Assembly (NCBI GenBank): GCA_964573805.1
Contig: CAZNKP010000028.1
Span: forward strand, 17,791 to 81,790
Length of the DNA stretch: 64,000 nt
Direction: 5' to 3'
Origin: an uncultured Desulfobacterales bacterium
GTDB taxonomy: Bacteria > Desulfobacterota > Dissulfuribacteria > Dissulfuribacterales > QOAL01
Numbering within the stretch: the first letter of the stretch is position 1; each line of letters begins with the position of its first letter. The translations under genes were made by a program, and so were the position numbers. Positions 1 through 64,000 of this stretch are shown here, piece by piece. Below the pieces are notes generated by a model. That model did not search any database. It was not told the origin of the DNA and was given only the letters and a program-made list of their open reading frames with translations.

Positions 1-1824
1 AGAAAAAACTCTGTAACTGTACAAGACCTGGATATAAAAGCTACAGAAAGGGGCGACTATGTCTATATAACTAAGATAGAGAAAGGACGGCCTGCATCGG
101 AAATCCTTAATACCCTTATCCCTGAATTAATGGCCTCTATACCGTTTCCTAAAACCATGCGTTGGGGCAATGAAAAAGTCAAATTCGCTAGGCCAGTAAG
201 GTGGATCCTAGCCCTTTGCGGAAACGAGATTATACCTTTTTCTTTTGGTGATGCAAAAAGCGACCGAAAAACCTTTGGACATAGGTTTGCTTCTCCTGAA
301 TCCATTGATCTTGAATCTGCATCTTATGAGGTGTATCTGTCCCGCTTGAAAAGGGCCTATTGCCTGGTGGATATCAGGGAACGTCTTCAGATACTCAAAC
401 AAGACGCCTTAAAACAGGCCCAAAAAGCTGGGGGAACTGTACTTAAAGACAAAGAACTGGAAGAATTAAATACCTTTCTAACAGAATTTCCTTGGGCCAT
501 TTGCGGCAGTTTTTCTCCAGCATTCCTCTCGCTTCCGGATGCTGTCCTCATAACCTGCATGAAGGAACATCAAAAATATTTTGCAGTAGTAGATCAGAAG
601 GGCAAACTATTACCTAACTTCATAGCTATTAACAATACTCCATCAGACAAACCAGAACTGGTTAAAAAGGGCCATGAGAGAGTTTTAGGGGCCAGGCTTG
701 CAGATGCTGACTTCTTTTTCAAGGAGGATACCAAGAAAAAATTAGAAGAATTTGTCCAAGAGCTTGGTGGAATGGTATTCCATAAGGGCCTTGGCTCCCT
801 CCTCGATAAGACAGATAGAATAGGAAGGCTGGCCGAATTTATTGCTCACAAATTAGGCTATCAACAGATTGATAAGATAAAAAGGGCGGCCTATCTGTGT
901 AAGGCAGATCTTTGCACAGAAATGGTTGGGGAATTTCCTACACTTCAAGGTGTAATAGGCAAGGAATATGCCCTTATTTCTGGCGAAGATCCAGATGTGG
1001 CCGTTGCCATAGAAGAACATTACCTGCCTATCCGTTCAGGAGGACGGCTTCCAGAAACTGTACCAGGTCTAATCCTTAGTATTGCTGACAAAATCGACAC
1101 CATTACAGCCACATTCGGCCTAGGCCTGAAGCCAAGCGGTAACCAAGATCCTTACGCCCTTAGACGTCAGGCTCTGGGAATCATAAATATCCTTATAGAC
1201 AAGGAGATGGTCCTTTCGCTATCGGAACTCATTGATGAAACAATCTCCTGTCTGCAAGAGTTCTTACCCAAGCTACCTTCTTCACTCAAAGATGATGTCA
1301 TAAAATTTTTCAAAAAGAGATTCAAAAACGAGCTTATTTCCAGACATATCGATTATGATGTGATAGACGCAGCTATAGCAGCAGATTTTGATTCTATATT
1401 TGATTGTTATCAAAGGGTTTTGGCCCTTAAAGCTGTAAGAAGGCAACCAGAATTTGAGCCTATAAGCATCGCATTTAAAAGGGTAATGAATATCCTAAAG
1501 GATTTTCATGGAGGAACTATAAGACCTGAACTCTTTAGAGATCCTGAAGAAAAGATCCTTTATGATGCCTTTCAACAGATAAAAGAACAAATCTCGCCAC
1601 TCGTTTCTCCTCAAGGGGCAGATCATCCGCCCTTGGCAGAACAATATCAAAGAGCCCTGATGCTTCTTCTCTCACTAAAACCTCATATTGATAACTTTTT
1701 TGATAATGTAATGGTGATGGTGGAGGATGAAAATCTAAAAACAAATAGACTTTCTCTTTTATGGCTAATTTCAAAACTGTTCCTCAAAATTGGCGATCTT
1801 TCTTATATTGTCACTGAAGGTTAA
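1..1824 (+). CDS. glyS: Glycine--tRNA ligase beta subunit, 5' end cut by window edge
   Basis: The frame of ORF 130..1824 stays open back to nt 1. The product carries GlyRS-beta hallmarks (CMKEHQKYF, GEFPTLQGVIG, DPYALRRQALG). Stop TAA at 1822-1824. Confidence 0.92.
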   Translation, partial: RKNSVTVQDLDIKATERGDYVYITKIEKGRPASEILNTLIPELMASIPFPKTMRWGNEKVKFARPVRWILALCGNEIIPFSFGDAKSDRKTFGHRFASPESIDLESASYEVYLSRLKRAYCLVDIRERLQILKQDALKQAQKAGGTVLKDKELEELNTFLTEFPWAICGSFSPAFLSLPDAVLITCMKEHQKYFAVVDQKGKLLPNFIAINNTPSDKPELVKKGHERVLGARLADADFFFKEDTKKKLEEFVQELGGMVFHKGLGSLLDKTDRIGRLAEFIAHKLGYQQIDKIKRAAYLCKADLCTEMVGEFPTLQGVIGKEYALISGEDPDVAVAIEEHYLPIRSGGRLPETVPGLILSIADKIDTITATFGLGLKPSGNQDPYALRRQALGIINILIDKEMVLSLSELIDETISCLQEFLPKLPSSLKDDVIKFFKKRFKNELISRHIDYDVIDAAIAADFDSIFDCYQRVLALKAVRRQPEFEPISIAFKRVMNILKDFHGGTIRPELFRDPEEKILYDAFQQIKEQISPLVSPQGADHPPLAEQYQRALMLLLSLKPHIDNFFDNVMVMVEDENLKTNRLSLLWLISKLFLKIGDLSYIVTEG

Positions 1825-1827
1825 AAA

Positions 1828-2517
1828 GTGAAACACCAGTCTTTGGAACTCGACAAAAGAATTCCAGAACCGGAGTTAATGGACGAACACAATCAGGCCA
1901 AAGCCTATGCTGATGCCGACTTTTCGGTACCCCATGAAATGTTTGTAGACCTTTTGGAGAAGCGTTTTGGCCAAGATATTCGAGGTCTTTTCCTAGATCT
2001 TGGCTGCGGTCCATGCGATGTAACCATTAGATTTGCCAAGAGGTTTCCAAAAACCACGATTCATGCCATTGATGGCTCAAAACCTATGCTTAAGGAAGCC
2101 AAGATCAAAATCCACTACCATAAGCTATCACAACGAATCAAACTATTTCATGCCAAGATCCCCATAAAGGAAGATATTATCTCTCCCAACTCCTATGATG
2201 GAGTAATTGTAAATAGTCTGTTGCATCATCTTCCATCACAGGAGATCTTGTGGCAAGCCATCAAAAAATTTGTTAGGCAACATGGCATCATATTTGTCAT
2301 GGATCTGATTCGACCAAAAGATACCCAAAAGGCGCTTACAATAGTTAAAAAATATAGTGGTGACGAACCGAAAATTCTACAAAGAGATTTTTACCACTCT
2401 CTCTTAGCTGCTTACAGGGAAAGCGAGGTAAAGAATTATCTTCGAGGCACAAACCTATCTCATTTGACCATCGAAAGGGTCACAGACAGACATTTTATAG
2501 TGTGGGGTAAAAAATAA
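1828..2517 (+). CDS. Class I SAM-dependent methyltransferase
   Basis: 229 aa with SAM motif I (LDLGCGPCD) and a later VNSLLHHL segment. GTG start lies 4 nt after the glyS stop; ATG 1879 is an alternative start. Confidence 0.75.
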   Translation: MKHQSLELDKRIPEPELMDEHNQAKAYADADFSVPHEMFVDLLEKRFGQDIRGLFLDLGCGPCDVTIRFAKRFPKTTIHAIDGSKPMLKEAKIKIHYHKLSQRIKLFHAKIPIKEDIISPNSYDGVIVNSLLHHLPSQEILWQAIKKFVRQHGIIFVMDLIRPKDTQKALTIVKKYSGDEPKILQRDFYHSLLAAYRESEVKNYLRGTNLSHLTIERVTDRHFIVWGKK

Positions 2518-2543
2518 GGGCGGAGTAGTTAAACTCCGCCCTT
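2516..2543. terminator. Hairpin between convergent methyltransferase and dsrD genes (mainly the dsrD terminator)
   Basis: AAGGGCGGAGT / ACTCCGCCCTT 11-bp stem with a 6-nt loop. A T-run follows only on the minus strand (complement of aaaaat at 2511-2515). Confidence 0.7.
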
Positions 2544-2549
2544 AATCAA

Positions 2550-2810
2550 TTACTCTTCTTCTAACTTACCAAACTGGTCTTCCTCACTCTTTCCGAAGCC
2601 GGGAACACCATACATGGTTGTACTTCCTGAAGAGAAAAACTCCAGCTTACCTTCTTGGACAAGCAGGTTAGCTGCCTTTTTTACTTCTCTAGGCTTGGCA
2701 TTGGGATCTGCCTTATACAGATCCTTTATGTACATCTTTGACTTATGCTTGGCCTTTTTTGTAGCAAACTCCAAAATCTTTTGTTTCAGTTCTTCCATGT
2801 CAACGGCCAT
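2550..2810 (-). CDS. dsrD: Dissimilatory sulfite reductase protein DsrD
   Basis: 86 aa with DsrD-like core (REVKKAANLLVQEGKLEFFSSGSTTMYG). Sits directly downstream of dsrB. AAGGAGG lies 6 nt upstream of ATG 2810. Confidence 0.9.
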   Translation of the reverse strand: MAVDMEELKQKILEFATKKAKHKSKMYIKDLYKADPNAKPREVKKAANLLVQEGKLEFFSSGSTTMYGVPGFGKSEEDQFGKLEEE

Positions 2811-2827
2811 TGAGAGCCTCCTTTGTC

Positions 2828-4084
2828 TTAAAGATTGTCAGTATGTACACTCCACTTGAACTGAGTGGTAGTGTGATAAGTATCGTATGCAAGCCTGTAA
2901 TCGTCAATAGATTTATCAGTAAAAGGAATATCACATTTCTCAAAGAAACGCTCCCAACCGATTCTCTCTGCCCACTCACCAAGACGCTCGTACTTCCTAG
3001 CATCGCTTGCATAGGTCTCAAGAATCTTCCTAATAACCTTTACAGTAGATGGCCAGCGTGGTGGCTCATTGGGGATAAACGGAATGACCAGCTTGGAAAA
3101 CTTTGGAGCACTAACCCTGTTGGAGATCTTTCCACCAACCAAAATTGCAATTCCGTCACCATCCATATCTGCAAGAGGCATTGCCGGACACATGGTGTAG
3201 CAGTTACCGCAGAACATGCAGCGCTCTTCCTTTACTCGGACAGTCTTGATCTTTTTACCATCAATTTCTACAGTGGCAGGCTTTATCGCTCCCAAAGGAC
3301 ATGCGGCAATTGCAAGAGGAATCTCGCAAACACCCATAATACGATCGTCTTCGACAAATGGAGGCTTCCTATGCACACCGAGAATAGCAATATCTGAACA
3401 ATGAACAGCACCACACATATTCAAGCAGCAAGCCAAAGCAATACGGACCTGGGCTGGCAACTTGTGGCTGGTGAAATATTCGTAAAGATCATCCATAACC
3501 GCCTTCACCACACCAGACGCATCAGTAGCAGGGGTGTGGCAGTGGACCCAGCCCTGGGTATGCACGATGTTGGTAACAGAGGCGCCGGTTCCACCAATAG
3601 GGAACTTCAGGGAGCCACCAGGATGCTTCCTGCTCTTAAGATCATCCATAAGTGCACGAAGCTGATCCTCACTAGTTACATGAAACTCCAGATTGTTCCT
3701 AGTGGTATAACGGAGCTTTCCTTCGCAGTACTTGTCAGCTATCTCACAGATCTCACGGATCATGTCAGTTGTAACAAGACGAGGTGTACCACAGCGAACA
3801 ACCCAGCACTGATCTCCGGTCTCGCTTGTATACTTAATGACACCAGGCTCTACAATTTCGTGACTCTTCCATTTTCCATAGTTCTTCTTAATAACTTCTG
3901 GGAAAAACTGCTCAAAGTATGGAGGACCTATATCTGTAATCCTATTGGCCATTGGCTTTTTGGGATCATATAGTGTCTCGGCCAAGTTAGGATCGTAAGG
4001 CTCCTTAACCTTCTCGCTTATATCAAAACCAGGAAGATCTCCCCAGTTCTCTTTCATTACTTCGCGGATTTCTTTCAGATCCAT
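2828..4084 (-). CDS. dsrB: Dissimilatory sulfite reductase beta subunit DsrB
   Basis: [29 protein letters not shown] and ferredoxin insert [17 protein letters not shown] lies 9 nt upstream of ATG 4084. The N-terminus is longer than the classical DsrB I recall; Met45 at 3952 is an alternative start. Confidence 0.93.
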
Positions 4085-4113
4085 TTATATTTACCTCCTC
4101 TGTATTTATTTAA

Positions 4114-5400
4114 TTAAGCAGCGTGACGTGAACGGAATTCCTTGATATCGCGCTTCCAGCCACCCTCAACCTCTTCCTCACGCCAGAAGACATAGGGGTT
4201 GGATCTGGGTTCCTTAACCATCTGTGGAATGGGTTTGAGCTCTGCCCTACGCAGAAACTCTTGGAGGCTCTGGCGCTGGATAAGCTCTCCAAAACGCTCC
4301 CTGTTTTTTCCTTCCTCCATCCACCAATCCCAAATCTTATCAACAAATTCCTTGAACTCGTCGTAAGGAGGTTCCATACGCATGAATGGAATGGCAAGAG
4401 TAGAGAGCTGAGCACCATCTAGGATCGGGGCTTTAGCACCAACCAAAATAGTTGCCCCAACATCGGTACCTGGGCGTAATGCCTCAGGCATAACATTTAT
4501 ACAATGCATGCAACGTGTGCATTCACGATTGTCTATTTTAAGCTCGTCTCCCTCCATCCACATACACTTGGTAGGACAAAGATCTATTACCTCTTTCTGA
4601 ATGTCAAATGGACCCCAATCACGGTCACCATGGGCACCTGCATTGGGCTTCAACTCACCGCCCTTGTATGCCTTTACGGCTTCTTGATCAATACGGATAT
4701 CATCCTTCCAAGTACCAATAATAGAACAATCACAACGCGCAATAGCAGCAACACAATCGTTAGGACATCCAGAAACCTTGAACTTAAACTTATAAGGGAA
4801 GGCAGGCCTATGCAGCTCATCCTGATACGTCTGGGTCAGATCATAACAGATAGCCTGGGTATCCAGACATGACCACTCACAACGAGCCTTACCTATACAG
4901 CAAGACGGGGTACGCAAGTTAGAACCCGAACCCCCAAGGTCAACTCCCATTTGATGGGTCAGGTCATAAAATACAGGCTCTAATTGATCGGTTGTAGTAC
5001 CAAGCAGAATCATATCGCCTGTGGAGCCATGAAGGTTTGTCATTCCACTCCCGCGATAGTCCCACATGTCACAGAGCTTCCTAAGATATTCCGTACTATA
5101 AAACTTGGACGCAGGCTGGTTTACACGCATGGTGTGGAAGTGAGCAATCGCAGGATACTTATCCGGCACATCCGAATATCGCCCTATTACACCTCCCCCA
5201 TAACCAAAAACTCCCACAATTCCACCATGTTTCCAGTGAGTCTCTTTGTGAATGTAAGACAACTCCAACTGGCCCAGAAGGTCCAAACAGGCCTGCTTGC
5301 CCTTCAAACCCTTTTGTTCAATGTCATCGACAAAACTTGGCCATGGTCCGCTTTTGAGCTCATCGCACATCGGAGTGTCATGCTTTTTGACATCAGCCAT
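4114..5400 (-). CDS. dsrA: Dissimilatory sulfite reductase alpha subunit DsrA
   Basis: [23 protein letters not shown], Cys clusters ([28 protein letters not shown]) and ferredoxin insert [22 protein letters not shown] lies upstream of ATG 5400. Confidence 0.95.
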
Positions 5401-5481
5401 TTAAATCTCCCTCCTTAGGTATTTTTTCAAAACAGTGTCGTATGTCATGTGGCCAAATGAACCTTTCTACAAATAAGAAAT

Positions 5482-5497
5482 AAATGAAGATTCATTC
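5482..5497. promoter_or_regulatory. Near-palindromic box AAATGAAGATTCATTC in the dsrA leader (candidate operator)
   Basis: Matches AAATGAAGCTTCATTC at 32922-32937 (atp leader) at 15 of 16 positions. Lies downstream of the predicted dsrA -10. Confidence 0.3.
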
Positions 5498-5524
5498 GGC
5501 CGAGTCTTCTATTGCGTGAAAACT

Positions 5525-5554
5525 TTTATAATATTGTTATACATTCCTTGTCAA
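5525..5554 (-). promoter_or_regulatory. Candidate sigma70-type promoter of dsrABD
   Basis: Minus strand reads TTGACA (5554-5549), an 18-nt spacer, then TATAAA (5530-5525). This leaves a leader of roughly 118 nt before ATG 5400. Confidence 0.45.
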
Positions 5555-5660
5555 CCCCCAAATGGCGTGAAAACAAGGGGTTAGCACATCATATAATAGG
5601 ATTAATCTTCCTATTTTTAATTATTTCACAATGTTACCAAGCAAAAACAACGATTCGCAT

Positions 5661-5702
5661 CCCTCCTTCAAAAATGAATTTTAATTCATTTTTGAAGGAG
5701 GG
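5661..5702 (-). terminator. 42-nt perfect palindrome after the ykgJ-like gene (terminator/insulator upstream of the dsrA promoter)
   Basis: CCCTCCTTCAAAAATGAATT tt AATTCATTTTTGAAGGAGGG gives a 20-bp perfect stem 9 nt after the stop at 5712. No immediate U-run follows on the minus strand. Confidence 0.5.
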
Positions 5703-5711
5703 ATAAGGAGT

Positions 5712-6332
5712 TTATGGGCCTAGGACAGCAACGACTTCTTCCAGAGGTCTCCCAAAGAAAAAATCCAGCTCTGCCTCTCCAATAGACAATTCCCTGATTA
5801 CCTTTTGCCTAAAGCATCTTTCTTCTTCAATCAGCTTATTAATGATAGAAGTATTTCCCATACAACTGTCAGAAGAATTAAGCAATATCTCAGTAATTTT
5901 TCTCAAGTCAAAGACCAAATCATGCCTTTCTATCAACTCAAAAAGAGCCGTTCCTGGCGGAACCAGATCTCTCCTGATCAAAAGGTCCCTCATGAAAACG
6001 GCCTCTAACTCCTTGGTATCCCAACATTTCAAGAGCCTACACTCCATAGGCCTCTTGTCATAGATTAAGCATGCATATCTTTGAGGATCGTAAAACTTGC
6101 AAGTACCGATTTTATCTCTACCTCGAACCTTTATCAGCTCGCTTTCAAGCATCACCACCTTATTATGGCAAGGATCAAAGCCTGGCTCCCCTCTTCTAAT
6201 AGTCAGCAAATCAACTGGAGATAAAATACCATCAACCACCAAAACCCTATCGGATGTATGCAACACCGGTCCACCTTTAACGCAACACCTGCCGCACCTC
6301 TTGCATTCTTCATGGGTTACATTAATGTGCAT
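5712..6332 (-). CDS. YkgJ-family (CxxCxxCC) cysteine-cluster protein
   Basis: 206 aa with N-terminal CKRCGRCC motif and further conserved Cys (GTCKFYD, YACLIYDKRPMECR), typical of UPF0153/YkgJ Zn/Fe-chelating proteins. Confidence 0.7.
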   Translation of the reverse strand: MHINVTHEECKRCGRCCVKGGPVLHTSDRVLVVDGILSPVDLLTIRRGEPGFDPCHNKVVMLESELIKVRGRDKIGTCKFYDPQRYACLIYDKRPMECRLLKCWDTKELEAVFMRDLLIRRDLVPPGTALFELIERHDLVFDLRKITEILLNSSDSCMGNTSIINKLIEEERCFRQKVIRELSIGEAELDFFFGRPLEEVVAVLGP

Positions 6333-6368
6333 ATGTATAACCTAACAAAATTAACAGGTCTCCTAGAG

Positions 6369-6911
6369 ATGGAAAAGGAATTGAAACAGCTATTCACACA
6401 AATCGACAATGCAGTTACGACTGTAGCCCAAAGATATCCCAAAGAATTTAAATGCAAAAAGGGCTGCTCAGACTGCTGCAACGCTGCCTTTGATGTATCG
6501 CTGGCAGAGGCAGTATTAATTAAAAAATATTTCTCCATATTAGGGAGAAAAACCAGAAGGCAGATCATCAAAAAGGCCGAAGAAGCACAAAGGGCATGGG
6601 ATAAAAACCTCGCTAAACCGATACAGGATATATCAAAACTGCGCATACCCTGCCCGCTTCTAAGCAGAGACGAGGAGTGTCTGCTTTACGAAGTTAGACC
6701 AGTGAACTGCAGAACATACGGGGTGCCTACTGAAATAAACGGGCACGGGCATGTCTGCGCCCTTTCCGGTTTTATAGCCGGACAAAGCTACCCAACTATA
6801 AGACTCAATATTATTCAACAAGAACTCCTAAAAATAAGCAAACAAATTGATCCTAAAAAGGCCGGCAAAAGATGGCCAATATCAGCAATACTTTTAGGCA
6901 AAATCTACTGA
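6369..6911 (+). CDS. YkgJ-family cysteine-cluster protein (second, divergent copy)
   Basis: CKKGCSDCCNA motif plus CPLL...CLLYEVRPVNCRTYG. The track ORF starts at 6258 but overlaps the divergent gene, so ATG 6369 (MEKELKQ) or ATG 6333 is more plausible. Start uncertain. Confidence 0.65.
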   Translation: MEKELKQLFTQIDNAVTTVAQRYPKEFKCKKGCSDCCNAAFDVSLAEAVLIKKYFSILGRKTRRQIIKKAEEAQRAWDKNLAKPIQDISKLRIPCPLLSRDEECLLYEVRPVNCRTYGVPTEINGHGHVCALSGFIAGQSYPTIRLNIIQQELLKISKQIDPKKAGKRWPISAILLGKIY

Positions 6912-6914
6912 TTA

Positions 6915-8663
6915 TCAGGCCTGTCCCTTCAACCGGTCTTCCAACACCTTAATACCCTGCTCCAGAATATTTGCCTTTTCTCTGGCCCCCATTCCTCTAA
7001 AAAGTTTCTCTGCCAACCTGTATGCATCAAGTGCCTCTTCTATCTTGCCCTGCCGTTCATAAACATCTGCAATACCAGCCAAGAATAAGGCAGAACGCTT
7101 AACATCACTCAAATTTTCTACAAGTTCCAAGGCCCTGAAATAGTAAGGCAAACACTTGTCATATTCCTTCAAATGTCTATATATATCGATCACCTTTTCC
7201 AACATGATGACAGCACTTATTGGATCGTTCTTTTTCTCACAGATAGCAAGCGTTCTTTGATAAGGAGAAAGGGCGGCCTTCATGTTTCCGCGCATTACAT
7301 GAAGGTCTCCAATTTTTTCACAGATATTTGCCACTTCAACATCATAACCTGCATTGTCAAACACGGTTAAAACTGCTTCAAACTTGGCAAGTGCGTCCAA
7401 AGACTGACCACGATTTTTTAATATATCGGCCTCCTGATATATACGCCTCGCCTCGATCACTTCTGGCGGCTCCTGTTTCTGAGTCTTAGTCTGAGCTTGA
7501 GCCTGTCTAAAATCCTTTTCTTTATTCTGTCCCTCGCGTTTAATATCTTTTTCTTCATTCATACGTTCAATAGCCTCTCTTGCAACCTTGCCAACTGTTG
7601 TTAATCGCAATCTATTGTTATCAAAAATCTGAAATTCTTCCGAATCGTCACACATCTTGGTAATGGCACTTAATGACTCCTTAGCTCGAATTTTCCCCAA
7701 GGCCCACACAGCATGACCCCTAACTGCAGGGTCATCCGAATCCAGCAAATCAAACATCACAAAAAATGAATTGGTACGAACCAGTCTTGGATGTAGCTCT
7801 CCTATCCTGCCAATAGCCCATAAAATTGCTGGCCGAGAAGGTGCATCACCAACAAGACCAAGTATATGCTGAACAAAAGAACCATATAGGTTGGGTTGAT
7901 TTCTTATTATTTCACCAACGGTCTCGATAGCTCCCCAATTCGCTGCTGCAGAATCGTTAGCCGAGTACAACAATCTCCTCAAAAGGTCTCCAACAGTGGA
8001 AGGGTCCTGATTACTGATGGCCGCTGCCACCTGACCCAATATTATCACAGCATTCCACCTAGATTCCAAATCCGCTGAATAAAGAAGCCTCTGTATTTTT
8101 CTAAGAACAAGTTTGTCTTCACAGGCCATTTTAGTCAAGGTTCCGATATCCTTGTTCTTTACAAACTGCGCCACCTCTTTTTTAGAATATCTCCTACCCT
8201 TAACTTTAGAGGTAGCAGAACTATGAATTTGCCGCGGTACGCCATTTACAGGAGACCCCTTTTCAAATCTAGCTCTCACACCTTCATGTTTCAGTTCCTG
8301 GAGATCCTCTTTGAGCTTGATAAAACTAAGAGCACCCCGAATCTTCTGGCCTTCAATATCATGCCCCTGAGGGAAAATTGCATGTCTATCAAAATCATAT
8401 CCTTCTATCAATGCGTCTATATAATCCTCACCTGGCAACAGGTTCCATGCCAAATCCCAGTCGTTATCGCATGCGAACCCTAAGGCTTCCACCATGGCCG
8501 CACCTAGATTGTGTCCAGTTACATCGTGTACAAATACGGCACCACATTCACATACACCAAAGTCAAAATCGCCCAGTCTTTTAGGCTCAACCTGTCTGGG
8601 CCTTGGAAGCCTCTGTGAACAAAAGGGACACTGTGGCTCTATCACACCTTTACAGATTGCCAT
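6915..8663 (-). CDS. Multidomain protein: N-terminal 4-Cys zinc-ribbon-like region, HEAT (PBS-lyase type) repeats, C-terminal TPR repeats
   Basis: 582 aa. CPFC...CEC at the N-terminus, HEAT-like repeats (DPAVRGHAVWALGKI, PAILWAIGRIGE), a charged linker, then TPR-like helices at the C-terminus. Confidence 0.6.
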   Translation of the reverse strand: MAICKGVIEPQCPFCSQRLPRPRQVEPKRLGDFDFGVCECGAVFVHDVTGHNLGAAMVEALGFACDNDWDLAWNLLPGEDYIDALIEGYDFDRHAIFPQGHDIEGQKIRGALSFIKLKEDLQELKHEGVRARFEKGSPVNGVPRQIHSSATSKVKGRRYSKKEVAQFVKNKDIGTLTKMACEDKLVLRKIQRLLYSADLESRWNAVIILGQVAAAISNQDPSTVGDLLRRLLYSANDSAAANWGAIETVGEIIRNQPNLYGSFVQHILGLVGDAPSRPAILWAIGRIGELHPRLVRTNSFFVMFDLLDSDDPAVRGHAVWALGKIRAKESLSAITKMCDDSEEFQIFDNNRLRLTTVGKVAREAIERMNEEKDIKREGQNKEKDFRQAQAQTKTQKQEPPEVIEARRIYQEADILKNRGQSLDALAKFEAVLTVFDNAGYDVEVANICEKIGDLHVMRGNMKAALSPYQRTLAICEKKNDPISAVIMLEKVIDIYRHLKEYDKCLPYYFRALELVENLSDVKRSALFLAGIADVYERQGKIEEALDAYRLAEKLFRGMGAREKANILEQGIKVLEDRLKGQA

Positions 8664-8672
8664 AGATATTAA

Positions 8673-9308
8673 TCACTCAACCTTTTCCTTAACTCTTTTT
8701 TCAAAATCAGGATGAACAGGATATCCAAACTCTTTTGCCTTTTCCATCTCCTGCCTTGCCCTGTTATAGTCTCCGCTAAAATAACATGCTACTGCAAGAT
8801 TATTCCTGGCAAGTCCAAAACGTGGAGACAGACTGACTGCCTTTTCTGCCAAGGCAACAGCACGCTCAAGATTGTCAAGTTCTATAAGGACGGAGGACAG
8901 ATTAATCAAAGCGGGTACCATTTCTGGTTTAATATCAAGGGCCTGCTCAAAATAATTGGCAGCCTCCGCCCACCTGCTCAGTTGCATATAGGCCGAACCT
9001 ATATTTGCCATAGCCTCAGCAGAGCCTGGATGAGCCTTCAACGCCTCCATATTTTCCCTGATTCCATCTTCTAGACGTCCCATTTGGAAAAAGAGGGTGC
9101 CGAGATTTATCCTGACCTCATAGGAAGTGGGATCTATCTCCAAGGCCTTTTGAAAAGATGTTATTGCATCTTCTAAACGGTTTGCCCGCCAATATGCAAG
9201 GGCTAAGCGATGATGCGCTACTACTGAATTGGGATTTTCTCTCGTTTCTTTTTCTAAATCTTTAATTATCTGTTTTATATCACCACTTTTTATAGGATTC
9301 TGTGTCAT
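8673..9308 (-). CDS. Tetratricopeptide (TPR) repeat protein
   Basis: 211 aa of consecutive 34-aa TPR units (AxxxxxxAL..dP pattern). Lies 9 nt upstream of the HEAT/TPR gene, so they are probably co-transcribed. Confidence 0.75.
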   Translation of the reverse strand: MTQNPIKSGDIKQIIKDLEKETRENPNSVVAHHRLALAYWRANRLEDAITSFQKALEIDPTSYEVRINLGTLFFQMGRLEDGIRENMEALKAHPGSAEAMANIGSAYMQLSRWAEAANYFEQALDIKPEMVPALINLSSVLIELDNLERAVALAEKAVSLSPRFGLARNNLAVACYFSGDYNRARQEMEKAKEFGYPVHPDFEKRVKEKVE

Positions 9309-9429
9309 TTTTCCTCCTAGCTAAGGACACACGTGTAGATTTTCTTACTAAGAAGTGCCATAATCTAACATATACAACAAGGATTTACATAACAAATTGC
9401 ACATTATGCAGAGGAATTCAAAAAACGAT

Positions 9430-9600
9430 ATGATCCTTACTTGCAAATTTTGTGGGGGTCCGGCTGTAATTTGCGGTAGGTGAGCAAATGCTACTGTTAC
9501 CTGCAAGGATTGCGGGATGACCCTGCCGGCTAAACACTATACCAAAGAAATTGAAGAGATGAAGGAAAACCTTATCAAGTCCCTTGACACAGATAAATAA
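9430..9600 (+). CDS. Candidate small selenoprotein (CxxC / CxxU / CxxC), requires decoding of TGA 9481-9483 as Sec
   Basis: Reads MILTCKFCGGPAVICGR-TGA-ANATVTCKDCGMTLPAKHYTKEIEEMKENLIKSLDTDK-TAA. AGAGGA lies at 9410-9415, and in-frame ATG 9406 is an alternative start. The ORF ends inside terminator 9592-9626. A paralog with TGA at the same column is at 37955-38160. Confidence 0.45.
9496..9521 (+). promoter_or_regulatory. SECIS-like hairpin downstream of TGA 9481
   Basis: GUUACCUGCA / UGCGGG(A)UGAC forms a 10-bp stem with one bulged A and loop AGGAU. The loop starts 22 nt after the UGA and has G at its second position. Confidence 0.4.
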
Positions 9601-9626
9601 GGCGGCTTTAAGCCGCCTTATTTATC
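9592..9626. terminator. Bidirectional terminator shared by the mini-ORF (+) and dsrP (-)
   Basis: Roughly 15-bp perfect stem (GATAAATAAGGCGGC / GCCGCCTTATTTATC). The GC core is flanked by A/T-rich arms on both strands. Confidence 0.7.
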
Positions 9627-9635
9627 CTTAAATTT

Positions 9636-10796
9636 TCAAACCCTTGCCTGTTCTTCCCTGACAGAAATAGCTACCTTATAAAGTATTGTTACAATCAATC
9701 CGCCAACACCCCATATTGCAGCAGCTATAGTAATTTCAGGAAGCGTTGGATGATATTCAGTTATCGTTTCGAATGGGTTTGGAATAAATCCACCGATCAC
9801 TAATCCCACACCCTTGTCAATCCATGTTGCCAAAAATACCGATGCACAGGCCAGAGCCAGCCCCTTTGGATTGCGGCGTATCCTTGGCACTAGCAATAGA
9901 AACACTCCAAAAAGTCCGATGACTATAGCCGCCCTCATAAAGGGAACGAGATTACCATAACCATCAAGACCTGCGAAAAGATATTCTAAAGTATGCATAT
10001 GGCCAGGAATCTGGCTATAAAATGCTGTGAAAAATTCACACCCCATAAAAAACAAATTGGCAATCATTGCATAGCAGACGGTCTTTGCAATAGTCTGAAG
10101 CGCTTCATCACCTGGATCAAACTTGGTAACCTTTCTTACAAAAAGCAGTATCATGATGAGTAGTGCAGGACCTGCTGCAAAGGCCGAAGCAAGAAAACGA
10201 GGTGCCATAATCGCTGTCAACCAAAAATGCCTGCCTGGCAAACCAGCGTACAAGAATGCTGTAACCGTATGGATACTGATTGCCCATGGTATAGAAATAT
10301 AAATAAAGGGTTTTACCCAACCTGGACAGGGCACACCTTTCTTGTCTGCTAATAAGGTATTGTATCCACATATTATGTTGAGTAGCAGATATCCATTTAA
10401 TACTATCATGTCATAAAACAACATCGAATGAGGAGTTGGATGGATAACAACATTGAGCATGCGCATTGGTTGTCCAATATCTACTACAATAAACAGTAAA
10501 CACATGATCACAGCAGCTATTGCCAAAAACTCTCCGAATACAACTATTTTTGCATACTTGGAATAATGGTGGAGATACTTTGGAATCACCACCATGACAC
10601 CTCCTGCAGCCACACCAACAAAGTATGTGAACTGGGCAATATATACACCCCAGGAAATGTCACGACTCATACCTGTTATGCCAAGACCTATCTTGAGCTG
10701 ATAGATGTAGGCCATCATTCCTGCGCCTATAAGGCACAGGAGAAAAATAATCCAGCCCCAATAAACTGATGATCCTTTTAATGCCTTTTCAATCAT
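9636..10796 (-). CDS. dsrP: DsrP, NrfD/PsrC-family integral membrane quinone-interacting subunit
   Basis: 386 aa and highly hydrophobic (about 10 predicted TM helices). Last gene of the dsrMKJOP order. Confidence 0.88.
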   Translation of the reverse strand: MIEKALKGSSVYWGWIIFLLCLIGAGMMAYIYQLKIGLGITGMSRDISWGVYIAQFTYFVGVAAGGVMVVIPKYLHHYSKYAKIVVFGEFLAIAAVIMCLLFIVVDIGQPMRMLNVVIHPTPHSMLFYDMIVLNGYLLLNIICGYNTLLADKKGVPCPGWVKPFIYISIPWAISIHTVTAFLYAGLPGRHFWLTAIMAPRFLASAFAAGPALLIMILLFVRKVTKFDPGDEALQTIAKTVCYAMIANLFFMGCEFFTAFYSQIPGHMHTLEYLFAGLDGYGNLVPFMRAAIVIGLFGVFLLLVPRIRRNPKGLALACASVFLATWIDKGVGLVIGGFIPNPFETITEYHPTLPEITIAAAIWGVGGLIVTILYKVAISVREEQARV

Positions 10797-10808
10797 AATG
10801 CCCTCACA

Positions 10809-11624
10809 CTATATCAGATAGAAGACTGACGGTTTTGTCCCAAGCTCTAACTTGCGCCGAAGCGATATTCTCTCTTTGAGAATCTTGCGCACATTAGAGT
10901 TTGGATCAGCAAGATTACCAAAGAACATGACATCAGGAGCTGCCTCTACACATCCAGGCTGCTTACCCTCAGCCAGCCGCTCTACACAAAAATTGCATTT
11001 TTCTACAACTCCCCTCATTCTCGTTGGAAATCTCTTATTTAGTTTTCTTCCATGGGCCATTTCCTTTTCTAACTGGACCCTTGGATCAAGCCAATTAAAG
11101 CTTCTTGAACCATAAGGACAGGCGGCCATACAAAAACGGCAGCCAATACAGCGGTGGTAATCCTGGGCTACTATACCATCTGGCCTTTTAAAGGTGGCCT
11201 GCACCGGACACACTCTTACACATGGAGGATTGTCACAGTGGTTGCACATTAACAGGAAAGGCATACCTTCAAGGATATGATTATACTCATTGTAGCTGTC
11301 AGTAAAGACATGCTCGTATTCATCCTCCCAAACCCACTTGATGTCGTTTTTAGGATCATTCCAGTTAGGCACATTGTGGAGATGATGGCATGTATGAATA
11401 ATTTTCTCTGCCTTTTCCTTATTAAGGGCCATTACATCTATTAACATTGCCCAGCGAACCTTTGGCCCTGCCTCTTGGTTATGACCTTCATGGCCATGAG
11501 CCTCATGGGCCATCTCGGCCTCTACTGTCCCCGGCTTAAGCAGCTCAAAAATTCCCTTTCCTCCAAGACCAACCAGTGCAGTAACACCAGCGGCCTTTAA
11601 GAATTTCCTTCTATCCATGCTCAT
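10809..11624 (-). CDS. dsrO: DsrO, periplasmic 4Fe-4S ferredoxin-like subunit (Tat signal)
   Basis: Twin-arginine signal (MSMDRRKFLKAAG). Cys clusters CNHCDNPPCVRVCP, CIGCRFCMAACP and CNFC. ATG 11624 overlaps the dsrJ stop as ATGA; the track start at 11663 is probably too long. Confidence 0.88.
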   Translation of the reverse strand: MSMDRRKFLKAAGVTALVGLGGKGIFELLKPGTVEAEMAHEAHGHEGHNQEAGPKVRWAMLIDVMALNKEKAEKIIHTCHHLHNVPNWNDPKNDIKWVWEDEYEHVFTDSYNEYNHILEGMPFLLMCNHCDNPPCVRVCPVQATFKRPDGIVAQDYHRCIGCRFCMAACPYGSRSFNWLDPRVQLEKEMAHGRKLNKRFPTRMRGVVEKCNFCVERLAEGKQPGCVEAAPDVMFFGNLADPNSNVRKILKERISLRRKLELGTKPSVFYLI

Positions 11625-12019
11625 AGCTTGCTCCCGTTTGGATCGTAATGACAATCCCAGCAATAGGGTTCCACACCTGCATAGTTATGACACTTGTCAC
11701 AAAATTCCTTTTTATTGGAGTGACATTTCATACATGTATTCTGTAGACTGATCCAGATCTTTTTGCCTTCCCTATTCACATACCACCTGTTACCATCTCT
11801 AAGCGCCTGGTCACGCCAGTCGTTGAGAAACTGCATATGTGTCGTAATCATAAAATGCGTGTCCTCTACGCACTTCTTCTGTGCTAGGGCCCTTATGGCT
11901 GGTGTATCTAGATTCGGTTTGGGCTGTGGCGCAGCAGTACCTCGATTGTAAAGGAAGGGAAACAAAAAGATACACGCAAAGACTGCAAGACCTATTATGA
12001 CCTTCCCTGAATCATACAT
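11621..12019 (-). CDS. dsrJ: DsrJ, periplasmic triheme cytochrome c
   Basis: 132 aa with an N-terminal membrane anchor and three CxxCH heme motifs (CMKCH, CDKCH, CWDCH). Confidence 0.9.
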   Translation of the reverse strand: MYDSGKVIIGLAVFACIFLFPFLYNRGTAAPQPKPNLDTPAIRALAQKKCVEDTHFMITTHMQFLNDWRDQALRDGNRWYVNREGKKIWISLQNTCMKCHSNKKEFCDKCHNYAGVEPYCWDCHYDPNGSKL

Positions 12020-13646
12020 CTTCTGTTACCTCCTCACCTTCTGCCTTAGCAAAGCCAGGTATTTCTTCGCCTCGAAGGTCTGTGGGTCGATCATGTTCAC
12101 CCTCCATTATCAACGCATTGCCTACCAATTCAGATACCCCACAGACATTCACATCTGGCACCCAGTACTCCATAGAAGCCGGAAGCACAGCTCTGTCAAT
12201 AGCACAAACACACGAAAGCATATTTACACCAAAGCGCTCATGCACATATTTGACTGCGTTCGCCCTAGGAAGACCTCCCCTGAGTCTGAGTTCCATATTT
12301 TCTCCAGCGTTTAAACCTGCACCGCTTCCGCAACAAAATGTCTGCTCCCGTATAGTATTTTCAGGCATTTCATAGAAATTGTTACAAACATTCTTTATGA
12401 CATAACGGGGTTCCTCAAACATTCCCATACCACGAGATGGATTGCATGAATCGTGATAGGTAACCTTTAGATGATCGTTTCTTTTTGGATTAAGTTTCAA
12501 CTTGCCATGTTTTATGAGATCTGCGGTAAATTCGGATATATGAACCATCTTTGCCGACTTGGCATTTTCGAACTTGGTACCTGTCAATGGATTCACTGGC
12601 TCCTCCAAAAAATCAGGAGGACCATTAAAGGTGTTCATGTACTGATGAACCACACGCCACATATGTCCACATTCACCACCCAGGATCCATTTCACCCCAA
12701 GCCTCTTGGCCTCTGCATATATCTTGGCATTTAACCTTTGAGCCATCTCCAGAGATGTAAAGAATCCAAAATTTCCGCCCTCGCTGGCATAGGTACTCCA
12801 TGTATAATCAAGCCCTATATGCTCAAAAAGCAATAGATAACCCATAAGGGTATAGATTCCCGGATCAGCAAAAACGTCACCAGAAGGGGTAACAAAAAGG
12901 ATCTCGGCTCCCTTGCGATTAAATGGAGGCTCCACATTAATCCCGACAAATTCCTCAATATCCATACACATAAATTCTATATTTTGCTTGAATGTATGAG
13001 GAAGAAGACCGAGGTGGTTTCCTGTTTCATAACAGTTGGCCACAGGCTCTTGGATCCAATTGATATTTAAACCAAATAGATTTATAAGCTCACGGCCAAT
13101 GATGGTGACCTCTGCCGTATCTATTCCGTACGGACAAAAAAGAGAACATCTCCGACATTCGGTACATTGAAACATATAGTACCAAATTTCCTTCAAGACA
13201 TCCTCGGTAAGCTTTCTGCCTCCTGCGAGCCTTCCTAAAATCTGACCTGCCTTAGTAAACTCTCCCCTGTAAACGGACCTCAGAAGCTCTGCCCTTGCAA
13301 CAGGCATGTTTTTAGGATCTCCCGACCCCAAAAAGAAATGACATTTATCAGCACAGGCACCGCACCTAACACAGATATCCATAAAAATCTTAAAAGAACG
13401 ATGCTTGTCGAGCCTCTCTCTCATGCCCTGCAGGAAGGTCTCTTTCCAATCATCTGGCAGACCCCAGTCATCATCCAATGGACTCCAAACGTGCGGATTG
13501 GGCATTCCCACTATCTCTACCTTTTCTGGCTTAGCCGGATAACAATAAATTCCAGGCTTTATAACGGTAGGGATATCCATCCAGTCCTTATTAGGGGGAG
13601 TAAGGTCTATCCTCAACATTTCTTGGGGTGTTAGTTCTTTAGCCAT
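12012..13646 (-). CDS. dsrK: DsrK, HdrD-like catalytic iron-sulfur subunit
   Basis: Ferredoxin motifs CVRCGACADKC and CTECRRCSLFCP plus a CCG domain (FCCGSGAG). Overlaps the dsrJ start by 8 nt. Confidence 0.92.
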   Translation of the reverse strand: MAKELTPQEMLRIDLTPPNKDWMDIPTVIKPGIYCYPAKPEKVEIVGMPNPHVWSPLDDDWGLPDDWKETFLQGMRERLDKHRSFKIFMDICVRCGACADKCHFFLGSGDPKNMPVARAELLRSVYRGEFTKAGQILGRLAGGRKLTEDVLKEIWYYMFQCTECRRCSLFCPYGIDTAEVTIIGRELINLFGLNINWIQEPVANCYETGNHLGLLPHTFKQNIEFMCMDIEEFVGINVEPPFNRKGAEILFVTPSGDVFADPGIYTLMGYLLLFEHIGLDYTWSTYASEGGNFGFFTSLEMAQRLNAKIYAEAKRLGVKWILGGECGHMWRVVHQYMNTFNGPPDFLEEPVNPLTGTKFENAKSAKMVHISEFTADLIKHGKLKLNPKRNDHLKVTYHDSCNPSRGMGMFEEPRYVIKNVCNNFYEMPENTIREQTFCCGSGAGLNAGENMELRLRGGLPRANAVKYVHERFGVNMLSCVCAIDRAVLPASMEYWVPDVNVCGVSELVGNALIMEGEHDRPTDLRGEEIPGFAKAEGEEVTEDV

Positions 13647-13664
13647 GATACCTTTCCCTTTTGA

Positions 13665-14660
13665 TTATTCTCTCTCAAGTGGTAGTCCTGCTTCCTTCAT
13701 ATACTCTCTGTACATATCTTCATACTCTTCGTAGGAATGAAACTTGGGTGGTCGCCTCCAAGGATTCTCATGATAGGCCATCCTGTTTATGTTAGCCAAG
13801 TTCCTGGTAGGACTCATGAATACACCTCCCATATGCATGAGCTTACTAAAGGGGAAATATGCAAGGAGGGTGCATACCAAAGCCAAATGGACAAAGAATA
13901 TTGCGCCTATTCCCTTAGGAACAACGGGATGAAAACTTGCTATCCCAGTAGCCAAGGCCTTTACAGCAGTTATATCCACTCTAAAGACGAATCTCATAAG
14001 AAGACCGCTTATAACAATCCCCAATATTAGAAAGAGCGGAAAATAATCTGCAGCCAGGGATATAAATCTGACCTTTGGCAAACACAATCTTCTGATAAGC
14101 AACCCCGAGACGGCCAGCAAAATAATTATATCTGTAAGATAAAGCGGAGGGATGCCTATCTGGAACATTCCGTCAACTGCATCCAAGGTCTCAACAAAAC
14201 CGGGGATGGGATAAACAAATAGACGTAAATGCCGTAACGCAATAATAAGAAATGAATAATGAAAGCTTAAAGCAAGCAACCATAGCCACTTAGATGGAGA
14301 ATGAATAAGCCAACCAGAACGGAGATCCGTTCTCATATTCCTAAAGAGGGAACGAAAGAGGAACACCTCAAAAAACATCCTCAAAAGGACCCCTCCGGTT
14401 GTACTTGGATTTTCTATTTTGGACCACTTAATCCATGGCAATGAATACTCTTGGCCTGCCGTTGTAGGGATACGAAAGGGCACTGGAGACTTAGCCCAAT
14501 AGATTACCTTTGCTATAAAACCGAACAGAAAAACAGCAAAGGTAATATAGAGCAGAGCCACGCTAAACAAGGGCTGCAAAAAGGGAATAGATCCCCCTAC
14601 AAGAGCCACTGCCACAATTGCCAAGACTACTGCTAGTGGGAACAATATACGCGCTGCCAT
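13665..14660 (-). CDS. dsrM: DsrM, NarI-like membrane diheme cytochrome b
   Basis: 331 aa with 5-6 TM helices. First gene of the MKJOP order, directly after the dsrT-like gene. Confidence 0.88.
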   Translation of the reverse strand: MAARILFPLAVVLAIVAVALVGGSIPFLQPLFSVALLYITFAVFLFGFIAKVIYWAKSPVPFRIPTTAGQEYSLPWIKWSKIENPSTTGGVLLRMFFEVFLFRSLFRNMRTDLRSGWLIHSPSKWLWLLALSFHYSFLIIALRHLRLFVYPIPGFVETLDAVDGMFQIGIPPLYLTDIIILLAVSGLLIRRLCLPKVRFISLAADYFPLFLILGIVISGLLMRFVFRVDITAVKALATGIASFHPVVPKGIGAIFFVHLALVCTLLAYFPFSKLMHMGGVFMSPTRNLANINRMAYHENPWRRPPKFHSYEEYEDMYREYMKEAGLPLERE

Positions 14661-14675
14661 ACCTACTCCTCTAAA

Positions 14676-15251
14676 TTAATGTTGGGTTATCTCTTTTTTT
14701 AGTTTCTCAAGATGCTTAATGCCACGCTTCATCATATAGGAAGGACACATACCTCCTGCAAGCAGATACGGTCTCTTCAAAAGGTCATTCCGCTTAATCT
14801 CCCAAACTCTCTCGCGGCACTCCATAAAGACGTCAAAAGCCAAGAGGCCAAACCTGTCTATCTCTGATTCAAAATCAAGATACTCCTTTAAAAGGCCCTT
14901 TTTCTGAGCCAAAGGCAATACCTCTTTTCTTACAATGGGCTTAAGGGCAAAAATTATCTGCACTGCACTTGCAGGAGTAAAATCTTGCACTGCCCTAACC
15001 CTCACTAAATTGTCTAGGAGCTTCTTCGTAGTGACTGGATCGGGCTCTTTCATTAATTGATCAAAAAGAGGCCAAATACTCTCTTCTATAGAGGAACCAA
15101 TAGGATTAGAGAATCTATCCTTCTCTCTCTTCAGAAACTGTGCTGTTTCAGGGGGATAGGATTTATGGATTTGTTCCCTCCACTTCTCAACTATCTGGCC
15201 CTTTTTCTGCATCAGGATCTCCCTAAACCCCTTATGCCAATTTCTCCCCAC
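14676..15251 (-). CDS. dsrT: DsrT-like protein (RsbRD N-terminal domain family)
   Basis: Motif run IVEKWREQIHKSYPPETAQFLKREKDRFSNPIG matches RsbRD_N-type proteins found upstream of dsrMK in sulfate reducers, as I recall. GTG 15251 has AAGGAGG 5 nt upstream. The track start at 15338 would lie about 11 nt from the predicted TSS and has no SD. Confidence 0.6.
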   Translation of the reverse strand: MGRNWHKGFREILMQKKGQIVEKWREQIHKSYPPETAQFLKREKDRFSNPIGSSIEESIWPLFDQLMKEPDPVTTKKLLDNLVRVRAVQDFTPASAVQIIFALKPIVRKEVLPLAQKKGLLKEYLDFESEIDRFGLLAFDVFMECRERVWEIKRNDLLKRPYLLAGGMCPSYMMKRGIKHLEKLKKEITQH

Positions 15252-15355
15252 AAATGCCTCCTTATGAAAAGAGATTCTAGGGTAACGTATACCCTTGCAT
15301 TCCTCCCCAGCAGACAATAACTGCCAATGAATGACCATTCAGGCGACAGTTTCTA

Positions 15356-15384
15356 TCTATAGACAAAAAGAGCTTGTGTGTCAA
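15356..15384 (-). promoter_or_regulatory. Candidate sigma70-type promoter of dsrT-dsrMKJOP
   Basis: Minus strand reads TTGACA (15384-15379), a 17-nt spacer, then TATAGA (15361-15356). Confidence 0.45.
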
Positions 15385-15469
15385 GTCACTAATTCAACCC
15401 AACCAATATGCATTAGCAATTCAGCTTGAAAAACCAAGCAGTTGGACGTACTGTGAATGTAAATTGAAC

Positions 15470-15485
15470 ATGAAAAATTTTTCAT
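15470..15485. promoter_or_regulatory. Perfect 16-bp palindrome ATGAAAAATTTTTCAT in the dsrT / radical-SAM divergent region
   Basis: Has the ATGAA-N6-TTCAT architecture, the same as the core (5674-5689) of the 42-nt palindrome upstream of dsrA. Lies 29 nt before GTG 15514. Confidence 0.3.
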
Positions 15486-15513
15486 TTGCACCTTAAAAAT
15501 CTAAGGATATGGC

Positions 15514-17250
15514 GTGAAAGTAACCTTCGTAAATCCATACTGTTTAGACCCAAGGGTTCAAGACTACGATATTCGGATCCCTCCAATAGGTCTCTATTAC
15601 TTGGCCTCTGTTCTTATCGAGCTTGGACACGACTGCACCATACTCAATTGGTTCTCTATGCAAAACCAATACGAGTATATGGAGCAAGAACTTAGGCGGT
15701 TGGCACCCGATATTGTGGCTATTTCTATACTTCATGCGAACAGATGGGGAGGAATAGATATAGCGCGGTTATCCAAAAAAGTTTCTCCCACAACTCCTGT
15801 CATCTTTGGAGGGCCAGGTGCTACCTTCCTTTGGCGACACCTTTTGAGCAACTTTCATGAAATCGATGCCATTGTCATGGGAGAAGGCGAAAATACCATG
15901 GCTGAACTTGTTCAAAGGATCGAAACAAAAGGACTGGTGAACCTAAAAAACATTGCCGGAATTGCCTTTAAACAGCATGGACTACCTTTTAAGTCAGCCC
16001 CAAGGCCTTTCATCAAAGATCTTGACACCCTACCTGACCCATCCATTCACTTTTCTTTTCAGCATGTGATTTCATCAAGAGGATGCCCGTGGAACTGTTC
16101 TTTTTGCGGATCGCCAAAGATTTGGAAGAGAACCGTTCGCTTCCATAGCAGCGGCTATTTCGTACAACAGCTTAAAAACCTATACAGACAGGGACAGAAA
16201 TTTTTCTTTGTCTCTGATGATACCTTTACCTTAAAAAAAGACAGGGTGATATCTATCTGTAAAGGCATTATTGAGGCAGATCTACCAATAGAATGGGCTG
16301 CAATATCCAGAGTCAACATAATAGACGAGGAAATACTTTACTGGATGAGAAGAGCAGGTTGCATACAGATTAGTTATGGCGTAGAAAGTGGTTCAGCCAA
16401 AATCAGAAAGGTATTAAACAAGAATATAACAAATAAAGAAATACTCCGGGCTTTCAAGCTAACAAAGTCCTATGGCATAATGCCGAGGGCCTACTTCATT
16501 TACGGAAGTCCTGGCGAAAGCAAGGATACCATCAACGAATCCGTGAAGCTGATAAAAAGGATGGGGCCCCTTGGCGCTATCTTTTACATATTAGACATCT
16601 TTCCAGGCACAAAACTTTACGAAGACTTCAAAAAAAGGACTGGGGTAGATGATGACATCTGGCTCAAAAGGATAGAAGACATTATGTATTTTGAGACAGA
16701 TCCCCAGATCAACCAGGAAAAGATCCTAAGATACGGCAAAATCCTAAGAAAGGCCTTTTATTCCAGACTGCCAAGTTTTGCCTTGAATCTAAAACTCAAA
16801 GATATTGCCGAACTCGCCCCGCACCATGCGTCCTTTTTGTCGAGGCTCGGCATGACCTTCGCATTTGGTGACTATTCAAAGATACGCCAGATTCCAAATA
16901 AGTTTGAAACTGCTATCAAACTCTTTAAAAAGGCCTTGGCCATATTCCCAGATCACAGGGCCTTTTTGGGACTAGCGATAATGTACCAAAAAAAAGGCAA
17001 CCATCCCAAGGCAATTCAAATAGCCAAAGAAGGCCTAAAACACTTCCCAAACTCTGTACAACTGTGCGGATGCATTGGTATCAGTTACATGAATCTGGGA
17101 AATTTTCAGGAGGCCATCGGTTTTTTAACAAGAGGCGAATCTTCGCTCCAAAACCTCCAATATGCCATAAATTGTGCCAAGGCCTTGGGAGATAAACAGT
17201 TATTTTTAGAGATTGAAAAACGTATAACAGATATGGAACGGCCTTGTTAA
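15514..17250 (+). CDS. B12-binding-domain radical SAM protein with C-terminal TPR repeats
   Basis: N-terminal Rossmann-like B12-binding region (DIVAISIL...VIFGGPGATF), radical SAM CxxxCxxC (SSRGCPWNCSFCGS) and a TPR tail (FPDHRAFLGLAIMYQKKGNHPKAIQIAKEGL). GTG start. Confidence 0.8.
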   Translation: MKVTFVNPYCLDPRVQDYDIRIPPIGLYYLASVLIELGHDCTILNWFSMQNQYEYMEQELRRLAPDIVAISILHANRWGGIDIARLSKKVSPTTPVIFGGPGATFLWRHLLSNFHEIDAIVMGEGENTMAELVQRIETKGLVNLKNIAGIAFKQHGLPFKSAPRPFIKDLDTLPDPSIHFSFQHVISSRGCPWNCSFCGSPKIWKRTVRFHSSGYFVQQLKNLYRQGQKFFFVSDDTFTLKKDRVISICKGIIEADLPIEWAAISRVNIIDEEILYWMRRAGCIQISYGVESGSAKIRKVLNKNITNKEILRAFKLTKSYGIMPRAYFIYGSPGESKDTINESVKLIKRMGPLGAIFYILDIFPGTKLYEDFKKRTGVDDDIWLKRIEDIMYFETDPQINQEKILRYGKILRKAFYSRLPSFALNLKLKDIAELAPHHASFLSRLGMTFAFGDYSKIRQIPNKFETAIKLFKKALAIFPDHRAFLGLAIMYQKKGNHPKAIQIAKEGLKHFPNSVQLCGCIGISYMNLGNFQEAIGFLTRGESSLQNLQYAINCAKALGDKQLFLEIEKRITDMERPC

Positions 17251-17259
17251 ATTATAATC

Positions 17260-18687
17260 ATGAAAAACAACATCGAAAACGAAAATAAAAGAATTTCTGC
17301 CTTTACTATTGCCGCATTGAGTGGTGGCTCTGGCAAAACTATAGCGAGCCTTGCCATAACACGCGCCCTTAAAAATAGGGGGTTAGACGTCACCTGTTTC
17401 AAAAAGGGACCTGATTATATCGACTCAGCTTGGCTTGCCGCTGCATCTGGGAACAAATGCTACAACTTGGATCCCTTTTTAATGGATGAATCCACTATAC
17501 AGGCATCGTTCCGTTTACGGACCCAAACAACAGATATAGCTATAGTTGAGGGCAACAGAGGCCTCTTTGATGGAATGGATACCAAAGGTACAGCCAGCAC
17601 TGCAAGACTCTCAAAAATGTTAAACATTCCTGTATTGTTAGTGGTAGACTGTACCAAATCAACAAGAACTGTAGCAGCTATGGTCCTAGGCTGTCTAAAG
17701 TTTGAACCCTACTTGGACTTCATTGGGGTAATTTTAAATCGGATTGCAGGTCCAAGACATAAAAAAGTTGTTACAGAGGCCATAGAAACATACACCGGGC
17801 TTCCGGTATTGGGTTTCTTCCCACGTCTTAAAAAAGATCCATTGCCAATGAGACATTTGGGCCTAACCCCCACAGACGAATTTTCTGGGCCTTTGGATGC
17901 AATTGAAGAACTTGCCAAGCTTGCAGAAAAATACGTTGATCTTGACCGTATAGTCGATTCTAGAGCCACAGAAACAACCGCTACCAATGCTATAACCACC
18001 CTTGACAAACTTTTGGGCATAACTCCAGGAAGCCATCAAGGCTTGCATATTGGCATTATAAAAGACAGTGCATTTCAGTTTTATTATCCGGAAAATATCG
18101 AAGCCCTTGAACTCCTTGGCGCCAAACTTTTCTTTTTAGATGCCCTAACCGACACTTCCATCCCGCCAATCCATGGCCTGTATATTGGAGGTGGATTTCC
18201 AGAGACCCAAGCAAAAGCCCTTATGACAAACGAGTCCTTTAAAAACAATCTGCTTAAGCAAATCCAAAACGGCCTTCCTGTATATGCCGAATGTGGCGGA
18301 CTCATGTATCTGGGTCAATCTATCAACTGGAAAAAAGTCCAATATCAAATGGTAGGAGCAATACCTTTCCATTTTGAAATGAAACGTAAACCCGCTGGTC
18401 ATGGCTATACAGTCTTAAGATTTGATTCAGATTCTCCCTTTTATAACAAAGGATCAGTAATAAAAGGGCATGAATTTCACTATTCTAAACCTATTTTCAT
18501 TAATGCTCCTGAAGGAAGCAATTTTTCTTGTAAGGTATTGCGAGGCACTGGATTTGACGGTGAAAATGAAGGATTTACCTGGAACAATACCTTTTCAACC
18601 TATACCCATGTCCATGTCCTTGGTCAAAAAGAATGGGCACAGGTATTCTTAGACAGAGTGGCCCAGAATAAAAGGACCGGAAATTAA
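17260..18687 (+). CDS. dsrN: Cobyrinate a,c-diamide synthase family amidase, DsrN-type by context (siroheme amidation)
   Basis: 475 aa CbiA/CobB fold: P-loop-like SGGSGKT, a GATase-1 C-terminal half (YAECGGLMYL) and GHEFHYS. Lies 9 nt after the radical SAM gene inside the dsr neighbourhood. Confidence 0.75.
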   Translation: MKNNIENENKRISAFTIAALSGGSGKTIASLAITRALKNRGLDVTCFKKGPDYIDSAWLAAASGNKCYNLDPFLMDESTIQASFRLRTQTTDIAIVEGNRGLFDGMDTKGTASTARLSKMLNIPVLLVVDCTKSTRTVAAMVLGCLKFEPYLDFIGVILNRIAGPRHKKVVTEAIETYTGLPVLGFFPRLKKDPLPMRHLGLTPTDEFSGPLDAIEELAKLAEKYVDLDRIVDSRATETTATNAITTLDKLLGITPGSHQGLHIGIIKDSAFQFYYPENIEALELLGAKLFFLDALTDTSIPPIHGLYIGGGFPETQAKALMTNESFKNNLLKQIQNGLPVYAECGGLMYLGQSINWKKVQYQMVGAIPFHFEMKRKPAGHGYTVLRFDSDSPFYNKGSVIKGHEFHYSKPIFINAPEGSNFSCKVLRGTGFDGENEGFTWNNTFSTYTHVHVLGQKEWAQVFLDRVAQNKRTGN

Positions 18688-18733
18688 AGGTAAAGAGAGC
18701 ATGTGAGATTTTGAGCAAAAAAACGAAAATGGG

Positions 18734-18763
18734 CTTGACAACGCCTTTGACTATAGTCTATAT
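18734..18763 (+). promoter_or_regulatory. Candidate promoter of the ferredoxin gene
   Basis: TTGACA (18734-18739), an 18-nt spacer, then TATATG (18758-18763). Confidence 0.35.
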
Positions 18764-18837
18764 GAGTTCTGTTTAAATATTGAATTGATGAAGAACTAGG
18801 GATCCGCTCCCGCAAATTAAAAATAAAGGAGGAAGCC

Positions 18838-19023
18838 ATGTTTCAGATCACAATCGATTATGACAAGTGCCAGGGCGATGAGGAATGCGTAAACGCCTGT
18901 CCTGCAGAAGTTTATGATTTCGAGGATGACAAGCCAGTCATAGCAAGACCTGATGACTGTCTTGGTTGCGAGACTTGCGTTGAGGTTTGCCCTGTAGGTG
19001 CAATTACAGTAGAAGAAGTCTAA
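18838..19023 (+). CDS. Small dicluster ferredoxin
   Basis: 61 aa with two Cys clusters (CQGDEECVNACP and CLGCETCVEVCP). AAAGGAGGA lies upstream of the ATG. Confidence 0.85.
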   Translation: MFQITIDYDKCQGDEECVNACPAEVYDFEDDKPVIARPDDCLGCETCVEVCPVGAITVEEV

Positions 19024-19045
19024 AGTTATGCCATTCCGAAAGGCC

Positions 19046-19072
19046 AAAGGCCCCTCTATCGGGGCCTTTTTT
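19046..19072 (+). terminator. Rho-independent terminator of the ferredoxin gene
   Basis: AAAGGCCCC tctatc GGGGCCTTT stem followed by TTTTTT. Confidence 0.8.
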
Positions 19073-19091
19073 GTCGCTCTCGTCATCAGCT

Positions 19092-19718
19092 CTACACCAA
19101 TTCTTCTTTAATTTCTGGCTTGAATCTGGTTCCCACAGTCCTAAACCATAAAAATGCCCCTATAAGAAAAGGCTCAAACCGAATTATCATAGCGTTGATA
19201 AAAGTCCACGAAAACTCCCAAAAAAACTGTTCAGGCCTCCAGACTTGCTTGATACCCGCACTGACTAAGGCATAGTATATCTGCAGAACACAATAAAAAA
19301 ATACATATCCTAAGTGGATAAAAAAGACCAATGTCAAAGCCTCTAGAACAAAACGCAATCTCCACTTGATAATTGGCAAGAGGCTAGCCACCATAGCAAC
19401 GGTAAGGGGCACATTATAGGAATACTTGGAGACATATAATGTGGCATCAAAATGTAAATTAGCTGGTCCCCTGACGGTCAGGGCCTGATACAAAAATTTG
19501 CAAACTATCTTTTCATCATAGACACTAATATTGTCCACCAAGCTACCAGTAACAAAAGCCGCAATATGTGCAGCAATATTTGTTACCACAATCCCATAGA
19601 AAGCCTTTAAATAAAGCCACAAGAACACCATAAATGCATAAGTGACCAAAAAGGCCAATATTGCCAGTATTAATCTATTCTTTAACTGCACGGTTAAGCC
19701 ATAAGAGAAAAAGCACAA
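19092..19718 (-). CDS. Polytopic membrane protein, probable exosortase-associated partner
   Basis: 208 aa and hydrophobic throughout. The track start is TTG 19718, which overlaps the upstream exosortase-like gene by 44 nt. GTG 19691 or a later start is possible. Confidence 0.5.
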   Translation of the reverse strand: MCFFSYGLTVQLKNRLILAILAFLVTYAFMVFLWLYLKAFYGIVVTNIAAHIAAFVTGSLVDNISVYDEKIVCKFLYQALTVRGPANLHFDATLYVSKYSYNVPLTVAMVASLLPIIKWRLRFVLEALTLVFFIHLGYVFFYCVLQIYYALVSAGIKQVWRPEQFFWEFSWTFINAMIIRFEPFLIGAFLWFRTVGTRFKPEIKEELV

Positions 19719-20196
19719 ATGCTAACGCAATCATAATGCCCTGTGCCACATAAATATGGAATATATAGAAAAGATTAGCAAAATGTACTCCACAGTAACC
19801 CAGGGCAGCTATACGAAGAATATTAAAAAATTGGATTATTACAAACCCAACCACTATCCCGATCAATCGTGTCCTCCACGAAGCGGGAAAGGCAAGTATT
19901 GCTACCATATAAATAAGAAAGGCCTCAAGCCCGTTACATCCAAATTTGACATCTAAAGATATTCCTTTGAGATGGATAACAGATCCCTGAATCCCCCTTA
20001 CGACTCCTAATGGTTCGAGCACTAATGCTGTGGCCTTTACTATAAAACGCGTGTATATGCCGTTTATATCTATCACCTTTTTGACCACTTCAAGACTTAA
20101 GGCCAAGGCAAGTCCTCCCATAAGGAGTAAATAGGTAATTAGAAATCTTATCCCTGAGAAACCTTTTGCTTTTTCTTTGTTAGAGATCTCTTTCAT
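19675..20196 (-). CDS. Minimal exosortase/archaeosortase-family transpeptidase
   Basis: 173 aa with the Cys/Arg/His triad in the expected order and context (KFGCNGLEAF, FFNILRIAALG, FHIYVAQG) within 5-6 TM helices. Confidence 0.6.
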   Translation of the reverse strand: MKEISNKEKAKGFSGIRFLITYLLLMGGLALALSLEVVKKVIDINGIYTRFIVKATALVLEPLGVVRGIQGSVIHLKGISLDVKFGCNGLEAFLIYMVAILAFPASWRTRLIGIVVGFVIIQFFNILRIAALGYCGVHFANLFYIFHIYVAQGIMIALAFVLFLLWLNRAVKE

Positions 20197-20246
20197 TAAC
20201 CTGAATGTTTCAAAATTATATCAATAAAAAAAGACATACCCCGAGC

Positions 20247-21203
20247 TCAACGACTCTCTTCCACAAGCTGCTGCAAAATTTGCTTGGCCTTTTGTATGTC
20301 TGCTCTTATCTGTTCAGCTAACTCAGAAGCCCCTGAAAATCTCTTTTCGTCTCTTATTCTTTCGACGATGTTTACTTTTATCTCATGACCATAAATCTCT
20401 TTGTTGAAATCGAATATATGCACCTCTGCACCAAGCTTACCATCTCCAAAAGTGGGGTTGAATCCGATATTAACTACTCCATTATACAGTTTATCTGCAT
20501 GAATGACCTGTACGGCATAAACACCCGGCTTTGGACAAAGGTCCTCTGGATTAATCGCAAGGTTGGCCGTAGGAAAACCTACCACAGGTCCACCGCGTCT
20601 CTTTCCCTTTTGCACAACCCCTCTAATCTGATAAAATCTGCCCAGCATTCTGCGCACCATCTTCATATTGCCTTTTTTCACAAACTCTCTTATTGCAGTA
20701 CTGCTTACAATGATACCATCAATCTTCACAGGAGGAATTACATGTACTTGAAAGCCCAACTCTTGACCTATAGCTTTCAAAAAGCTGATATCACCCTCTC
20801 GTCCCTTACCACAGGCATAATCATAACCTATTACCAGATCTTCAACGCCTATGGTGTTGAACAATATCTCCCTCACAAACTGGCTGGCGGGAGTACTGGC
20901 AAGCTGGCGAGTAAAAGGCAAACAAATTAAATGTTCTATGCCAGCTGCCATTATCAACTCTATCTTTTGTTCAAGCGTGCATATGAGCTTGGGAGGGTTA
21001 TCAGGCCGCAAAACCTTCATGGGATGAGGATGAAAGGTCAAAGCCACTTTATCACCATTTCTAGAGCCAGCAAGCTCTACAACTTTTCTAAAAAGGGCCT
21101 GATGACCAAGATGAACACCATCAAAATTCCCAATAGTAAGAGCAGGTCTATAAAAAGGCCTCTCTATCTCCCTTAAAGAAGAATATACTTTCATTTGAAC
21201 CAC
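20247..21203 (-). CDS. ribF: Bifunctional riboflavin kinase / FMN adenylyltransferase
   Basis: GNFDGVHLGHQALF nucleotidyltransferase motif and a C-terminal riboflavin kinase domain (GFPTANL...VNIGFNPTF). Confidence 0.92.
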   Translation of the reverse strand: MVQMKVYSSLREIERPFYRPALTIGNFDGVHLGHQALFRKVVELAGSRNGDKVALTFHPHPMKVLRPDNPPKLICTLEQKIELIMAAGIEHLICLPFTRQLASTPASQFVREILFNTIGVEDLVIGYDYACGKGREGDISFLKAIGQELGFQVHVIPPVKIDGIIVSSTAIREFVKKGNMKMVRRMLGRFYQIRGVVQKGKRRGGPVVGFPTANLAINPEDLCPKPGVYAVQVIHADKLYNGVVNIGFNPTFGDGKLGAEVHIFDFNKEIYGHEIKVNIVERIRDEKRFSGASELAEQIRADIQKAKQILQQLVEESR

Positions 21204-21237
21204 CGTTAAATTGTCTTGGAAACAGTAATATGGGCAC

Positions 21238-21266
21238 TTGACAATCGCAACACCTCTTTATTTAAT
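21238..21266 (+). promoter_or_regulatory. Candidate promoter of tRNA-Leu
   Basis: TTGACA (21238-21243), a 17-nt spacer, then TTTAAT (21261-21266). Lies about 15 nt before the tRNA 5' end. Confidence 0.5.
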
Positions 21267-21280
21267 AAACGGCTGCAATT

Positions 21281-21369
21281 GCCGAAGTGGCGGAATTGGT
21301 AGACGCGCTAGATTCAGGATCTAGTGGGGGGTTATCCCCGTGGGAGTTCGAATCTCCCCTTCGGCACCA
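21281..21369 (+). tRNA. tRNA-Leu (anticodon CAG), class II with long variable arm, CCA encoded
   Basis: Acceptor stem GCCGAAG/CTTCGGC, anticodon stem-loop CTAGA-TTCAGGA-TCTAG, variable arm GGGGGGTTATCCCC, T-arm GGGAG-TTCGAAT-CTCCC, 3' ACCA. Confidence 0.93.
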
Positions 21370-21396
21370 TCTTTAAAACACCATTTTTTCTTGGCT

Positions 21397-21410
21397 AGCT
21401 AGATCTAGCT
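21397..21410. repeat. 14-bp perfect palindrome AGCTAGATCTAGCT (three CTAG cores)
   Basis: Read directly from the sequence. Lies between the tRNA-Leu 3' end and the stop of the convergent DMT gene. Possible weak bidirectional terminator. Confidence 0.4.
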
Positions 21411-21419
21411 TGGTCTGGC

Positions 21420-21836
21420 TCAAGCCTTGGAGGAAAGCAGAGCAGCTGCCAACAGTGCCAATAAAATCCCTAATATCTGCCTCAAGGCTAGTCTCTCATT
21501 CAGTACTATCATTGCTAATACCACTGTTACAACTGGATAAAGAGCAGTAAGAGAGGAGATAACCGAGATAGGCCCTGTCTTGACCGCACAAAAGAAAAAA
21601 TAAAGGCCCACCGTGCCAAATATACCAGTCAAGACTGCAAACAGAGCACCTTCAAAATCTTTATCAATGCCAGGACCAAGAAGCAACATCACAACAACAC
21701 TGGTTGCCATGACACCACACGCCTCAAAAAAAACAGAGCTGGCCGGAGATATTCTTGCAAGAGAAAGCTTTGGGAAAAATGCCCACAGACCCCAACACAA
21801 TAGGGCAGCCAAGGCATTGCCTAACCAGGTATTCAT
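21420..21836 (-). CDS. Small DMT-superfamily (EamA-like, half-size) membrane transporter
   Basis: 138 aa with 4-5 TM helices. The WGLWAFFPK and ALYPVVTVVLA segments are typical of EamA-domain proteins. Confidence 0.6.
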   Translation of the reverse strand: MNTWLGNALAALLCWGLWAFFPKLSLARISPASSVFFEACGVMATSVVVMLLLGPGIDKDFEGALFAVLTGIFGTVGLYFFFCAVKTGPISVISSLTALYPVVTVVLAMIVLNERLALRQILGILLALLAAALLSSKA

Positions 21837-21875
21837 GTTACCACAATCTTTGCCAGACCCATAGGGCTATCAGAT

Positions 21876-23087
21876 TCAAATCAGTCTTAAAAATCTCCTT
21901 TTGCCAACCTTTAAAACGCTTCCAGGAGATGGCCTGCCAATTTCTTCTTGACGGATCTTTTCTCCCTGAAGGCTAACTGCCCCCTGTTTTATGAGTCTTC
22001 TGGCCTCGGACATGCTCTTAACAAGACCTGCCTCTTTAAGCACTCTTGGCAAATATATCTTGTCCTCTATATCAGTTGGCAAGCTATATTCAGGGATATC
22101 CTCTGGCACCTCACCTCTTGAAAACTGGGCCTCAAATTGGGTTTTGGCCTTTTTAGCTGCCTCTTCACCATGGTAACGGGCCACCAGCTCAAAGGCCAAT
22201 TGACTCTTGATATCTTTTGGATGTAACCTCCCTTGCTCAACCCCCTCTTTCATTTGGCGGATCTCGTCCATAGATTTTGCACTCAAAAGCTCATAATAAC
22301 GAAACATAAGCTCATCGGATATAGACATCAACTTCCCAAACATTGAACTTGGCTTTTCTGTAATGCCTACATAATTACCTAAAGATTTACTCATCTTGTT
22401 TATGCCATCTAATCCTTCAAGAAGAGGCATGGTAATTACTACCTGGGGCTCTTGACCGTACTCCTTTTGTATATGCCGCCCTACTAGCAAATTGAACTTT
22501 TGATCTGTTCCCCCCAACTCGACATCTGCTTTTAAGGCAACCGAGTCATAACCTTGTATAAGAGGATATATAAATTCATGGATGGCAATCGGTCTTTGTT
22601 GCTGAAATCTCTGTTTAAAGTCTTCGCGTTCCAGCATCCTGGCTACTGTATATTTGGCACACAAACGAATCATATCTATAGAGGCCATTTCTTTCATCCA
22701 TTTGCTGTTAAAGGCTATCTTTGTCTTTCCAGGATCAAGTATCTTAAATATCTGCTCTTTGTAAGTAGCAGCATTTTCTTGGACTTGTTCAGGAGTTAGA
22801 GGAGGACGGGTTTCAGACTTGCCTGTTGGATCGCCAATTAAACCGGTAAAATCACCTATAAGAAAAATAACCTGATGTCCAAGCTCTTGAAAATGACGCA
22901 TTTTTTGTATCAATACTGTATGCCCTAGATGAAGATCTGGAGCCGTAGGATCAAAACCAGCCTTTACCCTTAGGGGCCTGTCTTCAGAAATAGCCCTTTC
23001 CAGCTTCTTTTTAAGTTCGTCAGGAGAGATTATTTCAACAGCACCGCGATTTATTAACTCTAATGATTTTTCTATATCCTTTTCCAT
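21876..23087 (-). CDS. tyrS: Tyrosine--tRNA ligase
   Basis: HIGH-type motif (DLHLGHTV), KMSKS motif and a C-terminal S4 domain. Confidence 0.95.
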
Positions 23088-23106
23088 CTTCTAATTTTGA
23101 TCCTTC

Positions 23107-24669
23107 CTACTTGGCATAATCAACTGCCCTGGTCTCTCTAATCACAGTAACCTTGATTTGGCCAGGATATGTAAGCTCGCTTTCTATCTTCTTGGTAATA
23201 TCTCTACACAACATGGCCGCCTCTGAATCGGATATTGACTCACTGTTAACAACTATCCTTATTTCGCGGCCTGCCTGAATTGCAAAGGATTTTTCAACGC
23301 CAGTAAATGACGTGGCAATTCGTTCCAAATCTTCTAAGCGCTTGACATAGCTTTCGAGCATCTCTCGACGGGCTCCAGGCCTGGCACCAGAAAGGGCATC
23401 GGCAGCCTGCACCAATACCGCCAATACAGACTCTGGTTTTATATCTTCATGATGTGCAGCTATGGCATGGACAACATCCCTTGGTTCACCATATTTTTTG
23501 GCCAGATCAGCCCCTATGATAGCATGAGAACCTTCAACTTCATGATCAACGGCCTTTCCTATATCATGAAGAAGTCCTGCCCGTTTTGCTTTTTTCACAT
23601 CTATGCCTAGTTCTGCTGCCATAATACCACATAGAAACGCCACTTCTACAGAATGTTGAAGCACATTCTGTGCGTAACTGGTTCGAAACTTAAGTTTTCC
23701 AAGAAGCTTAACTAGTTCAGGATGGATACCATAAACACCTACATCAAAGGTGGCCTGCTCGCCTGCCTCCCTTATGGCAGCATCTATTTCCTTCTCTACT
23801 TTGCGGACTACCTCTTCAATCCTTGCCGGATGAATTCTTCCATCTAACACAAGCCTCTCAAGTGCAACTCTAGCTACTTCACGACGGACCGGATTAAAAC
23901 CAGACAGCAATACCGCCTCTGGTGTATCATCAATTATTATATCGATGCCTGTTGCAGCCTCTATAGCCTTTATATTTCGTCCTTCTCTGCCAATAATGCG
24001 ACCTTTCATTTCTTCATTAGGCAAAGCCACTACCGAAACAGTCCGCTCGGCAACGTATTCGCCAGCATACCGTGCAATGGCCAAAGCGATGATTTCCCGG
24101 GCCCGCTTATCTGCTACGTCTTTGGTCTCAAGCTCAATCTTCCTGAGAAGTTTACCAGCCTCCTGTCTCACCTCGGCCTCAAAACTTTTAAGGAGTTGCT
24201 CCTTGGCCTCTTCTTTTGACATACCGGATATCTGTTCCAACTTCTCTCTCTGAGCATTAATAAAGGACTCTATTTCCTTTTCTTTCTCTTTAAGCCTGTT
24301 CTCCGTTGATTGAATCCTTTTTTCTTTTTCTAGGAGTTCTATTTCCTTAGAATCTACCAGTTCCTTTTTCTTTTCTATTTGCTGTTCGCGCTGAAGAAGC
24401 CTTTTCTCACGACTTCTCAACTCACCTCGGCGTTCTGCAACCTCCCGCTCTGCCTCTTTCTTTAGTTGCAAGGCCTCCTCTTTGGCCTGAACCCTTGCCT
24501 CTTTGAGCAGCCGTTTAGCCTCTGCCTCTGCCTCTTTTTTGAGCTTAACGGCCTCATCCCGCTCCTCACTGTACTTCTTGGAGAATATCGCCTTCGCCAC
24601 TCCAAAACCTACAGCGCCTCCAATTGCAGCAAATAGGATGAGAAGAAAAATGGTTGTAATGTCAATCAT
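23107..24669 (-). CDS. rny: Ribonuclease Y
   Basis: N-terminal TM helix, long coiled coil, KH domain ([15 protein letters not shown]) and HD domain (LLHDIGKA). ATG 24669 has GGAGG 6 nt upstream; the track start at 24702 is probably too long. Confidence 0.93.
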
Positions 24670-24687
24670 GTGTGGCCTCCATATAGG

Positions 24688-24714
24688 ATTATAGTGCCAC
24701 ACCCCATCTTACAA
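24688..24714 (-). promoter_or_regulatory. Candidate rny promoter
   Basis: Minus strand reads TTGTAA (24714-24709), a 15-nt spacer, then TATAAT (24693-24688). The spacer is short, so confidence is low. Confidence 0.3.
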
Positions 24715-24720
24715 CTATGA

Positions 24721-24912
24721 ATAAAAACGGATAATTGGTGGAAAATCTTGGCTGGCTTTCTACTTGCCAAACGTGCAGGACAATATCATGCTTCTTGGCA
24801 AGTCATGGTCAAATTTTCTAACATACATCTACTTACTCAATGGCTCCCATATATCGTGGATCTGCTATTGCAGAGTTGAACTTTTTACAATTTCACCATT
24901 ATCCGTTTATAT
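24721..24912. repeat. Inverted-repeat-bounded noncoding element with a nested hairpin
   Basis: Arms ATAAAAACGGATAATTGGTG (24721-24740) and CACCATTATCCGTTTATAT (24894-24912) pair over 5+10 bp with one bulge. Inner perfect 9-bp stem ACTTGCCAA (24762-24770) / TTGGCAAGT (24795-24803). Confidence 0.5.
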
Positions 24913-24930
24913 AAAAACCCAGACGGGGTT
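24911..24930 (-). terminator. Terminator-like hairpin plus U-run after the 6S RNA candidate
   Basis: Minus strand reads AACCC cgtct GGGTT followed by TTTATAT. The GGGGTT segment can alternatively pair with AACCCC at 24944-24949. Confidence 0.45.
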
Positions 24931-24940
24931 ATAGCAACTC

Positions 24941-25126
24941 AAAAACCCCGCCGTGCCGTGCAGCTGAGTCTATTGAACCTGAGCGAACTCAGGTGGGTGT
25001 CATATCCGCTTCCAACGGAAAAGGCTGTTCTCCTTTTCCACTCTTCCACGGAGAAACGACTCCCTTGTACGGGGTGTTGGCTCAACAAACTTTCAGCTTG
25101 CCACGCACACAGCAGGGAATGCTTTA
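24941..25126 (-). ncRNA. ssrS: 6S RNA candidate
   Basis: About 186 nt directly downstream of zapA, the same synteny as E. coli zapA-ssrS. The 5' CCCUGCUGUGUGCGUGGCAAGCUGA pairs with the 3' UCAGCUGCACGGCACGGCGGGG over about 21 bp including G-U pairs and small bulges, closing a long irregular hairpin. Ends in GGGGUUUUU. Ends are approximate. Confidence 0.65.
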
Positions 25127-25132
25127 ATAAAA

Positions 25133-25141
25133 ATTATAACA
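25133..25141 (-). promoter_or_regulatory. Extended -10 promoter element for the 6S RNA
   Basis: Minus strand reads TGTTATAAT (TGn + TATAAT) just after the zapA stop, about 7 nt upstream of the proposed 6S 5' end. No good -35. Confidence 0.4.
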
Positions 25142-25143
25142 TA

Positions 25144-25437
25144 TCAATCTTTTTTTTTCATCAATTGTGTATCTAATTTTTCGTTAAGCGTTTTTAACTT
25201 TGAGTCAAGACTGGAGCTAAATCTGTCTAGACTCTTTTTTAGATAAAAATATTCCTTTCCGAGACTCATAGCGATAAGAACCATTTGCCTTGAAGGAGAC
25301 AATCCTGGATATCTATTTTCTATATCTGCCGCTTTTTTTTCCACATATGTAGCAACTTCTTGCAAATCAATATCTGGCTCATCGCCCATTAATTCATAGA
25401 TATGTCCAAGAAATTTTAATTTAAATTTTTGAGCCAC
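25144..25437 (-). CDS. zapA: Cell division protein ZapA
   Basis: 97 aa. The pattern of an N-terminal beta region followed by a helix (LKFLGHIYELMGDEP...YVEKKAADIENRYPGLSPSRQMVLIAMSL) is typical of ZapA. Confidence 0.8.
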   Translation of the reverse strand: MAQKFKLKFLGHIYELMGDEPDIDLQEVATYVEKKAADIENRYPGLSPSRQMVLIAMSLGKEYFYLKKSLDRFSSSLDSKLKTLNEKLDTQLMKKKD

Positions 25438-25452
25438 TATTCTATGAGTAGA

Positions 25453-25770
25453 TTAATCGGTATCTGCAAATTGAAAGTCACCCTCTGGTGACCCTGTCTC
25501 ACTGTCGATAAAATTGCCGCCTTGCCCTTCAACCTCCTGCCCCTCAGAAGAAATCCGGCCAAGTTTTTCAAGAATATGCTCTACACGCCTTCCCACCTCA
25601 GCCCTTTCATTTTCTAAGGTATTGAGCTTACCCTCCAAGTCGGAAATCCTTGCATCCTTTTCGTGGATTTGATTCAAAAGACCTTTTCTTTCTTCCTCAA
25701 GACGGATTATATATGAAATCAACTCATCTATTTTTTCTTCTAAAACAGATATGATAGCTATATCACTCAT
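25453..25770 (-). CDS. Coiled-coil protein, ZapB-like
   Basis: 105 aa with heptad-rich sequence (LEEKIDELISYIIRLEEERKGLLNQIHEKDARISDLEGKLNTLENE), immediately upstream of zapA. Confidence 0.5.
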   Translation of the reverse strand: MSDIAIISVLEEKIDELISYIIRLEEERKGLLNQIHEKDARISDLEGKLNTLENERAEVGRRVEHILEKLGRISSEGQEVEGQGGNFIDSETGSPEGDFQFADTD

Positions 25771-25810
25771 GAATAAGCAGCTCCTTTCTTTTTTGGATTA
25801 TACTTCTTTT

Positions 25811-26788
25811 TTATTTATCTTTATTTTTTATTATTTTTGTATATGGAGCAATAATACTACCGTTTGGGATGTAACCATCTTCTATATAAGAAAACGAACC
25901 AATTGTAACGTTATCACCTATCGCTGTCTGTCCCTTCAAAACACAGCAATTACCAATGGTTACATCTTTGCCTACAGTTACCTCCTGTTCAACATATGTA
26001 GTATCAGGCATCATGAAAGTTACACCTCTGGCCATATGCCTACTACGCACCCTATTGAGCAATACCTTTTCGGCCGACACCAGCTGACTCCTGGAATTGA
26101 CTCCCATTGACTCTTCTTCTGAGGCCAAACCAAATGCACCTACCGAATAGCCTTTTTTTTTGGCAAGAGACACAATATCCGTAAGATAAAACTCGTTTTG
26201 GGCATTATTGCATCGCACCTCTTTAACCAGCTCAAACAATACTTGCCTGTCCGCTAAGTAGGTCCCAGTATTTATTTCTGTAACCCTGCGCTCCTGATCC
26301 GAAGCATCTTTTTCTTCTACTATCTTAGAAAAAACACCGTGCTCATCTCTAATAATGCGGCCATAACCAGTTGGATCTGTTAACACGGCAGACAAAATAG
26401 ACAACATATGTCCTGCCTCTTTATGGGCTTTTAAGAAAGCACTAAAGGTTGATTTTCTAAAAAGTGGGGTATCACCACAAACAATTAAAACATCACCGTT
26501 TTTAGCATTCACATACTCCTCTGCACATCTAACTGCATGTCCTGTACCTCTCTGTTCCTGCTGTACAACAAAATCGAGTCCCCATGAGCTGAATTCTTTC
26601 TTTACAAGTTCGCCCCCATGGCCAATAACTACAACTATCTTATCAATTTCAACAGCATACAAAAGATCAATTACATAAGACAATAGGGGCTTACCCAAAA
26701 GGGGATGCAAGACCTTCGGCAAAGCCGATTTCATTCTGGTACCCTTTCCTGCTGCTAATACAAGACCAATTACCTGACGATTTTTCAT
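25811..26788 (-). CDS. GlmU-like sugar-1-phosphate nucleotidyltransferase with a truncated left-handed beta-helix tail
   Basis: N-terminal LAAGKGTRM pyrophosphorylase signature and a GlmU-like core. Only about 85 aa of hexapeptide repeats follow, for 325 aa total against roughly 450 aa for the bifunctional GlmU I recall. Confidence 0.7.
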   Translation of the reverse strand: MKNRQVIGLVLAAGKGTRMKSALPKVLHPLLGKPLLSYVIDLLYAVEIDKIVVVIGHGGELVKKEFSSWGLDFVVQQEQRGTGHAVRCAEEYVNAKNGDVLIVCGDTPLFRKSTFSAFLKAHKEAGHMLSILSAVLTDPTGYGRIIRDEHGVFSKIVEEKDASDQERRVTEINTGTYLADRQVLFELVKEVRCNNAQNEFYLTDIVSLAKKKGYSVGAFGLASEEESMGVNSRSQLVSAEKVLLNRVRSRHMARGVTFMMPDTTYVEQEVTVGKDVTIGNCCVLKGQTAIGDNVTIGSFSYIEDGYIPNGSIIAPYTKIIKNKDK

Positions 26789-26805
26789 GGTCTAATATTG
26801 ACCAT

Positions 26806-26841
26806 ATAAAAAAGAAAAGGCAAGCCTTTGGCTTGCCTTTT
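26806..26841 (-). terminator. Rho-independent terminator after atpC
   Basis: Minus strand reads AAAAGGCAAGCC aaa GGCTTGCCTTTT followed by CTTTTTTAT. Confidence 0.85.
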
Positions 26842-26867
26842 CTCCCCTCCCCTTGGAATATATCTGT

Positions 26868-27284
26868 CTAACTTAGTTTTCCAGCTACCTTAAGTCGGGT
26901 TAATGCCCTTGCCATGGCAGCCTTTGCCCTGGCTATATCAATATCCTCTCGGCCGCTCTCTGCTTCTTGAAGGCGTTTTTCAGCCCTCTCTTTGGCGCGA
27001 AGCGCCCTCTCTACATCAATATCCTCCGATATCTCAGCAGCTTCGGCCAATACCGTCATCCGATTCGCCGACACCTCAACGAATCCGCCGCTAACTGCTA
27101 ATCGAACAATATTACCATCCTTGTCATAGTGCATCTCGCCGATCTTTAACGTAGAGAGTATAGGAGCATGATTCGCCATTACGCCAAAAACACCTTCAGT
27201 ACCGGGTACCGTACAAAGATCTACCTCATCACTTACTACAAGTTTCGTAGGCGTAACTACTTCTAAATTGAGTTTATTCGCCAT
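26868..27284 (-). CDS. atpC: F-ATP synthase epsilon subunit
   Basis: 138 aa with a beta-sandwich followed by a helical hairpin. Last gene after atpD. Confidence 0.92.
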   Translation of the reverse strand: MANKLNLEVVTPTKLVVSDEVDLCTVPGTEGVFGVMANHAPILSTLKIGEMHYDKDGNIVRLAVSGGFVEVSANRMTVLAEAAEISEDIDVERALRAKERAEKRLQEAESGREDIDIARAKAAMARALTRLKVAGKLS

Positions 27285-27298
27285 TTTTACACCCTAAT

Positions 27299-28708
<1,410 letters not shown>

Positions 28709-28753
28709 CTACCTCCCACAGGGTAATAAACCCAAACTTTTTATATAAACTGC

Positions 28754-29638
28754 CTAACCCTTGAGTGCCTCGGCACCGCCAACAATGTCCATCAACTCTG
28801 CTGTAATAGAGGCCTGACGTGCCTTATTGTAGGCGAGGGTCAATTCATGAATCATATCCGAACAAGCCCTTGTTGCATTGTCCATTGCTGTCATTCGCGC
28901 CGCCTGCTCACTACATGCAGTCTCAAGCATTGCAGCCATTATCTGGACATTCACAAACATAGGCAACAAGATATCAAGAATCTCTTCAGGATCTGGCTCG
29001 TATATATACGCCGCCTTTGGTCCGCCTTTTTCTTCCTCTTCCACTTCTAACAAATCGGTGGCACTTATAGGAATTAATTTCTTTAATGTGGGCTTTTGAG
29101 TTACCACATTGACAAAGCGACCATAAAGCAGATATACCTCATCCAATTGGCCATCCAGAAACAGCCTTATACATTCCTGACCCGCCTTCCTGGCATCTAC
29201 CATTTCTATTCGGGCCATACAATCGGTAATCTCTATAGGCAAATCCACATCAGCCTTCGAAAAGTACTGATGACCTTTTCTACCTATACAGCCTACAGCG
29301 ACCTCTTTACCTTCGCCTTTCTTTTCATCAATAAACTTTTCTGCTGCAGCTATAATATTTGCATTAAAAGCACCACAAAGCCCCCTATCAGATGTAACTA
29401 CCAAGACCATGGATTTTTTCACATCCCGCTCTTCCATTAAAGGAAAGGCATTAGGATCCACCCTGCTAGCCAGTTGACCCATCACACCTGAAAACTTTCC
29501 AGCATAGGGCCTAAATTCTTCCATACGTTCCTGGGCGCCACGGAACTTGGCCGCAGCGACCATATTCATGGCCTTTGTAATCTGCTCGGTCTTTTTAATA
29601 CCAGTTATCTTTAGTTTAATGTCTTTTAAAGACGCCAT
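28754..29638 (-). CDS. atpG: F-ATP synthase gamma subunit
   Basis: 294 aa with N- and C-terminal coiled-coil helices (KITKAMNMVAAAKFR ... ITAELMDIVGGAEAL). Confidence 0.95.
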   Translation of the reverse strand: MASLKDIKLKITGIKKTEQITKAMNMVAAAKFRGAQERMEEFRPYAGKFSGVMGQLASRVDPNAFPLMEERDVKKSMVLVVTSDRGLCGAFNANIIAAAEKFIDEKKGEGKEVAVGCIGRKGHQYFSKADVDLPIEITDCMARIEMVDARKAGQECIRLFLDGQLDEVYLLYGRFVNVVTQKPTLKKLIPISATDLLEVEEEEKGGPKAAYIYEPDPEEILDILLPMFVNVQIMAAMLETACSEQAARMTAMDNATRACSDMIHELTLAYNKARQASITAELMDIVGGAEALKG

Positions 29639-29651
29639 TTATCCCGTCCTC

Positions 29652-31175
29652 TTATAGGTTGCGTGCGGTTTTGAACTGTGAAATGCACTCTGCTATTGCA
29701 TCCCTCATAACCTTGTCAAGCGAATCGGATATTTCCTGCTTTTCTCGTAACTCTTGATAGATTTGGGGATATTTCTGTTCTACAAAATCATACAGCTCCT
29801 TCTCAAAATCTTGAATAGCCGTTACTGGCAACTCATCCAAGAGACCTTTGGTGCCTGCAAAAAGCACAAGAACCTGCTTCTCCATTGGCAGCGGATTATA
29901 CTGAGGCTGCTTTAACAGCTCCACAAGACGTTCACCTCTGCGCAACTGTTTCTGAGTAGCCTCATCCAGGTCACTACCAAACTGTGCGAATGCTGCCAGC
30001 TCTCTGTACTGAGCAAGATCAAGCCTCAAGGTACCAGCCACCTGCTTCATAGCCTTGACCTGAGCGGCACCACCAACTCGAGAAACCGAGAGACCAACGT
30101 TAACCGCCGGCCTGATACCTGCAAAGAACAGTGATGGTTCGAGATAGACCTGGCCGTCTGTAATAGAAATAACGTTAGTTGGTATATAAGCAGAGACGTC
30201 ACCCTGCTGGGTCTCAATTATGGGAAGGGCGGTAAGACTTCCTGCCCCCAATTCGTCATTGAGTTTTGCAGAACGCTCAAGCAAACGGGAATGGTTATAA
30301 AAAATGTCGCCAGGATAGGCCTCACGTCCTGGAGGACGCCTGAGGAGAAGCGAAAGCTCACGATATGCTACCGCCTGCTTTGACAAATCATCATAAATTA
30401 TAAGTGCATGCTTGCCATTATCCCTAAAGTATTCACCCATAGCAGTAGCAGCAAAAGAAGAAAGATACTGGAGTGAAGCCGGCTCACTGGCACTACTAGC
30501 AACTACCGTTGTATACTCCATGGCCCCAGCTTTTCTAAGGGCCTCAACAACAAGAGCAACAGTAGCCTGCTTCTGACCAACAGCATTGTAAATACAGTAC
30601 ACATCTGTTTCTCTTTGGGCGATTATAGCATCCACTCCTATAGCAGTCTTACCAATCTGACGGTCTCCAATGATAAGCTCTCTCTGCCCCCTTCCGACCG
30701 GAGTCATTGCGTCTATGGCCTTTAGACCAGTATAGCAAGGTTCATGAACTGGCTTTCTCTCAATAACACCAGGAGCCTTCATCTCTATTCTGCGGAACTC
30801 GGTAGCATTGATGGGACCCTTTCCATCGATTGGATTACCCAAAGCATCCACGACCCTACCAAGCATGCACTCACCCACAGGTACCTGAGCGATTTTACCG
30901 GTGCGCTTGACCTGGTCACCTTCTTTAATGAGCGAACAGTCGCCCATGACCGCCACACCAACGTTATCCTGCTCCAGGTTCAAGGCAATACCCATGACGC
31001 CACCCGGGAACTCCAAGAGTTCCATGGTCATGCAATTGCGCACACCATAAACACGGGCAACATTGTCACCGACCGACAGAACTGTACCAGTTTCTGCCAA
31101 GTCAACGCTCTTTTCAAACTCTTCTATCTTCTTCTTTATTATATCGCTAATTTCGGATGCGTTTATCTGTGCCAT
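29652..31175 (-). CDS. atpA: F-ATP synthase alpha subunit
   Basis: Walker A (GDRQIGKTA). 507 aa. Start overlaps the atpH stop. Confidence 0.97.
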
Positions 31176-31726
31176 TATCCTATTTCACCCCTCCCTATAG
31201 ATTCTTTAAAGCCTTCTAGCTGGCTTTTTATACTACCATCCCAGACCTTATCGCCAACCTTTGCAATAACCCCACCTATAATTTCGGGGTCTTCAACAGC
31301 CTCTAAAACCACTTGCTTCCCAGTGAGCTCAGAAAATGCCTTTTGCATCTGCTTTTGCAGATCCTTTTTGATCGGAACAGCCGTAATAACCTTGGCCCTC
31401 ACGATCCCCATTTGCTCATCCATGAGCTCCTGATACGCACTGGCTATGAGGCCTAAGTAATGAACTCTGTTGTTTTGAACCAGAATTCTCAAAAAGTTGG
31501 CCATGGTCTTGTCAACACCTGCGGCCTTGATAAGCTCCTCCACAACCTCCTGCTTGACATCCAACCCTATCACCGGGCTTTCCAGGGCGGCCTCTATATC
31601 AGGATTTGCTTTGAGGAACTCATTGAGAGCCTGAAGGGTCTCATTAAAGGCCTGCAGTTTATCCTCCTCTTTGCCTGCAGCAAAGAGCGCCTTTGCATAC
31701 CTTCTTGCTAATACTGTGCTAATCAA
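31175..31726 (-). CDS. atpH: F-ATP synthase delta (OSCP) subunit
   Basis: 183 aa. OSCP-type N-terminus (ARRYAKALF) and C-terminal [17 protein letters not shown]. Confidence 0.9.
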
Positions 31727-32448
31727 TTTTTATGCACCACCCTTTCAAGGTATTCACTGATGAGCCTCGATTGATCTTGCTCAGTCAGATTCTTCCTTAT
31801 TATTTCTTCAGCCATCTTGACAGCCATATCTGCCACTTCTTTTTGCAGCTCTACCTTCGCCTTGGCAAGCTCCTGCTGAACATAAAATTCTGCCTGGGCT
31901 TTTATACGTTCTGCGGCAGCCTTGGCCTGCTCGATAATAGTATCCCTTTCCTTTTGACCTTGGGCCACAAAATTTTCAAGGATTTTCTTAGCCTCCTCAT
32001 CCATCCCAGACAGCTTCTGCTCATACTCCTTAAAACGCGTAGCAGCCTCTTCCTTCTTGGCCTCAAGCTCTTCAAAGGCCTTAGCAATAGACTCTTGACG
32101 GCCTTTCAAACTATCAGCAATGGGCTTTTTCAAATACTTAACAAGGATGATCACCAACAATGTAAAATTCAGACAGTGCCATATAAAGTTCATCACTTGT
32201 ACGCGAGTCAGGCCATGATGCTCTCCATGCCCACCACCATGGCCGCCCGAGGCCTCGTGAGAAGCCTGCTGGCCAGCAACCTCATGAACAGCTTCACCAT
32301 GAGCCGCTGGGGCTGTTGCATGTGCCGCCTCCACCGCTACAGAGGGCGCCTCATGCGCCGACCCTGCCTCTTCCGAAAACACTGGGCTAGCTACATAAAA
32401 AAGCATGCCCAGACTAAAGAGCAACACCATAACAAATCTTCTAGACAT
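31723..32448 (-). CDS. atpF: F-ATP synthase subunit b with signal-like, His-rich N-terminal extension
   Basis: The C-terminal 155 aa form a typical b subunit (TM helix NFTLLVIILVKYL, then a long charged helix). ATG 32448 is coupled to the b' stop as TAATG. Residues 25-80 are Ala/His/Glu-rich. Confidence 0.88.
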   Translation of the reverse strand: MSRRFVMVLLFSLGMLFYVASPVFSEEAGSAHEAPSVAVEAAHATAPAAHGEAVHEVAGQQASHEASGGHGGGHGEHHGLTRVQVMNFIWHCLNFTLLVIILVKYLKKPIADSLKGRQESIAKAFEELEAKKEEAATRFKEYEQKLSGMDEEAKKILENFVAQGQKERDTIIEQAKAAAERIKAQAEFYVQQELAKAKVELQKEVADMAVKMAEEIIRKNLTEQDQSRLISEYLERVVHKN

Positions 32449-32873
32449 TAAACGGCCCTCCCAAGCAACTTTTGCGCTATTTCTACTGCAAACGATTCGG
32501 CCTTGGCCTGCAACTCTTTCTTGGCAGCCTCAATCTGGCTGGTAAGCTGACTCATCAACTCTTGCCTTTTAGCCTCCGCCTCCTGCATACTTTCCTCCAA
32601 GAGCTTCTGCTCAAGCTGCCTGGCCTCCTCACGCAACTTCTCGAACTCTGCCTTGCCAGCTTGCCTTGCCTCCCGAAGCTTTCTCTCATAATCTTCAATG
32701 AGACTCTTAATCCTGTCCTCAAACTTCACAGCCTCAGCCTCTATCGCATCCATTTTTTCTTGCCTCTCCTTAAGAATGCGCCTAATGGGCTTATAAAGCA
32801 TTGAATTGAGGACCACAATCATAATAAGTACGCCAATAATTTCCGCTACAATTGAAAGGTCTATAGTTATCAT
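32448..32873 (-). CDS. F-ATP synthase subunit b-prime
   Basis: 141 aa with a single N-terminal TM helix and a long Glu/Lys/Ala helix. First gene of this atp block. Confidence 0.85.
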   Translation of the reverse strand: MITIDLSIVAEIIGVLIMIVVLNSMLYKPIRRILKERQEKMDAIEAEAVKFEDRIKSLIEDYERKLREARQAGKAEFEKLREEARQLEQKLLEESMQEAEAKRQELMSQLTSQIEAAKKELQAKAESFAVEIAQKLLGRAV

Positions 32874-32921
32874 AAGGTCTCCTACCCCGAAGGCTAACTA
32901 GCCGAAATTCTAATAAATTAA

Positions 32922-32937
32922 AAATGAAGCTTCATTC
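32922..32937. promoter_or_regulatory. Palindromic box AAATGAAGCTTCATTC in the atp leader (candidate operator)
   Basis: The core AATGAAGCTTCATT is a perfect 14-bp palindrome. The 16-nt box matches the dsrA-leader box at 5482-5497 at 15 of 16 positions. Lies 49-64 nt upstream of the atp b' start. Confidence 0.3.
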
Positions 32938-33010
32938 ATTAAATTTTAGAAGTAGCTTTTACATTATTTGAGACGTCCTGTCAACGTCTTTTAAATTATT
33001 TTTGCCTAAA

Positions 33011-33664
33011 CTATACGCCTCTTTGGCACCCCCAGATCACCTTATGAAGCTGGATTTGCAATCTGGCTTCCAAGCGATCTTCAAGTAACCATTGAGCCAG
33101 CCTAGATGGTCTAACTAACTTGTAGCCAGGAGAAAAAATAACTGAGGTAAAAAGCCAAAGGGCCCGGCTTCGGACAATTTTTGAACTCCATATATAGTCC
33201 GCGTAAGATGTTATTACAAATTTTATTTCATCATTACTACCAATAAAACGTAGATTCTCCTCTAAAAAACTATCACCATATCCACTGCCAGGAGTCTTCC
33301 AATCAACCACTTTTACAACTCTTTTGGGTACAGATGACAATAAAATTGTACCGTTGGTCTCCAGCAAGCATTTGGCTCCCTTTGACAGCAACCGCTCCAT
33401 AAGTTCGTATACCGGGGGCTGCAGAAGGGGCTCCCCTCCTGTTATCAAGACGAAACGGATCTTGCTTTCAAGCCATTTGTCAATAAGCTCATCAACAGAT
33501 AACTTGAATCCTCCCCCATAGGCAAAAGTAGTATCACAATAAGAACAACGCAGATTACAACCAGTCAGACGGATAAAAAAAAATGGCAACCCAGCATGAG
33601 ACCCCTCTCCCTGGATACTAGTGAATATCTCGCAAATCCGAAGCAAGGATTTATCCGTTGACAT
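33011..33664 (-). CDS. queE: 7-carboxy-7-deazaguanine synthase (radical SAM)
   Basis: EIFTSIQGEG and CNLRCSYCDT motifs. 217 aa. Confidence 0.9.
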   Translation of the reverse strand: MSTDKSLLRICEIFTSIQGEGSHAGLPFFFIRLTGCNLRCSYCDTTFAYGGGFKLSVDELIDKWLESKIRFVLITGGEPLLQPPVYELMERLLSKGAKCLLETNGTILLSSVPKRVVKVVDWKTPGSGYGDSFLEENLRFIGSNDEIKFVITSYADYIWSSKIVRSRALWLFTSVIFSPGYKLVRPSRLAQWLLEDRLEARLQIQLHKVIWGCQRGV

Positions 33665-33674
33665 CGATAAGGCT

Positions 33675-34049
33675 CTAATCTTTGAAATACTCTACTCCTG
33701 ATGTCGGGGTCTCTTTAACCTCAACACTAACAGGAGAAATCCCAGCAAAAGACCTTAACTTGTCCTCAAGCCTTTCGTAAATATACCTAGCAAGTCTTTC
33801 TGAAGAAGGATTTATTTCCCTAAACTGCGGAAGCTCGTTCAGGTTTTTGTGATCGAGCTCATCCATTATCTCTGCTACAATTTTCTTAAGGTCCCTAAAA
33901 TCTATGGCAACATCGATCTCGTTTAGTTCCTTGGCCTTGACAGAAACCGTCACCTCCCAGTTGTGACCATGAAGATACTCACAATTCCCTGGATAATTAC
34001 GTAAATAGTGCGCTGAAGAAAAATGTGTCTTTATAAATACCTTGTACAT
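33675..34049 (-). CDS. queD: 6-carboxy-5,6,7,8-tetrahydropterin synthase
   Basis: 124 aa with the PTPS fold. CEYLHGHNW zinc-ligand motif. Confidence 0.9.
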
Positions 34050-34075
34050 AAGAAAATAAAATCCCTTTTATTTGA

Positions 34076-34759
34076 TTATATTCTTGGTCCAAAAAGGGCC
34101 GTTCCTATCCTAACGATAGTGGCACCTTCTTCTATGGCTATTTCAAAGTCGCTTGACATGCCCATTGAAAGCTCGGAAAAATCAAGATGTGGATAACTGT
34201 TGGAAAGGTCATCTCTTAACTGGACCATCTTTTTGAACCACTGTCTTGCATCTTCTGGAGTGCTGGAAAAAGGATGAATAGTCATCAACCCCTTAAATTC
34301 CAAGTTAGATAGGCTATCCAATTCATCTAACAAAGCAGGGACCTCTTTGGGGGTCATCCCATACTTTGATTGCTCGTCAGCTATATTGACCTGAACAAGT
34401 ATCTTAATACGCCTGTCTAGCTCCTTGGCCTTTCTGTCTAAGGCCTTAGCCAACTTGAAAGAATCAACGGTTTCTATCCAGTTAAACCATCTCACTGCAT
34501 ATTTCACCTTATTGCGTTGCAGATGACCAATAAAATGCCACTGAATATCTTTAATATCAGAAAGCTGCTCAATCTTCGAGATAGCCTCCTGGATATAGTT
34601 TTCACCGAATATTCTCTGACCACAATCATACAATGCCCGGATCATAAACGAAGGCTTTTTTTTGCTTACAGCCACTATTGTTATATCGGATGCATCTCGG
34701 CCAGAACGCTTGGCAGCAACCGCAACCCTCTCTTTAATATAGTTTAACCGTTCACACAT
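34076..34759 (-). CDS. YggS-family pyridoxal-phosphate homeostasis protein
   Basis: 227 aa. VAVSKKKP (PLP lysine), [10 protein letters not shown], and [21 protein letters not shown]. Confidence 0.9.
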
Positions 34760-35370
34760 GGTTTTATAGCTCCTAACTCCAGAAGGTCTTTCACCAGTTC
34801 GGTTACAGGAAGCCCTACTACATTAGTATACGATCCTTCTATCTGACGAACCAAAAACGCTCCGGTACCCTGAATGGCATATCCTCCTGCCTTATCATAA
34901 GGCTCGCTAGAGTTACAATAGGCACACAAAACATCTCTGTTAATGACATCGATAAACACCCTAGAGACTACCGTCCTCTTTCTAAGCTGGCCTTTTTCTC
35001 TTCTAAAAAGCGCAAAACTTGTATATACTTTATGCCATCTCCCGCTCAACCGAGCAAGCATGTCCACTGCATGCTCAAAGTTAACAGGTTTGCCAAAAAT
35101 CTTGCCACTACAATAAACACAGGTATCTGCACATATAATAACATCTGCACTACATAGATCCTTAACAGCTTCGAGCTTTAAAATGGCATTTTGCATTGTC
35201 AGCTTGTCGGGATAAAGCCCCGAAGAATCATCAAGTTCTCGCACTCTCCCAGTACAAACAGAAAAGCTCAAACCCAGTTGTCTTAACAGATCGCGACGTC
35301 GCGGAGAACCTGAACCCAAAACTATGGAGCAGGAAGAACAAAAAGGTCCTTGGCATTTTTCGTGGTACAT
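34744..35370 (-). CDS. maf: Maf-family nucleoside triphosphate pyrophosphatase
   Basis: LGSGSPRRRDLL motif and C-terminal AGGYAIQG. Overlaps tatD by 49 nt, so the start is uncertain. Confidence 0.85.
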   Translation of the reverse strand: MYHEKCQGPFCSSCSIVLGSGSPRRRDLLRQLGLSFSVCTGRVRELDDSSGLYPDKLTMQNAILKLEAVKDLCSADVIICADTCVYCSGKIFGKPVNFEHAVDMLARLSGRWHKVYTSFALFRREKGQLRKRTVVSRVFIDVINRDVLCAYCNSSEPYDKAGGYAIQGTGAFLVRQIEGSYTNVVGLPVTELVKDLLELGAIKPCVNG

Positions 35371-36113
35371 GAAGCCACCTCTGCATAATCCATCCCTTTT
35401 ATTCTGGCTATTGTCTCAGCAACATAACGCACTCTCGCAGGCTCATTCGGCTTGCCGCGAAAAGGAACAGGACTAAGAAACGGAGAATCTGTTTCTATCA
35501 AAATACGGTCTATTGGAACAAAGCGGACCACCTTTCTCAGGGCTTCCGCCTTAGGAAAAGTAACCACCCCTGTAAAAGAAACATAAAAACCTAGATCTAA
35601 CACTCTCCTGGCATCTGCCTCTGTGCCTGAAAAACAGTGGAACACCCCAAGCAGTTGACCTTTTTTCAAAAAACCCTTTATTATTTGAATACAATCTTCA
35701 AGAGCGTTACGGGCATGAATAATCACAGGCAACGACCTATCAAATGCTGCCTGCAACTGAACTTCAAAGACCTCTTTCTGTACCCTTTTAGGTGTACGAT
35801 CCCTATAATAGTCAAGGCCAATCTCACCCCATGCCCTTACCTTAGTATGTTGGCACAATTTCTTTAATATAACCAAGGCATCCTTAGAAAACCTGCTGGC
35901 ATCATTTGGATGGAAACCAACAGCTGCAAAAACATCATCGATCTCGCGAGCAAAATGGACTGCAGCCTTGGAACTTTCCACATCTATACCAACTGATAAA
36001 ACAGCTCCAACTCCTTCATGCCTAGCCCTCTCCAGCACAGAACATATTGTCTCCTTGTCTTGGCTAATCATATCAAGATGAGCGTGGGTATCCACCAATA
36101 GGCTACCTATCAT
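35322..36113 (-). CDS. tatD: TatD-family metal-dependent hydrolase
   Basis: DTHAHLD, GEIGLDY and ETDSPFL motifs. 263 aa. Confidence 0.9.
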   Translation of the reverse strand: MIGSLLVDTHAHLDMISQDKETICSVLERARHEGVGAVLSVGIDVESSKAAVHFAREIDDVFAAVGFHPNDASRFSKDALVILKKLCQHTKVRAWGEIGLDYYRDRTPKRVQKEVFEVQLQAAFDRSLPVIIHARNALEDCIQIIKGFLKKGQLLGVFHCFSGTEADARRVLDLGFYVSFTGVVTFPKAEALRKVVRFVPIDRILIETDSPFLSPVPFRGKPNEPARVRYVAETIARIKGMDYAEVASCTTKNAKDLFVLPAP

Positions 36114-36148
36114 TTCTTAATACCTTTATAAAAATGGAGTAAAAATAT

Positions 36149-37567
36149 TTAACACCTGGGTAGGGTCATTACACAGGTGGTCCCCCCTATCCGATTGGAT
36201 GTCAGAAATAAAGAACCACCATGAAGCTCTATTATCTTTTTGGCCTTTGATAACCCTAGCCCCATGGCATTGAATTTAGTGGTAAAAAAAGGATTATCTG
36301 CCTTTTTAAAATGTCCACGAGCAATCCCCAAGCCACTGTCTGAAATACGGATCTCAATATCTGCACCCTTTTTGGATATGGCCAACACAATAATTCCACC
36401 ATCAGGCATTGCCTCTATAGAATTTTTCAACACGCACAAAATAGCCTCTTGCAACTTTTCTCTATCTCCAATAACTATTACAGGGTTCTTTGGATAATTC
36501 TTATGCAAAACTATTCCAGCGTCTTCCAAATCGCCTTGAATAATCACTGTTATAGTTTCGACCAGAGATATCAGCTCCAACTCATAACGCACTATGGCCT
36601 TAATTTCATGAAGCTCAGCCACTGTTGCCAAGGTCTTTTCTATCTTCTCGACCTCCTTTATGACAGTGGCAAGGTAATGCCTAGCAGTACTATCGTCTTG
36701 CCTTTTTTCTAACAACCGGGCTATACCTCCAATGGCTGCAAGAGGATTTCTTAATTCATGAAGTAGATGATCCAACATCCTGCCGATGGCAGAATATTTT
36801 TCTATCTCTATTAAAAGATTCTTTTGGGTCTCCACCGCCCTTTTTGCTCTTTTTAACCTGGACACCTTGTCCTCGAGATTCTGACACATGTTCCTTTGAC
36901 AAATAGCAAGAGACCCGATACCAGCAAACAGATGAAGACAATAAAGGGTTTCCTCCGTTACCGGGGCCTTGGTAAAAATATTGTCTGCTACAACGATGCC
37001 ATACTCTTTGCCGTGAGTATTCAATGGGGCCACTGCCAACTCACCACTGCCAAAAAGCCTGCATAATTCCTGGGAGTAAATGGCACCTACCCTTGGAGAA
37101 TCCGTTATCAGGTAGGCCCTATTTTCCTTTAATGCCTTTATAAAACAATTTTCTGACCGAGATAAAGGAATCCGAATGGTTCTTACAAAACGGTTAAGGG
37201 GCTGACCATCGTCAGACAATTGATCACGCACCTTCTCGAGTATTTGAAAGAGGTTGAGCCTTTCAGTGGATATACTGTTCCAGATCCTCCCTGCCTCTTT
37301 CAGATCTTGGGGACCAAGACCAAAGCGACCACACAAACTATCAGTGGCTTCATCTACAAGGAACAAAAAGGCCCTATTGAAACCTAAGCCTTCGCCAGCA
37401 GTTGCGCCAACAAGGATCGCATAAAATATTTCTTCAAGTTCTTGAGCAGTTACAAAGGCAGAATTAAGCTTAGCAATGAAATCAAGCAAGAGTTTAAGGG
37501 GGTGCTTCCTGCCAGTTCCGGCAACACCATCTTTTGCGGTTTTTGATGAAATGTTCAAATCTTGCAT
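36149..37567 (-). CDS. Cytoplasmic sensor histidine kinase with N-terminal GAF domain
   Basis: GAF-like region (GFNRAFLFLVD...), H-box HELRNPLAAIGG, and HATPase N/G boxes (LKNSIEAM, DSGLGI, GLGLSKAKKIIELHGG). No adjacent response regulator. Confidence 0.85.
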   Translation of the reverse strand: MQDLNISSKTAKDGVAGTGRKHPLKLLLDFIAKLNSAFVTAQELEEIFYAILVGATAGEGLGFNRAFLFLVDEATDSLCGRFGLGPQDLKEAGRIWNSISTERLNLFQILEKVRDQLSDDGQPLNRFVRTIRIPLSRSENCFIKALKENRAYLITDSPRVGAIYSQELCRLFGSGELAVAPLNTHGKEYGIVVADNIFTKAPVTEETLYCLHLFAGIGSLAICQRNMCQNLEDKVSRLKRAKRAVETQKNLLIEIEKYSAIGRMLDHLLHELRNPLAAIGGIARLLEKRQDDSTARHYLATVIKEVEKIEKTLATVAELHEIKAIVRYELELISLVETITVIIQGDLEDAGIVLHKNYPKNPVIVIGDREKLQEAILCVLKNSIEAMPDGGIIVLAISKKGADIEIRISDSGLGIARGHFKKADNPFFTTKFNAMGLGLSKAKKIIELHGGSLFLTSNRIGGTTCVMTLPRC

Positions 37568-37596
37568 AATATTTGAGTGCTATTTCACTTAACCAC

Positions 37597-37623
37597 TTGA
37601 CACATTCTAAAGCTTCGTATACT
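37597..37623 (+). promoter_or_regulatory. Candidate strong promoter of the 68-aa secreted protein gene
   Basis: TTGACA (37597-37602), a 15-nt spacer, then TATACT (37618-37623). Confidence 0.45.
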
Positions 37624-37684
37624 AAAACAGTACTGTAGTTCTGTCACTAAAACATTTCAACAACAGGAAAAAGGAGGAAGTCTC

Positions 37685-37891
37685 ATGCGTAAAAAGATTA
37701 CATCCCTGGTTTTGGCACTCTTCTTTACAGCGGGTCTGTCAGGTGTAAGCCTTGCTGCCAAGTGTAAAGGTGAAGTGGTGAAAAACGAAAATGGAGAGCT
37801 GGTAATAAAGCTCAAAGACGAATGCAAGGCAAAAGCAGGAGATTCTGTTAAGATCAAGGTCAAGAGCGCTGCCAAGGTTGAAGGCTGCTAA
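37685..37891 (+). CDS. Small secreted Lys/Cys-rich protein (signal peptide plus about 43-aa mature part)
   Basis: MRKKITSLVLALFFTAGLSGVSLAA signal followed by KCKGEVVKNENGELVIKLKDECKAKAGDSVKIKVKSAAKVEGC. AAAAGGAGGA SD. A terminator follows. Confidence 0.75.
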   Translation: MRKKITSLVLALFFTAGLSGVSLAAKCKGEVVKNENGELVIKLKDECKAKAGDSVKIKVKSAAKVEGC

Positions 37892-37924
37892 TTAGGACCA
37901 AGACCTATAAGGGATTTAAAAGTT

Positions 37925-37950
37925 AGGGCTCTGCACAAGAGCCCTTTTTT
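37925..37950. terminator. Bidirectional terminator between the secreted mini-protein gene and the minus-strand mini-ORF
   Basis: AGGGCTCT gcaca AGAGCCCT followed by TTTTTT on plus. The minus-strand side is followed by AACTTTTAAA. Confidence 0.8.
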
Positions 37951-37954
37951 CATT

Positions 37955-38160
37955 TTATATTCTATCAACCCTGGTATAGGCCAACATGTTTGCCAGCTCG
38001 TCGCTCATTTCATTCGCATATTCCCCAATAGAAAACAGCTTTCCGCAGCCTTGACACCTCAAGGCAACAGACCTTCACCTTCTGCATATCTCGAGTGGGC
38101 TGCCACATACTCTACATTCTAGATCAACCGCCTGGTTATTTTCCCTTTGAAAATAAAACA
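37955..38160 (-). CDS. Second candidate small selenoprotein (paralog of 9430-9600), in-frame TGA 38075-38077, N-terminal part in a different frame
   Basis: From ATG 38107: MWRPLEICRR-TGA-RSVALRCQGCGKLFSIGEYANEMSDELANMLAYTRVDRI-TAA. The upstream frame from GTG 38160 reads MFYFQRENNQAVDLECRVCGA and joins after a -1 shift in the CCC run (38097-38099). The joined product aligns column for column with the 9430 ORF. Confidence 0.4.
38043..38070 (-). promoter_or_regulatory. SECIS-like hairpin downstream of TGA 38075-38077
   Basis: Minus strand reads CUGUU GCCUUGA GGUG UCAAGGC UGCGG. This gives a 7-bp perfect upper stem, loop GGUG starting 16 nt after the UGA, and a lower stem of 4 more pairs across one U-U mismatch. 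Confidence 0.45.
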
Positions 38161-38174
38161 CTTGCCCCCCTTAA

Positions 38175-39119
38175 TCAAATTGAAAAAGCATTTTTTATAC
38201 TATCTATATCAGCCTTGGTCTCTACGCTGAAAACTTGATAGTCATCTGCATCGATAGACTTTTTAATCAGATTAGAAAGTACCTTTTTCGGTCCTGCTTC
38301 AATAAAGATCCTCACCCCATCCCTGTACATATTATTCGCAATTTCGTACCACCTTACTGGCATACACATCTGCTGGGAAAGCAAACGTACTATCATAGCC
38401 GGATCCTCTTCAGGATTTGCACTTACATTACTATAGATGGGGATTGAAGGTCTTCCAAAGCTTACAGAAGAAAGTACTCTTGCAAACTCCTTTGCAGCTC
38501 CCTCCATCAAGGGACTATGATAAGCCCCAGAGACCCTTAGCATTATTGCCCTCTTTCCTAACGTCTTTACCTTTTCACACAAGCTTTTGACTAACGCCTT
38601 TTCGCCAGTTACTACTATCTGCTCTTTGGAGTTGTGATTTGCCATTGCCAAAACGCCCTTATGCTGTGAAAGCACACCATCAATAATCTCTTTCAATTCC
38701 TGTGCTTCAAGGCCAATGATAGCAGCCATAGAACCTGGTCTTCTCTGCGCAGCCGCTTCCATTACCCTGCCTCTCTCTTTGACAAGTCTCAAGCAATCTC
38801 TAAAATCAACAGCTCCGCATGCCCAAAGGGCTGGATATTCACCAAGGCTGTGACCAGCTACTGCATCAGGTTGTATCCCTTCTTCCATCAAGGCCTTGGC
38901 ACATATGATATCGATGGCTGTCAGACATGGCTGTAAATTTGCGGTCCTCGTAAGATCTTCCAAAGGGCCCTTAACACACAACTTCCTTATATCTATTCCA
39001 CACACATCCTCTGCCTTTTGTAACATAGGACTGGCAAACTCGTAGGCCTTCAAAAGATCAACGCCCATACCCACATATTGGGAACCTTGTCCGGGGAAAA
39101 GGAAGGCTATCTTGGACAT
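38175..39119 (-). CDS. fabD: Malonyl-CoA:ACP transacylase
   Basis: FPGQGSQYVGMG and active-site GHSLGEY. 314 aa. Confidence 0.93.
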   Translation of the reverse strand: MSKIAFLFPGQGSQYVGMGVDLLKAYEFASPMLQKAEDVCGIDIRKLCVKGPLEDLTRTANLQPCLTAIDIICAKALMEEGIQPDAVAGHSLGEYPALWACGAVDFRDCLRLVKERGRVMEAAAQRRPGSMAAIIGLEAQELKEIIDGVLSQHKGVLAMANHNSKEQIVVTGEKALVKSLCEKVKTLGKRAIMLRVSGAYHSPLMEGAAKEFARVLSSVSFGRPSIPIYSNVSANPEEDPAMIVRLLSQQMCMPVRWYEIANNMYRDGVRIFIEAGPKKVLSNLIKKSIDADDYQVFSVETKADIDSIKNAFSI

Positions 39120-39571
39120 TATTCCTCTACCTCCAGAATATCCTCATCCTCCTCATCCAAGATCTCTTCGTCCTTAATCTTCAGCTCTTCAACATATTGC
39201 TCGTAATCTTCCGGACTCATCAAATCATCCAGTTCTTCTGGCTGAACTATCTCCAACACCATTATCCATCCATCGTCATAGGGATCGTCATTTATGGCCT
39301 CTGGGGCATCCATAAGCATCTCATTTACCGTAAGAACCCGACCAGAAATAGGACAAAGGAGCTCTGTCACTTCGCCTATGGAGTTTTCCACTGTTGCAAA
39401 CACATCAGTCTCTACAAACTCGTCTCCAGGACTTGGCAGATCAATAGATCCCACGATCCCAATACGCTCCTGGCCATAATCAGTTATCCCTATTACGGCC
39501 TTTTCACTACTATCATCAGGTTTAACCCACATATGTTCCTCAGTGTAAAGGAGATCCTCAAGGATGATCAT
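39119..39571 (-). CDS. Glycine-cleavage H-fold protein lacking the lipoyl-lysine, with acidic C-terminal tail
   Basis: GcvH-like YTEEHMWV...GITDYGQE...PISGRVLTVNE...DPYDDGWI. The position of the ESVKA lipoylation motif reads ENSIGE with no Lys. The last 35 aa are Asp/Glu-rich. Confidence 0.7.
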   Translation of the reverse strand: MIILEDLLYTEEHMWVKPDDSSEKAVIGITDYGQERIGIVGSIDLPSPGDEFVETDVFATVENSIGEVTELLCPISGRVLTVNEMLMDAPEAINDDPYDDGWIMVLEIVQPEELDDLMSPEDYEQYVEELKIKDEEILDEEDEDILEVEE

Positions 39572-39598
39572 TGTTTCCTCCTAATAATGATGGACTGT

Positions 39599-40603
39599 CT
39601 ATCCTCCGATGGAAGACATTTGTCTGTCGCAAGATGGAATGTCTTTTTTCTTTGTTAGATATCGTGCTGGCTTTCTTAATATAATATCAGAAAAAAAACG
39701 CGACAGTTGATTATCTGAAATACCTTTACGCAACAAATCCCTAAGCCCGAATTCTAGATCCGAGAAAAGACACAAACGCACCCTACCGTCTGCCGTCACT
39801 CTCAACCTGTTACAACTAGAACAGAAACGGTGACTCAAGGGGCTTATAAAACCCACTTTTCCTATCCCCTCCTGCAACAAATACATATCTGCTGGGCCAG
39901 CATCGTCTTTACGTTTAATGGGTATAAGTTTGCCAAACTCTCTTTCAATCAAGGACCTTGCCTCATCCGAAGGCAGAAAATACTGTCTTCCCCACTTGGA
40001 TTTCTTTCCGATAGGCATGAATTCTATAAATCTCACCTCAAGATTATAGTGCTGGGCAAGCCGAGCAAAATCTACTACTTCATCGTCATTTTTACCGCGC
40101 ATCATTACAAAATTAATCTTAACAGGGAAGAAACCAAGTTCTAGACTCTTTTCTATACCACTCCATACCTGATAAAAAAAATCTCTTCCTGTTATCTGCT
40201 CAAATCTCTTGGCATGCAAGGTATCGAGGCTAACGTTGAGATGACGTAAACCAGCATTAAATAGATCAGAGGCCATTGATTTTAACAAGACGCCATTGGT
40301 GGTAAGACAAGTCTCTTTTATTCCGTCAAGCTGGTTTACATCTGCTATAAGCTTGACCACATCCTTTCTTACAAGCGGTTCGCCACCAGTAAAACGGACC
40401 TTCTTTACACCAAGGTCTGCAAGCACCCTTGTAAGCTGCACTATCTCCTCAAAACGTAAAATTTGTCCTGGTGGCATCCATTTGAAACCGGCTTGAGGCA
40501 TACAATAGAAACATCTAAGATTACATCTATCAGTTATTGATAAACGCAGGTACGTAATAACGCGGCCAAAAGAATCCCTAAGCATATTCCCCATATGTTT
40601 CAT
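39599..40603 (-). CDS. moaA: GTP 3',8-cyclase (molybdenum cofactor biosynthesis, radical SAM)
   Basis: CNLRCFYCMP cluster and a C-terminal CSSCNRLRVTADG second cluster. 334 aa. Confidence 0.93.
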   Translation of the reverse strand: MKHMGNMLRDSFGRVITYLRLSITDRCNLRCFYCMPQAGFKWMPPGQILRFEEIVQLTRVLADLGVKKVRFTGGEPLVRKDVVKLIADVNQLDGIKETCLTTNGVLLKSMASDLFNAGLRHLNVSLDTLHAKRFEQITGRDFFYQVWSGIEKSLELGFFPVKINFVMMRGKNDDEVVDFARLAQHYNLEVRFIEFMPIGKKSKWGRQYFLPSDEARSLIEREFGKLIPIKRKDDAGPADMYLLQEGIGKVGFISPLSHRFCSSCNRLRVTADGRVRLCLFSDLEFGLRDLLRKGISDNQLSRFFSDIILRKPARYLTKKKDIPSCDRQMSSIGG

Positions 40604-40611
40604 AGTTATCC

Positions 40612-41886
40612 TTATAAACGACCATCTTGCACTTTTACACGTCTTATGCGAGCTCCAACCTGCGCAAGCTTTTTATCCATCCTTTCATATCCCCTATCCA
40701 AATGATGAAGCCCCTGCACCAAAGTGGTGCCCTTTGCAGCAAGACCTGCGAGCACAAGACATGCACTGGCCCTAAGATCAGTGGCCATTACTGGCGCTCC
40801 GTTTAGATGTTTTACCCCCCTGACTATTGCGCTTCTCCCTTCAACCCTTATATCTGCGCCAAGTCTTTTTAGCTCCGCCACGTGCATGAATCTATTCTCA
40901 AAAATGGTCTCAGTAATAACACTAAGTCTTCCCGCAATCGCCATAAGAACCATTATCTGAGCCTGCAGATCTGTAGGAAAACCTGGATATGGCTGGGTTT
41001 TTACATCGATACTGTTAAGCTTGCCCCTTTTCTTTACTTTTATTTTATCTTTGTCAACAATCTTGAGCCTAAGACCAGCTGCTTTCAATTTCAACAGTAC
41101 AGTATCAAGATGCTCAGGCACACAGTTTTCTATAACAAGTTCTCCGCCTGCAGCACCAGCTGCCATCAAATAGGTGCCGGCCTCTATTCGGTCTGGAATT
41201 ATTGTGCAAGAAACCGGCTGTAAGTGACGAGTGCCATGAATAATTACAGTATCTGTACCAAGACCCTTGATGTCTGCGCCCATCTCCTTGAGCATTTTGC
41301 CAAGAGCAACCACCTCTGGCTCTTTTGCAGCGTTTTCCAATACCGTCTTACCTTTTGCAAGACATGCAGCCATCATAAGATTTTCAGTACCAGTGACAGA
41401 GGGGATGTCAAAGTAGATTTGGGCTCCCTTGAGCCGCCTTGCCCTAGCCTCGACAAAACCCTCCTTGATTTCTAGCTTGGCGCCCATGAGCTCCAATCCT
41501 TTCAGATGGAAATCAATAGGCCTAGCTCCAATAGCACAACCCCCTGGCAAAGAGACCCTTGCCCTGCCAAGTCTAGCGACCAAAGGGCCAAGCACCAACA
41601 CAGACGCCCTCATTTTTCTAACCAACTCGTAAGGCGCCTCGTAACTGTCTAGCTTGGAGGAATCGACTAAAAGAGAACCATTTTCCAAACCCTTTGCATC
41701 AACTCCAAGCTCTTGTAATAATTCGAGAAAAATCTTTACATCTTCTAACCTTGGGACCTCGTTGAGACAAAAGGCCCCTTCTGCAAGAAGAGTGGCAGAC
41801 AAGATGGGCAGGGCGGCGTTTTTGGCTCCGCTAATTCTAATAGTTCCGGATAGGGTGCGGCCCCCTTTTATCTCTAAACAGTCCAT
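40612..41886 (-). CDS. murA: UDP-N-acetylglucosamine 1-carboxyvinyltransferase
   Basis: [10 protein letters not shown] and the catalytic loop [13 protein letters not shown]. 424 aa. Confidence 0.95.
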
Positions 41887-41926
41887 TGCATTTCAAAACT
41901 TAGGCCGCTGACAATAACCTAAACCT

Positions 41927-44500
41927 CTACCTTGGTGCCTTCCCCTTATGCCACATATAAACAATCGGGCTTGCCACAAACACCGAGGAATACGTCCCAA
42001 CTATGATTCCAAGCACTAGGGCAAAGGCAAAGTCGTGTATGACAACACCGCCGAAAAAATAAAGGGATAACACTACAATCAAGGTAGTGAGAGAAGTAAT
42101 GATGGTTCGACTCAACATCTCGTTTACACTTTTATTTATTACTTCAGCAAAGGATAGCTTCCGATATCTCTTCATATTCTCCCTAATCCTGTCAAATACC
42201 ACCACAGTATCTGTAAGAGAGTAACCAGCCAAGGTCAGAAGGGCCGTGACAATCAAGAGATTTATCTCCTTATTGAGGATATAGAAGATCCCAAGCACTG
42301 CCAATACATCATGGAACGTGGCGATAGCAGCGGCCACACCAAAACTGATATTAAACCTAAACGCCAAGTATCCAATAATACCTGCCAAAGAAATTAAAAT
42401 GGCAATTATTGCCTTTCTTCTAAGCTCCTTGCTTACTGTAGATCCTATTTCTGTTTTGCTTTCTATAGTGAACTTATAACCAGAAAGCCCTTGCTCCAAG
42501 GCAGAAGTAATCTTCTCTTCAATGTCTCCTACCGTAGCCACTGACTTTTTAACCCTAACAATTAGGATGTGTTCTTTGGGAACCTCTTGAAGGGCATAAC
42601 CCTTTACGCCCGCTGTTGACAGGGCCTTTCTCACATCTTCTAATTTGAATGGCTTATCCGCCTTATACTGGACCATAGTGCCACCAGCAAAATCTACACC
42701 GAGGTTGGCTGTTCCACGATTTATTTGGACAAAGGCAACAAGACCAGTAATCACCAAAACGGCAGAAATGGCGAGAGAAATGTTCCTCTTTCCAATAAAA
42801 TCGATGTTGGTTTTGCCAACTATTTGCATAAAAGACAGATCCTTGATGGCGTTCTTATAAAGAAGCCATTGATAGACCCATCTGGTAGCATAAATAGCTG
42901 TAAAAAGGTTTATTATAATACCTGCAGAAAGTGTTACAGCGAAACCCTTAATGGGTCCTGTGCCAAACAAGAAAAGGGCAAGGGCTGTTATTAATGTGGT
43001 CACATGGGCATCAACAATGGTCCAGAAGGCCTTGTCATAGCCTCCATCGATAAAGGCCTTTAATGGTTTGCCAAGGGCCTTTTCTTCACGCATTCGTTCA
43101 AATATCAGAACATTGGAATCCACCCCCATACCAATGGTTAGGATGATACCAGCAATACCTGGAAGGGTTAGGGTAGCCTGAAAAAGGGCTAATACAGCCA
43201 TCAGAAATACTAAATTTAAAATTACTGCCACATCGGCAATAAAACCCGACAGCCGGTAATATATCACCATGAAAATCATGACAAATATTGCACCGGCTAT
43301 ACCTGATATCAGGCCCTTTTGAATAGAATCCCGCCCCAAAGAAGGACCCACTGTGACATTTTGAATTATCTTGACCGGAGCCGGAAGCGCACCCGCCCTT
43401 AACACAATAGCAAGATCTGCCGCCTCTTCATGAGTAAAAGAACCTGAGATCTGGGCATGGCCTCCTCCGATCTTTTCACGGATTACAGGTGCTGAACGCA
43501 CCACGCCATCTAAGACTATCGCAAGACGTTTGCCTACGTTTTCGCCCGTAATTTTTTCAAAAATTCTTGCCCCCCTGTCCGTAAGCTCAAGGGCTACATA
43601 TGGTTCATTATAGGTCCCACCTATCCTAACATGGGCTGTTTTTACAGCATCCCCTGTCATTAAAGTCTTATCTTTTAGAAGAATGGGTACATTTCTTACC
43701 GTACCGGTACGGGAATCTACCTGTTTCATAATGTAGATCTTATCTCCCCTGGGGATCTGTCCCTTTAACACAGCATTTAATTGTTTGGCATTATAATTAC
43801 GCGGAAGCCTACCGTCGTTTATGGCTTTTGTAATCAGGCTGCCAAGATCTACATTGGCATCATCGTCAACCAGCTTAAATTCCAATTGGGCAGTTTGACC
43901 AATTAACTTTATTGCCCTCTTGGGATCTTTTACGCCAGGAAGCTGGACAACTATTTCGTCTTCTCCTTGACGCACAATAACCGGCTCTGTAACCCCAAAC
44001 TGGTCTATTCTGTTCCTTATTATTTCCAGAGACTGCTCCACCGCATGCTCCCTAATGAATTGTTCTTCCTTTGGAGACAGGGCAAGAGCAATGGTGGGGA
44101 ACCTAGATTGATCATCAATGCTTTTTATAATCAAATTCGGGAAATCCTGTTGGATTACCTCTTTTATCTTTTGGAGGGAACTCTTATTTGGAACCGCGAT
44201 AAGGATCTCATCTGGATTCTGGCTCTTCCTTCTTACAATAGTAATACCCTGGCGCTTCAATGCATCCTTTAAATCCTGGGCTGCCAACTGGGCAGCATTT
44301 CTGACCGCCTGATCCACATCAACCTTAAGAATAAGATGCATACCGCCTTGAAGATCTAAACCGAGTTTAAGACCTTCCTGATAAACGTATTTCTTGAACC
44401 ACTGGGGAGTATTTGGATAAAAAGACGGAAGCACAAGAACAACTGAGCTTACCAACAGAAATGCAAGAAGAGCAAACTTCCACTTTAGGGCCTTAGGCAT
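41927..44500 (-). CDS. secDF: Fused protein-export membrane protein SecD/SecF
   Basis: 857 aa. SecD periplasmic domain plus 6 TM helices, followed by a SecF domain plus 6 TM helices (two GxDSNVLIFERxRE-like motifs). Confidence 0.92.
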   Translation of the reverse strand: MPKALKWKFALLAFLLVSSVVLVLPSFYPNTPQWFKKYVYQEGLKLGLDLQGGMHLILKVDVDQAVRNAAQLAAQDLKDALKRQGITIVRRKSQNPDEILIAVPNKSSLQKIKEVIQQDFPNLIIKSIDDQSRFPTIALALSPKEEQFIREHAVEQSLEIIRNRIDQFGVTEPVIVRQGEDEIVVQLPGVKDPKRAIKLIGQTAQLEFKLVDDDANVDLGSLITKAINDGRLPRNYNAKQLNAVLKGQIPRGDKIYIMKQVDSRTGTVRNVPILLKDKTLMTGDAVKTAHVRIGGTYNEPYVALELTDRGARIFEKITGENVGKRLAIVLDGVVRSAPVIREKIGGGHAQISGSFTHEEAADLAIVLRAGALPAPVKIIQNVTVGPSLGRDSIQKGLISGIAGAIFVMIFMVIYYRLSGFIADVAVILNLVFLMAVLALFQATLTLPGIAGIILTIGMGVDSNVLIFERMREEKALGKPLKAFIDGGYDKAFWTIVDAHVTTLITALALFLFGTGPIKGFAVTLSAGIIINLFTAIYATRWVYQWLLYKNAIKDLSFMQIVGKTNIDFIGKRNISLAISAVLVITGLVAFVQINRGTANLGVDFAGGTMVQYKADKPFKLEDVRKALSTAGVKGYALQEVPKEHILIVRVKKSVATVGDIEEKITSALEQGLSGYKFTIESKTEIGSTVSKELRRKAIIAILISLAGIIGYLAFRFNISFGVAAAIATFHDVLAVLGIFYILNKEINLLIVTALLTLAGYSLTDTVVVFDRIRENMKRYRKLSFAEVINKSVNEMLSRTIITSLTTLIVVLSLYFFGGVVIHDFAFALVLGIIVGTYSSVFVASPIVYMWHKGKAPR

Positions 44501-44684
44501 TGAAATAACTCCTTCTGGTTAATTTACCCTCATGTCTATCTTGTATGGAGAAAAACGAATCCAATAGTCGGATTCCCGAGATTGATCTTTTAGTAAAACA
44601 AGAGACCTTTTGCAAGAAGATTTGTTGTATTGTCGAAGAAACAATCTAAAAGACGCCTCTAAAAACGGTCATTAAATACTCTGA

Positions 44685-45152
44685 TCAGCTCTGAGGCTCT
44701 GCCTTTGAAAGCAGCTCCTTCAATTGCTCCATAAATTCCTTCAAATCTTTAAACTGTTTGTAAACAGAGGCAAATCTTACATAGGCAACATCATCCCATG
44801 CCCTCAACCTTTCCATTACCCTCTCACCGATGGCCTTGGTATGTATCTCCAGTATGCCCTTTTCTTGTATCTCTTTTTCTAATTCATCAACAAAGCGCTC
44901 TATCTCAGTAACACTTATTGGCCGCTTTTCGCAGGCCTTTAGTATACCGTCGATTATCTTTTTCCTTTCAAAGGGCTCGCGTCTACCATCCTTTTTAACA
45001 ACCATCGGCTGGAACTCTTCAATCTGTTCATAAGTTGTAAAACGCTCATAACATTTGAGGCATTCCCTTCTACGCCTAATGGCCCTGCCGTTCCTGGCAG
45101 GTCTAGAATCCACAACCTTTGAGCCTGGATGACCGCAAAATGGACATTTCAT
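44685..45152 (-). CDS. nrdR: Transcriptional repressor NrdR
   Basis: MKCPFCGH...CLKC zinc ribbon plus an ATP-cone. 155 aa. Confidence 0.93.
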
Positions 45153-45228
45153 GTCCTTTTTCTAACATCAAGAATGAGATAATGACAAGAAGAAACTGTA
45201 AAATGGTGGTTAGAGTAGCATGAAAAGA

Positions 45229-45660
45229 TTAATGAAACTCGTAACGAACAGGATATTTGTTTGGATCAAGCACCACCTGCCTAGCAAGCCTCTTATCAAC
45301 ATTAACCACAACAGGGCCTAAGAGATTTGCAGACATCGTACGAGATTCCCCATCCTCCCCATGCCTAAAAGTCACTATTACTAGGGCCTCAGCCTGTTCC
45401 GGTCTCTCGATCTCTAGCTCCTCTACAGCATCCTCCGGAAGTTCAAAGGCGTAATCAGACACTATAATGGAAGGATTTATAACTACAAAGGCCAAATCTG
45501 GACTATCCAGACTTTGAAGCCAAAAAAATGGGGAATCCTCCCTGTGCGGAAGAAGTGCATAATGCAAATCGTTAGGGAAACCCAAAATCCCCCGAACAAA
45601 TTTCAAAACCTTATTCTCATCAATTTCTATAGTACCAAATCTGGTTGTCTCTATTTTCAT
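45229..45660 (-). CDS. fliW: Flagellar assembly factor FliW
   Basis: MKIETTRFGTIEIDENKVLKFVRGILGFP N-terminus. AGGTGG lies 5 nt upstream of ATG 45660; the track start at 45669 is GTG. Confidence 0.88.
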   Translation of the reverse strand: MKIETTRFGTIEIDENKVLKFVRGILGFPNDLHYALLPHREDSPFFWLQSLDSPDLAFVVINPSIIVSDYAFELPEDAVEELEIERPEQAEALVIVTFRHGEDGESRTMSANLLGPVVVNVDKRLARQVVLDPNKYPVRYEFH

Positions 45661-45699
45661 TGGTTCCACCTAATTATCCTGGTCTGGGTGGCTTATTTA

Positions 45700-45936
45700 T
45701 TATCTCTTTATGTTAATATCCATATCGTCAAATTGATCTTGAGCACTCAATACACTTTGGGCAGCAGAAAGATTTTCCTGAATAATTTTCTGGTAAACTT
45801 CTTCCCTATGTACAAGTAAGCCCTTGGGTGCCTTTATTCCTATTTTCACACTACCCCTTCTAATATCGAGAACCGTTATTTCGATATCGTCTCCAATTCT
45901 AATCTTTTGTCCGGCCTTTCTTGTAAAAATAAGCAA
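45700..45936 (-). CDS. csrA: Carbon storage regulator CsrA (flagellar type)
   Basis: MLIFTRKAGQKIRIGDDIEITVLDI...VHREEVYQKI. TTG start with GGAGGG 8 nt upstream. Confidence 0.9.
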   Translation of the reverse strand: MLIFTRKAGQKIRIGDDIEITVLDIRRGSVKIGIKAPKGLLVHREEVYQKIIQENLSAAQSVLSAQDQFDDMDINIKR

Positions 45937-45988
45937 AAGCTATGCCCTCCCTGGCCTCTTTTCGATTCTGGGGATGAATAGTTTCGAA

Positions 45989-46885
45989 CTAGATATAATC
46001 TGCAAGGGTTACCTTCATAACCTTTGAAGCAGCCCCTAATGCCGCTTGGTAGGCTGTTTCTGTAGCATTCAAGTTATTTATCGCTTCGATCAAATCTGTA
46101 TCTTCCACTCCTGACAATATCTCCGTATTTATGATTTTCTGAGAATCCATGACATCTTCCTTCACATCCAGAGAATTGGCCATAGCTCCTATTCTCGCAG
46201 TCTGATTGCTTATGTGAGTCATTGAATCGTCTAATTTTTTTATAGCATTTTCAATATTTGGCTGACTATCAGCCATAAGACTGTCATAAAGGTCTTTAAG
46301 GGCCTGAAAACTACCACTATCTATAAGGGTGCTCTGGCCATCCAGATTTATTTTTTGCTGTATTCCAGGAGCGACATCTAATTTGACATCCTCACGGTTC
46401 CCGTTATATGTGACATTACAACGTTTATCCATAACAAATGGCATCTGATTGCTTTCATAACCATCTGTTTTGGAACCAGCCAAAATATACCTGTTACCAA
46501 GCTTGGCATTACCAAGACTTACCACCTCTTCCAATATATTCTTGACTTCTTGGGCAATAGCCCTTCTGTTATCACCATTAACAGTGTCGTTGGCACCTTC
46601 TATTGCCAACTCCTTAGCCCTCTGAAGCCTGTCCTCAACTCCTGTCAAAACATTCTCTGTTGCCTTAACCCAGCCTTGTCCATAGGTAATATTTCTCTTA
46701 AACTGATCGATATCTGCCAGACTGTCCCTAAGACCAAGAGCATGGGTAAGCTTTACAGGAGCATCAGAAGGGGTTTGATAGATCTTGCCAGAAGAAATGG
46801 TGGCGTTTGTTCTATCTAGCCTCTCGGTAAGCCTTGCAAGGTCTGTTTTTATCCTATCGTACATAGTAGTCATAGTAACTCTCAT
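45989..46885 (-). CDS. flgL: Flagellar hook-associated protein 3 (FlgL)
   Basis: 298 aa with flagellin-like N- and C-terminal helices (MRVTMTTMYDRIKTDL ... ETAYQAALGAASKVMKVTLADYI). Follows flgK. Confidence 0.85.
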   Translation of the reverse strand: MRVTMTTMYDRIKTDLARLTERLDRTNATISSGKIYQTPSDAPVKLTHALGLRDSLADIDQFKRNITYGQGWVKATENVLTGVEDRLQRAKELAIEGANDTVNGDNRRAIAQEVKNILEEVVSLGNAKLGNRYILAGSKTDGYESNQMPFVMDKRCNVTYNGNREDVKLDVAPGIQQKINLDGQSTLIDSGSFQALKDLYDSLMADSQPNIENAIKKLDDSMTHISNQTARIGAMANSLDVKEDVMDSQKIINTEILSGVEDTDLIEAINNLNATETAYQAALGAASKVMKVTLADYI

Positions 46886-46904
46886 ATGACACCCCTACAA
46901 ATTC

Positions 46905-49688
46905 CTATTTTGACTGGAGAAGGGATACAAAAAGCTCGTCCGCCACCTTTATAAGTTTTGCTGCAGCAGTATAAGCATGCTGGAACTTCAACAAATCAGA
47001 TAATTCTTCATCGATAGATACACCTGATACATCCTCACGCCTGGCCTTGAGATCATTTACTGCCCCTCTCATAAAGTCGTGATCCAGCCTGACCGTTCTG
47101 GTATCTATGCCCACTGTTCCAACCAAACTATGATAGGCATCATTAATTGATGCATCGTCAAGATCGGCTACGGGCTTAAAACTAAGACTTTTCATTTCAA
47201 GAGCGTTTTCATTGTTGGCAGGAAAAAGCCTGCCTCCATCAGGTGTGGATAACCCCAAGTAAGCAGCAAGCCCTGATGTATCGTCAACGATTGCAAAACG
47301 ATTGGCTGTACCTGCAGCGGAAATACAAAGTCTGCCCTTTTCAATAAAGGCCCTCAAGTCATTATTCCCATCTATTTGATCCCTTATATCCTCTAGCGTA
47401 TCATTATCTGCATCAACATTTATGGAAACCGTAGAGGTTGAACCATCGCTTAAAAACAGTTGTAAGGTCATAACGCCATCTACGACACCAGTATCATAAG
47501 AAGTTATAGGGTCAAAGCTCCTGTCAACTTGCAACGTCCCATCAATCTGTCCAGAAGGCCCGTTAAGAACAAGCCCTGTATAGGCAAAAAAATTGGTGGG
47601 CTGGGTACTGCTGTCTGAAATATTGGTTATTTCATAACCTGTAGCCGTCTTTATATGAACTAGTCCATCTTCCATCCATGCCCGTTCTACTTCATCAAGG
47701 TCTTGGATTTTTGCAAGAATATCATCCAAGGAATCTATTTGTGGTGCAGTCTTAAAAACGTTTATCGTTCTGGTAATAAGACCTCCTGGCCCATCGAATT
47801 GGATAGAAAAATTTCCTTCACTGATACCAAGTCCTATCACCCTCTTAGATTCTGTAACCGGTTTAGAAGTAACCGACAGGGTACCTGGCTCTTCAACCTT
47901 TGCTGCGGCAACAAGACGGGAATCGTTTATCAAATCGCTATTTACAGAGATATCGTTGGCTCCTACCCCAGTAAAAAAACTGTTTATACCAAGGGCCATT
48001 AAAACGTTAGAGCTATCCTGACCAAAGGCAAATCCAGACACTCCCATATTCTCATCAACACCTATAATAAGCGTTCCATTAAGTATTCTGGCGTTTAATC
48101 CGTTAATATTATCTATCTGTGATGCAAGATCGTTTAATGTAGTGTTAGCATCTATAGTGAGGATTACAGGCTCGTTGATCTTGGATGTGCTGGTATTTTG
48201 ATCAATAACCTGACCATTAGTATCATAAAGCCACAACTCTACTTCGCCATCTGTAACGTCTTCAGAAAATTCCAGGCCAGATGCCTTTGACTGTAAAGGC
48301 TCTCCCGGGTTCAACACCATATTTGTGGCAGTGGTTTCCCTAAGAGGCATAAGGCCTACCCCCTGGGCATGTTGCCTGTTAACCTCTTTTATAAGCTGTT
48401 TTGCAATCTGGTTGAGTTTTTCGGTATAACTAAGAGGATAATTGTTATCAAATCTCCCGAGCTCCAAACCGGTTATATTACCTGAAATGCTGTCTATCTG
48501 AAATGAGATAGGATACGTCCCTGGATCTGTATCCTCTAACCTAATCCTTCCATCTGCTGTAGTTGAAACCCGAACCGTATTACCAAAACTATTTTCAATA
48601 AAGGTGGCAAAATCACGAATCGTACCTGTAACTCCATCTCCATCTACATCATTGTTGCTGTTGTATGTACCACTTATTCCAGCACCTGTCTGATCCGTAC
48701 CTGAAAAGGCAATAGAAAACTGGCCAGTTACGTTTACTCCGTCTATCTCACTAAAGAGGGTATCTAAATGAATCGCCTCATTTCCAGAAGTGTTTACCAC
48801 CGAATTGGTGAGTTCGGTAACATCTCTTGGTTTGAGTTTTGTCTTGATATCAAGCCAACCTCCCAATTCGCCACTAGCAATGTCGGCTGTTGTTAATTCA
48901 AACTGCTGACCATTTGATCCAAACCACAACACCTTATTGTCCTGGACATTAAGTTGCCATGACTTGTCATCTTCAACTAAGGGACTCCCCTGACCAATCA
49001 TGATGGTATAAGAACCCCTTTCGGTTTCAAAATACCTAACATTAGCCAGCTCAGATAGGCGCCTTAGCAACTCGTCCCGCTGGTCTCTAAGATCATTGGC
49101 CGAATGATGACCAGCCTCGGCAGAAACAATTTGCACATTAAGTTCAGCAATCTGTCTGGAAATGTTATTGATATCATCAACACTAGCCTGAATATTTAGA
49201 TCTATATCCTTGGAAAGGGCCATTAGATTTTGATATTTGTCTTTTATTGCTTGGGAAAGCATGGTGGCCCTCTGCAAGAGGGTTGTCCTTTCAGGAGTTC
49301 CTTCCGCATTGTTTGCCAAATCGTCCCAGCCCTGCCAAAAGTCTTCTAAGAGACCGTTAAGCCCGTTGTCCTCAACCTCGTTAAATAAGGATTCCACAGT
49401 CTTTAATCCTGAAAGCTTGGTCTCAAGCCCACTAAGCTCAGAGGTTTTAGCAAACAAGGTCGATGTAATAAATCTGTCATAAGAACGCGTTACTTCTGTG
49501 GCATCCACTCCGTTTCCAAGTGGACCAATAAAGGTAGGAGTAGGATCTTTGGCTGCAAGGGTGACGTTCTGCTTAGAATAACCTGGTGTATTCACATTGG
49601 AAATATTATGACCAACTGTCTGTAAACTGGTCTGTTGGGCCAAAAGCCCTACCTTTGCAATATTGAGGAGATTAGTCAATCCGCTCAT
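46905..49688 (-). CDS. flgK: Flagellar hook-associated protein 1 (FlgK), long form
   Basis: N-terminal LQTVGHNISNVNTPGYSKQ and C-terminal EELSDLLKFQHAYTAAAKLI. 927 aa with a large central insertion. Confidence 0.9.
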   Translation of the reverse strand: MSGLTNLLNIAKVGLLAQQTSLQTVGHNISNVNTPGYSKQNVTLAAKDPTPTFIGPLGNGVDATEVTRSYDRFITSTLFAKTSELSGLETKLSGLKTVESLFNEVEDNGLNGLLEDFWQGWDDLANNAEGTPERTTLLQRATMLSQAIKDKYQNLMALSKDIDLNIQASVDDINNISRQIAELNVQIVSAEAGHHSANDLRDQRDELLRRLSELANVRYFETERGSYTIMIGQGSPLVEDDKSWQLNVQDNKVLWFGSNGQQFELTTADIASGELGGWLDIKTKLKPRDVTELTNSVVNTSGNEAIHLDTLFSEIDGVNVTGQFSIAFSGTDQTGAGISGTYNSNNDVDGDGVTGTIRDFATFIENSFGNTVRVSTTADGRIRLEDTDPGTYPISFQIDSISGNITGLELGRFDNNYPLSYTEKLNQIAKQLIKEVNRQHAQGVGLMPLRETTATNMVLNPGEPLQSKASGLEFSEDVTDGEVELWLYDTNGQVIDQNTSTSKINEPVILTIDANTTLNDLASQIDNINGLNARILNGTLIIGVDENMGVSGFAFGQDSSNVLMALGINSFFTGVGANDISVNSDLINDSRLVAAAKVEEPGTLSVTSKPVTESKRVIGLGISEGNFSIQFDGPGGLITRTINVFKTAPQIDSLDDILAKIQDLDEVERAWMEDGLVHIKTATGYEITNISDSSTQPTNFFAYTGLVLNGPSGQIDGTLQVDRSFDPITSYDTGVVDGVMTLQLFLSDGSTSTVSINVDADNDTLEDIRDQIDGNNDLRAFIEKGRLCISAAGTANRFAIVDDTSGLAAYLGLSTPDGGRLFPANNENALEMKSLSFKPVADLDDASINDAYHSLVGTVGIDTRTVRLDHDFMRGAVNDLKARREDVSGVSIDEELSDLLKFQHAYTAAAKLIKVADELFVSLLQSK

Positions 49689-49697
49689 GTCTACTCC

Positions 49698-50345
49698 TTA
49701 AAGTCTGCTGCCGGCCTGACTGACATAAATGGCCATACCCTTTTTCTTAGAAGACTCAGATCTAATCTTGCTAAATCCAGCAGAATCAAAATCACGGCCT
49801 GACATGGCACGCCTTTTTATTCGATTTGCCGGTCCATATGTAGCAGATTTTTTTGCTCTAGCCCCTGAAAGGATGCTGGAAAGCTCCTTACAAAATCCAA
49901 GCCTATCGTGAATCCAATAGGCTATCCGGCTATTGGTGACGTATACAAGCTGTCTGTAATACTCTCTCCTCCTAAGATGCAAAATGAAACGGCGGGCCAC
50001 TACACCCTGCATACCCTTTTGAACCAAATTAGAGGGACTCAAACAAGAAACAGAAGATTTTTTGGGAATCAAGCAGGCAATTAAACCTCCAAGAACTGTC
50101 TCTTCCCGCGCAATCCTTGAGACAAGGTCTTTCTTTATCCTCGATATTCGGATCAAGTTATGCATATCATTTCTCAACAGAACGCTCCATTCGGCTTGCA
50201 CCACCATATCCATGCGTTCCCAAAGATCGGCAACCTTTATCACTTGGGCCAGTATTTCATTGTGAACTGTGCCACTGTAACCCTGCACATCCAAGGAAGC
50301 TCTTCCCTTTTTGACTTGATCCGGACTATCCATTCCCAGCCTCAC
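49698..50345 (-). CDS. FlgN-position protein (possible FlgK/FlgL chaperone) with basic C-terminal half
   Basis: Located between the rod-binding protein and flgK. The N-terminal half is helical (ILAQVIKVADLWERMDMVVQAEWSVLLRNDMHNLIRISRIKKDLVSRI). GTG 50345 overlaps the upstream stop. The assignment rests on position only. Confidence 0.35.
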   Translation of the reverse strand: MRLGMDSPDQVKKGRASLDVQGYSGTVHNEILAQVIKVADLWERMDMVVQAEWSVLLRNDMHNLIRISRIKKDLVSRIAREETVLGGLIACLIPKKSSVSCLSPSNLVQKGMQGVVARRFILHLRRREYYRQLVYVTNSRIAYWIHDRLGFCKELSSILSGARAKKSATYGPANRIKRRAMSGRDFDSAGFSKIRSESSKKKGMAIYVSQAGSRL

Positions 50346-50656
50346 TTTGCGTTTTGTCTCGACAGGTACTCAAAAAGCATATCTGCTATACCGATACCTT
50401 TTCCCTTTTCAGAAGCCACCTGGGCTACTTGCTGGTCAAACAGGCTAGTATATATGTCCTCTTGTAAGGATCGGGGAAACAACCCAGAATTCGGTATAGA
50501 CTTTCTCATCTCCTTTAACATCATGTTGATAAAAAGAGACTCCATGCCCTGACAAGCCTCCTTTAAGCGTTTAGGATCTTCTGCTTTGAAAGCGTGCAAA
50601 CGGCTATTGTCTACCGACTCTAAAAACGAGACTGAAGGGTTACCTATTGTTTTCAT
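50342..50656 (-). CDS. Flagellar rod-binding protein (FlgJ N-terminal domain only)
   Basis: ACQGMESLFINMMLKEMRKS is the Rod-binding motif. No muramidase domain. ATG 50656 is preceded by AGGTGA; GTG 50665 is an alternative start. Confidence 0.75.
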   Translation of the reverse strand: MKTIGNPSVSFLESVDNSRLHAFKAEDPKRLKEACQGMESLFINMMLKEMRKSIPNSGLFPRSLQEDIYTSLFDQQVAQVASEKGKGIGIADMLFEYLSRQNAK

Positions 50657-50665
50657 AAATCTCAC

Positions 50666-51811
50666 CTAAATTACCTGTAGGTCTGCTTGCAACGCACCCG
50701 ACGCCTTAATAGAATGCATTATTGCAATAAGGTCTCTTGGTGTTACCCCAACTGCATTCAATGCAGAAACTAACTCGCCTATAGTTGAACCCTGCTTGAG
50801 CACTATGAGCTTGCCTCCCCCTTCATTCACTTTTAATTCTGTACCAGGAGCCACAACAGTTTGCCCCCTGCGAGCAAAAGGAGCTGGCTGTGAAACCTGT
50901 GGAGACTCTTTAATCTGAATACTGAGATTGCCATGGGCAATAGCCACTGTGGATATTCGGACATCTCTGCCCATTACAACAGTACCTGTCCTTTCATCTA
51001 GCACCACCTTTGCCTTGTTATCTGGACTTATCTCCACGTTTTCTATAGTAGCCATGAGAGAAATAGGAGAGTCTGCAAATTCCGGTGGCACCCTTACGGA
51101 GATGGTTTCGGCATCTATTGCCCTTGCAAATGGGGCACCTAGAACATCGTTTATGGCATCAACTGCCCTGCCAACAGTTGTGAAATCTGGTCTGAAAAGA
51201 TTTATCTTTAGCTCTTTTTTAGAAAGAAGATCTACAGGTATCTCTCTCTCAACAGTAGCGCCATTTGGTATCCTGCCTGCGGTAGGATGATTTTTCTGAA
51301 CACTCGCCCCTGCTCCTCCTGCCGAATAACCACCAACACTGATTGGCCCCTGGGCAAGAGCATAGACCTTCCCATCGATACCTTTAAGAGGAGTAAGGAT
51401 TAATGTTCCCCCAAGTAAGCTTTTGGCATCTCCCAAAGAAGAAACCACAACATCTATTTTTTGTCCTATCTTGGCAAGCGGGGGCATCTTTGCAGTTACG
51501 AGGACCGCTGCCACATTCTTTACCTTCACCTGATTGGGATCAATGCTGATAATACCCATTCTTTCCATTATGTTCCGGATGGACTTGATTGTGAATTTCA
51601 CCTGGGTTCCATCCCCTGTGCCTGCCAACCCTACTACCAACCCATATCCCACAAGTTGATTCTCCCTGAGCCCTTGCACCGAGGCAATATCCTTTAACCT
51701 CGCTCCAAAACCGTTGGCAGCCTGTAACAGACAAACAAGCATATAAAGAAATGGGACTATTTTTCCTATCTGTAGCCAAGCTTTCATTTTCTCTTTTTTT
51801 ACATTTTCCAT
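50666..51811 (-). CDS. flgI: Flagellar P-ring protein FlgI
   Basis: Signal peptide followed by RLKDIASVQGLRENQLVGYGLVVGLAGTGD. ATG 51787 is an alternative start. Confidence 0.92.
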   Translation of the reverse strand: MENVKKEKMKAWLQIGKIVPFLYMLVCLLQAANGFGARLKDIASVQGLRENQLVGYGLVVGLAGTGDGTQVKFTIKSIRNIMERMGIISIDPNQVKVKNVAAVLVTAKMPPLAKIGQKIDVVVSSLGDAKSLLGGTLILTPLKGIDGKVYALAQGPISVGGYSAGGAGASVQKNHPTAGRIPNGATVEREIPVDLLSKKELKINLFRPDFTTVGRAVDAINDVLGAPFARAIDAETISVRVPPEFADSPISLMATIENVEISPDNKAKVVLDERTGTVVMGRDVRISTVAIAHGNLSIQIKESPQVSQPAPFARRGQTVVAPGTELKVNEGGGKLIVLKQGSTIGELVSALNAVGVTPRDLIAIMHSIKASGALQADLQVI

Positions 51812-51901
51812 TATTAAATCAAATAGTTACAAAACATCCATCCACCCCAAAAAATAAATACAGTCTTTTTATATGTCTTAAACTGCAATAAGTAGGCCCT
51901 T

Positions 51902-52612
51902 TTAGAAAGGAGCTATTATGCCAAGAAGCCTTCCAAGCCAGCCGGGATGTTGCATCTCGCTCAAATAGCCTCCACCTGTATAGGTTATGCGCGCATCTGC
52001 GATTTTTGTGGATGAAACTTCGTTATTATGATCTATATCTGCCGGTCTAACTATCCCCGTAAGGATCATGTACTGGGTCTCATTATTTATAGTTATCTCC
52101 CGACTCCCTCTTACAAATAGATTCCCACCCGGCAATTTTTTCACTACTCGGACAGATATAGTCCCGGTAAGCTTGGTATCTCCAGAGGTCTGTCCCTGGC
52201 TATCAAATTTATTTTGGCCAAGTCCGCCTATAGCCTTTGCCGCATCAACTTTTTGGCCAGGATAGTGAGGACTTACTTGCTTATTGAACTCCAGACCTAG
52301 AATACCTGTCAGACCAACATTCACAGAGGTCTTTTTGTCTGTTTTGGTCTTGACATCCTTTGAACCCCTCAAATTTTCTTCTATCTTAACCGTCAAGATG
52401 TCCCCTACCTTCCTGGCCCTGAAATCGGCGACAAGACTGCTTTCAGTATCAGGATCAAATAAAGAGCCCTCCTTTGGTTGGGAAGGAACTATAGGTAAAG
52501 GTGCATAGGAGGTATCATAATCTTTGTGTATGGTAGGGGGCTGATTAATGGCACATCCTCCAAGAAGGATCAAGAGTATCATTGTAATTGGAAAACGGCT
52601 TAAACCATTCAC
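51902..52612 (-). CDS. flgH: Flagellar L-ring lipoprotein FlgH
   Basis: Lipobox LLGGC, then DFRARKVGDILTV and the C-terminal GWLGRLL motif. Confidence 0.92.
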   Translation of the reverse strand: MNGLSRFPITMILLILLGGCAINQPPTIHKDYDTSYAPLPIVPSQPKEGSLFDPDTESSLVADFRARKVGDILTVKIEENLRGSKDVKTKTDKKTSVNVGLTGILGLEFNKQVSPHYPGQKVDAAKAIGGLGQNKFDSQGQTSGDTKLTGTISVRVVKKLPGGNLFVRGSREITINNETQYMILTGIVRPADIDHNNEVSSTKIADARITYTGGGYLSEMQHPGWLGRLLGIIAPF

Positions 52613-52624
52613 AATATCTCCTCC

Positions 52625-53374
52625 TTAAAATCTTACCAAAACCGTATTTTCATCCTTGACTCTTGCAATTATTACCTTTTTAGAATCAAGGTTTCTAACC
52701 CGCACAAAATCACCTTCAGCCCCTTTTTGTTCCACAATCCCAGGGACGGTGATACGAAGACAAGGCGAAGAGGCAACAATAAGAACTCTGCTACCCCTCT
52801 TAACTATGATGGGTTTTGCCACATCTGTTGCAAAGATCACTTTGCCGGGACGAATGGTCCTCTTGGCAGCAAGGCCAACAATTTGCTCAGGAGATGAGAA
52901 AAACCTGCCTCTAAGCTTGCTCAAAGGAAAGCGAGCGAAACCAAGATCTCCACGCCCTATAACCTGACCCTTTGCAAGCCCGTTTTTGGCACAGAGAACC
53001 CTTTTAAATATCTCCAAATAGGCACAGACCCTGGCCTTCCTGACCCTTTTTCCATCAACCATGATGGATACCATTTGTGATATTCTTCCAAAACGCCCTT
53101 TAAGCCCTTGCTTTTCAAATTCAAAGGTTATCTCTCCCATGGGCACCCAAATTCTTTTTGGAAGCACTCTGAGAGACGAAATTTCCACATCGCCCTCGTC
53201 CCATTCCATGGATGCCTTAAGGTGAGAGACAAACAGCTCCTTTAACTTCTCTGTATCCACAAGCTGTGCACCCGCTGACCTAGCCATAGAAACGGCAGGA
53301 CCAAGACTTAGCGTCAATAATATTATTGACGCGATCAGACACCTTTTATAAACAGATCCCTGTACCTTTCTCAT
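52625..53374 (-). CDS. flgA: Flagellar basal-body P-ring formation chaperone FlgA
   Basis: 249 aa with a signal peptide and a C-terminal SAF-like domain (GDFVRVRNLDSKKVIIARV). Sits between flgG and flgH. Confidence 0.8.
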   Translation of the reverse strand: MRKVQGSVYKRCLIASIILLTLSLGPAVSMARSAGAQLVDTEKLKELFVSHLKASMEWDEGDVEISSLRVLPKRIWVPMGEITFEFEKQGLKGRFGRISQMVSIMVDGKRVRKARVCAYLEIFKRVLCAKNGLAKGQVIGRGDLGFARFPLSKLRGRFFSSPEQIVGLAAKRTIRPGKVIFATDVAKPIIVKRGSRVLIVASSPCLRITVPGIVEQKGAEGDFVRVRNLDSKKVIIARVKDENTVLVRF

Positions 53375-53398
53375 AAAGTCACCTCCGCTCTACCCTTG

Positions 53399-54178
53399 CT
53401 AGCGTTTCAGGTTATTGGCAATCCCCATCATTTCGTCTGCTGTCTGGACCGCCTTTGAATTAAGCTCATAGGCTCTCTGGGTCACAATCATGTCTACCAT
53501 TTCTAGAACTACATCTACATTTGACTGCTCAAGGAAGCCTTGGGCGATTGTTCCAAAACTGTCTGTACCAGGATTACCCTCAATGGGATCGCCTGAAGCC
53601 TCGCTCTGCCTATAAAGGTTTCTGCCAATGCTTATAAGGCCTGAAGGATTTGGAAAATCGGTAATGGTGAGTTGTGCTTGCGCCAAGGGATTACCAGCCT
53701 GATCAGATGCAGTAATTACTCCATAGGCATCAACATTTATAGTTACAGCACCCTGGGGCACAGCAAATTCTGGTTGAAGTCTGTAACCCTCTGCAGTAAC
53801 TATGTAACCGTCTCTATCAAGCTTAAAGGCCCCAGCTCTGGTGTATACTTCTTCACCATTTGCCAATACCTTAAAAAATCCTCGGCCTTCAATGGCCCAA
53901 TCCAAATTATTGCCAGTATTCTCATAATCTCCCTGTGTAAAAATCTTTTGTATGGCTGCTGGCCTTGATCCAAGCCCCACTTGCATACCTGTTGGCATTT
54001 GGGTTCCATCTCCATTTTCAGTACCAGGCATCTTCAGGGTCTGATAAATAAGATCTTCAAAATCAGCCCTGCTCCTCTTAAAAGCAGTGGTCTTGCTATT
54101 GGCCAAATTGTTTGAAATCACATCAAGATTGAGTTGCATACTGTTCATTCCAGATGCGCCAGTCCATAAGGCTCTCAT
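53399..54178 (-). CDS. flgG: Flagellar distal rod protein FlgG
   Basis: MRALWTGASGMNSMQLNLDVISNNLANSKTTAFKR and C-terminal VTQRAYELNSKAVQTADEM. Confidence 0.93.
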   Translation of the reverse strand: MRALWTGASGMNSMQLNLDVISNNLANSKTTAFKRSRADFEDLIYQTLKMPGTENGDGTQMPTGMQVGLGSRPAAIQKIFTQGDYENTGNNLDWAIEGRGFFKVLANGEEVYTRAGAFKLDRDGYIVTAEGYRLQPEFAVPQGAVTINVDAYGVITASDQAGNPLAQAQLTITDFPNPSGLISIGRNLYRQSEASGDPIEGNPGTDSFGTIAQGFLEQSNVDVVLEMVDMIVTQRAYELNSKAVQTADEMMGIANNLKR

Positions 54179-54192
54179 ATCTTCCCCCTTAG

Positions 54193-54945
54193 TTAACCTA
54201 CTCGTCCTAAGTTGTTAGCAGACTTATCATCAAGTTGATCAATGGCCTGAAGACTCTTTTGCTGGGCCTCGTATCCCCTGTGAAGATCTATAAGATGCAC
54301 CATCTCTATGAGTGCATTGACATTAGAATTTTCTATATATCCTTGTTTGACTAAAGAATCTGACGGCCTCGGCTCTCCTGCCTCCTTTGTAGCTGAGAAA
54401 TAGTTTCCCCCCATCCTTTTTAGCTTTTGAGGATCGGCAAAATTCACAACGTCTATCCTTGAACTTATTGTTTCATCAACGAAAAAGTTTCCATCCTCGC
54501 TGAGCCATACACCACTTCCTGTAGTATCTTCCAAAGTAATTGGGGCCCCATCACCAAGCACCGGATAACCCTCCTTTGTAACCAATTGATATTTGGCATT
54601 GAGGGTGAAATTACCTGCCCTTGTATAAAGGAGGCCATTTGGACCCTGAACTATAAAAAAACCAGGACCGTCAATGGCCATATCATAGGGATTGTCAGAC
54701 TTTTGTAGAGCACCAGCGGAAAAATCTGCCCAGCCCTGCTCACCTTTTGCCGTCCTTTTGGTACCGTCCTGTTCGGTAAGCAGATATTCGTGAAAGGTTA
54801 TTCCCTGGGCCTTAAAACCAGTCGTATTGGTATTTGCAAGGTTGTTTGAGGCCACTTCTAACTTGCGCTCGAGCATTATAGCGCCTTCCAGAGCCTCCAT
54901 GGCTCCAAGCCGTGAATACGGATGTAATCTTGTGCTAATATCCAT
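54193..54945 (-). CDS. flgF: Flagellar proximal rod protein FlgF
   Basis: LEVASNNLANTNTTGFK and C-terminal HRGYEAQQKSLQAIDQL. GGAGG SD upstream. Confidence 0.88.
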   Translation of the reverse strand: MDISTRLHPYSRLGAMEALEGAIMLERKLEVASNNLANTNTTGFKAQGITFHEYLLTEQDGTKRTAKGEQGWADFSAGALQKSDNPYDMAIDGPGFFIVQGPNGLLYTRAGNFTLNAKYQLVTKEGYPVLGDGAPITLEDTTGSGVWLSEDGNFFVDETISSRIDVVNFADPQKLKRMGGNYFSATKEAGEPRPSDSLVKQGYIENSNVNALIEMVHLIDLHRGYEAQQKSLQAIDQLDDKSANNLGRVG

Positions 54946-54971
54946 AGGTAACGCCTCCTGACCAAAAAGAC

Positions 54972-54987
54972 TGCAAAGGGCGTGCCT
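54972..54987 (-). promoter_or_regulatory. Sigma54 (-24/-12) promoter of the flgF operon
   Basis: Minus strand reads AGGCACG CCCT TTGCA against the consensus TGGCACG-N4-TTGCW. Lies 27-42 nt upstream of ATG 54945. Confidence 0.55.
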
Positions 54988-55092
54988 ACTAAACAGAGGG
55001 AGTTTAGTAGTTTATGATTATAAAAATGATTTTACCTGCAGATTACTTTTAAATGGGCAGACATTAGCAATCTTGCATCTGTATTTTGGGAA

Positions 55093-55108
55093 TAAGATTC
55101 TAATCTTA
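55093..55108. promoter_or_regulatory. 16-bp palindrome TAAGATT-CT-AATCTTA at enhancer distance from the sigma54 promoter
   Basis: Perfect 7-bp arms, about 105-135 nt upstream of the -24/-12 element. Candidate bEBP binding site. Confidence 0.25.
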
Positions 55109-55160
55109 GATATTGATATTTAATGATAAATGTTCCCCGCTATTCTAGGAGTAACCTATT

Positions 55161-55436
55161 TCAACCTTCTGCCTTTTTGTTAAGCTCGTAAACCCACGCT
55201 AGTATCTTTGCCACTATCACATACGTCTCCGGAGGAATTTCAGAGTAAAGATCCAACTTTGATAGGACCTCAACAAGATCTGACTGTTCCTTTATAGGAA
55301 TACCAGCTTCACGAGCGATTTCTATAATCTTTTCTGCAATGCTTCCGTGGCCTTTGGCAATTATTTTTGGGGCAGCGTCATTCAAGGGATCATATTTCAG
55401 GGCCACTGCACTCTTTTTGGGGCCAGCCTTTTTCAT
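55161..55436 (-). CDS. FlhB C-terminal-domain-like protein (EscU/YscU/HrcU family fragment)
   Basis: 91 aa. APKIIAKGHGSIAEKIIEIAREAGIPIKEQSDLVEVL resembles the post-NPTH half of FlhB. Confidence 0.75.
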   Translation of the reverse strand: MKKAGPKKSAVALKYDPLNDAAPKIIAKGHGSIAEKIIEIAREAGIPIKEQSDLVEVLSKLDLYSEIPPETYVIVAKILAWVYELNKKAEG

Positions 55437-55443
55437 AGCAGTA

Positions 55444-57327
55444 TCAAGTCACAATATGAAGCCCGTCAACACCTATTATAGACAAGGTGTTGTCCCAAGA
55501 ATCACTTGCTGTATCGCCTCTTGCACTCACCTCTATATCTCCTAACTGAAAACCTGCCGCCTTAAGAGCAGAAGCAAGATCCGAAAGAGCAAGCCTTATG
55601 GCCTGTACTTTATCCTCTTCTGCCCAAACTGAAATAAAAAGGATATCCCCCCTTTTGAACAGATGGATATCGAGCTTGCCAAGATTTTTTAAGCTAAGGT
55701 CAAAAAATAGATGATACGTTTGTCCCTTAACACGGCCATCCTTATTTGGAGCCTCTTCCTGCCAAAATACCCACTGGCCAACACCATGAAATTGGGAAAA
55801 CAGAAAAGGAACGAGTAAAAAATCAATGCCCTTGTGAAAAAGATGACCATGGATCTCTTGGGCCAGTTCCAATTGGGTTGCAAGTCCCTTTAAAAATGAC
55901 TGAACTGGTTCGCAGTTCTCTTGAGTATGGACCTCTGACCTGTGCACAACAGATTGATCTGATGGCCTGTCCCCAAAACCATCAGCCTTTCCACCCTTAG
56001 CTATAAGCCCGGAATCCCTGCTAGCTGCCGAAAGCCGTGCAGTCAAATCATCTTGTTCTGCTTGTCCCTCTGTGGAGCTTTTAACTACATGGGAACCTCT
56101 GCCTTCAGATGATGCCCCTTTCTCTCCTTTCAACGAACATATATCATCTACTAATGTATCAAGATCTCCAGCATCTTTTATCGTATTTTCAAACAATAGC
56201 TTTGAATTAGTCTTTACTTCCGGTTCATTTAACCGGAAAGGAACTCCCTGTATCCGGGGCCTCTGAACAATCTCGCTTTCATTTTGTACCTTTTGCTTCA
56301 ACAAAGAAGGTTTAGAATCTTTTTTAGAGAATGCTGTATTGATATCTTGCTCATGAGACATTTTTGAATCTACTTTCTTGTCAGAACAGGAATAATCTGT
56401 CCTAATCCCCTTGTTATTGGCTTCTTCCATAAAGCCAAACCTGTCATAAGACCCACCAGCATCCTCCTGCGAAATTGCATAAATACGGGACTTATTGGCA
56501 GCCATACCGTTGTGTGTCGCATCAACAACTTGCCCTTGTGATACTGCAGAAGGTCTAGATCCTAACAAATTCTTAAGGGCAGTTGTCTCTAAAGGGCTTT
56601 TCAAAGGTTTTGTATCAATTGCAGCCTTTTTTAAAATTGTCTTAGCATCATCTAAAATGCAGGGTCCGCTTAAAGGCCCCGCCGTTTCTCCTTTAATGGG
56701 CGTATTTAAATCCGAGTTGTTTTGAAAAGGGCCTGAGCTGTCTTTGCTCTCAGCTTGGGGAACAAGCCCTTTTATTACTTTTGGAAGAACAGGCAGGAGT
56801 CTAACAGTGTCCATAACCCTCTGTTCATCTATTTCTCCTCCGGCACCAATAATGGCAAAAAGCTTTTGGAGCCCTACCTTAGAAAAAGGAGCATTTGCAG
56901 TATCAATAGAATTCAAGCCTTCAAAATCAATATTTTCTACCATGAATTCTAACCGAGAAAGATTTACCTTAGATTTAGCAAGGAGCTGGTTAATCTTTGA
57001 AGCAACATGCTGTCTTTCTGACTTCCAAGACTCCACCTTTACCTTGGCAGGATATCCACCTTCAATCACTTTCAACTTTACAAAGGCCCCTTTTGGAACA
57101 TCAATATTGCCTTTTGCCTTAAGGAGCCCTTGATCCGTCTCAATAAAGGTCATATTGTTGGCCTTAGCCCGTACCTTTCCCTCAACTATCTGACCAGGTA
57201 ACAGCTTTTCTTTAAAAGGATCTGAGCGATAAGTTATCTTATCAGAAGGACAGACAGTTTCTGTATCGTTTACAGAAGACAAATTCTTTTGCAGAATTTC
57301 CAAAAAGTATGAAAAGCCAATGCTCAT
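55444..57327 (-). CDS. fliK: Flagellar hook-length control protein FliK-like
   Basis: 627 aa with a low-complexity Ser/Lys/Asp-rich centre. The C-terminal Flg_hook-like segment reads YHLFFDLSLKNLGKLDIHLFKRGDILFISVWAEEDKVQAIRLALSDLASALKAAGFQLGDIEV. Confidence 0.55.
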   Translation of the reverse strand: MSIGFSYFLEILQKNLSSVNDTETVCPSDKITYRSDPFKEKLLPGQIVEGKVRAKANNMTFIETDQGLLKAKGNIDVPKGAFVKLKVIEGGYPAKVKVESWKSERQHVASKINQLLAKSKVNLSRLEFMVENIDFEGLNSIDTANAPFSKVGLQKLFAIIGAGGEIDEQRVMDTVRLLPVLPKVIKGLVPQAESKDSSGPFQNNSDLNTPIKGETAGPLSGPCILDDAKTILKKAAIDTKPLKSPLETTALKNLLGSRPSAVSQGQVVDATHNGMAANKSRIYAISQEDAGGSYDRFGFMEEANNKGIRTDYSCSDKKVDSKMSHEQDINTAFSKKDSKPSLLKQKVQNESEIVQRPRIQGVPFRLNEPEVKTNSKLLFENTIKDAGDLDTLVDDICSLKGEKGASSEGRGSHVVKSSTEGQAEQDDLTARLSAASRDSGLIAKGGKADGFGDRPSDQSVVHRSEVHTQENCEPVQSFLKGLATQLELAQEIHGHLFHKGIDFLLVPFLFSQFHGVGQWVFWQEEAPNKDGRVKGQTYHLFFDLSLKNLGKLDIHLFKRGDILFISVWAEEDKVQAIRLALSDLASALKAAGFQLGDIEVSARGDTASDSWDNTLSIIGVDGLHIVT

Positions 57328-57401
57328 TTACATACACATCTTTCCTTCATATTTTCAATACAGGTTTTCCCCAATAACTACCTTTTATATCTATTAATTT
57401 C

Positions 57402-57409
57402 TTATCGGC
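57402..57409 (-). promoter_or_regulatory. Sigma28 (FliA) -10 box upstream of the fliK-like gene
   Basis: Minus strand reads GCCGATAA, an exact match to the -10 consensus, about 75 nt upstream of ATG 57327. The -35 (TAAA) region is poorly matched. Confidence 0.35.
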
Positions 57410-57470
57410 AATTAAATGAAACAGGCCAAGAAAAGGCCAATCCTTTTTTAGACATCGAGTAATCATCCTA

Positions 57471-59570
57471 TTAACCTTGCATTGCTTGAATGGCCGTAAT
57501 TGCTACAGTATTTGCCACATCTTCTACCAAACACCCCCTGCTCAGGTCGTTTACTGGTTTCTTGAGCCCCTGAATTATCGGACCTATAGCAACAGCATTG
57601 GAAGAACGTTGCACTGCTTTATATGTATTGTTCCCTGTATTTAAATCCGGAAAGATCAAAACCGTAGCCCTGCCAGCCACTTTACTGCCAGGCGCCTTCT
57701 TCTTAGCGACTTCCATATCCACTGCTGCATCATACTGAAGCGGGCCTTCTATTAACAAATCGGGGCGAAGCCGTCTGGCAATTTTTACAGCCTCGATCAC
57801 CTTTTCTACATCCCTTCCCTTACCAGACTCGCCCGTAGAATAAGATAACATGGCTACGAAGGGCTCGATTCCAAAGGCAGAAGCAGTCTCTGCGGAACTT
57901 ATGGCAATTGCTGCAAGCTCTCTGGCATTGGGATCAGGGTTTACTGCACAATCACCAAAAACCTTTACTTTTGTTGGAAGGCACATAAAAAAGACACTGG
58001 ATGCAATCTCTACTCCTGGCTTGGTCTTTATTATTTGAAAGGCAGGACGCAACACATCTTGGGTTGCATGGGCAGCACCAGAAACCATTCCATTAACCAA
58101 GTCATTGTAAACCATCATGGTCCCAAAATAATTAACATCCAGCATGGCATCCCTCGCGGCATCCAATGTGATTCCTTTGTCTCTCCTTAGCTGATAGAAT
58201 TGCTCTATAAACTGTGTAAGCAATTGACTATCTGTATGATCGATTATTTCCACATCATTTAACTCCACTCCAAGTATCGAGGCACGCTCTAGCACCTCAT
58301 CCCTCTTTCCCAACATGGTAATATCCACCACATCCCTTGTACGCAGTATTTCTGCTGCCCTGAGAATCCGATCGTCATAGCTTTCTGGAAGGACTATCCT
58401 TTGTTTCTTCTTCTTAGCCCACTCAAAAAGCCTGAATTCAAACATCAAGGGAGTAACTATCTCTGAAGCGCTGATTTTGAGCCTCTTTTTTATCTCATAG
58501 ATATCAACCTGCGACTCAAAGGCTCCCAGAGCAAGCTCAACCTTCTTTGGTATATCTGGTCTGATTAGAGGTCTCACCCTGCTTGCATCTATGGCTGACG
58601 TAAACGTGTCTGAATCGACAGCAATTATTGGAATTGCCCTGTTTCTCATGCCCTCCATTAACTGACGGACCCTTCTGCCAGGGACAAGGCCACCAGTCAA
58701 CAAGATGCCCGCAATATTAGGAAATGCCTTGGAAAAAATAGTGGATAGAGTCCCAACAACAATATCTTCCCTATCGCCTGGAGTAATTATGAGGTCCCCA
58801 TTTTCAATATAAGATAGGTAATTATCCAAGGTCATGGCCGCCACCTTGAACTGGGTGGCTATCCTGTTAAGACTCTCTTTCTCGCCATAAATAAACCGGC
58901 AACCCAATCCTTCCATAACTTCACCAACAGTGGGCGAAGAAAGTTCCTTGATCTCAGGGATCACATAAACTGGAGGGGCCCCGTTAGACCCATCTTCAAA
59001 GAAGCGGCTCAACCTCTCAATACAACCTGGCTCCACCCTGTTCACAATAGTCGCCAAATGGAAACAGCCCTCGGCTGCAATGGTGTCTCTGGTAATCTTT
59101 ACCTCTTCAACTATCTCCTTAAAACGCTGCCCCCTTCCAGAGATGACCCCTATAAGTCCTGCTCCCAAATTTTTGGCGATATTTATATTGGCATCAACAT
59201 CAAATCCGCTGCTTATGCCAGAAGATTCAAAACCTTCAATAATCATAAAATCATAGTTTCGCCTAATTTCGTTGTACTTTTCCAAAATTGTCTGGACTAT
59301 TTCCTTAAAACGGCCTTCGGCCCCAAGGGACTGAACCTCGTCAACCTTGAAAACGTGAGCATCTTTGTAAGAAATGTCTATATTGTATCTTGTCAGAATG
59401 AGATGCAAATCATTGTCAGGCCTCTGCTCTGAGCGAATTACAGGTCTGAAAAAACCAACCTTGCTGACCTCTCTCGAAATCATCTCCATCATCCCCAAGG
59501 TTACCATGAGCTTTCCTGCCTTCGGCTCTAGAGATGTTATATAAATGGCCTTGTGTCCTTCTTCTTTCAT
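57471..59570 (-). CDS. pta: Phosphate acetyltransferase, long form (N-terminal P-loop/DRTGG domains plus PTA_PTB domain)
   Basis: 699 aa. The C-terminal 330 aa are Pta-like (RIVLPESYDDRILRAAE..., GDCAVNPDPNA, GPIIQGLKKPVNDLSRG). Confidence 0.92.
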   Translation of the reverse strand: MKEEGHKAIYITSLEPKAGKLMVTLGMMEMISREVSKVGFFRPVIRSEQRPDNDLHLILTRYNIDISYKDAHVFKVDEVQSLGAEGRFKEIVQTILEKYNEIRRNYDFMIIEGFESSGISSGFDVDANINIAKNLGAGLIGVISGRGQRFKEIVEEVKITRDTIAAEGCFHLATIVNRVEPGCIERLSRFFEDGSNGAPPVYVIPEIKELSSPTVGEVMEGLGCRFIYGEKESLNRIATQFKVAAMTLDNYLSYIENGDLIITPGDREDIVVGTLSTIFSKAFPNIAGILLTGGLVPGRRVRQLMEGMRNRAIPIIAVDSDTFTSAIDASRVRPLIRPDIPKKVELALGAFESQVDIYEIKKRLKISASEIVTPLMFEFRLFEWAKKKKQRIVLPESYDDRILRAAEILRTRDVVDITMLGKRDEVLERASILGVELNDVEIIDHTDSQLLTQFIEQFYQLRRDKGITLDAARDAMLDVNYFGTMMVYNDLVNGMVSGAAHATQDVLRPAFQIIKTKPGVEIASSVFFMCLPTKVKVFGDCAVNPDPNARELAAIAISSAETASAFGIEPFVAMLSYSTGESGKGRDVEKVIEAVKIARRLRPDLLIEGPLQYDAAVDMEVAKKKAPGSKVAGRATVLIFPDLNTGNNTYKAVQRSSNAVAIGPIIQGLKKPVNDLSRGCLVEDVANTVAITAIQAMQG

Positions 59571-59741
59571 GTACAGCTCCTTATGATCAAATTAAAACTA
59601 TCTCCCCAACAATCGCCTTTTATCTAGGGAAATTTCTATTCCTCAGAAATAGTCCAATGTCCCTTACTTTTTCATTTTTTAATATACACGTCCCAGAAAT
59701 GAATGTTAATTTTTAAGGCAGAGAAGAAAAAAGGGCCTCTC

Positions 59742-61250
59742 ATGTTCAAGGAATTCTTTCAAAACATTAAAGAACGACTCTATATTTTTAATTATCTTGG
59801 TTCCTTGCTCGTTATTACAGGACTTTTTATGCTCTTGCCTCTTATTCCTATATTCATCTACAATGAAGAACAAAGCCTTCACACATTTATTATACCAGCG
59901 GTCCTCTCTCTTCTTACCGGAGGATTGCTACATATGTATTTCCCTCTGAAAAAACCTTCTGTCAGAGGGGCCATGATAATTACTGCCCTTGGCTGGATAA
60001 TAGTAGGCCTCATTGGCGGACTCCCTTACATAATAGGCCTTAAAAAGAGCTTTATAGATGCATTTTTTGAATCTGTAAGCGGTTTTACCACAACAGGTAT
60101 AACTGTTTTTGAGCATCTTGACTCTATGCCGAGGTGTATTTTGTTCTGGAGGGCCTTTACCCAGTGGCTTGGAGGTATAGGAATCCTTTCCTTTTTTATG
60201 GCCGTAAGCTTCAGGAGTGGCAGTATTGCTGCCAGCCTTTTCAGTGCCGAAGGTCACAAAGTGACTGTTGCCCGGCCTGCCCCTGGCATATTTCATACCT
60301 TGGTGATTCTTTGGAGTATCTATGGACTCTTTTCCATATTCTCATTTTTTCTCTTTTTTGTTGGTGGAATGAATGCCTTTGACGCCATAACACATGCATT
60401 TACTTGCATCTCCACCGGTGGATTCTCCACACATGATGCCAGCCTGGCATATTGGGAACAAAAAAAGATAGGACATCCTTGGTTTATTGAACTTTCTGCC
60501 GTTGCCATTATGCTTGCCGGGGGGACAAACTTCCTCATTCATTACAGGATATTTCAGGGTAAGATAAAAACCTTATTCAAGGATTTTGAAATGAAATGGT
60601 ACTGGCTGTTTGCGGCAAGTGCAGTATCTGTCATCATGCTGGATCATTTTATTGCCTTTATTCAGACAGAACCTATTGATATCACGGATTTTTGTAAGAT
60701 ATTTCGCATCTCGATATTTCAAGTAAGCTCTCTTATAACCAGTACAGGCTATCTAACAGTGGATATAAATTCTCCCTTTTTCCCTGCCCTTAGCAAACAG
60801 GTACTCCTTACGCTTATGATTATCGGGGGATGTATTGGCTCTACAGCTGGAGGCATCAAGGTCATGAGAGCCGGTCTGCTTTTCCGTCTCTTTTATCTGG
60901 AGTTAAAAAAACTTGTCAGGCCAAGACGGGCAGTGCTCCCTCTTGTCATTTCAGGGAAAATAGTTGACTCGGATGAAATATACAGGATTGCGGCCTTGGT
61001 TTGGGGATGGCTAGTCATTGTTATGACAGGGGCCTTTATAACAGCCTTCTTTTCGGATCTTGACCCATGGCAGGCCCTTTCAGGCATGGCCTCTGCCATG
61101 GGCAATATGGGACCTTTTTATTTTTCTGTACACAAGATGGCTACATTAAGCTGGATAATTAAGCTTACCTACATATTTGCAATGCTTGCCGGGCGGTTAG
61201 AAATACTTCCGCTTGCAGTGCTTATCACCATTTTATTCAGGAGGCTGTAA
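59742..61250 (+). CDS. trkH: TrkH-family potassium uptake membrane protein
   Basis: Repeated M1-P-M2 units with pore motifs SGFTTTG, STGG and STGY. ATG 59742 is preferred over ATG 59703, but the start is uncertain. Confidence 0.88.
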   Translation: MFKEFFQNIKERLYIFNYLGSLLVITGLFMLLPLIPIFIYNEEQSLHTFIIPAVLSLLTGGLLHMYFPLKKPSVRGAMIITALGWIIVGLIGGLPYIIGLKKSFIDAFFESVSGFTTTGITVFEHLDSMPRCILFWRAFTQWLGGIGILSFFMAVSFRSGSIAASLFSAEGHKVTVARPAPGIFHTLVILWSIYGLFSIFSFFLFFVGGMNAFDAITHAFTCISTGGFSTHDASLAYWEQKKIGHPWFIELSAVAIMLAGGTNFLIHYRIFQGKIKTLFKDFEMKWYWLFAASAVSVIMLDHFIAFIQTEPIDITDFCKIFRISIFQVSSLITSTGYLTVDINSPFFPALSKQVLLTLMIIGGCIGSTAGGIKVMRAGLLFRLFYLELKKLVRPRRAVLPLVISGKIVDSDEIYRIAALVWGWLVIVMTGAFITAFFSDLDPWQALSGMASAMGNMGPFYFSVHKMATLSWIIKLTYIFAMLAGRLEILPLAVLITILFRRL

Positions 61251-61936
61251 TGTACATCATTATTGCAGGGGGAGGCATTGCCGGCTCTTCTATCGCGATC
61301 AAACTCATAGACAGAAAACATGACGTGGTTGTTATAGACAAAAAAATCGAGGTATGCAAAGACCTTTATGCCAACTATGGAATTATTACAATAAATGGAG
61401 ACGCTCGTAATATAGAGGTCTTAAAAGAGGCTGGCCTGCACAGGGCAGACGCGGCCCTTGGCACCCTCTATCTGGATGCAGACAATCTAACCTTTGCCCT
61501 TCTTGCTCATAGTGCAAAGGTGCCAAGAATATTAGTAAAAATGAGGGATCCTGCCTATCAAGAGGCCTACAAGGTAGCAGGTGTCAGTTCTATCTGCGAT
61601 ATGAGTTCCATGTTTACAAACAAGGTGCTCATAGAGCTAGAAAGTCCACAAATAAAAGTGGTAACTAATATAGAAAAAGGAAAGGCCCTGCTCGTCATGT
61701 TTGAGTTACCTCAAAACCTGCCTGCAGAAGGGATAAAGGTGCAAGACATAGTGAAAGATCCTGCCTTTGCCACAGACTGCGTTTTTGCAGGGGTGGTTGA
61801 TGAGAAAAGAGAAAAAATTATCCTGCCAAGAGGAAACGATAAACTTTACCCTGGCAGCAAGGTCTTTTTGGTTGTAAATAAAAAAGGTTTAGCCTCATTG
61901 GGCAATTATCTTAAAAAGGTAGAAAACAAGGTATAG
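61250..61936 (+). CDS. trkA: TrkA-type NAD-binding regulatory subunit (RCK N and C domains)
   Basis: MYIIIAGGGIAGSSIA Rossmann motif. The start overlaps the trkH stop as TAATG. Confidence 0.85.
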   Translation: MYIIIAGGGIAGSSIAIKLIDRKHDVVVIDKKIEVCKDLYANYGIITINGDARNIEVLKEAGLHRADAALGTLYLDADNLTFALLAHSAKVPRILVKMRDPAYQEAYKVAGVSSICDMSSMFTNKVLIELESPQIKVVTNIEKGKALLVMFELPQNLPAEGIKVQDIVKDPAFATDCVFAGVVDEKREKIILPRGNDKLYPGSKVFLVVNKKGLASLGNYLKKVENKV

Positions 61937-62000
61937 CCACTTACTAGCTGGAAAAACTTGCTGTAGCGTGCTAACATCACTCAAAAATGCATAGTTAGAG

Positions 62001-62390
62001 GTGTTCTCACCTATGTATGCCTTTCATCTTATAGCAGAAAAAAGAATAAAAAAGGCGATGCAGCAAGGACAATTTGACAATTTGCCCGGAAAGGGCAAGC
62101 CCCTAGTATTTGAAGACGATTCAATGATTCCGGAAGATCTCAGAATGGCGTATAAGATTTTGAAAAATGCCGGTTTTTTGCCTCCTGAACTACAAACAGA
62201 AAAGGAAATCAAACAGGCTGTAGATTTGCTGGAAAGCTTGGACGACGAGAAACAGCGTTACCGCCAAGTAACAAAATTAAATGTCATTATTACCAAGATG
62301 AACATGATGCGGAAAAGACCAGTAAACCTTGAGGTCAATCAGCTCTATTACAGAAAAATTGTTGAGAAGGTCAAGGTAAGAAAAAAATAG
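62001..62390 (+). CDS. DUF1992 (DnaJ-C28-like) domain protein
   Basis: IAEKRIKKAMQQGQFDNLPGKGKPL signature. GTG 62001 or ATG 62013 as start. Confidence 0.75.
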   Translation: MFSPMYAFHLIAEKRIKKAMQQGQFDNLPGKGKPLVFEDDSMIPEDLRMAYKILKNAGFLPPELQTEKEIKQAVDLLESLDDEKQRYRQVTKLNVIITKMNMMRKRPVNLEVNQLYYRKIVEKVKVRKK

Positions 62391-62497
62391 CTCGTCTCTG
62401 GACAGAAAGATAAGAATCAGGGGCTTTGTCCCTGCCAAGCCGTAAGAGCTTATCTTATCTTATTTTATTTCATCTGTGTTAATTGAAAGCTCATCTA

Positions 62498-63799
62498 ATG
62501 ACCTACTGCACCTCATGGGGATTGTATCCAAGGATTCGATGTAATCTAATAAGATTCCACAAAGACGATTTCTTAAGGCAAGTCCTAAAAAGGGATAACA
62601 CATTCATTCCCAAAGGCAACAGCAGAAGCTATGGTGACTGTGCCTTAAACAAAAACGTTATAGATGTACGCCCAAAAAACTACTTTATAGATTTCAACAA
62701 TAAAACGGGGCTGTTGCACGTTCAGGCAGGGGTGCTACTTGCAGAAATTCTCGAAGTCTTTGTCCCAAGGGGTTGGTTTTTAAAAATTACACCAGGCACA
62801 AAATTCATAACCATTGGAGGAGCCATAGCATCAGATGTCCATGGCAAAAATCATCATATCGATGGCTGCTTTAGCAGTTGTGTCAAGGAATTTCGCATCA
62901 TGTTACCTGATGGGGAGGTTGTTACATGCACAAAGGATAAGAACCCGGATTTATGGAATGCCACCTGTGGAGGTATGGGACTAACAGGTGTAATTCTTGA
63001 TGCCAAAATTTATCTAAAGAGGATCCATTCCTGCTACATTCACCAAAAAACGTACAAGGCAGACAACCTTTTAGAAACTTTCGAACTGTTTGAGGCAAAC
63101 AGACAAGCACCTTACTCGGTTGCATGGATAGACTGTATTAGCAAAGGAAAGGCCCTGGGACGATCTCTCGTTATGGTTGGGGACTTTTTGGACAACGGCA
63201 ATTTAGAGCTACCTTCAAAATATCAACTTAGCATACCATTCTATTTACCCAGAGCCACACTAAACAAGTGGTTTATCAAGACATTCAACCTCCTTTACTA
63301 TCATAAACACCACACAAAAATCTCACAGAAAAAAGTGGACCTGGATACCTTTTTTTATCCTCTAGACACTATAGGCCATTGGAATCGTATTTATGGCAAA
63401 AAAGGATTTTTGCAATATCAGTTTATTTTACCTAAAGAAGCCAGCTTTCATGGGCTAAAGGAGATATTAACGACCCTTTCAAAGGCAAAAAAAAGCCCAT
63501 TTCTTGGCGTGCTTAAACTTTATGGCCCTGCCAACAGTAATTGGCTATCTTTCCCTTTAGAAGGATATTCCATGGCCTTAGACCTTAAAATAGAAAGAGG
63601 GATCTTCAAACTGCTAAACAGGCTTGATCAGATTGTCCTTCGTCACCACGGACGTCTTTATTTGACAAAAGACGCCCGGATGTCTAGACAAACAGTTGAT
63701 GCAGGTTATCCAAATATACATAGATTTCGAGAACTCAGAAAAGATTACAACATGAACAAAAAATTTCAATCTCTCCAGTCCAGAAGACTGGACATTTAG
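62498..63799 (+). CDS. FAD-binding oxidoreductase, DprE1-like
   Basis: WGLYP...GNSRSYGDCALN and FAD-binding PCMH-type segments (TIGGAIASDVHGKNHH). ATG 62498 is preferred over TTG 62483. Confidence 0.7.
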   Translation: MTYCTSWGLYPRIRCNLIRFHKDDFLRQVLKRDNTFIPKGNSRSYGDCALNKNVIDVRPKNYFIDFNNKTGLLHVQAGVLLAEILEVFVPRGWFLKITPGTKFITIGGAIASDVHGKNHHIDGCFSSCVKEFRIMLPDGEVVTCTKDKNPDLWNATCGGMGLTGVILDAKIYLKRIHSCYIHQKTYKADNLLETFELFEANRQAPYSVAWIDCISKGKALGRSLVMVGDFLDNGNLELPSKYQLSIPFYLPRATLNKWFIKTFNLLYYHKHHTKISQKKVDLDTFFYPLDTIGHWNRIYGKKGFLQYQFILPKEASFHGLKEILTTLSKAKKSPFLGVLKLYGPANSNWLSFPLEGYSMALDLKIERGIFKLLNRLDQIVLRHHGRLYLTKDARMSRQTVDAGYPNIHRFRELRKDYNMNKKFQSLQSRRLDI

Positions 63800-63807
63800 G
63801 GCTTATT

Positions 63808-64000
63808 ATGAGTTATGTATTAATAATTGGGGCAAAAAGCGATATTGCCAAGGCCATAGCTAGAACTTATGCCAAGAATGGCTACGATCTGTATCTGGCA
63901 GCAAGAAATAGTAATGAACTCCAAGGCCTTGCTAGAGACATAAAGATAAGGACTCAAAGAGACGTCCGATTATTGGAGCTTGATATACTTGATTACACCA
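63808..64000 (+). CDS. Short-chain dehydrogenase/reductase (DprE2-like), 3' end cut by window edge
   Basis: MSYVLIIGAKSDIAKAIARTYAKNGYDLYLAARN has the glycine-rich SDR cofactor motif. Starts 9 nt after the FAD oxidoreductase stop. Confidence 0.7.
   Translation, partial: MSYVLIIGAKSDIAKAIARTYAKNGYDLYLAARNSNELQGLARDIKIRTQRDVRLLELDILDYT

What the first reader, a model, noticed from the sequence alone, without database searches (positions are those of the whole stretch)
37955..38178. Second mini-ORF: same C-x-R-U TGA column, stronger SECIS-like hairpin, paralog of the 9430 ORF
On the minus strand downstream of fabD, ATG 38107 opens MWRPLEICRR-TGA-RSVALRCQGCGKLFSIGEYANEMSDELANMLAYTRVDRI-TAA. It ends just before the bidirectional terminator at 37925-37950.

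Sixteen nt after TGA 38075-38077, the loop GGUG is closed by a perfect 7-bp stem GCCUUGA/UCAAGGC. The stem extends by 4 more pairs across one U-U mismatch.

Alignment with the first locus:
- Locus 1: CKFCGGPAVICGRU ANATVT CKDCG MTLPAKH Y TKEIEEMKEN
- Locus 2: CRVCGAPLEICRRU RSVALR CQGCG KLFSIGE Y ANEMSDELAN

All spacings are identical. The conserved columns are C, C, G, P, I, C, R, U, C, C, G, Y, E and N. Both TGAs are preceded by an AGG codon.

Two diverged copies that keep the TGA, the downstream reading frame and a hairpin at SECIS distance are hard to explain except by Sec recoding. Together they define a small, apparently unannotated Cys/Sec-rich metal- or redox-protein family.
Basis: partly seen in the sequence, partly recalled or inferred. 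Interest (0 to 1): 0.8.

Follow-up and report, generated by a model that had tools for sequence, protein, structure and literature searches.

The report
Small zinc-ribbon selenoprotein gene (OS_HP3)
This is a real but uncalled 68-codon gene whose in-frame TGA almost certainly encodes selenocysteine; it belongs to a small zinc-ribbon selenoprotein family of unknown function that was predicted in 2007 and is already curated by NCBI, so it is genuine but not new.

Summary
The core observation holds. On the minus strand an ORF runs from GTG 38161 to TAA 37955, with an in-frame TGA at 38075-38077. Sixteen nt downstream is a 7-bp hairpin with a GGUG loop. A 28%-identical paralog lies at 9406-9600 (+).

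Sec recoding is strongly supported:
- All 17 distinct homologs recovered keep the TGA and the frame on both sides of it.
- The post-TGA part is under purifying selection.
- The hairpin covaries at synonymous sites and meets the published bacterial SECIS consensus.
- Six 55-aa homologs carry Cys where this gene has TGA. The one Cys-form locus examined has no such hairpin.

The family is not new. Both copies reach the cutoff of NCBIfam NF041197, "dual CXXC motif small (seleno)protein". This is OS_HP3 of Zhang and Gladyshev (2007) and probably "hypothetical protein DW" (2025).

Function is unknown. The best model is a Zn(Cys)4 ribbon with the Sec on the hairpin tip between the two knuckles.

Incremental points: 8 of 13 type-2 copies sit directly after gcvH-like and fabD, and the paralog abuts dsrMKJOP. 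Sec machinery could not be checked in 64 kb.

The parts
37955..38161 (-). Type-2 OS_HP3 / NF041197 selenoprotein gene: GTG start 38161-38159, Sec codon TGA 38077-38075, stop TAA 37957-37955. It encodes 68 aa including U29.
   Evidence: Translation. NF041197 score 58.4 bits against a cutoff of 40. Twelve further distinct homologs have the same frame and the same TGA. The start position is conserved as GTG or ATG in homologs.
38165..38172 (-). Shine-Dalgarno-like AAGGGGGG, 3 nt upstream of the GTG start
   Evidence: Read directly from the sequence. The ortholog L002 has GGAGG at the same place.
38075..38077 (-). In-frame UGA read as selenocysteine (U29) in the motif C26-R-R-U29
   Evidence: TGA is kept in all 13 type-2 and 4 type-1 sequences. 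Cys (TGT in L147) occupies this column in six 55-aa homologs.
38042..38071 (-). SECIS-like hairpin: lower stem 38071-38067 with 38046-38042, upper 7-bp stem 38065-38059 with 38054-38048, loop GGUG 38058-38055 starting 16 nt after the UGA
   Evidence: Folding. Across 13 sequences 87% of cells are paired, there are compensatory changes at 3 upper-stem pairs, and 0 of 500 shuffles reach the observed covariation score. It meets the bSECIS consensus quoted in PMC13188914.
37925..37945 (.). G+C-rich terminator-like hairpin between this gene and the convergent ExtJ-like gene
   Evidence: Terminator scan. A and T runs flank the hairpin on both sides.
38175..39119 (-). fabD (ACP S-malonyltransferase), ending 13 nt upstream of the selenoprotein start; probably the same transcript
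   Evidence: TIGR00128 score 293.8 bits against a cutoff of 260.9. No sigma-70-like site lies in the gap. The fabD-to-gene adjacency is kept in 8 of 13 type-2 loci, with gaps of about 13-47 nt.
39119..39571 (-). GcvH-family gene directly upstream of fabD; part of the conserved gcvH-like-fabD-selenoprotein arrangement
   Evidence: NF002270 score 119.2 bits against a cutoff of 117. It is conserved upstream of fabD in the same 8 loci.
9406..9600 (+). Type-1 paralog: ATG 9406, Sec codon TGA 9481-9483 in the motif C-G-R-U, stop TAA 9598-9600; 64 aa. The start is less certain, since ATG 9430 is an alternative.
   Evidence: Sequence. NF041197 score 40.1 bits against a cutoff of 40. Three metagenomic orthologs keep the TGA.
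9496..9521 (+). SECIS-like hairpin of the paralog: 11 pairs with one bulge, loop GGA 9507-9509, 23 nt after the UGA
   Evidence: Folding. The stem is largely built from the conserved Cys-x-x-Cys-Gly codons, so its conservation is weaker evidence than for the type-2 hairpin.
9592..9626 (.). 16-bp terminator-like hairpin shared with the convergent dsrP gene
   Evidence: Terminator scan.

Best explanation
Window 37955-38161 (-) is a genuine protein-coding gene for a 68-residue selenoprotein of the OS_HP3 / NCBIfam NF041197 family, 'dual CXXC motif small (seleno)protein'.

Shown here:
- The reading frame is continuous across UGA 38075-38077.
- Both halves are conserved as protein in every homolog recovered.
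- A hairpin with a GGUG loop 16 nt after the UGA is kept by compensatory changes.
- Homologs exist with Cys in place of the UGA.

Inferred from the standard bacterial mechanism:
- During translation the hairpin in the mRNA is bound by SelB-GTP-Sec-tRNA(Sec).
- This delivers selenocysteine to the UGA instead of release factor 2.
- The gene is probably co-transcribed with gcvH-like and fabD and ends at the terminator at 37925-37945.

Protein model, inferred:
- C16xxC19 and C36xxC39 form a Zn(Cys)4 zinc ribbon.
- The beta-hairpin between the two knuckles displays C26-x-x-U29 at its tip.
- There the selenol acts as a redox-active group (selenenylsulfide with C26) or as a chalcogen or metal-binding group towards an unknown partner.
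- An acidic C-terminal helix follows.

The copy at 9406-9600 (+) is a diverged paralog (C-G-R-U) that works the same way.
For: Family membership:
- NF041197 hits of 58.4 and 40.1 bits against a cutoff of 40.
- The review PMC13188914 maps NF041197 to OS_HP3 and to 'hypothetical protein DW'. The original prediction is in PMC1976440.

Conservation of the TGA and the frame:
- Thirteen distinct type-2 and four type-1 sequences from genomes and metagenomes all carry TGA at the same column, with no indel between the halves.
- Purifying selection acts after the TGA. For window versus L129, pS is about 0.65 and pN about 0.01. Pooled pN/pS is 0.26 before and 0.40 after the TGA.

Hairpin:
- The upper-stem pair at columns 22-33 is C:G in 8 sequences and U:A in 5, with no broken pair. 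These are two synonymous third- and first-codon positions. There are further double changes at columns 20-35 and 24-31. No shuffle of 500 reaches the observed score, and slid controls fall to 33-53% paired.
- In 11 of 13 sequences the loop GGUG starts at +16. In L132 it is GGU at +16 and in L027 it is CGGUGC at +15. Energies range from -13 to -25 kcal/mol.
- All four bSECIS criteria are met.

Sec/Cys pair:
- P0018 and P0034-P0038 have Cys at the U column.
- The Cys-form locus L147 lacks the hairpin and folds at only -6.1 kcal/mol.

Genetic code:
- TGA is an ordinary stop for 11 of 47 long ORFs in the window, including fabD, so this is not a variant code.

Zinc-ribbon scaffold:
- The four outer Cys are invariant in all 16 aligned sequences.
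- P0029 lacks both C26 and U29 but keeps the outer four.
- The AF2 model of Cys form P0036 has pLDDT 80. It shows strands at 9-14 and 19-23, with Cys16 (the Sec equivalent) in the turn.
- Foldseek and PDB profile searches return only zinc ribbons.
Against: - No tRNA-Sec, selA, selB or selD was seen in the window or in 21 family loci. This is uninformative for 64 kb, but Sec competence of this organism remains unproven.
- No Rfam family matches the hairpin.
- The 16-nt spacing lies at the lower limit of the consensus.
- No member of the family has experimental proof of Se incorporation in the papers read.
- The zinc-ribbon fold matches are all statistically weak (E > 0.1).
- The Cys forms lack the -3 Cys, so a CxxU selenenylsulfide cannot be the universal chemistry of the family.
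- The pS and pN values come from a home-made Nei-Gojobori count on short segments. Some pS values exceed 1, so they are only rough.
Confidence: 0.9

Rival explanations
1. UGA 38075-38077 is a true stop. The locus then encodes a 28-aa peptide and, separately, a roughly 35-aa peptide started at an internal TTG or GTG, or it is a decaying pseudogene. The hairpin would be an unrelated mRNA structure.
For: Gene callers treat it this way. Nothing was called in the Logan contig. Only the C-terminal 37-aa piece (P0001) was called in GCA_027068235.1 and in an ENA assembly. P0011 and P0031 are similar called fragments. TGA is a normal stop elsewhere in the window.
Against: - Seventeen distinct sequences keep the two halves in the same frame with identical spacing and no indel. 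The six codons between the TGA and the next Cys are conserved as protein.
- Full-length homologs with Cys at that column exist as single 55-aa proteins.
- The hairpin co-occurs with TGA and is absent from the Cys form.
- The internal start codons used by the gene callers are not conserved.
- A pseudogene would not show pN far below pS on both sides.
Confidence: 0.04
2. The UGA is read through, but not as Sec. This would be near-cognate suppression giving Cys or Trp, or ribosome pausing at the hairpin, in an organism without a Sec system.
For: Sec machinery was not found in the sequence available. The hairpin has no Rfam match.
Against: - The hairpin satisfies all four published bSECIS criteria, including G-G at the start of a 4-nt loop.
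- The column is a Sec/Cys pair, which is the standard signature of selenoproteins.
- Named members come from Desulfobacterales/Deltaproteobacteria MAGs. The literature places OS_HP3 and DW in Desulfosarcina and in Olavius delta-symbionts, which carry 15-38 or more selenoproteins.
- The window itself carries dsrMKJOP, which marks it as a sulfate reducer.
Confidence: 0.04
3. Alternative for the protein's chemistry. All six Cys/Sec (three CxxC-like knuckles spaced by 6 residues) jointly bind metal, for example two metal ions or a small Fe-S or rubredoxin-like centre with a Se ligand. On this view there is no Zn ribbon carrying a free redox-active selenol.
For: The spacing is regular: C-x2-C-x6-C-x2-U-x6-C-x2-C. 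There are weak profile hits to metal-binding ribbons such as HypA, LysW and rubrerythrin-like domains.
Against: - P0029 lacks both central residues, and the six Cys forms lack C26, yet all keep the outer four Cys. The central pair is therefore dispensable for the fold.
- The AF2 model of the Cys form places the Sec-equivalent Cys in the hairpin turn between strands 9-14 and 19-23.
Confidence: 0.2

Closest known systems
OS_HP3 (Olavius symbiont hypothetical protein 3; Zhang & Gladyshev 2007, PMC1976440) = NCBIfam NF041197 'dual CXXC motif small (seleno)protein', motif listed as RxU
   Same: The HMM score is above the curated cutoff (58.4 against 40 bits). The size is the same, there are two CxxCG knuckles, and the motif is C-R-R-U. 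A SECIS-like hairpin lies directly after the UGA. The hosts are deltaproteobacterial sulfate reducers. It works the same way and is a member of this family.
   Different: Nothing essential differs. This copy is simply not called in the assemblies seen. The 2007 paper knew of no Cys homologs, whereas six were found here.
'Hypothetical protein DW' (deep-Sep, PMC12013277; listed under NF041197 with motif GxU in PMC13188914)
   Same: The window's paralog at 9406-9600 has C-G-R-U, which matches GxU, and only just reaches the NF041197 cutoff (40.1 bits). Desulfosarcina widdelii is reported to carry both OS_HP3 and DW, as this window carries both types.
   Different: The equation of type 1 with DW rests only on the motif string and the shared HMM. 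The DW sequence itself could not be fetched and aligned.
Generic zinc ribbons (aIF2-beta C-terminal ribbon 1k81, eS27, RPC10/RPB12, LysW, ZifS 8yoz; Lar family PF14354/TIGR03655)
   Same: There are two CxxC knuckles about 16 residues apart flanking a beta-hairpin. These are the best fold and profile matches.
   Different: All scores are below family cutoffs or not significant. None of these carries a Cys/Sec on the hairpin tip or the acidic C-terminal helix with the conserved Y48, E51 and D66. The protein is not a member of any of these families.
MsrB1/SelR-type arrangement (structural Zn(Cys)4 from two CxxC motifs plus a catalytic Sec); recalled from general knowledge, not tested here
   Same: It is a conceptual analogue: a structural zinc site built from two CxxC motifs supports a separate reactive Sec/Cys.
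   Different: There is no sequence or fold relationship. MsrB is about 130 aa with a different fold. This is only a lead for the chemistry.

Membership tests
NCBIfam NF041197 / OS_HP3 dual CXXC motif small (seleno)protein | Whole-protein HMM score at or above the curated cutoff (40 bits) | tested here: met
   Locus 2 scores 58.4 bits (E = 5.7e-16). Locus 1 scores 40.1 bits (E = 3e-10), which is borderline. Both were scored with U written as C.
NCBIfam NF041197 / OS_HP3 dual CXXC motif small (seleno)protein | Two CxxC(G) motifs flanking a Sec/Cys column in a protein of about 55-70 aa | tested here: met
   C16xxC19G, U29 and C36xxC39G in a 68-aa protein. The four Cys and two Gly are invariant in 16 aligned sequences.
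NCBIfam NF041197 / OS_HP3 dual CXXC motif small (seleno)protein | TGA at the Sec column conserved in homologs, and Cys in others (a Sec/Cys pair) | tested here: met
   TGA in 17 distinct sequences. Cys in P0018 and P0034-P0038.
Bacterial SECIS consensus (model quoted in PMC13188914) | Apical loop of 3-9 nt on an upper stem of 4-16 bp | tested here: met
   4-nt loop GGUG on a 7-bp stem. The paralog has a 3-nt loop GGA on a 7-bp upper stem plus 4 further pairs.
Bacterial SECIS consensus (model quoted in PMC13188914) | A G in the first two loop positions, usually followed by G or U | tested here: met
   The loop begins G-G in both loci. GGUG is invariant across 13 type-2 sequences (alignment columns 26-29).
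Bacterial SECIS consensus (model quoted in PMC13188914) | 16-37 nt between the UGA and the apical loop; MFE of -7.5 kcal/mol or lower | tested here: met
   16 nt, which is the lower limit, and -17.3 kcal/mol for the 40 nt after the UGA. The paralog has 23 nt and -12.3 kcal/mol.
Bacterial SECIS consensus (model quoted in PMC13188914) | Structure maintained by selection (covariation) | tested here: met
   Compensatory changes at 3 of 7 upper-stem pairs, 87% of cells paired, and 0 of 500 shuffles reach the observed score. The type-1 hairpin has too few sequences and is built from conserved codons, so it is not informative.
Bona fide selenoprotein | Sec machinery (selA, selB, selC, selD) in the same genome | tested here: inconclusive
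   None was found in the 64-kb window or in 21 related loci. The rest of the genome is not available.
Bona fide selenoprotein | Selenium incorporation shown by 75Se labelling or mass spectrometry | not testable with these tools
   This needs an experiment. None was reported for this family in the papers read.
Zinc ribbon fold | Two Cys knuckles flanking a beta-hairpin, with fold similarity to solved ribbons | tested here: inconclusive
   The AF2 model of Cys form P0036 has pLDDT 79.9 and shows the hairpin. The Foldseek top hits are all zinc ribbons, but the best E-value is 0.15. The best PDB profile hit has E = 0.003.
Lar restriction-alleviation family (PF14354 / TIGR03655) | Score at or above the curated cutoff | tested here: not met
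   Locus 1 scores 27.8 against 28.6 (Pfam) and 20.9 against 39.6 (TIGR). Locus 2 scores 14.0.

The most novel reading that the evidence does not exclude
The two paralogs may be dedicated partners of the modules they are fixed next to. Type 2 would be the last gene of a gcvH-like-fabD operon. This adjacency is kept in 8 of 13 loci while the downstream neighbours change. Type 1 lies at the end of dsrMKJOP in 4 of 4 loci. On this reading the zinc-ribbon selenol acts as a sulfur or selenium relay, or as a redox switch, linking lipoyl-like carrier and acyl-transfer chemistry, or DsrMKJOP electron transfer, to the cell's redox state. That would be a function not yet assigned to any selenoprotein.
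Probability: 0.1. Interest if true: 0.55.

Novelty: new member of a known kind. Interest (0 to 1): 0.27.

Why it matters
- It shows that gene callers still miss or truncate small selenoprotein genes. In these assemblies they found nothing, or only the 37-aa tail.
- It gives a clean, well-controlled example of Sec recoding: covarying SECIS, a Sec/Cys pair, and a Cys form without the hairpin.
- For the family itself it adds a working structural model (Zn ribbon with the Sec on the hairpin tip), Cys forms and a Cys-less form that define which residues are scaffold, and two conserved gene neighbourhoods that could guide a first functional experiment.
- It does not change what is known about selenoproteins.

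Tried and rejected
- **Rfam.** Neither gathering thresholds on the whole window nor an E-value of 10 or less on 37940-38180 gave a SECIS family match. Bacterial SECIS elements are poorly covered, so this is not counted as evidence against.
- **Word-indexed protein searches.** Searches with the U-to-C protein and with a 6-sequence profile found only the C-terminal fragment P0001. The Cys forms appeared only after the exhaustive HMMER scan with the post-TGA half and a wider profile.
- **Genome pattern scan.** My first genome contigs pattern allowed TGH at the Sec column and did not require Arg. The taxonomic spread and the true Sec:Cys ratio therefore could not be measured.
- Only a Cys-form homolog was modelled.
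Instead of a covariance model of the two hairpins, I scanned the six-frame translation with TGA read as C, using the family HMM. There are exactly two copies in the window.
- **Other split genes.** I looked for other TGA-split ORFs in the window and found none convincing.
- **ExtJ link.** The convergent ExtJ-like gene ('selenite/tellurite reduction operon protein') was considered as a functional link to selenium. It was rejected because the neighbour is kept only in the closest relatives.
- **Membership elsewhere.** Membership of Lar and of other zinc-ribbon families was rejected on score.
- **ZifS.** The literature search for ZifS, the top fold hit, returned only unrelated 'ZIF' materials papers.
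- **Substitution rates.** The Nei-Gojobori figures are from my own script on 15- and 39-codon segments. Some pS values exceed 1, so only the direction (pN far below pS) is used.
Full report
**What is in the sequence**

Read on the minus strand, the stretch after fabD (stop TGA 38177-38175) contains these elements in order:
- AAGGGGGG at 38172-38165
- GTG at 38161-38159
- 27 sense codons
- TGA at 38077-38075
- 39 sense codons
- TAA at 37957-37955

The product is (M)FYFQRENNQAVDLECRVCGSPLEICRR-U-RSVALRCQGCGKLFSIGEYANEMSDELANMLAYTRVDRI.

The N-terminal reading 'MWRPLEICRR' is therefore wrong. The residue after CG is Ser, not Ala.
- AGG precedes the TGA.
- The loop GGUG (38058-38055) is closed by GCCUUGA/UCAAGGC, 16 nt after the UGA.
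- Five more pairs follow across a U-U mismatch.
- A terminator-like hairpin lies at 37925-37945.
- The 63-nt segment folds at -20.4 kcal/mol, z = -2.9, and 1 of 200 shuffles folds as well.

The paralog lies on the plus strand: ATG 9406, TGA 9481-9483, TAA 9598-9600. It encodes MQRNSKNDMILTCKFCGGPAVICGR-U-ANATVTCKDCGMTLPAKHYTKEIEEMKENLIKSLDTDK. The two align without gaps at 28% identity, with E = 1e-12 for the single comparison when U is written as C.

**Identity**

With U written as C, both proteins match NCBIfam NF041197 (CxxC_Se_CxxC, 'dual CXXC motif small (seleno)protein', an equivalog model). The scores are 58.4 and 40.1 bits against a curated cutoff of 40. Pfam gives only sub-threshold zinc-ribbon hits.

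A 2026 review lists NF041197 twice:
- 'Hypothetical protein DW', motif GxU

OS_HP3 was predicted in 2007 from the Olavius algarvensis delta-symbiont metagenome. Two Sec members and no Cys homolog were known then, and a SECIS figure was given. DW was predicted in 2025 in Desulfosarcina sp. BuS5 and D. widdelii. The same paper notes an OS_HP3 gene in D. widdelii that its predictor missed.

The window's C-R-R-U copy fits RxU and its C-G-R-U copy fits GxU. I infer that the two paralogs correspond to these two published entries. The published sequences themselves could not be aligned.

**Independent test of recoding**

A DNA pattern for the Cys/Sec spacing was scanned over genomes and metagenomes. 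The hits were filtered with a family HMM. This gave:
- 13 distinct type-2 sequences: the window, L002/L003/L139, L016 (Desulfobacterales MAG), L027 (Deltaproteobacteria UBA5754), L103/L141, L124, L128, L129, L132/L137, L136, L143, L144 and L146
- 4 type-1 sequences: the window, L125, L130 and L131

L125 and L129 lie on one contig, so a relative also carries both types.

Every recovered member keeps the TGA, the frame and the spacing. This counts as independent evidence only for L016, L027 and L103. Those came from the genome scan, which allowed TGA, TGC or TGT at that column and recovered no Cys-form member. The metagenome pattern required TGA, so the TGA in those hits is by construction. Start codons (GTG or ATG) align at the same position.

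Against the nearest relative L129, the post-TGA part has about 0.65 synonymous but only 0.01 non-synonymous differences per site. Pooled over all pairs, pN/pS is 0.26 before and 0.40 after the TGA. This is a rough Nei-Gojobori count.

TGA ends 11 of 47 long ORFs in the window, including fabD, so the standard genetic code applies.

**The hairpin**

- In the 13 type-2 sequences the loop GGUG is invariant.
- The 12-pair structure is 87% paired.
- The upper stem has double changes at three pairs. Columns 22-33 are C:G in 8 sequences and U:A in 5, with none broken. These are the first base of a Leu codon and the third base of a Gln/Lys codon, which are mostly synonymous positions. Columns 20-35 and 24-31 also show double changes.
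- No shuffle of 500 reaches the observed covariation score. Sliding the partner columns drops pairing to 33-53%.
- Hairpin-only energies are -13 to -25 kcal/mol. The loop starts at +15 or +16 in 12 of 13 minimum-energy folds.
- The structure meets all four criteria of the published bacterial SECIS consensus: loop of 3-9 nt, stem of 4-16 bp, G in the first two loop positions followed by G or U, spacing of 16-37 nt, and MFE of -7.5 kcal/mol or lower.
- The type-1 hairpin (loop GGA at +23) also meets them. It is built from the conserved C-x-x-C-G codons, so its conservation says little.

**Sec/Cys pair and scaffold**

An exhaustive HMMER scan with the post-TGA half, followed by a wider profile search, found six 55-aa proteins: P0018 and P0034-P0038, of the form 'MKCKKCGG.IKLVIGCR...L.C..CG...'. 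In these a Cys aligns with U29. The Cys three residues earlier is Val. A further Cys often appears near the C-terminus. One 58-aa protein (P0029) has neither C26 nor U29.

In the Cys-form locus L147 the codon is TGT. The downstream RNA folds at only -6.1 kcal/mol and has no such hairpin.

The four outer Cys and the two Gly are invariant in all 16 aligned sequences. AlphaFold2 on Cys form P0036 gives pLDDT 79.9. It shows strands at 9-14 and 19-23, with the Sec-equivalent Cys16 in the connecting turn, followed by short helices. Foldseek against the PDB and a PDB profile search return only zinc ribbons, all weakly: ZifS, RPC10, topoisomerase I ribbons, aIF2-beta, eS27 and LysW.

My model is therefore a Zn(Cys)4 ribbon that presents Sec, with C26 in the Sec forms, on the hairpin tip. 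The chemistry of that site is inference. It could be redox-active, a sulfur or selenium carrier, or a metal ligand.

**Context**

The window comes from a sulfate reducer. A complete dsrMKJOP operon lies at 9636-14660 (-), and the type-1 gene converges on its dsrP end.

The type-2 gene follows murA-moaA-gcvH-like-fabD on the same strand, 13 nt after fabD, with no promoter-like site in between. The gcvH-like-fabD-selenoprotein order is kept in 8 of 13 type-2 loci, with gaps of about 13-47 nt. The downstream neighbours differ: ExtJ-like plus a histidine kinase in the window's clade, and a conserved 515-aa ORF on the opposite strand, not identified here, in L124, L143 and L144. L027, L103 and L132 have transporters upstream instead. 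In L002 a HepT/nucleotidyltransferase toxin-antitoxin pair sits upstream.

All four type-1 loci share the arrangement of DVU0298-family gene, TPR gene, selenoprotein gene and dsrP. They may simply be close relatives.

**What could not be settled**

- No tRNA-Sec or sel gene is in the window or in the fetched loci.
- The Sec form could not be modelled.
- The capped genome scan prevents a census of the family.

**Verdict**

This is a real selenocysteine-encoding gene with a well-supported SECIS. It is a new, uncalled member of a family that is already described and curated, and whose function remains unknown. Interest is modest.

Noticed in passing
window 9636-14660 (-): A complete dsrMKJOP operon, with every subunit far above its NCBIfam cutoff: DsrM 13665-14660, DsrK 12012-13646, DsrJ 11621-12019, DsrO 10809-11663 and DsrP 9636-10796. 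The type-1 selenoprotein gene converges on dsrP and shares a 16-bp terminator hairpin (9592-9626). The same arrangement is seen in L125, L130 and L131.
   Followed up: partly
window 37685-37891 (+): A 68-aa secreted Cys-containing protein matches NF040942, 'selenite/tellurite reduction operon protein ExtJ' (55.0 bits against a cutoff of 52.5). It is convergent with the selenoprotein gene and shares its terminator. The neighbour is kept only in the closest relatives (L002, L128, L129, L136), so no functional link is claimed.
   Followed up: yes
window 39119-39571 (-): A GcvH-family protein that only just passes NF002270 (119.2 against 117) and fails TIGR00527. It has a long acidic C-terminal tail. 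Read against the E. coli ESVKA motif (recalled from memory), the lipoyl-lysine position appears to be Gly (VENSIG). It may therefore be a non-lipoylated H-protein paralog. It always precedes fabD in the 8 syntenic loci.
   Followed up: no
window 24941-25121 (-): 6S RNA (Rfam RF00013, 74.5 bits). It lies downstream of two small coiled-coil ORFs (25453-25770 and 25144-25437). From memory, this resembles the zapB/zapA-ssrS arrangement known in other bacteria.
   Followed up: no
window 25811-26788 (-): A GlmU-like protein of only 325 aa. It matches positions 3-306 of the 447-position GlmU model and scores below the cutoff. Most of the C-terminal acetyltransferase repeat region is missing, and no in-frame TGA continuation was found.
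   Followed up: partly
L002 174-816 (+), ENA ERZ27262658 k141_466424: In this close relative a nucleotidyltransferase/HepT toxin-antitoxin pair lies upstream of the selenoprotein gene, where the window has fabD. The downstream synteny (ExtJ-like gene, histidine kinase, TatD, Maf) is intact.
   Followed up: no
L147 2629-3952 (+), JGI Ga0210050_1000315: The Cys-form homolog (55 aa) is followed on the same strand by a 350-aa multihaem cytochrome c-like gene. It is preceded divergently by DUF3786 and radical-SAM genes. This context differs from that of either Sec form.
   Followed up: no
window 6915-8663 (-): A 582-aa protein with a DVU0298-family domain (169.7 bits) and a TPR-rich C-terminus. It is conserved upstream of the type-1 selenoprotein gene in all four type-1 loci.
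   Followed up: no
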